Origin: Podarcis liolepis
Lineage: Eukaryota
Length of the DNA stretch: 64,000 nt
Direction: 5' to 3' (one strand)
Assembly: GCA_965112155.1 (NCBI GenBank)
Contig: OZ218098.1
Shown: positions 1-64,000 of the stretch, piece after piece
Position numbering within the stretch: position 1 is the first letter of the stretch
Layout: each line of letters begins with the position of its first letter
Program-made: the position numbers and the translations under genes
The notes under the pieces: model-generated
The model's database searches: none
Told to the model about the DNA's origin: nothing
What the model saw: only the letters and a program-made list of their open reading frames with translations

Positions 1-13500: not shown

Positions 13501-15005
13501 AATAGAAGCCAGCCCACTTCTAGTTACTGAAAAAGGACAGAGGTCACCCATCATTAAGCAAACTAAAAAGTTCATCAAGCTGGAATATAGTGGGCAGAAT
13601 GAAATGGGTTGTTGTGTTCTTAGCAGGAAGACACATGACACAACACTTTGGAGAAAAGCTAGTTTTGAAAATTCTTAAGGCAACAATAGAAAATTATGGT
13701 GGAAACTATCCAATGGGACATCCAGTTCACAGGTCCCCAACATTCTGGGGACCTGTGGGTACATTTCCAATTTAAGGAAGATGTAATTAGCACAGGCATA
13801 GGCAAACTCGGCCCTTCAGATGTTTTGGGACTACAACTCCCATCATCCCTGACCACTGATCCTGTTAGCTAGGGATGATGGGAGTTGTAGTCCCAAAAAC
13901 ACCTGGAGGGCCAAGTTTGCCTATGCCTGAATTAGCACCACACACATACCACAACCACATGCACACATGCAGTGAAACCACTCAGAGAGAGAAACCACAT
14001 GCATGCACTCCCTTCTCCCTTCTCTGTCAGCAGGTTGGAGATAGGAGTTCTGAATACCGCCCCCCCCCCCAATTCAGCAGGGTCAGGGGGACTAGTCCAG
14101 CTTGTTCCCTATATTGCTAGTTTTCTTCTTGGAGGGAGGTGTTTTATGCATTTTTGTTTTTATCATCATGGAGAAGCATTCACAAATCTGATGCCCCTCC
14201 TGCATTGCAAAGTTGTACAGATCCTTCTACTAGCCTCAGTATTTTACCACCTAATGCTGCTGTTGCAACTGTAGGCAAAGCCTTTCTCCTATTTACCTTT
14301 GCATCTGAATGTAACCACTTCTCCTTCGAATGCTTCTTGGCTTTGTGGGCGACACTCAAACTGGGGAGCGATCCCTTGAGTCTCCCTCTTTACATCAGTT
14401 ATGCTTTTCTTTAATCCAACACGGTCATCTAATTCCTTAGTCCTAAAACCACTTGGCCTGATAGACGGGGCAGCCTGCCAGCCTGTTGTGAGTGGTTGCT
14501 TTGGCTTTTTCCCATCATCTTCCTGCCCAGAGGAAGCTGCCTTCACTTGTGCCTTTGGTCCAGTTTGTACTTTAACAGACTGTAGAGTTATGGTGCTTGA
14601 TGTTTTTTGCAGGACTCTGCAACCTTTCCCTTCCTCTTTACGCGGCTCTATATGGGGTTCCTTCACCTCTTCCAGTTGATTCTGTTTGGCTTCTTTGGAG
14701 GAAGTGAGAGGGATCTCTTTCTTTACGGCTGGCCTTTCTTTGGGTTCAAGCAAAAGTTCTGTGGTAGTGGATTTGAGTTCTTTAGCAATTCCATTGCTAG
14801 TGGCCTTTCTGAACTCTGACGTTTCAATAGCTTTGGTTGTAATGGTGGGTTTTGTAAAGGTACTGCATTTTGTTGGCATGCTAAAGAGAGGGGGGGAGTT
14901 TATTAAGTACACAGAACAATTCACATCATGTTTGCATGCATTTCTTCAAATCTCTTTAAAATGGCTTACTAATCTCTTTTAAAGCAGGCTATATGTATTA
15001 TGTGA

Positions 15006-15057
<52 letters not shown>

Positions 15058-18000
15058 AAAGAAGGAGCTGTAGTCCATATAAAGTGTGCAAACCTTCTTC
15101 CTGACATGCTACTTGTATGTGCAGGGACAACATTCAAGCACTCAATCCTGCACCTACCACATGAATGATATAGGACATCTATTACAAGACCAACTAATCC
15201 ATTACAAGGGATAAGGAGAAGCCATAGCTTAAAGTGCAGAATGTTCCAAGGTTCAGTCCTCAGCACCTACACTTTAATGATTTCAAAATGGAGACCTATG
15301 TCTTAAACCAGAATAGGCAGTGTGATACTCTCCAGATTTATTGGACTCCAACTCCAATTAATCCCAGGCAGCATGGCCAATGGTCAGGCATGATGCATTT
15401 TGTAGTCTGAAGGTCACCATGCTATCTACCCCTGCCCTAGACTTTGGAGAGCAGCTGCCTGTCAGAGTAGACAGCTCTGAACTAGGGTTGACCAAAGGAC
15501 TGACTCAGTGTAAGGCAAATGTATAAGCCTCCTGTGCCTTGGGTCACTGGTTTTAGCTCTGGGATTTTTGCTGAAGGTGGCATAGAAATCCATTAATGAA
15601 ATAAAACCTTGAATAGGCACTTGATTTGCTGCACCATTTATCTGCTGTTCTTCTGTAACTAAAAAGCTTTAAAATGTACACCTTCTGGTGCAATTTTTTC
15701 ACAGCACCTTGCAATTTTAGGCACTTTATCAGTAATCAATAGTAACTATAATAATTATAAGCTTCACAGCACGTGGCTAAATGGATGATTCATGGAGTTT
15801 TAAAATATTCTAAGCTGTGGGTTTTTAATTCTTTTTATTTATTTATTAAGAGCCTACTATGAAATATTCAGTTCTTTCATGAGCCCATGGTGTGAGGGTT
15901 TGTGGTAATGAGAAGCAAATAAAAGCCTACTATTAAACCGTACATTTTGACCACTCAGCTAGTAATAACTCACACCCCCACTGTTAAAGTCTCAGGGCCT
16001 CATATATAGAACAGAAAGGGAGGAACAGCACCCCAAATCTCCTCTATCCTATTATCTGCTGCCATTAAAGGCACAGCCACAGTCCTAATCAGCCCTGCTA
16101 CCCTGACTTTTAAAGTATGTGCCATATACTCACAGTGAGCTATCAGCCTCTTGCAGGCCCCAAGAGGCATCAACTCACTGTGGTGCTGCTTGTTGGAAGA
16201 CTGACAATCCAAGCCTTCATGGCTGCACAGATCCTTGGCCTCCAACATCATACTGCAGCTGTGGCTGGTCAGTCTTCCAACAAACAGTCCAGCCCTCTCA
16301 CTGTGGTTATGAACAAAGGGAGCTTCCCTGCTTTTCTCTCTGCTCTCCTTACCTTGGGAGTAGCATCCATGGGATTGAACCCTGGGCACCCAACACAGTA
16401 TCTTTGCATTTCATATCAAAACACATTCAGGCAGATGCAGGGAGGCCAGGCAGAGCAAATTCCACCCAAAGAGCCCTACCCCTTGTGGTTCCACTAAACT
16501 TCTTATATGACCTGCATCCACAAGGAGTCAGGAAGCCCACCATAGAAAATCCTATCCTTATTCAGGCATTCTTCTAGTATAGGATAGTCCACCTGAGAGG
16601 TGAGGACTGTGGGGAGGAGCATGCTAGTTCCACCCCTCCTTCCATCACCCTCCAGGAAGGGTGACTGTCTGAAGAAGGGAGCCTCCTGTACTTAGGTTGG
16701 GTCCCCACATGAGACTCAGAACCTTGGAAAATCAGGATTCTACATTGCATAAGGAACCTACACAAATCGAAGCAGAAGCCCCATTAAGCATTTATCTCCA
16801 AATTCTCTTCCTCACATGTGGAATATCCAGATTAGAAGAGGGATCCTATGGAATTTGTAAACCATTTTTAGGCTATATGGACTCAACAATGCAAAAGACT
16901 TGTGGCATACAAAGATAGGTTACTGTTTATTTTCTTAAAAGGATAAAATCAAAATGTGGGTAGAGGGAATTGAACAACATACCAAGGAGGATGAGTGTGC
17001 ACGTCTTTCTTAATAGAACCTGAAATGATGAAGCATTAAAAGATATTATAAAAATATGATATTGGAATGTTAAGGAGAGGATATATGTTACAGTTTGTTT
17101 TCAAGACACAAGATCTGATATTACTGAGAATTCATGGTGGCCCTACATTATATTCACTTGTCCCTGAGTCAGCAGAACACAATTCACTTCCAGCCACACA
17201 AATATTTGCCTGCCTAGCTTAAATGATAAGGTGACCGCAACCAAATTATTTCTGGGACTGGGAGGAAAAAAGCCCCTGGAGATTAAACCCTTGTTAGACT
17301 GGGACTTTCAGAAAGGCCATATACAAATGATTTATTTCAGGGCTAAGGGCATTGGCAGGATTATTGTAATAACCTGCAGTTTCATAAGAGTATATAATTA
17401 AAGTAGATGAATAAAATAATAAATTAATTTAGAATATGCAGGAAATGATAAAAAATAAATTTAAGGAACTGCAGAAAGAGGAGGAAGGAAGTAGAGTTTT
17501 GAAATGTTAAAATGACTGTGAAACAATTGAAATGTATATAACTGAAAATCATAAAATAATAAATAAATAAATAAACAAACAAACTTGGGTGCTCAAATCA
17601 GTACCATACAAAGGCAAGAGAAGCATTAAAGGCACCGCAGGTATAAGTCATAGCTAAGCAAGCTATAACATTGATCCAACAGTTAACACATCCTTCTGGG
17701 TTCCCATTATAAAGGGTGAGAAAGCATATTTGGGCTTGGCAAGCAAATGAAACGTCCTTCTTGTGGGCTGGGCACCTCTTGTGGAGGTGGAGACAGTCCT
17801 GGCTAGGATCCAGACTTGTCACCTGATGTCAACTCTGAAGGCCTGGAAGTAGAGAGGAAAGCTCAGCAATGCAGGAGGCAGAGCAGGGGCTTCAGGTTGC
17901 GCTGTTGTGGGCCAGCCTGGTGACAGGTCAATCCTCAGACTCACCACCTGCCATGACCTCCCTTGACTACTCTCATACCTTGCCGGTCCTGACACAGCCC

Positions 18001-21000
18001 ATCCAGGCTCACTGGGTCTCCCCCACCCCACCCCTCCTGGGATCATCAGCCTCTAACTGCTTGAGCTCATCCCACCCCTCGTCCTGGTTTGACCAGCTTC
18101 TCCAAGGCATTTCCTCAGGGCTCATAACAATCAGACTGGAGATATCTTCAGCGCCTCTCCTGTTCTATTTCCAGAATGAGTGCACAGTGATGTAGAAAAA
18201 AGAAAACATCTCTTTCACATCTAGAAGCCAAGTGTTCAATTTAAATACTGGTGGGATTTATCACCATCCCAAACTAAGTCTTTTTTCATTCTTTAGTTTT
18301 TAAACAGTTGCGGAAAATGGTTTCTGGGCATATTTAAAATGAGGTTTTGAATGACAGCCATATCCAAATTGCATACAATATCACAAACGCAATTATCCTT
18401 GACTCAGCAAGAGATCACCAACTGAAGCTTAGAAAAATTGCTGAGAAACATCCCACCCCCACTGCAGTGGACCTTTGCAGAAATGTAGCTATGTGCAACA
18501 TTAACTATTGAGAGGAGGAATGTCATTTCATATGCGCTGGTGTAGGTTTATGCCTGTACTGTGCTTTGGAGCTGTATACTGCCCTTTGCTTGAGTGCTGA
18601 CTTCCATCCTCAAGTTTTATCCCCTGTGGCCATGGATTGCCTTCTTGGTTTTGATTAGATTTGAAAAGCACAAACTCACTGCCTCTAACATGACCACGAT
18701 TCAAGGCCTTTTATGGTCACAATATGAATATTTTGGTGTTTTCATCCCTACCTCAAACAGGGATGAAGCTGGCTTCTTGCCGCTTTCTGTTTCACATTTT
18801 AATTAATTGTCACTTACTTGACTGGTATCCTGCCTCCAGACCACAAGACCTAAGCAGGAATTCATCTTTTCCTGCTGCTCTGGCTAGGATCAGCATCAGC
18901 ATCTGGCCTCCTCAGGGCGCTACTTGAGCCCACAGCATATGCCTGCACTCTACCCTCTTAATTTCATTTTCTGTTCTGTACCACCAGGTGACAGGATCTA
19001 GCCACATTTGTCATTTCCCCCTGTGCCCACAAAGAAGCATTGCTCTGGGGCACTGTGGGACAGTTAAATGATGAAACTAGGCCCACTGCTTGCAGTGCTG
19101 CCACTGTAGCCAGCTAAGCCCAGCAGGGCCTACTGACAGAGAAGGGGCCCTCCACTCAAACTTGGGACTGGCCTTGGCTGCAACTGTGTTTTCCAGAAAA
19201 TTCAGAGACAAGATTATATAGGTGCTGTTGAATAACCACAAACCATTTTGAAACCAGGTCACATTTTAAATCCTGTGCTCCAGAAAGCAAAAGGCTACTG
19301 CTGGGTGTGCCCTCAGGAAAACCTGACCAACCGCTTACCTAGGCCTTTCTGCCTCATGCTGCAAACCTCACACAACAAGTTTTGGGTATACAAGAAGAAC
19401 AAAAGCCCCCCCCCCCATTAAATTACAGTGCTCAGTTGGGATCAGGGACAGTGTGGTGTAGTGGTTAGACATCAGAGACCAGGGTTCAAATCCCTACTCA
19501 GTAATGAAACTCACTGGGTGACCTTGGCCAGTCACTGCCTCTCAGCCTAACTGTGACCTTACAGGGTTGCTGTGCAGATTAAATGAGGAGAGGGGAGAAC
19601 CATGTACACCACCTTGAGCTCCTTGGAGAAAAGGTAGGTTTATCAATGCAATAAATATATAAAATATCCACAGGAAGTGTGTGTACCTTAGGCAGCTGTA
19701 TACTGTAATTCTAAAGCATCTAAGCTAAGGGATAATGGAGCAGAATCTGACATTCCCAGAATACAACCACATGTGGTGTTGAGTTTAATAGGTTTTCTGA
19801 TCCCCCATCATTTAATTCAATATTCGTCAAGGGAATAAATAAGAACTCAGAAACAGAGCAAAGGAAGGCAACACAAGAAGAGGCCTTTTCAGTGGTGGCT
19901 CCCCAGCTATGGAATGCTCTCCCCAGGGAAGTGTGCCTGGTGCCATCATTATCAACATTTGGGTGCCAGGTAAAGGCATTCCAGTTTATCCAGGCATTGA
20001 TTCTTAATTGGGATCATATGGCATTATGGTACCCTAGCCTGTTTTAGTGTTCACCTTTTAGTAGGGTAGGGTAGGGCAGGAGTACTTTTAGTAAATAACG
20101 TTGCTTAATTCTTTTTATGTTGTTTAAAATCTTTGTATCTGCATGTTTATTGCAACTTTAATTCACTTTGAGACATTTTATGCAGTAAACAGCAAATAAA
20201 TGTACTAGACAACAACAACACTACATAATGGGGGGAGGGGGGAATTTCTTCAAATGTCCCAGATCCAAAAAGATCTACAGCATCTTTGGGTGCATCCCAG
20301 TCTAGAAAAAAATATTACTGTGGAATTATTTTTTTGGAGAGAGAGGAAGAAAGAACAAGAGAATTTCACTATAGCTGAAAGATGATCAGATAATGCAGAG
20401 AAGCTTTGAAAACACTCAGCTGTTGCTACAGATGAAGCAGCACTTTATGATCCAATCAACTTAAGAGGCCATTTACTCCCCTTCCCAGTGGAAAAATAAG
20501 GTTGGGGGGGGGGGGAAGCTTGGAAAGAGCTTATCTATACAAGAGGTCTACATGGTTTTGCTTAAAATAACAATAATTCCAATTGTGTAACAGTTTATGT
20601 TATTATCTGATTCTGTGGGGTAATGAAAAGGACTACAAATGAGGGCTTGAAGTTGTAAAATGAGTTGATAAAGACAAGTATGCTAAATATATAATGCTCT
20701 CTTTGTAATCAAAGTCTAGGGGGTCTGAATGACTTTAACAACAACCCTCTGTTGGGTTGCTGTTGTGGGAAGCCAACCAGTATTTAGAAATAGAAGAGAA
20801 AGATAGCCAGGGTAGCTGAACACACAGACACCAGTTTCAGAGTTGTGTAGTGAATGGAAGTATTGGAAATGGGCTAGTAATACCTGGACCCAAATTCTCA
20901 TACAGCCAGAACACCAGGCAGAATTACAACATGCAGAACACCATTCTCCTGTTGTACTTTTTTCCACAGCCACCTGTTAAACATGTGGGGTTACTGGTAG

Positions 21001-24000
21001 TTTAATGGTTAAGAGTGTTACAAAGGACTTGGATTCATATCCCCACTCATTATTGAAGCTAGTCACTGTGAGGATAAAAATGGTGAGAAGCATGCATGCT
21101 GCCTGAGAAGTCCTTTGAGAACTGGCAGAATAGAAACTCCCCCTCCTCCCTCTATACCTTCACTAAAGCTATCAATTCTTAGGTCTGAGAAGCTAGTAAA
21201 GCTTCTAGAAAATAACATGCTTGTTTAGCTTTCCAGTTTATTTAGAGGTGGGGGAAAGAAAGAAACACACACATGGGGCCAAAATTTCAATTAAAATAAA
21301 TATAATTTTCACTTGCTGTAATTAAGTGCATTCAGGATTTCCAAGATGAATAAATGAAGAGTAAACAGGCTGGATCTTTCAGCAGCTCATTTCCGCTAGA
21401 TTAAAATACAAGGCTTTTCTAAAAAATCTAAATGCTGAACTGCAAGTGTGGACCTCATTTTAAATGTCATTCAAGAAAGCAGGAGGAGGAGGAGGGAGAA
21501 GAGGACTGATGGGGAGGAATTGGCTCAACTCTCGGAAAACTTTTAGCTGGCATGCCTGCATTCTTTCCCTTTTAGTCTATTTTAACCATACCTTGAACCA
21601 TGAGCTCTGCAGACACAGAAGCCTTCCCAGCACTATTCATCACAGTGCAAGTGTAAATTCCAGCATCGACCAGCTGAGCATTCTGGATCTCCAAAAACTG
21701 GATGCCTGCTTTCTCAAACATGTTGAAACGATCACTTTTCTGCACCTGAATTTCACCCTGCATGCATCATGAAAAATACCAAAGGTGTACAGATACAATC
21801 ATTAATAGTAGAGGGGGTGGGAATCAATGCCTGGCAGATTAACACCTCATCCTTTGCTATTTTTCTGCTTTTACAATTCAGCCCATTGCTCTCTGTGGCA
21901 TGTTTATATACTACTAGAATACTCCCAAGTGACCAGACCTCAGGCATTCCAGATAATCTGATTTACACCACGGATAAGACACACTCAGAATATGGACATT
22001 TTAAGGCTCAGTTGCCATAACCCAAAACCAGAACTTTGTGAATTCTTCAGTCAAAGGACATATTTGCCACAGCCTGAAAACCTAGCCCTTGCAAAATAGT
22101 TTGCAAACTACGGTAAATTCAGTCTCAATTACAATGGTCTGGATTCAACTAACCAGGTATGCTAGCAGAAGCCAGTACAAGGACTCCCACTAGCACAATG
22201 GGGCTCCCCCCCGTCCTCCCCCAAATCTCCTCTGGAAGGTCAGAAGAGCTCACAGAACAACACACAAGGGGAGATGTGAGATTGTTCCGTGTGGCAAGCA
22301 AAAATGCTTGCACTGACTGAAAGATTGCAATGTTGAATTCCATCATGCATTTTGCAGTATAGTTGCCATTTCTGAGTTCTCAATATGTAAAGGTTTATAA
22401 ATTTATAATTAAAATGTTATTGCAATACTTTCCCCAAGATATCTCAACTTACTTTTGTGTACAAGGTTACAGAACATACTTCCACTGCAAGTTTTCCATG
22501 TCTTTCAGTGTGCTTACTTGAATAATTTATCATGGGAGTGCTCTGACATGTATCCCCATAATTTATTCTCACAGGGGAATAAGATTGAGGAAACTAAGTT
22601 TTCATGGTCAGGTTGAAAACTTCAAAAAATCTGGCCAAGAAAAACTGTGGCTAAAGATACTTCAAAGTACTGTACACAAGTTCAAATAAACAAGGCTTTG
22701 GGTTTCATTCCTTTTAGGAGAGGTGAATTTGGAAATCCTCTCAGATAATTGTACCTTAAACCAAGTGACTTGAGGCTGAGGTCGTCCAGTTATCTTACAG
22801 GAGAATTTACCAGTCTGTCCCTCTCGCACTATGACCCGATTGGGTTTTGTAGCAAACTTGGGTGGGCATTCGCCCCAGATGCTTGGTCGTTGCTCTACCG
22901 ATGGAACAGTAACTCTACCACTGGAAAGGAAACAATATTATCAGAGCTCAGTAATTACTATAGCTATATTTAAAGAGATTGTTACTTCTTAAATTGTGCT
23001 ACTTAAATGTGTTTTAGGAACAGTGTTCAGGTGATCAAAACAATGAAGGCAGTAGACTGGGGTAGGGAACCTGTGGCCCCCAATGTTGTTAAACTACAAT
23101 TTCCATAATTTCTAAGCATTGGCCATGATGGCTGAGGATGGTGGGAGTTGAGGTCAGCAATAGCTGCAGGGGCACTTGTTCCCCACCCCTGCGGTAGACA
23201 ATATGGTGTCCTTTTTGAGAACCTATTTGCACTTTTAAAAAAATTCTAAGGTACAGTGACATAATGCATGTACCTCTCATTAAGTTTGAAGAGGGCATAT
23301 GTCATATGAAAATACTAGGAAGCAGAGGCTTGACTTTTGCCAGCCACCCCTTTTGACTACTTGAAAGGAACATGTACCACATTTTGTATATTAATTCCCT
23401 TTAGACCAGACACAATCAGAAATTGCATTTTGCACTTTATCCATACCTACGTACAAAATATAAAGTAAACAACTGGATATATGGAAAAGTATGGAACAAT
23501 GCTGATTGATAGGTCACGAGTGCCCTTAAAAAAGGAATGCAGGGTAGCTGCTTACATAATGATCATTGCCATAGGTTCCTCCCAAAATGGAACACCATTT
23601 TGCCAGATGCCTTCATTTAATACGCACACAACACATACAAGCATGCTCTTTGACAGCTCTGGTTGTTCATAAGTAACAAAGAACAGTCTAATTGCCACAT
23701 ACAATAGAAGTTCTCTTGCTGGACAGATGTCCATGAATATTCCACTACGTAGCAGAATCACCACTATCCAAAATCTGATAAAACTGTCTATCTTTCTGTA
23801 ACAATCCTCCAGCAAAACTGGGTGATCTTCTCAACATTCTCCTTCAGTTATCTAAGAAACTGTCCAACTTTGTTTAGAATAAAATAGGAACTAATACAGA
23901 CCCCCTAACTCTCTAATAAATAGCACCCTAACTTAACTGGCCTTCTGTAACAATTTGGATGCCTCTGGCCAATTCATCCAAAAGCAGGTAGTCATACTCT

Positions 24001-27000
24001 TTACAAAGGGGCCCAAGTCAGACATAGTTTTGCAGAAAATCCAATCATTGTTTTGCAGAGCGTATAAACAAGTGCATTTAGAACAGAGATGGGCCAGTCC
24101 TTCAGCATCAAGAACCACAATGGAAGTTCTATGAGGCAGCAAAGCTTGCATGCATACTTTCTGTAAAAATTTAACACAGGCACCTACAAAGGAGTTCAAT
24201 GGCAAGTTATGTTGCAGGCATACATGGAATTTATTCTGTAGCAATGGCAGGTGCCATGCCTCTTTCACTCTTTGGCTTGGCTGGATTTTAGAATCAATTT
24301 GAAATCCTGGCACATCAGAAATGTGGGATATGTTGCCCTTTTGCCTACAGAGTGACCCAGTCAACTGGTGCAGCCAAGTGATCTACTAGTAATCCCTCCA
24401 AATCTTAAAAGCCAAGAGACACCCTCTTTTTTAAAAAAAAAACAAGGTGAAGGATCGTGTGATTTGAGGACACCTAGTTGATGACTGAGGTTTGTTTTAC
24501 ACCATAATCTTTTAAATTCCGCCCCAGCCCCCCAAGATTTAAGAATGAAAATTCATAGAACCTGCATTTCTGAAAATTCAGCCATAAACATGTTTACAAA
24601 AGCAACTCTAAATCAAAAGCTGGAATTGGCCTTCCAGCCGCCTGCTGCTACATTTAAGGTGCAGAATTAAATGACCAGCATTAAAAAATCTTTATAGTGT
24701 TGGCCCATCTCTGCTCATACTCAAGGAACAAGCTACTTCAGTGATGAAATCATCAATACCAAGTCAACTGAGCTGGTCGCTCTCATTCATAAACAGCCTT
24801 GAAATATGAGCCAATACTATAGCATGACCCAAACCCATGCAAATTACTATTGTCAAGGCCTATTTCAACAGCAAATACACAACCACGCATTAGCAGGGTG
24901 ATGAAGTTGAAGTTGTGGTTTTCAGGCAAGCAAACGAAACAAACGTTCTTGGGCCATGTGCATTTCACACAACAGCTTACCCATAAGCCAACAAGTTGTG
25001 CCCATCTCTTTCTGCTTCCACAATGTATCAGAACACTAAGAAAAACCACATATGGCCTCAGCCCAAGGAGCAGTCACATCAATGTAAAGACGACAATTTG
25101 GGGGCAACTTGATAATTCTGAATAAAATAAGGTCATGGTGAAGATTTTTGTAGGCAACTAGAAATATAGATGGTCTCAGAAATCACATGAGTTGAAAAAC
25201 AATTGCTTTGAGCCTCACTTGCCTTGCCTTCACTTTTAACTTGAAGAAAGAAAAGAATAGTGGGCTACTTAGACTCAGCAACAATACACTTAATACATTG
25301 CTCAGGAGCACAGCATGTGGGAAAAGTGGGGAAAATCACCCCTGAAACTGCTATTAGCCACAGGAGGAAAGTGTTCACTGGCGTGAGCGCGCGCACACAC
25401 ACACACACAAATTCCTCACATGCCCACAGCAGTTTGCGGAGAGACATGACGCTATTGCCTGCCCCCCCACCCCCGCAACCACACACTACTATTTACGTTT
25501 TAAAAAGGTACATGACATGCATTCATACATTTCAGCTGGTATCTAGTTGGCCTTAAAGGTAGACAGGTGGAAAGAGAGAACAAAAGGGACAATCAGTTAG
25601 CTGAGAAGCCTCAAGGGGCTGGTAAATGTACAGCAATTTTCTGTAAGTCTGTCCTAGTTGCAAGGAATGTTTTGAGCAAAATTGATATTGCTAATAGCAA
25701 GGGTCAATGTTGCTCAAGAAAGTGTGGAGGGGGAAGTATTTCAAAATGTGTGCATATTCCAAAAGCTATCAGTATTCTTCCGCTCTAGAAATGTGAAAAC
25801 CACTGGAATTCTTACCCAGAACTTTTGGCACCAGAAGGCAGACTGTACTTCTTCAAAACAGATCCTGGAAGCAGAAAATAGAAGGAAAGAAATACAATAA
25901 AAATACTAACCAGGGCTGCAATTTCTTTTAGATTTAGGGACGCTGGCTATAGAAAATTAAAAATTTAAAAGCCACCCTTCCATCAATTTCTAGTAAAATA
26001 TATGATACAAGGTGGCAATATGTTTTCCCTCTGCGGCAAATGGGGGAAGCATTTAAGTTCCATGTCTTGCGTGTATGTGTGTTTTGCTGTTTATATATCA
26101 AGCCACAACGGTAGTAACGGATGAGCCATTTGGTGAGGTGTGCTTTTCATCCAGTGAAACAGGAGTCCAAAACTGAGTCCCATATACAAAACAAAAAGCT
26201 GTCTTACTCTTCACTATAATTTCTCCACATATACGAAGGGATAACTTCACCAAGCTGTGAAATGTCCATTACCATTTCTAAAAATTACTAATTACTTTTC
26301 AATAGTGCATTTATATTTACTTCCAAAAGTAGTCCAGTTTGACTTAAGCTCACCTATCTAAATTTGTCACCTTTTATTTCTCTCCATAAAGACAAAAAAA
26401 TGTTTTATACAAGAGTCAAGATATGAGGAATGTATTATTAACTGTATGTTTAGCACCATCTACTGGACATGGGCAAGATTATCCCAAGCCAACATAACTA
26501 AATGGTAAATACGCCCCCCCCCCTTTTTTGGCAGAACAGTACTGTAGTATGAACTGACCTAGGAAGCCTGAGCAAAAGAAGCTTCCATAAATAATAATAT
26601 CTTATTCAAGCACAAAATAAATAAAAAAGCACAGTGGTAAAGAATGAGCTATGAATGCCTGAAGAAGTATCTGAAGAAGTGTGCATGCACACGAAAGCTC
26701 ATACCAAGAACTAACTTAGTTGGTCTTTAAGGTGCTACTGGAAGGAATTTTTTTATTTTGACTATGAATGCCTGCAGCTCAAATCTCACCTGCACTAGGT
26801 GATCTCACCAGGAAGCCATAGGCAAGCCACTACAGCCTTACCCAGGCCTCCTTCTCACCTGATGTGGGGCAGGGCAGAGATGTACCAGTTAGTTCTGCAT
26901 TCTCTATAGTATCTCCGGGGTTCTAAATTACGTGGAGAGCCTTCATGAGTAAAGCATTCACCCTCCAATGTGCAAAGGCTTGCAAGCTTATCACAGGCAT

Positions 27001-30000
27001 GCAGTGGAGAAGCCAATGATAGTTAGCATATGCCCACACTCCCCCTCATCGCCCCCTCAAGAAGACCTGAAAATATCATGATAATATCATGATAATAACA
27101 CTGACCTACCTGATAGGGTTATTGTTAAGAATTACTGAGATAATCAGAATGAACCACTTTGAACACTCTAAGGTGCTGCATCTGGATGGTTTATTATTAC
27201 ACAAATAAGCCACACACAAAACATGTACAGAAACCTTAGTATTAGTGTTATAAATATTTGCAAAGAAAAGCAAAACAGATACTGCTGAAACAGGCCAGAC
27301 TGGAGGAGGAAGAGGATCAGGCCAATCATCCAGTCCTGCTACTCAACAGAAGGCCACACCATTAGGAACTGGGGTCATCTGCACTCACAGCAGCTAAACA
27401 TAGCCTTAAAGTGGATCCCCAGCATTCCACAAGCTCTGTTCTTAGTGGTAGCCATTGCAGAGAGCTGATACTATCAATGTGGAAATGACTTTCGCTTTGG
27501 TGACTATGCTCTCATTCTTCTTGGAGGGGAAGGCACAGGAATAGCCAGCGTTTCATTTTCTGCCTTACTAAAAGCCTTATCATTTTAATAAGCTTTTCCT
27601 GCTTATTTTCAATCTACTTCTCCCTTCATTTGCTACCAGGGTAAAGCATGCTATACATAACATGCAACAGAATGGAAAGACCCTTACCTTCCACTGTTAA
27701 TTCTACTGTCACCTGACGAACACCACCAGCATTCCGGGCCTCACACGTGTATGGCCCACCATCTTCCTCCTGCACCCCTTTTATAATTAAGCTGAAAAGC
27801 CCTCGAATGCTACGATCCACTACACAGCGCTCTCCCTCTGTCAGAAGTTGCCCATTCTTGTACCATGTGACTTGGGGTTCTGGGATGCCTCTGACCTAGA
27901 AAGATTGGGTGCAGGAAGATTGGGGATGGTGTGGGGAGAGTGAGAAGGGGGGGTGGGAGAGAGAAACAAACACAGAAGGTGACTTTATCTGGAAGAAATG
28001 CAGAACACTTCATAAGCCAGTGGAAAGTATTTTCTAAAGCCATATCTGTTAAACACATACAAACTGTTTTGAGCCAAATGGCAAAAACCTGAAGAAAAAG
28101 AAACGAAACTATTGGGTGCATCAAGCTGTTAAAACTAGCAATGTTGCTCCAGCAGGCAGCTACCCAGACAAAGCTTTTTTCTGTCTTTTGAAATTTTAAA
28201 GCCAGAAATGAGAAATTCTGAGAAGCACAATCATGAGCCAAAATTATTAGACCATATTCTACTGTCAAACGGCTGTCTAGACTAACAGATTTATTGTAGC
28301 ATGACATTTGCAGGCCTCATTATCAGATGCATTCACTATGAGAGGCATTTAGAAGAAGCAATGTTCATCAGCCTCTTTAGAAAGGGTCAAATACCACCCA
28401 TGGCAAAATAGACCTGGTTGTGTTTTTTGAGTGTTTAGTGTGCATGCGTAACACTGTGTGTGTGCAAAATTTGGTTAACATTTTATCACACATAAAAGCT
28501 GAACTTTACCCAAAATGAATTTCACGAATATCCAAAAGTAGCTATTTCTCCCAATTCTGGGGAGCAAACACCTGAAGAAGCACCTATTTCCATACCAACC
28601 TGTCTATGAATTAAGATCTTCTGCTGAGGGTCTTCTCCAGGTGTTGCCTTTTATCTAAGCTACATTACTCAGTCACAGAGAAGACTTTTTCTGCGGTTGC
28701 ACTCTAGTTACAGAATGCCCTCCTTAAAGAGAGTGCTTGATTTACATTTTGTTTTGCACGAAGCAAAAAACATGTTGATTCATTCAGACATTTAAAAAAT
28801 GTTGTTATTTCTATTTCTGCCTTGAATGAGCTTTATTTTCTGTTTTATTTCAGTCCATATTATGATATACATTTTGAGTGTTACACTTCCTTAAAATCCA
28901 AATAGGATACAAGACAGTACATAAGTATTTTATACAAAATAATAAACCCAACATTTACATTCCGAATGTCAACATTCCGAATTTCAAATATTCACTGGAC
29001 CATATATTTCATTCCAACAGAATGAATCAAGAGGAGTGCCTAGCATTCTTAACTAGAGCTGAAAACTGTAAATTTAGTTAAGCAATCAGTAAGGCTGGAA
29101 GTTAATGGAACATCTGATTTTTAATGCGCTTTTTCTCCTGCATGTTGCTATTCAATTTCTAAACTGCAGAAATGGGAAGATGTGGAACTGTCACCAGCAA
29201 GACCATGCAAAGTTACCTACTGACCTATTGACCAGTGCCAATGGGTCATCATGGCCTTTTTATCAAGCAATTCTTCAACCAGTGGATTTAGCCTGGGAAA
29301 TGATACAAGCTTATCACATGTAGTCCAGGAAATGATATAAACTTTTCACATATAGTCCATCGCACTGAATGCATTTACACAGTTATTTTGAGCTACGACA
29401 TAAACAGGATAAAAAAATTATCCACCAGGTGGTGTCCTTGGCAGTTACAAAGTTCTCACAAAGTAACAAAGACCAACACCAATTAACAATATGTTGTTCC
29501 CCACAAATATGTTGTGTGTGTTTTAATTTCATTTATTGTAAAGAAAACTGAAAAGCACATACAAAATCAACTGGAAGGAGGAGTCAAAAAAAGGGTTTTA
29601 GGGTAGTCCATGGTAGAAAACAGCTAACATGGGAATGCATCTGTAAATGAGGATGCAGTACATTTGCAGCATGAGCAGTGATCCTCATGGAGAAGTTTCC
29701 ACAGAATGTTAAACTCCAAGGACAAGCATAACAATACAATGTCCAGCTGCAGTCTTAGCTATTTCCTTCTGCAACTAGGGGGAAATACTATACTATAACA
29801 ATAATCTTTGTGAAGACTGGCAAACATTCCTCACACCATAGGAAGGGTGGAGCTGACCTACAAAGATCTGGTAATCCACTAGAAAGTAACAACCCAGAAT
29901 TTAAGAATCACTGTCCTCTCCTCTGCTAATTTACTAATGAGAAATTTAGCTTCCTGATGTTCACACAAGCAATCATGCAGTTTATCATCATCTGGTGTAA

Positions 30001-33000
30001 AATAAACGAAAACTAAAGATTTTCTGAAGTGGCAGTTTAACAGCAGACTGAATGAACTAAGGCATAACTCAGGTTTCTCTGGCACTGCCATTGGCATTAA
30101 TCTAATAATGTCACAATAAAGCAGATCCAAGCATATTCTCTAGATTACAGTCTGTCAAAAGCAGTGAGAGGTTTGGATAAACGCGGGCACCAATGTCAGA
30201 AGTGCTTGCAGGAGAAGGAATTGATTTAACAAAACAAATAGATGGTAGATTCCTCCCTGGAAAATATTATAATCTCTTCCTATCATCCAGTCCAATTTCA
30301 AATAACACAGGCCACAAAGTAATGTGCCTTTCTCCTTCTGGATGCTATTCCAAATTATTAGTTTTCCCTCATGATAGAACGTATCACTCTAATTTCCCTT
30401 AGCTCCAATTGGACCATACTATGTCATTCCTATCCAATTCTTCACTTACGGTTAGTTTCATAGGCTCCTTTGACCATCTTTTGGCTCTCCCTCATACATA
30501 AGCTACATTTCAATTTTTTCCATGTGTTTTTATTTTGCAAACATCAAGCCTCCAATTTGAGGAAGAACAGCAGGAGGGGCACATGCATCCAAAAGGATGA
30601 GAGAGTTCTTCCTAAGAAAATCAGAGAGAGAGGCTGATTGATGAACAAAGGGCTTCACTTTTGTGAGCTTCGTTAGCCCACATTGCCTTGCAGCTTCATC
30701 AGTTGACACAGTACTTGGGGTGGGGGGAGGAGAATAAGGAGAAGCAGCAAGTGGTGAATTATTCTGTTTGTGAGGATTTACATTTCAAGCTAGAGTTTGA
30801 AACACATTTCATATGGAACTAACCCCTGCACTGAAAAGATGTATTCCTGCCATAAAAATGTCTGGCGATTCTAAAACAAGCTGCCAGTTACCTCAGTTTG
30901 ATGCCGATGGTGGACCAATTCCAGAACTGCAGCAGGTTTTTCTATAAATAAAAAATTAATTTTTCTGGTAACTCTTTCAGGCTCTGCAGAAACATCTGCA
31001 TTTAATAACACATCCACAATGGGTGAGGACTTATCCACTTATCTAATGCTCTGCAGCTTAAGGCTATAGCCCTTATTTATAGCCCTGTCTACTCCTTACA
31101 CAGGCCCTACAGATTCCTAAGAGTAAAGGGGTGGAGGATTGCTTTCACCCAAAAGAAAGGAACAAAGATTGAAATGCAGCTTACTTCCAAGTAAGGACCA
31201 ATTCACATTGCATGCTGATTGTCTAACCTGTCTCCACTAGTAAGTGGGGTAAGGCCCTACGGGTGTGAACACATAATGCATATGTGACAGGGACTGAGTT
31301 ATAGCCAACTGCAACATCCCAATTTTATGGACTCTTGTGTTTTAACTGTTGTATTCTGCTCTGGGACCTTAATAAATTGTAGTACAGTGGTACCTCGGGT
31401 TACATACGCTTCAGGTTACAGACTCCAATAACTCAGAAATAGTGCTTCAGGTTAAGAACTTTGCTTGAGGATGAGATCAGAAATCGTGCTTCAGCGGCGC
31501 AGCAGCAGCAGGAGGCCCCATTAGCTAAAGTGGTGCTTCAGGTTAAGAACAGTTTCAGGTTAAGAACGGACCTCCGGAACGAATTAAGTACTTAACCTGA
31601 GGTACCACTGTAATATTAATAGGTTTATAGATACTCATATCCTTTTTGGTATTAAGGTGTTCAGCAGGAAACACATTGTGGATCCAGCCAGCCACGTAAT
31701 GTCTGAATTGGCCCTGAATTCAGTGAGCATTGTAAACTTGAGTGAAAGTTCCACAGAACATTAAAAAGTCCCCTCAAAAAGCTACTAGGGCTTTCTCTGA
31801 ATATTTTGCAACTGTTCTTTCTTCTTCAATAAATGACAGCACCAATGCCTTGGTTTGTACAGACTCAGATAATGGAAGAATCTTGATATATTTTCAACCC
31901 ACATCCACAACAAACTGTTTCTGGTCTAACCTGAAACCAGAAGTAGGCTAAACACATATAAGCTAGTTACAATATTTCAAGACCTATTTAAATGACATAG
32001 ACCTTGAACTCCTGCAGTAAATTTCTGCTCAGAAGCCCAATGAAGAGTAACAAGACATGCTGTACCATTACCAGTACAACATGCAATGTCATAAGAAGGT
32101 GAGTTTCTTCCATTCTGAACACCATGATCCTTTTTATTACCCTTCTCAAGCTCTAATCAAGAACGAGTTTGCAAAGCTTTACAAATTATATATCCCCAAG
32201 TGTATGAGAGTTTTTGTCTTGCTTGCAATGCTGACTTTATAATCACATGGTTACACTAAAACGTTCAGTTGTCAACCCTTTTAAGGTCGGCTTTTATTGG
32301 AATTTTAATGAATATCTTGTATCATTTTGTGTAAGCTGCTTATATTTTTTATGAAGCTACATATTAATAATGATAAATAAAGAAATCCACCATGGATATA
32401 AAGTTAATCTTTAGAGGCAGTGTCCCAGATGACACGTGAATTGCCTCTAACCTATTGTGGTTTTCAGTTCTTGGGATTTCCTACCTTAACCCATGAATCT
32501 GAAAACTTGCCCAATTGAGACTAGTAACACCTAGGGCTCTTCTTACAAAATAATAAATGTCTTCATTCAATAGTTATGTTCATTGCTCAATGTTTGGAAA
32601 CCACACAAATTATTGCAAACACGCACTGTCATCAATGAGTCTTAAGTATCCATTAAAGTTTTCAATCAAATTCCAGATTCAGTATGACACCAGAAATGGC
32701 AGACGACAAAATCACGGCATGCTTGATAGCAACAAAATATGGTAAGAGGCTATTTACCTATGTTCTAACATGGCTCCCAATGCTTAACAATGCCTGGTCT
32801 AGAAACCTAGGTGGCTTAGATTAACATCATCATTCAACTCAAAAGGAGAATTAACTCTATCTCATTCAAAATCATCCATGCATTGAAAGAGAGAGGATCA
32901 AATGCATGCTTCAGCTTGCAGCATAAGCTGTCATATTTTGACTCAACATCTGGCATTGCTTAAGTTTCTTATTCCATATGTAAGCAGTGCTAATAAATCA

Positions 33001-36000
33001 CTGCTCTGGGAGTTCACATTTGAAGAATGCCACTACTGAGATCTTCCCCCAAGCAATCCAAAGTAGCAGAGGAAAAATTTCAGCAATGTCTTTAACAAAA
33101 TCCCTCAAAATCAGAACATTATTGAATTATTAGTCAACACTGTATCTAAGTAGCCTGGCTCTACCTCATCTTTAACTGTGTGCTTTAGGACTTCATCCCA
33201 TGGAACTCTTAGCTCTGTTTCCCTTTCATTGCAAATGGAAGTAAATTTTGCTGCATTGATTTATCCATCTATTTTAGGTAATGAGTCCATAGGCTAGTAA
33301 CATTCATGGAAAACAGATCTATTAGCCACAATGGCTATTTGGAACACCCATGTTTAGGGGTTGTTTGTCTGAAACCTGAAAGAACATGCTCAGGAGGCAT
33401 ACCTTTGCCACCACAATTCTTCCTGGCAGCCACCCAACCCACCCAGCCCCTGAATGATGACATGGGTACACAGAAATCTTTCTAACAGAAACACCACACA
33501 TCATGTAGTGTCACCCTGATGAACCTTTAGAGGAACAAATGGCAGATGTTTGTGGAGGGATGTCTCCCATTTCACCGCCCACAGGTGGAGCAGCAAAGTA
33601 GAAGGGCATTTCATCTCAATCATAACTCATAAACAATATGTTTAACAATTTAGATTTTAAAACCATGGGCCTTAAGTATTTTTTTTTAAACCCACAGATC
33701 ATATATTTTAAAAAGTTTTCAACCACTATCTAAAAATGCAACTGATTTTCAAAGGAAGGAAAACCAGCCATCAAGAACGCTCTGCCTTTTGTTGCTCCTG
33801 GCCTGATCATACAATAGGACAAAAACCATAGTCTTCAATGGCAATCAGGAAGGCTAGTCAGGCCAGGTCACAATTTGTGTACTTATCAAAACATAATTGC
33901 TCTGAAATATGCTTAGGGACAATGTATTACCCAGAAAAGCCCTCTGCTAAAAACCTTAGTCTACCCACAGGGAGTCTGGCTATTTCCACTGCAGGAAACA
34001 GAGACAAGACAAACTCTCTGGGATAGCCTCAAATGACTTTTATAATCTTAATTACTGGTCCCCTCGTGCTCTATTTTACCTAGCCCATCTACTGCAGTAC
34101 CTTATTCAAGTAACTTAATGTGAAGGGAACATCCTATGCTCTCACCTCATGGCTTTTCACTCTCATCTCATATAAAGTAACAGAAACTCCACATCATTAA
34201 CTAAGGTAACAGATGAATGAACTGACAAAATGCAGGAGAATGGCAACAGCAGAGGAAAAATAGGTCCGTTTGGAAAGCCCCTGAAGCCAAAGCAATGAAC
34301 CACCACTGTGGAAGCTGTGGCTTTTCCAATAAATACAAAAATTACTCCAAGGATGAGTGGAGAAGCTCCAACTAAGCCAACATTTATAGTACTCCCAACA
34401 GTGAAGTATTTATGAGCTATCTACAAAAGACATGGTCTGTTAGCAGAAAAGCAGACAGCAGCTGCAAATCATATTGTTGACAATCATCTTATTGTTTTCC
34501 AGGTTTCTTTACAAGAAACTGGTAGGGCTCTTGCACAGAAGTTGATTCTACCATTAGTCACCATGGCACATTAATCTGAACACAGCAAAAACATCTATTT
34601 CAGTATTCTATTAAAAGTGGCTGCACATGCTTTGAATTGTTTGTCCTAAGACAAAACAACATTTTAGAACTATAGTACTTTTCTGTCCTCACAAATAAAG
34701 GAGATAGCAAAAATGTTCCGGAAAATGTATGCATAGGATCATTATTACAATGGAGTTAGCTGGAGATTTGGAATTGGTGTAATCCAGATTCTCTTATATT
34801 ATTCAGCAATTAGAAAGAGATTCTTAACAAATGGTAAGTATGTACAAGAAAACATAGCTATGATGATCGGCAAAGCTCACGTCTCCAAGCAAGTGCTAGT
34901 TCTGACATCCTTTTCCTGTTCACAATTAGCTTTGCTCCATTGTTCTCTATATTGTCTTCCAGGTACACAATCCCACTTTCCATTGCCAACATCATCTCAT
35001 CCAACACCTTCCTTAGGCTTTCATCACCTCTAACCTTTCTTTTCTTGCCTTCTTTACTTGGCTCAGCAGCTGACCCTACCACAGATGCATTCGCCTTGGC
35101 CACTCCTTCCTCCACACTTACATTTTCTGCTTCCTACTTCCTCCAACTTTCCTTCCCTGGCTGCTTTACAGTCAGCTATCTTCATAATTACAACAGATGG
35201 CAATTGGTTGCATACAAATACAATAAAAATATAATACATTGGCCACAATGCTTGTCTAGGCTTTGCCCCAGAGGAGGATGCACCCAATGGTTTCAGGGCC
35301 CAAAGTCATGTGTCATCACCGCATGCAAGTAGGAGTCAGATGTGACATATTGACTCAACTAAATATACAGTATTACATAAGTGCTTTTTAGCAAAACTGG
35401 AATGAATATGCATGAATAAATGTGTGGGATTCCACTAATGAGTCCCATCAGAAGCCCTGCCCCAGGACGTCTGCTTGCACAACTGTCTTCCCGTTTCCTT
35501 CTGCGAAAAATTATATTGGGTGGTTCCAGAGAACCCCCCAAGCAGCACACAGCGGGAGGAGAGGAGGGATCGTTCCATTTGGCAAACCCAAATGCTTGCC
35601 CTGATGGAAATATCACCATACTGCAATGCTGAATTACTCTCAAATAAGGATAGCAACATCAAGATGTTGAGGTGTAGCTAACTAAGCTTCCACTATGCAT
35701 ATTTAGAGATTAGACCTTGAGATGATAAAATATTCAACTTTAGTCCTTAATTGTGCAAATGTTTCATCTGCACTTGAATGTGTCAGTGCCAATTTAAGGC
35801 ATACGCATGTAACCCTAAACCTGCATATGGAACAAAGAAGATCTGAGAATTTGTACATAGGTTAAATGTACAGATTAGATTGCACACTTGCAATCCTTCA
35901 ACTTCGAGGAACACACGCCTCTCCTATCCTGGTTATACCTCTGCTGCAACTTGTGGTTGCTGCTGGGAATGCCTAATTCCCTGTCCATCTAACGCAACTA

Positions 36001-39000
36001 ATTGCAGCTTGGTGAGCCAAGTTTGTTTACTAAACGAGGAAGATCTAGGATCAAATGCCTGCTTTGTCATGAAGCTCACTGGGTAATCTTGGGCAAGTCA
36101 CCATTACCTCAACCTAACTTACCGGTACCTCACAGGCTATAATGAAGATAAAATGAGATACTCTCCCCAGGCACGTCAACTTGTCTGCTTGCTGGAAAAA
36201 TGGGGTACAAATCCGATAAAAGAAATAAATCTTGCTGTTCAATGTCACTACTGATGTAAGACAACTCATGACACTCCACTTGAGAGGTGTGCAGTTTTAC
36301 ATATTAAAGCACTCAGGTACCACTTTAAAAATACTTCTCATACAATTGTGCCCTGCAAATTAAAAACACTTGTTTTATTTTATATGGAAGGGCAAAAAGT
36401 TTCAATTTCCTGAAACAGAAGGCAAATACTGTAGAGAAATCCTATTTTTTCCAAAGGTGTATAGGATCTTTTTACCTCTCATGTTCTCACATTTATACAG
36501 TTATAATGCTCAGTGATTGCTGTAGAATCAAGTGTTATATATAATATTAAAAGGCACAGGACTTCAATTGTTCCCAAATAGGGCTTGCTTGGTCTTTATC
36601 ACAGAATTGTGTCCCTTCAGAATACCAGATTTTTCAGAATTGAGTTGCAAGAAGGTTGTTGGAGGGAAATGCATGTCTTCATAATGGACACATAGATGCA
36701 GGACATTAAAAATGCTCTTTTGTGTTTTTAGCAGAAGTCTCAGACAGAATTATAGCAAAAGGTTACTTTTTGGTAAACTGTCATGATAAATCATTACGCT
36801 GCAGGCAACATCTATCTTCCTTTTTAAGCATTACAGAGCTCTCGGCAGTATGTCATTTATTTATGCAATCCTTTGAACAGGTGGAACTTTTATACCCTCC
36901 TTTGACCAACCCTGAAAAGAAAGTAGGGCTGAGCAAAATCTGTGCCTATATTTCTGCAGCATTTCCCACTTTGTGTTTCCAGCTAGCTGCTGGATTCTCC
37001 CCCATTAAAAAGCAACATCACATGATACCAGGTCATGAGAGTTGTTGACTAGCTATGTCAATTGTCTATGGGAACGCACATTGGAATATTTTGCCCATTC
37101 AAAGAAGGGCAAAGCTGTCAGACATTAGACTAAGAATGCCTTTAACCAAAATTAACCTGTGAATTACTGGAGAATATATACCAGGCATTAGAAATTTATA
37201 ATGCTTAAATGTGGATGACAAAAATTGCATGCCTGCACTATCTCATGACATATTTAAATTTGTGAAATAAAATAGCATTAGTTCCAAGTGAAACTTGAGG
37301 AGCTGCCCAGGGCACCTGCAATTTTCCACACATATTTTCTATGAAATTTCTAAAAGAATGTTTGCAGGTTAGGTCCTTCAGTACAAGCTATTTCCAAGCA
37401 TCAGCACACCAAATAATCCAGGAACTACTTTCAGTGCTTATCAAATCAGTTCAGGAATCTGTCCGGAAAATTATTATATGCTCAAGTATTCATTTCAGGA
37501 AAAGCCTCTGGCACAGGAAGAGAGATTATTGAAGAACAACAGCAGGTTTGTATTGCAAAACCCACTAGGACAAAAAAATAAATAAAAAAATCACCAGAAG
37601 CAACTCAAGAAAGAAACCAATAAGCTGTTGTGTTATGCTGTAAAATTGGGGTTCTTCTGTCCCTTTTTGGAACGGATAGTTTAATCACAATGTCCCTGTT
37701 GAAATGTTGTTAGGTTTAAATTAAAAAAATATCTTTACTAAATAAATTTTGCAAGATTTCAAGCTTTACGAAGTTCTTCAGTAGGCATAAAGATCTTGAG
37801 CTCCTAGTGTAACATGGTGGCTAAGAATGCTTTATGAACCAAAGGTTTCTCCAGTTAAATCTCATCATGCCATGGACTCTGCTGGTGGCTTTTGATAAGC
37901 TGTCATCTCTTAGTCTGTGATGTGAGGTTGGCAATTTAGCATTTACAAGCAATTTAGTATTTACAGGCAACCCAGGGTATTTACAGGCAACTCTCAGGGT
38001 GGCTCAAAACAAGAAAGGTAATGTTTTACAACAATAAAAGCATGTATACAGCATTTGCAGTGCATAAAAACGACTTAAAGCTAAGACATAATAAAAGTCC
38101 TAGGGAAATAAATAGGCCTTTGCCTGGAACCAAATAACAGCAAGATTCACACCAATGAGCCTCTCTAGGCCAGTGTTTCCCAACCTTGGGCCTCCAGCTG
38201 TTTTTGGACTACAACTCCCATCATCCCTAGCTAGCAAGACCAGTGGTCAGGGATGATGGGAATTGTAGTTCAAAAACAGCTGGAGGCCCAAGGTTGGGAA
38301 ACACTGCTCTAGGCAGAGTATTCCACAGCCAGAGTGCCATCACTGAAGTTATGCACCTCCTAGCCTCCTGCTGCATCACAACCAATGAGGGTGCATATTG
38401 AAGAGTCGTTCAAAGAGGGGCTGTTATTGTACAATCAGGGTTCTCTGCCTATCTAGCTACTAAAACAAACTACAGATCATGCCTCAATGCAGAGCCAGGT
38501 ATTTGGCTGCAGCTGTCCCAAATTTAACAAGTGATAGCCACATTGTGCAAATCAAAACAGTCCCATACCGCTCATTAGAATCTAAGTTCCCAAGCTATAC
38601 TTTATCGTTCTTTTTCAATGCCAAGTGACATTTTTGGTTTTTCAACTGTAAAAATAAGTTCTAACTAGCACATGTATGTATGTAACATATTGTTGATTTA
38701 CAATACCTGCTTTGAATTCGTTCTCAAATGTTTTGCCTTACTCTGTTTTTTGTTATTGGTTTTTGTTTACGTAGTTAAGTAAGTTCCTTATTTCTCTGAA
38801 ATTAGTGGGGAATGTAACATTTTGAATGAAGTGAAACTTGATGTTTAACGTGTCCAAATGCTTAAAGGTACCCTCCATCATCAATACTACTATCATTCGG
38901 TTCAGTGTCTATGTAGGTGCTAGGTGAAAATATTGTCCTTATGCCAAAGATATGTATGTGCAACACTAGTGTTTTGAGAAAACAATACAGTGGTGCCCCG

Positions 39001-42000
39001 CAAGACGAATGCCTCGCAAGACGGAAAACCCGCTAGACGAAAGGGTTTTCCATTTTGGAGGTGCTTCGCAAAATGAATTTCCTATGGGCTTGCTTCGTAA
39101 GACGGCAATACATTGCGAGTTCCTGCGGGGTTTTCTTCCTTCCCCCCCTTTTTCTAAGCCGCTAAGCCACTTATCAGCTGATCCGATCAGCAGATAAGCC
39201 GCTAAAAGCCGCTAATAGCGCTAATCCGTCAATGGGCTTGCTTCGCAAGATGAAAAAACCGCTAGACGAAGAGAATCACAGAACGGATTCTTTTCGTCTT
39301 GCGAGGCACCACTGTATTTAACTTCCATTTTTAATGACTTTCAATGGGGAAAAATAAGTTTGTATCAAAATTTTGCTATATGATAAAACATCAACTAACA
39401 ACTCTATGACTTTAAAAGTTTGGGAACTGCTGTTGTACACAGGTTGCATTTAAAGCACAGCTGAAGCATGTCTTCTCTCAAAGTGCTTAGTGGGTCCCTA
39501 TAGTGGGCCTGCTATAAGCCTGTGCCATAATACTGGTTCTCTTGCAACATCTGTTGGTGTCCTGGACCTTAAGAACAATAAGGTGAGGATTGCATTATGT
39601 TTTAAGTGCACTGAGAAATCATTTACCAGTGGCTTCTGGTAACCCAGCTTTTTGCAGTACAGGCACACTAATTATTTGACAGCAAGGGCTATACACCAGA
39701 TTTCGTACTCATTAGAATTTTTCTGTTTTTCCTATGCAGGAATCAAAAATGTCTCACAGTTGCATAAATGAGACACTGGTTCCTTAAAGTACCCCCTCTC
39801 CAGAAAAATTATAATTAAACTAAGCAAACTAATAAATAAATGAATGACAAATGAATTTTAGACTGGAAAAAAGAACCATGTTCATCATCTTCATACCTCC
39901 TCATACAGCCAGGCTACTGTCTTTCTCCTGAGACATGGCAGAGACAACATGCAGCCCTAATATCAGGCACAGGTTCAGAGCAGTGTAAGGTTTCCCATTT
40001 CCTGATACACTTCAAAAGAATGCCTGTATTGCAAAGATAGCTTTGTTCTGGTTAGCATCAAGTTCTCAACAGCCTACTGATTTAGAGGGAGTTAAAGCTA
40101 TCACCCATGCCAGAGAGCACAAACATAGATCAGAATGCCTCTATTTCCAATGTACAGCTGCGTGTGCCGTTGTTTGTGTAGCCAACAAAACACAACCCAC
40201 AAGCAAGAAGAAGGTACCGTCAAGCTTCAGGGCACATCAAGGTTTTCAAAAGTACAAAAACCTTTAGGAAAAATAGTTAATAGTGATCTCAGTTCTAATA
40301 GTGATCTCACTTTGCCAAGTGGTGATGACTGGGAACAGAACACCAATTGATCATTAAGGGAGAAAATAGAAAACTTTGTAGCAGGCTGCACTTGTAAATT
40401 CTAAAGAATGGTGCCTTTTCACAGGTCCATTCTAAAGAAATATTACACACAAACAAACAAAAATTCTTCTGCTGATTTAAAGACTCTTCCAAAATGCTTT
40501 ACCTGGAATATAGTATCAGACCCAGCTCTCGCTTCTAGACACTATGGACTAGTGGTCATTTTCTTAGCTTTTTTTTTTTGCAGTACTTCCCTTGAAACCA
40601 CAAGGTTTAAATTTCTCTTTCCTTGGACAGAATGCACATTGTCTATACAGTAATCTTTTAAAAATCCACTAGAGTTGTAATTTCTATTGGGCATTGGTCT
40701 GCTGCCCACTCAAAGCTGGAAGCAAGCAGTCAGATTTATTTAAAAAAAAATTTTTTTTTAGTTGTCTGCAACCAGTCCTTTTAAAAAGTACCCGTCATTG
40801 TGAGGTAGCAGGACCAGTAAAACAGTGGCTAGCTGGCATCCCTACATGTAATGCTCCTATTACTGACAACAGTAGTATAAAGAAGATGATACAGTTGATA
40901 CCTTGGTTTAAGAACAGCTTAGTTTAGGAACAACTTGGATTAAGAACGCTGCAAACCCCGAAGTAGGTGTTTTGGTTCATGAACTTTGCCTTGGAAGCAG
41001 AACATGTTCCGCTTCCTGTTGAGTGTTTTCCATTTGTAAACTGAGTCCCCCGCTGCTATGGAAAAGCACACCTTGGTTTAAGAACACTTTGGTTTAAGAA
41101 CGGACTTCCAGAACGGATTAAGTTCGTAAACCAAGGTACCACTGTACTGGACTTCCATAAGGCAACTTACCATGGTTCTGTCATCTAAAATATCAGCAAT
41201 AAGAATTTCCCAATATCAAGGAAGCAGACAAGCCATAGCTAAAAACCTTGTGTCTCTTGTGGAGGTCATTTTTGCACTTTCATATGCACTGATCTAATTT
41301 GTATGTAACACTAAACTGTGGTTTAGCATTACATGCATGAGCCTCAGGGTCATGAGCTTCCCCCTTCCTTATTCTGCACAGTTACAAAGAGCTCAGAAGC
41401 ATATTATTATTATTTATTAAATTTCTATACCGCCCTTCATCCTAGAATCACAGGACGGTTTACAATATAGAAACACAAAAATAACATAGTAACAAATGAA
41501 AACAATAACTCCCCCTCCCAGGGGCCAGGATTTAGGGAGAGACAACATCATGTTCTACATGGAATAACACAAAACATTTCCTTTTATTGTTAGTAAATTC
41601 ATGGAGAAATTTCTTAATGAAGAAAAAGACACACTACACATCTTGCTTTAAAAAGAAACTATCCATGTTATCAGAAAGATTGTAGGTTTTTGCTTTTTTA
41701 AAAAGATACACAGTATTTTGTTCTTCACCTCTACTTCAGTTGCCCTGGATTTATGAGGTCACTTTAACTTCTGCATTTTTCTTCTCTTTCAAGTTCTGCT
41801 TCCATGCAAATTATTTTGTCATATACCGTACACTGGGGAAAATAACAGAGATCTGATTCTGTGGGATTTTTATCAGGTTTTTTAAAATGAGAATATAAGA
41901 TCTTTACAATATCAACTTTATATCCTGCCTTGGAGTCTCAAAATGTTTGTTCTTTCTGATAACATAAATTCCAGTACGGAAGAGTTCTTTGAAGAAAATC

Positions 42001-44542
42001 TCCTGTCTAGCCATTTTTGTTTTAGCCCAAGTAGAGTTTAATATTTATATTGTGTGATTAAGCCAAGTATCAGTAACCATCCATCAAAGCATCTGCTCCT
42101 TATTTTTCTGATAGAAAACTTTATATAGCTATAGGTACCGTAACAGCTGCACTTCAGTAAATGCTATCAATCAAATTAAAAACAAACTTGGTCAAATGTG
42201 GCAATCCCAAGTCAAATTCCCACCTTACACATAATTACACCTGGTCTTTCCATACAGGCAGAGTAAGCAAATAGAATACAGAGAGCAAGATATGTTTTTT
42301 AAAAAATTCTCCACATAAACAGAAATCCAATAGAGCAAGCAAAGATCTGGGCTTGAAGCCTTTGTGCTGATCTGTTACAGCAGATCCCATCTGTATTATA
42401 CATTTGAAGCATATACATTTGAAGCATTATTAGACCACTTTAGGTAGTCAAAGATATCTAACCTTGCTCCAGAGTTAGCGAGGGCTACCAAACAATGGAG
42501 CTAGTGGAACCCCCCCCCCCCATTTTAAGTAATTTCCTCTTCCCATTTTGAGCACTGGATGACACAATGTTTGGTAGGTCCCTCCCCACACAACCATATG
42601 AAGAGGTGTTTGTGGAGAATTCAGGAAGCTGCAGAAGGGGGAAGGACGAAAACCCACTGCATGAGCTTGCCTTCTATTTGCACAGCTCTGAATACAACCC
42701 AGTGTTTTATGGACTTACTGTTTTAAAATTCTTAGCAGCCCTGAGAAGTTTTACCTGAAGAACAGCAATCATCAAATAAATAAAAGTAAATATGGAAAAC
42801 CCCCAGACCTTCATTCAATAAAGTGGAAACAAATTATTTGGAAGACATTCCATTAATGTCAAATGGGACTAATTTCCACATACTTATCAGAGGAGTGAAT
42901 CCAATAGGCCATTGTACAAGCGAAACAACTTCCGCTCACAAAGCAGAACAGGTTGGGGAACTCCTACAGTTGATGGGGGGCGCGTACAGGGGCATATAGA
43001 GAGTAGGAAAGGAACTTAGGTTGTGCTGGTGAAAGTCATTGGGCTCCTGCAATGATTTGGTTGGATACAAAACAGTTTGAGCTAGTATTTTAGCAGGAAA
43101 TAACAGCTGCAGCTTGCTTGAAAAGCAAAGTGTTGGTGGAAATCCCCCCCCCCCAAAAATAAGAATATATGTTATTCAGACTTTCTGAAACATAATTCTG
43201 GACTAGATACTATTCTTAAAGACTTGCTCTTCGTCTTCAAGTGTAGAAGCACCTGTGGCAAACTGAAACAGGACATATTTATTAACAGTAGAACCTGCCA
43301 AAGTATAGCCCAGGTGAAATGCATGCAACTAGAGCTCTTAGTTGAAATATATACCCCATTCAAGTGGTCCGCAGCCAGTTATTAAAAGGGACTTCTCTGT
43401 TGTTGCTGCTGCAATATTGAAAGAGATGTTGTTTTGAACAGCACATACACAGTGTTATGTCTTGGACAATTGAGGATACAAAGGTGTGATTGCATAACCT
43501 ACTGAAACAAAAAAATCCAATATGTAAAATAATGACTCCATCTGTACATATCATGGACAGGTTGTGTAACTTTTATAGGGAATATCATCAGTGGGAAAAG
43601 CTGCATTGCTAGTAGTTTCAGACAGGTATTTTAAAACAAATTTAGGTTGGCCTCTGATTAGCCATGAAGTTCACTGGATGACACTGGACCAGTCACTGTC
43701 TGAACCTACATGTTTTCAGTCTACAAAAGCAGAGAATGAAACTTGTATAGTAGTAAATTACCCATGATGACGAACCCTCATAACGCAAAATATGCTGGTA
43801 CATATGTTTCCAAAGAACACGAATGCAAAGCATAATACTCAGTGTTAGGATCAGCTGACAGTCACACGTGGGCAAACAGTAGTGTAATAGTTATCACTGT
43901 GGACTCTAGCTAGGAATACCCTGTCTGAGCCTAACCTACGGTACCTCAAATGCTTATTATAGTGTAGGTAATGCACATTTGTGGATGCCACCTTGAGCTC
44001 AATGGAAGGATGGGATACAAACATAAACATTAAAGTACCATATAGTGAGCAGCCTACTATTTCACATACTGGTGGGGCTCATTTTGAGCTGTTCATAACA
44101 GATTGTAGACAATCATATTATTTTTACACATATATTTAATTCAAGGAAGAGACACCTTTAGGTCATTTGAGATTGTGCACCAAAGGCTCTTGCCAGGTAA
44201 ATGATTAATTCAGAATGGCTGTTTTCCAATTTCTCAAGTGCACAACACTGGTGAATGGTACTCCTGCTGAGTACTTTTTTCCTGCTGTGAACATGACCCT
44301 CCATGTTCCTGAGTTCAACATGGGATACTTTCTTGTCCCCCTTTGCCCCAAGCACCCACCTAGAAAGCTTGCCTTACCTTTCCTTCAAACCTGGCTGTGC
44401 TTCCAAGTGGCACCCGGATATTCCTTGGAGGTAAAGTAAACGCCGGTGCTTCTGTTGGAGCAGGAGACTTTAGAGAGGAGTGGTCCAGGGTCAAGGTGGC
44501 TTTGGAGATCCTAGTAGTCGTTACCAGTTTCACATCCCCCAT
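7406..44542 (-). CDS. MYLK: Myosin light chain kinase, long isoform; N-terminal 622 aa in 10 coding exons (gene continues beyond position 1)
   Basis: The spliced translation starts MGDVKLVTTTRISK...EAPAFTLPPRN and contains RPSIWGECPPKFATK, VLQKTSSTITLQ, EGQDFVLQC and QDALPEDDGVYTCLAEN. These match my recollection of chicken and human long MLCK. All introns are GT-AG, and the exon phases give one open frame (165+208+49+166+166+37+584+204+135+153=1867 nt). Confidence 0.97.
8160..8640 (-). mobile_element. Decayed L2-like LINE ORF2 fragment
   Basis: The minus strand has remnants of the R-x-F-x-V-A-A-x-x-L-W-N-x-L-P...F-S terminal motif, and LDYC-like (CTAGGTTGGCTTACTGCAGC) sequence upstream. Confidence 0.55.
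10468..10620 (-). mobile_element. Squam3-like tRNA-derived SINE
   Basis: The minus strand reads GCAGCTCAGTGGTAGA (A box)...CCCAGGTTCAATTCC (B box)...CTCCAGGTAGG...GAGCCACTGCCAGTCAGTGTAGACA...CTAGATGGA. Confidence 0.75.
11056..11255 (+). mobile_element. L2-clade LINE 3' end
   Basis: LWNSLPTEIKNVPLLYSFQRLLKTFLLRQA* followed by a T-rich 3' UTR. Confidence 0.85.
11562..11740. mobile_element. Two inverted Squam3-like SINE 3' halves
   Basis: The left arm TGCCTT...GTCAAACCATTGGTCCATCTAGCTC...TGGCAGC is in minus orientation. The right arm GCTGCCAGTCAGTGCAGGCAATACTTAGCTAAATGG...TTCCTATGTTCC is in plus orientation. Confidence 0.6.
11858..11992 (-). CDS. MYLK: MYLK coding exon 9 (RPKVKDVAPHFSTILKSCSVSEGQDFVLQCLVEGTPVPEITWLLN), 135 nt
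   Basis: Acceptor tgatttgtag|GG, donor G|gtaagt. Encodes the N-terminal half of Ig4. Confidence 0.97.
12269..12480. mobile_element. Degenerate MITE related to the 54928 element
   Basis: Starts GTTCGTCCACACCT, has internal inverted TTCCCTGGGAAAAT / GGTTTTCCCAGGGGAA, and ends GCATGAGCCC. Shares the TTGGGTTT..C.GGGGAAAGTGGCAG segment with 55091-55116. Confidence 0.55.
13123..13326 (-). CDS. MYLK: MYLK coding exon 8 (Ig3: VSGKPKANVEWFKEG...QIYEEDGIHCLCLKK...SGSYRCTASNVQGQASTRWILTVK), 204 nt
   Basis: Acceptor gatgaactag|TT, donor A|gtaagt. Symmetric phase-1 exon, equivalent to the cassette exon that distinguishes human long MLCK1 from MLCK2. Confidence 0.94.
13793..13929. mobile_element. hAT MITE, palindromic, 137 bp
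   Basis: About 58-bp inverted arms starting CAGGCATAGGCAAACT, with a 20-nt loop. Perfect 8-bp TSD aattagca at 13785-13792 and 13930-13937. Confidence 0.92.
14297..14880 (-). CDS. MYLK: MYLK coding exon 7 (linker plus start of Ig3; MPTKCST...QFECRPQSQEAFEGEVVTFRCK), 584 nt
   Basis: Lies inside ORF 14289..14924. Acceptor ctctctttag|C, donor G|gtaaat. Contains ATSNGIAKELKST and VLQKTSSTITLQ. Confidence 0.96.
15004..15059. repeat. (GAAA)14 microsatellite
   Basis: Perfect tetranucleotide run. It reads (TTTC)n on the gene strand, about 125 nt upstream of the exon 7 acceptor. Confidence 0.97.
15316..15434. mobile_element. Degenerate hAT MITE nested in a Squam3-like SINE (SINE spans about 15220-15520)
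   Basis: MITE core GGACTCCAACTCC...GGCCAATGGTCAGGCATGATG...TGTAGTC. It is flanked by a SINE head (GCCATAGCT...GGTTCAGTCC) and a SINE 3' part (GGAGAGCAGCTGCCTGTCAGAGTAGACA...GACTCAGTGTAAGGC). Confidence 0.55.
16983..17019 (-). CDS. MYLK: MYLK coding exon 6, microexon (GSIKKDVHTHPPC), 37 nt
   Basis: Acceptor catcatttcag|GT, donor TG|gtatgt. It is the only candidate I found with the required 3n+1 length and no stop. It yields ...HPPCMPTK, similar to chicken ...HAQPLCMPPK as I recall it. Confidence 0.85.
17348..17585 (+). mobile_element. Probable L1 3' end with A-rich tail
   Basis: GCAGGATTATTGTAATAACCTGCAG...GGAGGAAGGAAGT...GAAATGTATATAACTGAAAAT followed by an (AATA)n/(AAAC)n tail. It resembles lizard L1 3' UTRs as I recall them. 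Confidence 0.5.
19446..19660 (+). mobile_element. MIR-like / L2-tailed tRNA-derived SINE (more decayed copies near 36010-36230 and 43640-44030)
   Basis: A box TGGTGTAGTGG, B box GGTTCAAATCC, core GAAACTCACTGGGTGACCTTGGCCAGTCAC...CTCAGCCTAAC, tail CACCTTGAGCTCCTTGGAG...AATAAAT. Confidence 0.8.
19865..20200 (+). mobile_element. L2-clade LINE 3' end (similar decayed pieces at about 8640-8765 and 28600-28800)
   Basis: Decayed RAFSVVAPQLWNALPREV...SLSTF motif followed by a T-rich tail. Confidence 0.75.
21592..21757 (-). CDS. MYLK: MYLK coding exon 5 (GEIQVQKSDRF...DAGIYTCTVMNSAGKASVSAELMVQ), 166 nt
   Basis: Acceptor atgcatgcag|GGT, donor G|gtatgg. Encodes the C-terminal half of Ig2. Confidence 0.96.
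22755..22920 (-). CDS. MYLK: MYLK coding exon 4 (RPSIWGECPPKFATKPNRVIVREGQTGKFSCKITGRPQPQVTWFK), 166 nt
   Basis: Acceptor tttcctttccag|T, donor AAG|gtacaa. Encodes the highly conserved N-terminal half of MLCK Ig2. Confidence 0.97.
23058..23191. mobile_element. Older hAT MITE of the same core family
   Basis: Ends GGGGTAGGGAAC / GTTCCCCACCCCTG, degenerate ACTACAA...GATGGTGGGAGTTG core, and near-identical 8-bp flanks cagtagac / cggtagac. Confidence 0.7.
25816..25864 (-). CDS. MYLK: MYLK coding exon 3 (GSVLKKYSLPSGAKSSG), 49 nt
   Basis: Acceptor ttctgcttccag|GA, donor GG|gtaaga. Phase 1 to 2 links the flanking exons. The peptide resembles the chicken linker LKKYSLPS. Not present in the ORF track. 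Confidence 0.92.
26662..26761 (+). mobile_element. 5'-truncated Penelope-like element terminal fragment
   Basis: 100-bp insert between 13-bp direct repeats ctatgaatgcctg (26649-26661 and 26762-26774). The motif CTGAAGAAG...CGAAAGCTCATACC...TTAGTTGGTCTTTAAGGTGCTACTGGA resembles reptile PLE pseudo-LTR ends. It interrupts an older SINE-like sequence. Confidence 0.8.
26667..26704 (+). ncRNA. Minimal type I hammerhead ribozyme motif
   Basis: Stem I GTAT/ATAC; core CTGAAGA; one extra A; stem II GTGTG-CATG-CACAC; GAAA; palindromic AGCT in place of stem III; CUC triplet. Predicted cleavage between 26700 and 26701. Confidence 0.75.
27688..27895 (-). CDS. MYLK: MYLK coding exon 2 (Ig1: VRGIPEPQVTWYKNG...YTCEARNAGGVRQVTVELTVE), 208 nt
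   Basis: Acceptor tctttctag|GTC, donor G|gtaagg. I-set Ig motifs W and D-x-G-x-Y-x-C are present. Confidence 0.97.
31385..31610. mobile_element. Tc1/mariner (pogo/Tigger-like) MITE, 226 bp
   Basis: TIRs CAGTGGTACCTCGGGTTA / TAACCTGAGGTACCACTG with TA on both sides. Internal repeats of (CT)TCAGGTTAAGAAC. Confidence 0.92.
38171..38306. mobile_element. hAT MITE, palindromic, 136 bp, inserted in an L2-like remnant
   Basis: 58-bp inverted arms starting CAGTGTTTCCCAACCTT, with a 20-nt loop. Perfect 8-bp TSD ctctaggc at 38163-38170 and 38307-38314. Confidence 0.92.
38988..39314. mobile_element. Tc1/mariner MITE, 327 bp, CpG-rich
   Basis: TIRs CAGTGGTGCCCCGCAAGACGAA / TTCGTCTTGCGAGGCACCACTG with TA TSD. 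Internal AAGCCGCTAA and GGGCTTGCTTCG repeats. Confidence 0.9.
40892..41144. mobile_element. Tc1/mariner MITE, related subfamily
   Basis: TA-flanked imperfect TIRs CAGTTGATACCTTGGTTTA / TAAACCAAGGTACCACTG. The 3' part AAGAACGGACTTCCAGAACGGATTAAGT resembles the 31385 copy. Confidence 0.82.
44378..44542 (-). CDS. MYLK: MYLK coding exon 1 (ATG; MGDVKLV...ARFEGK), 165 nt
   Basis: ATG at 44542-44540 in context agcATGG. Donor AAG|gtaagg at 44377. An upstream pyrimidine tract with AG shows this is an internal exon. Confidence 0.96.
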
Positions 44543-47340
44543 GCTAAGAGCTTTAAAAGCAGATGAAAAACAAGGAAGTACAAATGCCTGTTATTACTTT
44601 TATAGGGACACTGTCAAACCACAGAGAAAATTAAATTAAATACCCAAGTCTTATTTATTTCAGAGGGAGAAGCAAGTAGGATGAAAGCTGAAAACAGGCA
44701 ATTGTTTCTCAGAACACTGAAGTGTTAAATCTCTTTCATCCAAATCAGTGCAAATTAAACGTGCTCAACTTTTGCAGGATTATGCCCAATAAGAAGATAT
44801 TAAACCTATAGGAAAAGGACACCGTTGCTCTGGAAACCCCTTGGCTGCAAGAACAATGAGAATTTTTTTTAAAAGAAACTGAACGCATAAAATAATTGAT
44901 CCCTCCTTGTGTGTGAAAAACTGGAGGAATAACCAAGCTAAAGCAACTATGAAATAATAACCACAAGAGCTTAATGGGAAAGGGGTGGAGGGGAATCCAG
45001 CAACCTGAAAACTACTTGCATCAGTAATAAATAAATACAATCGTCTAGACGAAAAGTGTGGTTTTAAAGATGGACTGTCTCCATTTATATGGCTTTTCCA
45101 GGACAGAACAGACAAGAATTAACTGTACTATAAACAATTTTGCAACAGCAAGCCTCACAATGGGGAAGGGAAATGAACCAAAAGCCTAGAATTATGCCTA
45201 CAGTAGTTGTGCCTTTTCTTTTCACTGATTATACAAACTGATTTCACAAAATGTGATGGCAAATCATCAGGAAAGGAGTTTCAGAAACAACTATGCAGCT
45301 GCATTTGGAAAGCTGCAGATTATTTTTTCTCTGTGATTTTTAATGTCTGCTAGGTCAAAGTCATAGTGATCCCATACCAGCCACTGAATCCCCTTATAAA
45401 TCTCCACACAATCAAATACAGCTTTTGCCTTGCTGTGGCGCCACTCATCAACAATATGAATTCTAGACCCCACTGAACCATGCTCTGACTTGCTTTTTAT
45501 TCTTGTTGCTCTCAGTCTCATTCAGTCCCTGCATCTACTTGTTGGTCCCTCAAGTGTCTTGCAGCAGCTATTTCCAAATTTTAGTAATGCAATTCTTAAA
45601 TCCTGCACTGACTTCAAGGCTCTCTTGCCTTTTGCAAGCAGGGAAATCTAGGCCTACTAGAAGAATGGCTGCTAAAATAATTTTTTGATGAAGATTTTCT
45701 CCACAGTAAGAGCAGGAGGAATCTCTTTTTAAAAAGGAAAACAGAGGTTAAAATGTTTAAAACATGCAATACCACACAAATTAAGCTTTTTGGCCACCTG
45801 GGTAACTAAGCAGCTGGATATCTACATGCCAGCAAAGCAGACATACCAATGGAACTTTCTTTTTATATTCAGGTATGTAATGGCCACTGCCCCAAGTGCC
45901 TCTAGCAACTTCTATCATGATTCTCAGAGTGGATTAACGATCACTCCCTCTTCACAAGGAATCAGGGAACTGTAGCTCTGTGAGGGGAAGGGGGCCGCAG
46001 CTCCATTAACAAACTTCAATTCCCAGAATTCTTTGGTGGAAACAATAACTTTTTAAAAATGATATCAGTGTTTTAAATATATGGTGTGTGAATGTAGCCT
46101 TATCCAGGTGACACCGGGTGTACTGAACATCAGCATCAAGGATGGGGGCCAAATCAAGCCCCCTGAGGCCTATCAAGCCTTCAGAGCTCTCCCCAGGCCA
46201 CCACCCCCTCAAGCCCTGCCTTGTTCCAATGTGTTTTTGCCTAACTCAAATGTGTCCTTGAACTTTGATAACTCTGCTTGCCTGCCTGCCTGCTTGCTTG
46301 GAAGTTAGAAGTAGATGTGTGAGAGTATACAGATTAGCTTACTGTACAAATTTAACATTTATGTTCATTGCTTCATCCAATTTCGTCAGTTTTGGCCCTT
46401 TGAAGGTTTCCCACAAGGGAATGGGAACCTCGAGCTGAAAAATGTTTTCTACCTCAGTAGTGTACAACGTTATTAAAATGGGTAAGTGATGAATTTTTAA
46501 TGGACAAGACTTACGTAACGATTAAAAGAAAAGGTAGGGGTCTCTGGCATGCTACATGTTCAATAGTTTCAGAAATGTATGCGAAACAGCAAGCGAAACC
46601 TCTGTCCTCATCAGCTGACATTTATAAGGCAATAGCCACGAATACAAAAAATAGTCATCAACAACTTTGTGCAGTTCTAGGCAATTATCAATTTATTAGG
46701 GAAAGGACAAAAGCACTAGTTCACAGGGAGGAAAATGTGGACCTTAAGTCAAGAAATTAATATCCCTTCTTGTTTTTCCAGTAAAATAAAAGTCTGAGAT
46801 CACAGTTGGATCCCATTCATGAGACTGTCCCAAGAAAAGTAGACAATCCACTTTGATTTTTTCACACATATAATTGTTTTCAAAAGACACAGTACAATTA
46901 CTAAACATTACCTAGTCTATTCTGTCCTGTGAAGTCACAAAACCTAGAGAACCTTGCAGCTGAGCAATCAGAGCCTCTGTTTCCCCCTATCTGAATGTGC
47001 ACACACACAACTATAGCTCCAATGCTTTTCTCCAAGCTATCGCATGCCTTGTCATGAGGAATGCCAGGGGCTCCACAACCACAGGTTGTTAATGCTAAGT
47101 TATTACAGAGGTGACACTGGGGTGAGGACAAGCATGCTAAAGGCTGGAATGCCGGAATGGGATAGAATCTGGCTTACAGGAAGGAATGCATAAAGGCACC
47201 TGGATTCCATTTTCAAATTCTCCATGAGTGCTCTGAAATCTAGGTAAAAGATTGCTACCCTCCACCCACCAGCTGCTAACTGAAAAATTCAGCGCATTAC
47301 CCACACCTGAGAAAGAAAAATATTTTCATCCATAAGCCTA

Positions 47341-47666
47341 AAGGTAAAGGGACCCCTGACCATTACGTCCAGTCGTGACCGACTCTGGGGTTGCGGCGCT
47401 CATCTCGCTTTATTGGCCGAGGGAGCCGGCGTACAGCTTCCGGGTCATGTGGCCAGCATGGCAAACCAGAGCAGCGCACGGAAACGCCGTTTACCTTCCC
47501 GCCGGAGCAGTACCTATTTATCTACTTGCACTTCGTGCTTTTGAACTGCTAGGTGGGCAGGAGCAGGGACCGAGCAAAGGGAGCTCACCCCGCCGCAGGG
47601 ATTCGAACCGCCGACCTTCCAATTGGCAAGTCCTAGGCTCTGTGGTTTAACGCCACCCGTGTCACT
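47341..47666 (-). mobile_element. Sauria SINE, near full length
   Basis: The minus strand has a tRNA-like head with an intact B box (GGTTCGAATCC) and a deleted A box. The body is typical (AGTGCAAGTAGATAAATAGGTAC, CACATGACCCGGAAG) and ends in a CCCTTTACCTT tail. Perfect 13-bp TSD atccataagccta at 47328-47340 and 47667-47679. CpGs are retained. Confidence 0.93.
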
Positions 47667-48313
47667 ATCCATAAGCCTACCTGCACCCTATAAGCATAGC
47701 ACCCAAGACCTTCAATGGATGAAATATCAGTAATACAGCATATAGGTGTCTTTTAGTGGACAGAAACTCTGGCGTCTTCTGTAATGCATACTCATGTCCA
47801 TAATTTTAAAGTAAGAGGGTGAGTGGAACTTCACATGAGAAGGCTTATATTCCAGTCTTCCACTCTGCCAAGTCTGTTTTTCTTAAGAAATCATATTCCA
47901 AGGTTTAGCCATCCCCAAATATGCAATGCAGTCACTTTCATGACAGCATATCCATCATGGTGGATGTAAAGTGAGATGGAGAATTGCCAAAGGCCTCATG
48001 TCTCGTATTCTAGTTCCTCTTTTCTTTTTAAGGAATGCTAATCTGTTTTCTTTATTAATTGAAGAGACCCCACAGTTCTATACTATGCTATTATTCCTAC
48101 TATTCCTATTTTGTAGCCTTAAATCAGGAACAATTACTCCTCACTGGCCAAAATAGATGTTATTTTAATAATGATATAAACAGCAGCTGGGGGAGGGGTT
48201 GATTTTCAGAAAGAAAATGGTATGGGGCGGAAGAGTTACATCTCCTCTGCTACGGCTGCTTTTGGTAAGGGAAAAAGTGTCAGAAATCCCAAATAAGGGA
48301 TTCAAATGTGCTA

Positions 48314-48662
48314 CAGTGGTACCTCAGGTTACATACGCTTCAGGTTACAAACTCCGCTAGCCCAGAAAAAGTGCTTCAGGTTAAGAACTTTGCTTCAAGA
48401 TGAGAACAGGAATCGTGCTCCAGCGGCGCAGCAGAAGCAGGAGGCCCCATTAGCTAAAGTGGTGCTTCAGGTTAAGAACAGTTTCAGGTTAAGAACGGAC
48501 CTCTGGAACGAATTAAGTACTTAACCCGAGGTACCACGGGTTCCATACGCTTCAGGTTACATACGCTTCAGGTTACAGACTCTGCTAACCCAGAAATAGT
48601 GCTTCAGGTTAAGAACTTTGCTTCAGAAGTACAGGTTAATTACTTAACCTGAGGTACCACTG
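48314..48662. mobile_element. Tc1/mariner MITE of the same family as 31385, with an appended partial second copy
   Basis: Outer TIRs CAGTGGTACCTCAGGTTA / TAACCTGAGGTACCACTG flanked by TA, plus an internal TIR at about 48521-48545. Confidence 0.9.
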
Positions 48663-48994
48663 TACTGAAGTAATGCCTACAGTTCTAAAGCAGGCAATTC
48701 TCAAGGGAAACTTTGAATGTACATCACCAGTCCAGAACATTCATATTTGCAGTAGTTCCAGCAGAGTCACTAAAACCAGGGCACAGTCTCTTAATGCATG
48801 TCCAAGGCACATGATGCTGCAGTCACAGTGAAGCTAAGCAGTCTGAACAACTTAGCTGGGACCCCATGTAGGGTCACCTGCAGTTCTAACGTGGAAGGGT
48901 CATAAAATGGGAAATGTAACATGGGTACTAGCCTTTAAAATAAAGCAAATCCTTACAAGAGTAAACTGCTTCAGAAAATCTAGTTTAAAAGCAT

Positions 48995-49190
48995 CTGACC
49001 CCCATCTACTGGTATTTGATATAGATGGAGACGGTATGTTTAACCTCCAACAGGTATGGAAAACTGATTTGAACATAGAATTTGAAGATGATGTTTGGAA
49101 AGCTTACTGGAATAAACCTATAATCACTACAGCATCTAAACAAATTCAAGAAGGTATGATAAAGGTTGTCTACAGATGATACACAACGTT
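48995..49190 (+). mobile_element. L1/Tx1-clade ORF2 C-terminal fragment
   Basis: WKTDLNIEFEDDVW...EGMIKVVYR*YT matches the W-x-x-D-L...K-x-x-x-R-W-Y-x-T pattern, with W mutated to a stop. Confidence 0.65.
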
Positions 49191-49384
49191 CGAAACTCCC
49201 ATTGTTTTAGGCACGTTTCATGACAGGGAATTTCATTAATGTGAGCAGTTTCTGAGCTCTGGGCGCAGTACTATGCCTAAGATTTCAGATTAAAACTGGA
49301 ACTGCTGGAAGGAAAGGAGTACATTTTTCTGGCTCCCCACTTCCAGCCGGTTTTGTAGTCTTCAGATGAGGACTAGACCATGTG

Positions 49385-49964
49385 AAAAATTAACATTAAA
49401 GCAAAGGTTATGGGATAATGCACACAGTGACTTGCGATCTTGATCACACGCAGTCTGTAGTCCGCTGGCAGTAGGAGTACAATATGGGCATGTCTTTAAG
49501 TTAACATCTTACATTAAAAACCTGACAGTACCAAACTATCGAAGGCTTTTCACCAAAGCCAGACTAAACGTCTTTCCTTCTGCAATGTTGGATGGTAGGT
49601 TGAGAGGAGTTCCCTACCAGGACAGACTTTGCTCGTGTGCTCAAGACATCGATTCCATAAAACATATTTTGTTACACTGTGCAAAATATGAGCAAGCCAG
49701 GGCTGAACTGATACTACCTTTGCTGGTAACGGTACCTTTCCCGGGAAAATCAGAGGCTCACTATGTGAGGTTCCTATTGAAAGACCGGACAAATGCTAGA
49801 ACATTAGCAGTGACAAAGTTTTTATCAGTGGTTGCAAGAACCAATGATCCCTATATTCTGAACAAAATGCTTATTTAACCTGGGGGTAGGCTGTATGAAT
49901 TGTGTATTGCTTTGTAACGATTTACTGGGTCTCTGGACCTTAATAAAGATTGATGATGATGATG
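49385..49964 (+). mobile_element. 5'-truncated non-LTR retrotransposon 3' end (RTE-X-like)
   Basis: Frame KQRLWD...YRRLFTKARLNVFPSAMLDGR...RLCSC...SIKHILLHCAKY (CCHC knuckle), with a stop at 49878, then AATAAA and a (GAT)n tail. The clade is assigned from motif recollection only. Confidence 0.78.
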
Positions 49965-51145
49965 AACAAACATTTTAGCTGCAGTTCATTCATTTTCAGC
50001 TTTGTATTCTTTTTATAAAAAGTGTGTTTAGATACTCGGTTGCAGTGCCCATAACTTACATTTAAGGTGCCATTTAGCTTCTAGCTTTCATATCTCAGTT
50101 TCTAACACTGATGGCACATTATGCCTGCACGCATAATATACCATCAGTACATTACTCCACCATTATGCTAGAGAGGTTGCTTAATCCCTGGCACAGATTT
50201 ACATATGTGGTGGACTTGCTCAAAATTTAATTATGAATCCACAATTGGCACTCTTAAACCATTTTTGTTGAAAGTAAGTCTCCAGGCCTGCTAGAAAGAG
50301 AGTTACAGTGCAATATAAGCAATTTCTGTGAAATGAGAGTGAGTGTGGTGTGACCACCTTGTATATTTTTCCTGGTACTGAGAAATGTTCCCTAATGCCA
50401 TTAGAAGCAACAACATCAATGGGTGTACATGTGTAAAAACAACACTGTATGATATCCACAATCAGGACCAGAAAGAAAAATGTAGCTGACCTCCTTTAGT
50501 AAGCATAGTGACACACTCAGTGAAGATGGGAGCAGGGCAACATGATTGGGTTGATTTAATCTTGGCCATTCCCTGCCTAAAACAACAAAGAATTCAGAGA
50601 TTCTCCATATGTGTTAAGGTAAAATATAAACTTACAAGGACTCTTGATACTGAAGCTCCCTGTGACTACTTATTCCCTCACCTAGGTGTAAATTAAAGCT
50701 GGGGCACGATGGAAATGAAAACTGTACTTTTATTAAGTAGCACTCAAAGAGGGATAAAAAGCGTGGAAGTGTCACAATTAAAAGCATAGTACTTATTTGC
50801 TGTTTCAGGTTGAAAGAACAATTTTACTTTTAATTATCCACAACAGAAGTGTTTCTATCAAAATTATCTCCTCCTAGAATGGGGCTTTCCACTTTTACTC
50901 TTCCTGTAAAGGTACCTCTATCCTCTTTTGGGGACCTTTTCCTCAGAAAATTAAACAGGTTTATCCTGCCTACCAAATCTCTAAGCGTACCTAGCTACTT
51001 CCGTAGCCAGGCCCTATCTCCTAGCGAAACTTCCAATTTTCTATTTGCCACCCACATTATTCCCTGGTTGGCCGTTTCTCCTGCCTGTCATAATTTGGTT
51101 AATGGTCTCCAGGATGAGAGACCATCTAAAGCATACGGTTGTTGT

Positions 51146-51180
51146 GTTTGTTTGTTTGTTTGTTTGTTTGTTTGTTTGTT
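51146..51180. repeat. (GTTT)n microsatellite
   Basis: Read directly from the sequence. Confidence 0.95.
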
Positions 51181-51781
51181 GTGGCCACAACTCCCACCCC
51201 AAAGCAGCTATTTTGGGACAAGCGCTCCCACCTTCACAAAATTCATAATACGCCCAAACAGACTGACAATCCCTGAACTAGACATTCTTTAAATAGCAGA
51301 TTATTCCCTCACAGCAGCTCTTTAGATAACCCTGTCTTCAAGCAAAGACTACATTAACTATAATTACAATGCTGAATATGGCACAACATCCACACAAAAA
51401 GATAAAAAAATACAGATGCACAACATAATCCTTTCTAAAAAGAACACAGATCCTTACAAATTCTCACACTATGAGCCATAATCTTTCTAATTCTGAGACA
51501 AGCTGAACACATTTCAAGCATTTTCTGTCAGGAAACCGCAGCCCAGCCCCACTGCCTTCACACCCTCCCCTCACTTTCGGCCTCTTTACATGCAGAAATA
51601 AAGGCAGGAAACAAAAATATTAAGTCATAACTAGCTGCTCTCACCATAAATTTGCGGCAGGAGGTAAATATGTACCGTCGGCTTCCTACATAGCTGTTTG
51701 ATTACATTAGGTTTCCTTTGCCCCAGTCAGAAAAAAGAGGTGAAAGACGGAACTTAGATGCAGCCAGTGTTTACAGCTTAA

Positions 51782-51833
51782 ATTTATTATTTATTATTAT
51801 TATTATAATTATTATAATTACTATCATTATTAT
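51782..51833. repeat. Imperfect (ATT)n microsatellite
   Basis: Read directly from the sequence. Confidence 0.85.
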
Positions 51834-51942
51834 ACTTCATTCCACAGCACTGCAATGTGGATTTTTGCTGCTGTTTTGTATTGTTCCTTAATAATGGGAA
51901 AGAAAAGCACACTGGTTGTTGCTTGTATATATGTAACTACTG

Positions 51943-52637
51943 CAGCGGCGTAGCGTGGGTTATCAGCACCCGGGGCAAGGCAAGTAATTTGCGCCCCCTA
52001 ACCCGGGGCAAGGCAATTAATTTGCGCCCGCCGCCCCCTAACCCGGGGCAAGGCAAGTACAGTAATTTACCCTCCCAAGCAGCAGCAGCGAGGCTTCTCT
52101 TTCCCCCGCGCTCTCCTGGAGCTGCCTCTTTTCATTCCTTACCGCAGCGTTTCCTGGCTGCTCCCCCCCCCCACTTCCCCTCTCTCTCCTCCTCGCTCTG
52201 CTTGCCTTGCCCTGCCTGAGGGTGCCCTGAGGAGACTCCGCTCTCCTTTTTGACCAGGCGAGGTGGAAAAGTCTCTTCCCGCCCCCTCGCCAGACTCCCT
52301 GCTCGGCTCGGCTCACTACCCAGGCGGCCAGTGGAGAGAGAGCCGCAATTACCATAAAGCTCCTCTCCCTCCGCTTCGCCAAGCTGTCAAAGCCCCGGCA
52401 GCAGCGGCAAAGGCAGCAGCAGGCGCAGCCAGACCCCCGCCAGCCAGCCAGCCCGCCCGCCCGGCTTCCTCTCCTTTTTTGGCCCGCGGCAGAAGGCTTC
52501 GCTCTCCCCCTTCCGCGACCTCCTCGCCAAGCCGTGGATTTTAGTAGGGGCAGAGAGCTGCTAGTGCGAGCGCGCCCCCTGCCCATGTTGCGCCCGGTGC
52601 GGCTGGCACCCCTGGCACCCCCCACGCTACGCCACTG
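51943..52637. mobile_element. Non-autonomous hAT DNA transposon, GC/CpG-rich, 695 bp
   Basis: 17-bp TIRs CAGCGGCGTAGCGTGGG / CCCACGCTACGCCACTG (one mismatch). Perfect 8-bp TSD aactactg at 51935-51942 and 52638-52645. Subterminal repeats are present. Confidence 0.9.
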
Positions 52638-52862
52638 AACTACTGTATTTCACATTTTAAAATGTTAATAACAAAATTCAGTAAGTCCCTGCTTGGCCCA
52701 AACATATATTAGAAAACTCGGCAAAAATGCTGCTAGAAATGTTATTATCCTGGTTACTTTACACCCACAAGGTAGGACGACTAGTTGCAAAAGGGACAAG
52801 AATACCTCTACCTTTAACAATGGGAAAGACAAAAGCATTTCAGCTGATTTAGCTTCACTCAC

Positions 52863-52914
52863 CTCTGTATGAGAAGCTGCATGCAGCTTTCAAAAATTTC
52901 CCACTTCCACACAA
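52863..52914 (-). other. Candidate MYLK non-coding 5' UTR exon (52 nt)
   Basis: Strong acceptor ctcctcctgtacccttacag| and consensus donor GAG|gtgagt, on the gene strand upstream of the ATG exon. Splice signals are the only evidence. Confidence 0.35.
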
Positions 52915-54927
52915 CTGTAAGGGTACAGGAGGAGCCTTAGCTTGCCTTGGCTTATTGAGAGAGCCAGCGTAATCTGCTCAGATGCAGAGCACAAAGGAAT
53001 CAAGAGCTCTGAGATTAGAAGATATCTGGAGGGGTGGCCCATCCCATTTAGCTACCAAAGGCAAAACGGGAAATGCTGCCTTCTGCTCCCCCACTGCATC
53101 CCCCCACTTCTGACAGTCACACCCCAGTTCTTGCTGAGCTTGATGGGAGTCAGGGTGCCCCTCAGAGCATTGCTGCCCACTAGGCTTCTCTGCCCATGGG
53201 TAGGGGAGACGAACGGCAACACCACACATCTCCCCCGTGGTGGCGGAGCACTGCCTTTTGCACTTCTGCCATCTGAGGTGGGCACTTTATCCTGCCTCAT
53301 GTGTGTGCCATCTCTACTAATCTGACACTCCACCCTCTGACTCCTAAAGCAGCATCCGTTCCCCAATTAGGAACGCCAGTAAATATATCATTCTTAAAAG
53401 GTGCACTTTTAAACATTTGCTTCATAAAAAGTACCCCAATACTACACATTGTACATGATTCCAGACTCTCTTTTGAGGCATACCAAACGCCCATCTTCTC
53501 TCTGCCGCAATCCCTTCTTAGCACACTTCTTTATGCTAATCAGCTGAACAATTAAGTGTTGCACTACTTTAGGTAAGGTCAAATGACTGCCACCTGGTGC
53601 ATTGTCCGTCTAAGCTCTATTTTGCACAGCTCTAGTAGGATTAGTAACAAGGAAAGGCTCCCCTCGTAAAACTTGTGTGGTTTATTACAGTGCAACCTCA
53701 AGAAAGCCACCTTCTTTCCCTCCCTCTGGACTGCAATATAAAACGTCATTAAGAACATTTACTACTAGAGTTGCCAAGCTGAAACCTGGAGATTTGTCTT
53801 TTATCTATAAAACTGTTGCTGAATCAAGGGACACAACAATCTCTCAATTATTTTTCCTCAGCTCTTCAACATGCCAGATTCATACATGGATTTAGAGGGA
53901 TAGGAAGAACCTCCAAGTTGCAACACTATTAACCACTTCAGAGGTTTTTATGGAGTTATAGCAGAAGAATTTACAACTTGCTTTCGAGTAACATGTCTGT
54001 AAGGAAGGTGCAACGCCATAACACATCCTGCCAGTGTTAGGATGACAGGCTTGTGGAAATATAGATTTATTTATTTTCAAAAAAAATTAAGTATATAGCT
54101 GACAAGTAATAATAAAAGTTGTAGGAAGGGCCTTGAAAGCATGTTTTCACCCATGTTTGTAAAAACTCAGAATGCAGCAAGTAAGTAGTCTTTGGTGCAA
54201 TTTCAGGGCCCCTTGTTAGGAATCGACCATTATACATACAGATATATGCACTGTATTATAATCTTTCTAAGAATCTAGTGGTCTCGTGCACAGACCCCAT
54301 CACTCTTCAGAGAGCAGAATTGTAGTCTAGGAATGCAGCTATACATACCTGTCAATTCCGTGCTTTGGCAGAGACACAGCTGATTTTAAAAGTAGCCTTG
54401 TGCCAAGTCTATCAGGCGCCACCACTCTTTTCATCTCCAATTTTCAATTTTAGATACCATTTTTTAACATGGCTGCGCATGCACAGACTTTTTTTTTAAA
54501 AAAAAATTAATGTAGGTAAACAAAGGTGGTTATACCCAATGGGGCTGAAGAGCAACAGAACTCATTCTCTGTTTTTCTAACTGGAAACCGTGGCAGGTAT
54601 GGCTACACTGCCCATGGCTTCCTAAAGAACGTATTTTCTTGCTCAATCTTATGTTGTAATTGTATTCCCTGGGAGTAAGTTTTATTGAACTCAAGGACTT
54701 ACTTCTGAGTAGACAATGACATGCATAAGAACTCCACTATTAATATCTCTCTGGCAAGCCTGAAGTGGTTAAGATATTGCTGGATTTTTAAGTGCAAATT
54801 ACATGGATGTATTAATGTTGATTAAACCACTGAGTTCTACATAAAGGGCAAATTAGATCCACTGAAATTAATGGGCCTACTTAGTCATGTTCATTCATTT
54901 CAATGGGTCTATTCCAAATAAAACTTA

Positions 54928-55211
54928 GGGCTCATCCACACTTAACTTTGCTCCATGTTTCTAGGCACAGGTCTGGGCTTTCCATGTCCTTGTCCAAGCA
55001 CTTTTCTTTTCCCCACCACTTCCACCATGAAAGCAAACAGCAAGTCAAAGAAAACCTGAATGGCTCTTTGCTCCAAGTCAGTGGTGCAGATTGGGTTTCC
55101 TGGGGAAAGTGGCAGGGCAAAATGAAAAAGAAAAAGCTCTTGGACAAGGACTGGGAAAGGGTGGACCTCTGCCTGGGAAGCACAGGGCAAAAAGTAAGTG
55201 GGGGTGAGCCT
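54928..55211. mobile_element. PIF/Harbinger-like MITE nested in an older palindromic repeat
   Basis: Imperfect TIRs GGGCTCATCCACACTT / AAGTGGGGGTGAGCCT. 3-bp TSD TTA at 54925-54927 and 55212-55214. Confidence 0.7.
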
Positions 55212-56092
55212 TTAGCTGAATACTACCCAGCTGAATAGTACTGTAAATGAATTTTAAACCAGGACATCCTTGCATGCCTAATCTGAAACAGTAGATTAGG
55301 AAGTAGCAAATCAAGTATTGACCAAAGAGGAGGAAAAAAGTACAGCTGCTAGCTTTAAAATAATTTTTAAAAGAGCAGATAAAATGTGAAGCACACTGCA
55401 CATTTTTAAGGCAATCTTCTATACTCAAGAGCTATTTTACAAAAGCAGAATGGAAATTGAAACAAGTGGGAGATCCATATGGTAAGCAGAACATGAGAAT
55501 CCAGAGGGAAGCGAGGAGGGAGTCATAGGCATTTGTGGTGGCAAATACTCCAGCTGCATCAGAAACATATGTTATGATTCTACACCATGACAGAAGGAGG
55601 AAGCAATCTGAAGATGTTATAGGGCAATTTAAGTCTTAGTGATTATGCCGGATGTCCCATCTTATAATACATAGAATTTATTCTTAACTACGGAAAGGCC
55701 CATTGAATACACACTTCTGGTGGTGGTTCTGTGTAGCTTCAGTCCTCCTTCTCCCAATACCATTTACCAGTTCCAGACTGCCTCCCTTCATGCATTCTTT
55801 CCCAAGCAAACACCTGAGTTTCATGCAGGAACATGGAAAACTTTGCATTGGTTCCCTTTGTCTCACCACAAAGTTAGATGTCATTTGAGATGGGATGGAA
55901 AATAGGCAACATTCCTTCAGTGCATTAATTTCTGCTTGTTGGGTACAGCAGCTATCTTGCTACCATTATGTTAGATTACAGTCATTCTCATTTTTACAGA
56001 CCAGAAACTGAGGTTTAGGGTGCTTCTGGACCAAGCAAGGTGCATGATTTCTCAAAAGTAAGGCCACAGAGATCAGTGTGATTAACTATAAA

Positions 56093-56463
56093 ACGAGCGT
56101 GGGAGAATCTCAATTTCAGGTTATCTCATTTTCCAGTCTTTGCATTTTAAAAAAAAAATCCTCACAAAAATTTATCAGCATTTTAGTGTGAGTTTCCCCT
56201 AATACACATTTTTCTATGCAATTTGCCCTGATATCACATTTTTGCAAAACAATTTCCCCTAATTTAATGCAATTTTGTATATTATTTCCATATATGCACA
56301 CTTTACGGCAATTATAAGCATTTCTGTACATATTGCTTCGCCGGAGACCTGCATTGCAAAATTCAAAGAAGTGTGAATTTCAAAAGATGGCTGTGTTTCA
56401 GGGTATGAATTAGGTTAGCCTTGCCTTTGAGTGGAAACAAATTGAATTTCTCCTCCATCACGT
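56093..56463. mobile_element. Old non-autonomous DNA transposon (AT-rich, hAT-like)
   Basis: Degenerate ends GTGGGAGAAT / GAATTTCTCCTCCATC. Internal periodic CACATTTTT...CAATTTCCCCTAAT units typical of squamate non-autonomous elements. Confidence 0.5.
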
Positions 56464-57060
56464 ACATGTTTTCTAAGTGGTAATTCCACTCACACTTATT
56501 TTGAAGTAAGCCCTGGAGAACCTATTCCAAGTAAATGTGCAGAGAATTGGCCCATAGGTTCCTCAGCATAGTAGCTGAAAACCTGGTAGTAAAATAGGCA
56601 ATATCTTAAAGAAATAGTACCTGTCATGACAGCAGTTTGGGAGCTATTGCTAGAATGGTAGAAATGAACTAAAAGCAAGCAGCACATTTGACCTGACTTG
56701 TACAGGCATATAAAACCATCAAACACCAGTTTTATATCTCTTTAACCATCAGAGTCTCTCCCAAAGTCTACTGGAAATTGTTAGTTGAGTGAAATGCGAA
56801 GTTTCCTAGGACAAGGGAATGACTATGAAACTAGCTTTAGTCTCTTGTGCAGATATGCTTTGGATGCCTGGCATGTGTCTCAATCAACATGTTGGTGACA
56901 TGCAAAAAGCACTGAGATTACTAAGGAAATCACACCTCTGGAAGTCCCTTTGAAGAAAGCAACAACAACAACAACAAAAACAAAAAAGAAGCCTCACTAA
57001 ACGAAATATCTGAACTTAAGGCTCTTTGGCTCAAAAATAATACTATGTGTTGCAGACACT

Positions 57061-57196
57061 TAGGGTGGCCAGATGAAAAAGAAGAGGTCAGCACTCCTGC
57101 ACCTTTAACAAATATGCTGCCGTTTCAGCAGGTGTAGCTTACACAACGACTGTTAAAGGTGCAGGGATCCTGTCTCTTCATCAGCTGCCTTCCCTA
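57061..57196. mobile_element. Palindromic hAT-like MITE
   Basis: Ends TAGGGTGGCCAGATGA / TCAGCTGCCTTCCCTA, with inner inverted repeat CCTGCACCTTTAACA / TGTTAAAGGTGCAGG. The TSD is not clean. Confidence 0.65.
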
Positions 57197-57928
57197 GACA
57201 GACTGGACATTTGCAGGGCTGCATGAGTCCCAGAGTATGTGACAAACCAAATTTTCCAGTGGATAGGCCAGCTGGTTTCATAGTGAGTACACATGCAGGT
57301 GCGATAAAGGATAGGAGTGAAAAGGATAACACTAACCCACAGACTCTTTACCTCTCCACAGGCACTCTCTCTCTTTTCTCCCAACCAAAAACACTTCCTG
57401 TACTAAAGTTGTTCATGAAACGCTACAGGGAGGGTTCTGCTCTCCTCACCCATGTTGCTTTAAAAAATGAAACTCCTGCTTCTTCTCCCTCCATGCATTG
57501 GGATATATTAATGTCTAAATGCTCAGATTTGTTGCCTTCCCATATAGTTCTGTCCTGACAGCTGGGGGGTGGAGTGCAAACTGAGAACATTTAAATTCCA
57601 ACTGCACTATGTTAAGCCCAGTTGTTGTGTACAGACATGTAATGTCTGCAACTGCAAGCATCTCACTGCCATTTTTCATTATTGTAGAGAAAACTCACAA
57701 AGCAGGAACAACCTAAGTTTTGCTAAATCTCCTTATTATAAAGGCATCCACCTAGAAAATATAATCCAACTCCTTAAAAAATCAACGATGATTTTACCGT
57801 AAATGTCAGTTGCATGTTGTCTGAATATCTGATTTTAGAGAGCTAACCCTCAACACAGGATCTTTTACTTGGAGTTTGGAGCCTTACAGCAATTCTGTAA
57901 TTCACCCAATATGACTACTTGCACTTAC

Positions 57929-58020
57929 CTCCATGTGCCATTACCCAGTTCATCTTGGGAAAAGATTCTTTGTCAGGATATTGTGTGATCTCAGCTATAT
58001 TTAAGAAAAGGGGAAGCTTC
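57929..58020 (-). other. Candidate MYLK non-coding 5' UTR exon (92 nt, or 66 nt from an acceptor at 57994)
   Basis: Consensus donor GAG|gtaagt, with acceptor ttttttcag| or ttttcttaaatatag|. Splice signals are the only evidence. Confidence 0.3.
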
Positions 58021-60304
58021 CTGAAAAAACTTGAAGTTCCCTGTGTTTAAAGAGCTAATTTCATTTCCAACAGTTCTTGTAAGGTACATATATTCAAAAC
58101 AAGTCAATGCCAGGCAGATAACAGCACAGCAGGAGGACCAGTCTTTCTTGAACAAACTGAAATTTGCCACTGAGTATAGACTTGTTTTCAGCCTTGTAGT
58201 CAATGACTGTAAGCTCCATAAACTGCTTTAATAATAGCACCACTAAGCTCTTAAATAGCACTTTCTACCCAACCCAGGGCCTTAAAGCCCTTTACACACA
58301 ATAATGGATTAAACCTCTCAATGCCAGCTGAAAGCATGCAGGGGGAAGGCATTGCAACCTGCATTTCAAAGATATGGAAACCATGGGCAAGCTGAGCTCT
58401 AGCATCACACTAGGGTACCCAAGTAAAAACGAAGGCATCTTTAACTATGTTGATAGCCTTTAGGTACATATATTTGTTCCTTTATGCATAAAGATGTTTC
58501 CGTTTGCTCTATAGGACTTAAGAGATCACATGGAACCAATTTGAGATGCCCATGGACACATTCTGGAGCAACGTCTGGAAGGCTGGCAGTGCATTTCTAC
58601 CTATATCTGATCTCACTGGAACTAAGCCTAAGGTATGTCATGCTAATCTGATAGCTATATGCCGGTAACCAGGTCAGGAGACTGGGTCACAGCACTGAAA
58701 TAGTACCTAAGACCAATTGCTCAAGGTCATCATCACCTTTTTTGTTCAAGGCATGGCTCCCACCATCTCTGTATAGAACTGTTGCCTCACCTCCTTTCAA
58801 GTAAGTCATCCTAACCAGTTTCCATATTAGAAAGCATACTAGGTTGTGACTACTGGCTACCCACCTACCAAGTGTCATTCTCCACTAGAATAGTTGCACT
58901 TGTGATGCTGCCAAGTTTGACAGACAATTCACAAGGACAAGTTTCTCCACATAATGTGTCTACAACAGGCAACTTGCATAATAACATGAGGGCTTGGTTC
59001 CAAGGGTTGTGCTTATAGGTGTAAATTGTGTATAGCCAGAATTACTCTTGCAGCTGTCCCGCAGTGAGCCAGCTTGCCTTCTATAAGACAATCTCCTCAC
59101 CCTAACCCTAAAACCAGGAAGGGCTTGAAGCAGGAAGAGTAGTGAGTAGGAAGTTCCATGCAGGAGACGTCTCAGGTTGTAGGCACACAACCATCAGGGG
59201 AGGGTTATATAAGCTGGCAGGTGGGGTGGGGTCTCACTGTTACTACAATTGCTCCACAGGGCGCAGATCTGTGGTGGACTGTTGCTTAGTGGCATGTGTG
59301 CATGTGTGCATCTAGAGCACCGCAAGAGTTGCTGCAAGTGCTTCTTTTGTCAGTAAAGACTTAACTATCAGACATGTGCCTTCCGTAGCTGGGGTGGGCC
59401 AGGGCAATACATCTCTGCAGGAAAACAAAGAGTTTTAACTTCACAAGTTGTAAGTAACTAGCAAGGTTGGCCCCCAAAGAGTTTTGAATCTGTTTTATAT
59501 CCTTCCTTCATTCTGTGGGCCCGATGCATTCTTTTCACCAAAGGGTCACCATTCAAGTAAGGCAGGGCTTCTCAAAGGCTTTAAACAACAAAAGCGATGT
59601 CCAGATGTTTCCAGTAAAGCCATAGGTTAGATGTAGCAGGGCAGATTGTTCAGAAGCAACATTAACAGGGCCTCTTCTGTTCTTTTGAATTTTGGATTCT
59701 GGACGTGACAGACAACACATAAGATGAGCTTTGTTCTAATAAAGTGGGGGATACAGATACATAAGGATGATAAAAGAGTGCAAGGAATAGATTTGGAATC
59801 CTTGGGTTTTGCAATCTGAAGCTTTTCTAGACAGCTGCTGAACAGAGTTAAGTCCCTGATACTGATGAAATTTAACATTTTACAAAATAATCGTGACTGT
59901 GGTTTTCCGCAGTCCACTGCAGAAAGATAGGTTATAAGTGCCAGTCTGAGTTTTTGGATTGTGAAACCAATTTAAATGGGATTGTTTCACTTTATTCAAC
60001 TGGATTTTCACTACATTTCACTCCCAAATCAAAATTCTGTATCCCAAAAACCCAGTTTCCACAATCAGAACAAAGTTATGCTCATCAAGCATTGTTGGAA
60101 GATTTCATTTTTGCTCATTTATTTAGCAACAGCAGTAATTTTGACTTTCATATATATTCCAAAATTATTTGCAAGACAGGGTAGGTAGCAAGGAGGCAGA
60201 GCTAATTGGACACACATAAAGGGAATATTAGCAGACGAGGGGCAAGTTTGCAATGCCCTATTGCCCTACTGGCCAATAATGCCATAAGCTAATGCCAGAG
60301 GTGG

Positions 60305-60522
60305 GATTCAAGATGACCTTAACAGATTGGAGAATTGGGCAAAAACTAACAAAAGGAATTTTAGTTGGGATAAATGTAAGGTTCTACACTTAGGCAGAAA
60401 GAAACAGCTGCATAAATATAAGTTGGGGGCATATGGCTTGCCAGCAGTACATGTGAATGAAAAGGCTCTAGGGCTCTTTGTAGACCACATGCCTAAACAG
60501 TGTGATGCAGCAGCAAAAAAAG
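60305..60522 (+). mobile_element. CR1 LINE ORF2 fragment
   Basis: Translates IQDDLNRLENWAKTNKRNFSWDKCKVLHLGRKK...EKALGLFVDH..QCDAAAKK, the classic CR1 post-RT motif. Confidence 0.92.
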
Positions 60523-61057
60523 TTCACATGTGCTTTAACCCCTTTTTGACTTATTGCTGATTTTAATTTTCTTTTGAATTTTTTTATTCTTGTTTTTAAT
60601 TGTTTTTATTGCTAATTTTAATGTTATATTCTTTTTGTAAACTACTTAGAGGGTTTTTTAACAGTCAAGGGGTATATAAATCTTGCTAAATAAATAAACT
60701 AGACTCTGGACATACAGACACGGTGAGCACAGTCTGGACACACACCAAGTCGCTTCCTGCTCTTCCTTGAAGTTTCGAAGGTGAAAGATTCTACAACTAT
60801 CTCAGGCTGTTTTTCACACAACTAAACTGCTCTTATGACAAGTAAATGTTTAATATCCACTGTGAGCCTTTCGTCCCGCAGCTTAAGCCAATTTGCTTGT
60901 TGCCTTTTCCATAGCAGAAAGAGTAAACAATAGCTTTGCCCTCTTCTTCCTAACACCCTTTTTCATGTTAGATAACTGTCAACATTTCCATTCAATCTTT
61001 TTGGTCGTAGCAAAAGCTCCACGCTTCCTGCAACTCCTCCCCACTTGCCCCACTTGC

Positions 61058-61173
61058 ACTCCAGATGTTGTTGGACTCCAGCTCCCATCAGCCCCTGCCA
61101 ACATGGCCAATGGTCATGGATGATGGGAGCTGTAGTTCAAAACACCTTGAGGGCATCAGGTTGGAGAAGGCTG
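61058..61173. mobile_element. Truncated hAT MITE of the same core family
   Basis: Sequence CCAGATGTTGTTGGACTCCAGCTCCCATCA...GATGATGGGAGCTGTAGTTC...GGTTGGAGAAGGCTG. The left TIR is missing. Confidence 0.65.
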
Positions 61174-63717
61174 CTTGTCATTCCTCTGGGTCTCCACTGA
61201 ATTGTTTCCCATTTGTCAACCGTCCTTCTTGAATTGTGATGCCTAGTTTTAATTTGTCTAGTCATCAAATAAAATCCTGCTTGATAGGATACTAAAATAT
61301 ATAGTGAAAGTAAAACTACAGAATATGTCTTCAATATTATATAACTTGCATTGAAATTATGTTACCTTTCAATAGAAAAATATTTTAAAATAAATATAAA
61401 GATGCATATTTACTAGAGAACCACCTTGTCATGCATATGACAATTTTAACTTTTAGATCAATGAACAGCACAATCCTATGCATGTTTTACCCAGCAAAGT
61501 CAATGAGTTTTACTCCCTACCAAGTGTGTTTAGGGTCGCAGCCAAATATTTATCCCCCCCCCCCTCAAAGCCATTACCTAATCTATTGATTGTCCTAATT
61601 AATCATTAACTGCTCATACTTCATGGAGGTGACCAACTCCTGGGAAAGTATGAAAAAATCAATGAAAGTTACTATGAATCCCAGTGAAAAAGGCCTACCC
61701 ACCTACCAACTGCACTATAGTTGAGAGAAAGATATTTGCATAAGAAAATTTTGTATCTTGACAGTAGAAAGAGAAGATACACAAAATAGCAAGACCCGTG
61801 GACTCTTAATACCTTGCAGTATAAGTGCCAGACAAACCTGTTTAAATGAGCTAAAGAAGGTCATCCATTCCTAATTTTGATCACTTAGGTCAACAGGTTA
61901 GAATAAGAACCGAGACAGGTATGCATGCTGACATCATTATGGTAGGGATGTTCATGCAATTCATTTATCAAAGGGCTAGTTCTGAGTGGCTTTGAAGAGA
62001 CCATATGTATCACTGTGTCACAGTGGGAAATTGGTTTCTTGTCCATTACCGCAAGTTTTTTCCTACTTCTACACTGCATGGCTGTTTTCCTTTACTAATG
62101 TTTCCTGCTTAAACTGATGTAGTACAAATTGCTATAAAGTTACCCTGAGAGGCCAATTTGCACTAAAAATCATCTCATTGTTTACCAATATGATGTAAGA
62201 ACACCAGTAAGAGGTACACATACGTATTTATATAAAGATATTTCTGTAGATAAATTTATATAAATATAGGTGCTATCAATAAGCATAGATGTGCATGATA
62301 AACCATGCAGAGTGAGAAATTCTAAGCAAGGTGGTGATCACACTCACCTCTTGGGGTTTGCACTTTCTATAACGCCTTCTACAAGCACTGTAACCATGCT
62401 TGATAGACCTTTTCTAAAAGCATATGATGGCCAAGGAGGTGTTGCTCAGTGCTGATTATATTAGCCACAGTTACCTCAATACTTTGCCAAACAGTACCCG
62501 GCTGCCTTGCCAAAATCACAGCTAAATGGCGACAAAGCTAATGGGAACAATCCCCATTGGCCTTAGATTGCCTTTAGATCAGAGCCTTGGCAAGGATTGC
62601 TAAGTATGTGTGTTGTGAGATTCTACCGTTAGGCACTAGCCATAATAATACTTTCCACATCTGTGGAAATTAGACACTTTTTGGAAAGTGTTTCCCTTCC
62701 ACTGAATATGTTTTGACCAAAAGCTTTGCAAACTCTCATCATTTCAATTTCAAACTACGAAGCCATTTTACCCAAGAGCTCTGTTAGGGAGAGGGGAATA
62801 ATACTCAAATAGGACTTAGTCACTCTTGATACAGAAATGAAGCAGATAATCCTTAAAGGTGGTTTCCTGTTGCAACACGGGGAGGGGGGGGGATGTTCTC
62901 TAAAGGCAGGTAATCCTTACTGTTAAAAGTTTGAATTAAACATTTTTGCAGTACTGTATAAGCATACAATTAAAGGGATTGTTTTCCTTGACTTTTCTTA
63001 TGATACATTACACCAGCCCCCAACAAATTGAGCAACACATTCAAAAGGGGTCAGGAACCAGAGAGGATGCCAGCAGTACTCTGCACGATATACTTAAGAT
63101 AGAACATGTCATTCACCAGACAAAACGGCGTTTATTTCAACAGATCAAATGAGACAAGCCAAGAAACCCTTCAAATATCTCCAGGAGAAACACATCTGTT
63201 ATCCCACATGCATAAAGAATCTACTTGCATATTGTTCACGTTACATCTTCCTCTGAACTTGACGCAGGTCATTTTGAAACTATGCACTAAATAAAATACA
63301 AGTTTCCGAGATACAGACAAGGGCGTAATTTTGACCACATGTTTGCCAGGAATGCCAAGTCCTCAAAAAGGTGTTGCTGTTGTGTGTTTTTTTAATGTTA
63401 ACTAAACAGAAATTGCTCTCTAGCTTTTTTAAAGAATTTCATAAGTTAAAGTGCTATTCACCCATAATAAAAATAGACAGCTTCAAATACAAACTATAGC
63501 TGTATATCTCAATTTTATAAAGCCATTATGTCAATAAATACTGAGTAGAAAATTTAAAATTTGAGGCAGATTTACCACTCCTAACTCCTAGTGAGGCAGG
63601 CTGCGTTCCTATTAATATGCCTCTTTAGGGTAACCTCTCCCCCTCCCTTAATGCTGTTTTTCACCAGCAATTGATATTTAGTGGCATATACTGTACTGCC
63701 TCAGGACATGGAGCAAT

Positions 63718-63920
63718 GGGAGGAATCACAGAACGATGGTAGAGCACATGCTTTACATCCAAAAGGTCCTGGGTTCAGTTTCCAGTTGAAATGAGATCAG
63801 ACAGCAAGGCTGGAAAAGCCCGTTGTCTGATGGCCCTGCAGAGTTACTGCCCTACAGAGCATCTAATACTAGGGTAGATGTAGCAGGGACCTGATCAACA
63901 AAAAGCAACATTTTATGCTC
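63718..63920 (+). mobile_element. Degenerate Squam3-like SINE
   Basis: Head TGGTAGAGCACATGCTTTACATCCAAAAGGTCCTGGGTTCAGTT followed by a decayed body. Confidence 0.55.
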
Positions 63921-64000
63921 AGGTTTCAGGTATTATGTTTTCTAGTACTGCATTGTTTCTTTTAGAGATGATATGAGTCTTTAATCCAGACTCACATCAG

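Follow-up and report, generated by a model that had tools for sequence, protein, structure and literature searches.

The window, by which we mean the whole 64,000-nucleotide stretch of Podarcis liolepis DNA analysed here, carries on its plus strand a short insert with a minimal type I hammerhead motif, lying within an intron of a gene encoded on the minus strand (Table 1). Exons for Ig domains are found on the minus strand on either side of the insert, which has a splice donor on one side (near 27687) and on the other a 49-nt exon that is predicted (25864-25816). The antisense-intronic position of the motif given in the original prediction is thus confirmed. The name attached there to the host gene, MYLK, is modestly supported as a candidate: one piece of a later exon has smooth-muscle MYLK as its top PDB match (E 7.5e-4), and another host exon gave generic Ig matches. 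No RNA record covering the window locus is listed. The insert brings an AATAAA hexamer to the host pre-mRNA strand (26752-26757, minus), and its addition to this AT-rich intron is probably harmless.

Table 1. Features of the insert and its surroundings, in window coordinates
Feature	Position	Strand	Remarks
Host intron, Ig-domain gene	25865..27686	-	Predicted edges; insert lies inside in antisense
Left target-site duplication, 13 bp	26649..26661	+	Empty site skips 113 = 100 + 13 bases
Re-copy of the element's own first bases	26659..26666	+	Without counterpart in the full-length copy; same junction at 36 other loci
PLE pseudo-LTR leader	26667..26766	+	98/100 identical to both pseudo-LTRs of full-length copy L091
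Minimal type I hammerhead motif	26667-26704	+	Read from sequence, descriptor scan; predicted cut 26700/26701
Hammerhead stem I	26667-70 / 26701-04	+	4 bp
Hammerhead CUGANGA box	26671-77	+	
Hammerhead extra base before stem II	26678	+	
Hammerhead stem II	26679-83 / 26688-92	+	5 bp, 4-nt loop
Stem II plus loop	26679..26692	+	Perfect 14-nt palindrome
Hammerhead GAAA	26693-96	+	
Hammerhead C17	26700	+	Preceded by palindromic 15.1-16.1
Right target-site duplication, 13 bp	26762..26774	+	
ATG opening the 910-aa ORF in the full-length element	26764..26766	+	Shared with the right duplication here

The insert is bounded by direct repeats of 13 bp, 113 apart, which leaves 100 bp between them. Contigs of runs X4, X3 and X7 each join 26651 to 26765, skipping 113 bases, so that the site is empty in all three of the runs other than the likely source sample, X1; X4 carries the same species label as X1, and X3 and X7 carry other labels. 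This identifies the 13-bp repeats as a target duplication and shows the insertion to be recent. Both the positions of the repeats and the suggestion of a young copy, for which empty sites in related animals were the proposed evidence, hold good. A 3-base stretch that X4, X3 and X7 have at window position 26599, 50 bp away from the insertion, is lacking in the window.

Between the repeats lies the leader of a Penelope-like element (PLE) pseudo-LTR (pLTR), which begins 3 nt past the predicted start of transcription and ends with the ORF's start codon. At its left end a 10-mer is doubled (26659-68 and 26671-80), at exactly the coordinates first reported. The doubling had been read as an overlap with the target and a sign of microhomology-guided integration, and this part of the claim falls: a target origin for the doubled 10-mer is ruled out by the 36 other identical loci and by the CTG that precedes it, which is also present in 25 of 30 fetched doubled-10-mer loci with unrelated flanks. 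Of 460 candidates, a set selected for the duplication, 40 were scored, and 37 of these (the window included) are 100% identical over 26662-26766. Compared across these loci, the doubled 10-mer reads as an element-made slip at the 5′ end, of which just 3 nt overlap the target, and the re-copied bases themselves are likely to record a 12-nt slip-back by the RT at the 5′ end of the RNA. Real microhomology does exist at both junctions of the window copy, namely 5 nt at the 3′ junction (26762-26766) and 3 nt at the 5′ junction, where the last 3 nt of the left duplication also match the re-copied element end. At two of the 30 fetched loci (L013 and L029) roughly the first 12 nt of the element are re-copied several times by slip-back, with 4 and 6 repeats of a hexamer just upstream of the match, which recalls realignment of the telomerase type.

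In the first 38 nt of the leader, CUGANGA, GAAA and UH follow one another in the type I order, together with stems I and II, and the extra base before stem II, the G10.1-C11.1 pair and the palindromic 15.2/16.2 without loop III agree with the consensus of minimal hammerhead ribozymes (min-HHRs). All core nucleotides are intact in the window copy because the insertion is young. On sequence reading, the 4-bp stem I, 5-bp stem II and palindromic stem III lie just where they had been placed. A type I descriptor scan of the 64-kb window returned this motif as its single match, compared with 0.01 loose and 0 strict matches per window in simulated windows (n=100, second-order Markov), and a search of 25500-28000 with Rfam covariance models gave no hammerhead family match at E<=10. 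Its folding energy is ordinary against shuffles (z 0.30 for 126 nt, -0.89 for 46 nt), and both this and the lack of an Rfam match are to be expected of a motif this small. Nearest-neighbour energies, which ignore core contacts, were -11.1 for a double hammerhead, -6.0 for each of two monomers and -30.6 for an antiparallel stem II duplex; in a model that leaves such contacts out, the double hammerhead is not favoured.

The insert belongs to a very large family. In its own genome the exact 35-nt hammerhead core occurs 11,366 times (reversed control 0), a looser hammerhead pattern 14,668 times (control 3) and the 23-mer starting at the cut site 16,280 times, and longer copies extend upstream into the end of a GIY-YIG ORF. 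One full-length copy, L091, has the structure pLTR, 910-aa ORF, pLTR, with two copies of the leader flanking the open ORF. The ORF contains an RVT_1 domain (E 3e-12) and, at its C terminus, a GIY-YIG domain (E 3e-5), with DKG at residue 317, a CX4CxxC linker at 770-778 and two Cys between GIY and YIG at 808-824. One ORF that encodes RT and, at its C terminus, GIY-YIG and that is linked to the leader is the structure expected of an EN+ PLE, as are the pLTRs in partial tandem, the inverted 5′ arm, the optional 30-40-bp tail and the short target-site duplication (TSD). The diagnostics of Neptune and Nematis are also present, namely DKG, a CX2-5CxxC linker before GIY-YIG and a Cys pair inside it; the linker is given as a mark of these two clades in the available text of PMC8557442. 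As an observation on individual loci, L091:1104-7752 combines a full-length partial tandem with an inverted arm, its repeated parts being 100% identical, its tandem seamless and its single 910-aa ORF open. L092:2972-6344 is a long 5′-truncated copy inside another long LINE-like ORF (judged by eye to have an endonuclease-like start and an RT-like continuation), and this insertion creates an in-frame 757-aa chimeric reading frame.

We consider it very probable that an autonomous Neptune/Nematis-type PLE gave rise to the insert as a short, young copy of its hammerhead-bearing leader, made by probable target-primed reverse transcription (TPRT) from near the ORF start codon with probable run-off at the RNA 5′ end. 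Such a copy is supported by the identity to the full-length element, by the duplicated target and the empty site, by the copy number and by the way 5′ and 3′ ends pile up. The anticipated tie to an RT/GIY-YIG element is borne out by the L091 ORF between its leader copies.

The ends of copies were tabulated for the first 100 core-bearing copies listed (overall, ∼150 arms were parsed, mostly in the first 5.5 Mb of one contig). The first point to note is that 5′ ends pile up around 26667, with 53 at -5 to +3, 6 at -6 to -45 and 41 lying more than 45 nt further upstream. Relative to the ATG, 3′ ends form two clusters, 49 inner (-12 to +2) and 41 with a tail of ∼30 nt (+26 to +38), with 0 between and 10 shorter. 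A 100-bp boundary shared among copies, as a tiny non-autonomous family would have, is not found in this sample, and the copies are pieces of an autonomous element with variable ends. The two 3′ clusters match the two internal RT start sites which, for an anole PLE in vitro, define the tail, both target strands being cleaved and extended (PMC11167929, in its available part). At the other end, an initiator-like A at -3 is preceded by a TATA box 30 nt upstream, and from these motifs transcription is predicted to start near -3; a similar TATA/start layout has been noted in rotifer pLTRs (PMC3846280), and Penelope transcription begins inside the pLTR (PMC2377424). Duplications of 10-16 bp accompany 79 arms among the first 100 listed, equivalent to 64 distinct sites, 42 of them 12-13 bp. 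Targets are AT-rich (TSD G+C 0.31), and the target/element overlap at the 3′ junction averages 1.73 nt over 60 anchored junctions, compared with 0.82 +/- 0.14 in 300 shuffles. In the window there is one arm alone, which belongs to the inner class and extends to the predicted start; this is a minority form, since 12 of 53 short arms are without an inverted partner.

Insertion of ribozyme-cleaved RNA was considered and rejected. No arm starts at +31 to +34, the cut site, in the 100 sampled copies, and 1 of 156 arms starts at +31 to +36 in a downstream-anchored set (63 at -5 to +3 and 13 at +37 to +56), a set of loci chosen for other motifs from which solo copies starting past +34 would escape. 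As almost no arm has its start there, the template was probably uncut RNA.

A different origin of the short copies would be stalling of the RT at the folded ribozyme of a multi-unit read-through RNA, with 26667 then marking the fold and not the RNA end. The pile-up does coincide with the 5′ strand of stem I, stalling there would give a similar pile-up, multi-copy transcripts have been proposed (PMC11167929) and L091 holds a seamless partial tandem. However, the RT would by then have passed the 3′ strand of stem I and stem II, the upstream edge of the pile-up (-3 to -5) equals TATA+30, transcription of Penelope starts within its pLTR (PMC2377424), and re-copying is concentrated at the 26667 end, being seen in 7 of 53 short arms but 1 of 41 long arms in a sample unselected for duplication. 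Taking these points together, we think stalling unlikely, and we return to run-off at the RNA 5′ end.

With run-off, the insertion may have proceeded as follows. The GIY-YIG endonuclease would have cut the target with a stagger of 12-13 nt, and one 3′ end would have paired with the RNA over at most 5 nt, in the inner one of its two internal regions of RT start. The RT would then have copied ∼100 nt to the RNA 5′ end and, after slipping back by 12 nt, copied 8 nt a second time, after which the end would have joined the other target strand over 3 nt.

Copies also occur as head-to-head pairs, and these are informative about priming. Among 32 pairs, 28 combine an inner and a tailed arm, 2 a shorter and a tailed arm and 2 have two tailed arms, so that 30 of 32 have one tailed and one untailed arm (binomial p 2e-7). 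A second set has one tail in 15 of 17 pairs, one of the misses being a composite locus paired by the outermost-arm rule. Where scored, the arms of a pair share one target duplication. Pair loci include L045, L053, L097, L099, L107, L120, L121, L125, L128 and L129 (G000 C1, first 4.7 Mb). The one tailed, one untailed pattern suggests that each of the two nicked strands of the target primes a cDNA of its own. The fold-back of a single sense-templated cDNA predicts that the tailed arm is always complete; as the tailed arm is the shortened one in 9 of 12 informative pairs (counted by hand; no significant preference, p 0.15), such a fold-back cannot account for these pairs, whereas two separately primed cDNAs can produce them. 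At one locus (L149, G000:C1:38778-38853) two arms, both starting at +12, are joined exactly at the palindromic stem II.

We tentatively suggest, as a possibility somewhat short of even, a twin-priming scheme in which the two nicked target strands each prime a cDNA, one at the inner and the other at the outer RT start site, each cDNA runs to the RNA 5′ end and the two are joined head to head. Joining would often be through the palindromic stem II of the ribozyme, or after telomerase-like slip-back re-copying. Short copies such as the window insert would be abortive strong-stop products, and a jump from the 5′ end to the 3′ leader copy, its end possibly defined by the hammerhead, would regenerate a promoter-bearing pLTR. 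If true, twin priming would account at once for three features: arms that are inverted, a tail on one side and the regeneration of pLTRs. The one-sided tail has been described (PMC3846280, PMC8557442), and inversion has been explained by self-priming on an antisense template (PMC3846280). In the available portions of these sources, the formation of PLE inverted repeats and tails is called undefined (PMC8557442) and no obvious mechanism was seen for pLTR regeneration (PMC2377424). We found no proposal of twin priming for PLEs in the literature searched, whose scope did not extend to Arkhipova 2006 and Evgen'ev and Arkhipova 2005.

Amplification of the 100-bp unit as tandem or circular RNA, by a separate tiny non-autonomous family or a non-LTR retrozyme, is in our judgement very improbable. 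About half of the copies are equally short, there are two head-to-tail short-leader dimers (L144 and L147) whose second unit starts at the predicted transcription start, and retrozymes have been argued to come from PLE pLTRs (bioRxiv 10.64898/2026.07.22.740005). Against this, no boundary is fixed, as 5′ ends run on continuously upstream as far as the GIY-YIG ORF, with a bimodal distribution of 3′ ends, and the sequence is 98% identical to the autonomous pLTR. In addition, the window has one copy, and the preprint, in its available part, defines retrozymes by at least two tandem units, each with a hammerhead. At the window locus this reading is largely refuted, and a short copy of an autonomous PLE leader stays the preferred one.

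The ribozyme itself varies little. Among the first 100 pattern matches listed, 80 share one sequence and the 20 variants include no compensatory change, so there is no covariation within the genome; between the family and the min-HHR of the painted turtle, each of stems I and II has one pair changed on both sides (compared by eye, against one published sequence). One core variant is common, C17 to U, at 9-30% of depth in four runs. The UH rule of hammerheads allows U at position 17. Reads from many dispersed element copies are present in RNA runs of a related organism; of those placed on the element in these fragmented libraries of another organism, 83-90% run into unrelated flanks and the ORF start is barely covered, so that they are uninformative on transcription start or cleavage. 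The same libraries have no pile-up of read ends at the cut site. Published tests, in the part of PMC4209133 available, found that min-HHR monomers do not cleave, and the anole hammerhead required the element's protein and was dispensable for insertion in vitro (PMC11167929). The ribozyme probably serves the full-length RNA, either in dimeric form or helped by protein, in the way published for other PLEs.

The window copy, promoterless and single in the window, is probably inert where it was inserted. The original idea of action in an antisense transcript is unsupported, and a functional ribozyme at the host locus is very improbable: its core nucleotides are intact and RNA of a related organism contains reads from many dispersed copies, but the insertion is absent in another animal of the same species label and so gives no sign of conservation, the copy lacks the element's TATA box and has no partner copy in the 64 kb, published min-HHR monomers fail to cleave (PMC4209133) and the anole ribozyme required the element's protein (PMC11167929).

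The kind of motif found here is already described, and the insert is one of more than 11,000 near-identical copies. A single insertion is of little weight; the family is useful, being very young, with an intact-looking ORF and polymorphic insertions, and its end statistics lead to sharp predictions that can be addressed by an existing type of in vitro assay. The min-HHRs that metazoan PLEs carry in their pseudo-LTRs (Cervera and de la Pena 2014, PMC4209133) share with ours the type I order, the extra base, G10.1-C11.1 and palindromic 15.2/16.2 without loop III, and are likewise mostly dispersed single copies. Among the rows compared, part of the supplement, the closest motif is that of the painted turtle and the Podarcis family sequence is absent. 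The present motif differs in being nearly invariant in its genome and in having stem II plus loop perfectly palindromic. The non-LTR retrozymes (bioRxiv 10.64898/2026.07.22.740005), as far as described in the part available, share a short non-coding unit, a type I hammerhead and kinship with PLE pLTRs; they are tandem arrays, whereas the window insert occurs singly, has a TSD and shows variable ends.

The parent element resembles the Neptune/Nematis EN+ PLEs (Craig et al. 2021, PMC8557442) in its single ORF with RT then C-terminal GIY-YIG, DKG, CX2-5CxxC linker, pLTRs, inverted 5′ arm and 30-40-bp tail at one end. In contrast to these full elements the window holds the leader alone, and our placement, to Neptune or Nematis, is by diagnostics. 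With the green anole element Poseidon_Ac (Frangieh et al. 2024, PMC11167929) the family appears to have in common two internal RT start sites that define the tail, a pLTR hammerhead and AT-rich targets. Poseidon_Ac belongs to a different clade, the linker Zn-finger being absent in Penelope/Poseidon according to the available text. The two also differ in layout: the ORF starts 63 nt past the cut site here and inside stem II in Poseidon_Ac, and the RT start regions flank the ATG here and lie ∼111-118 nt into the ORF in Poseidon_Ac.
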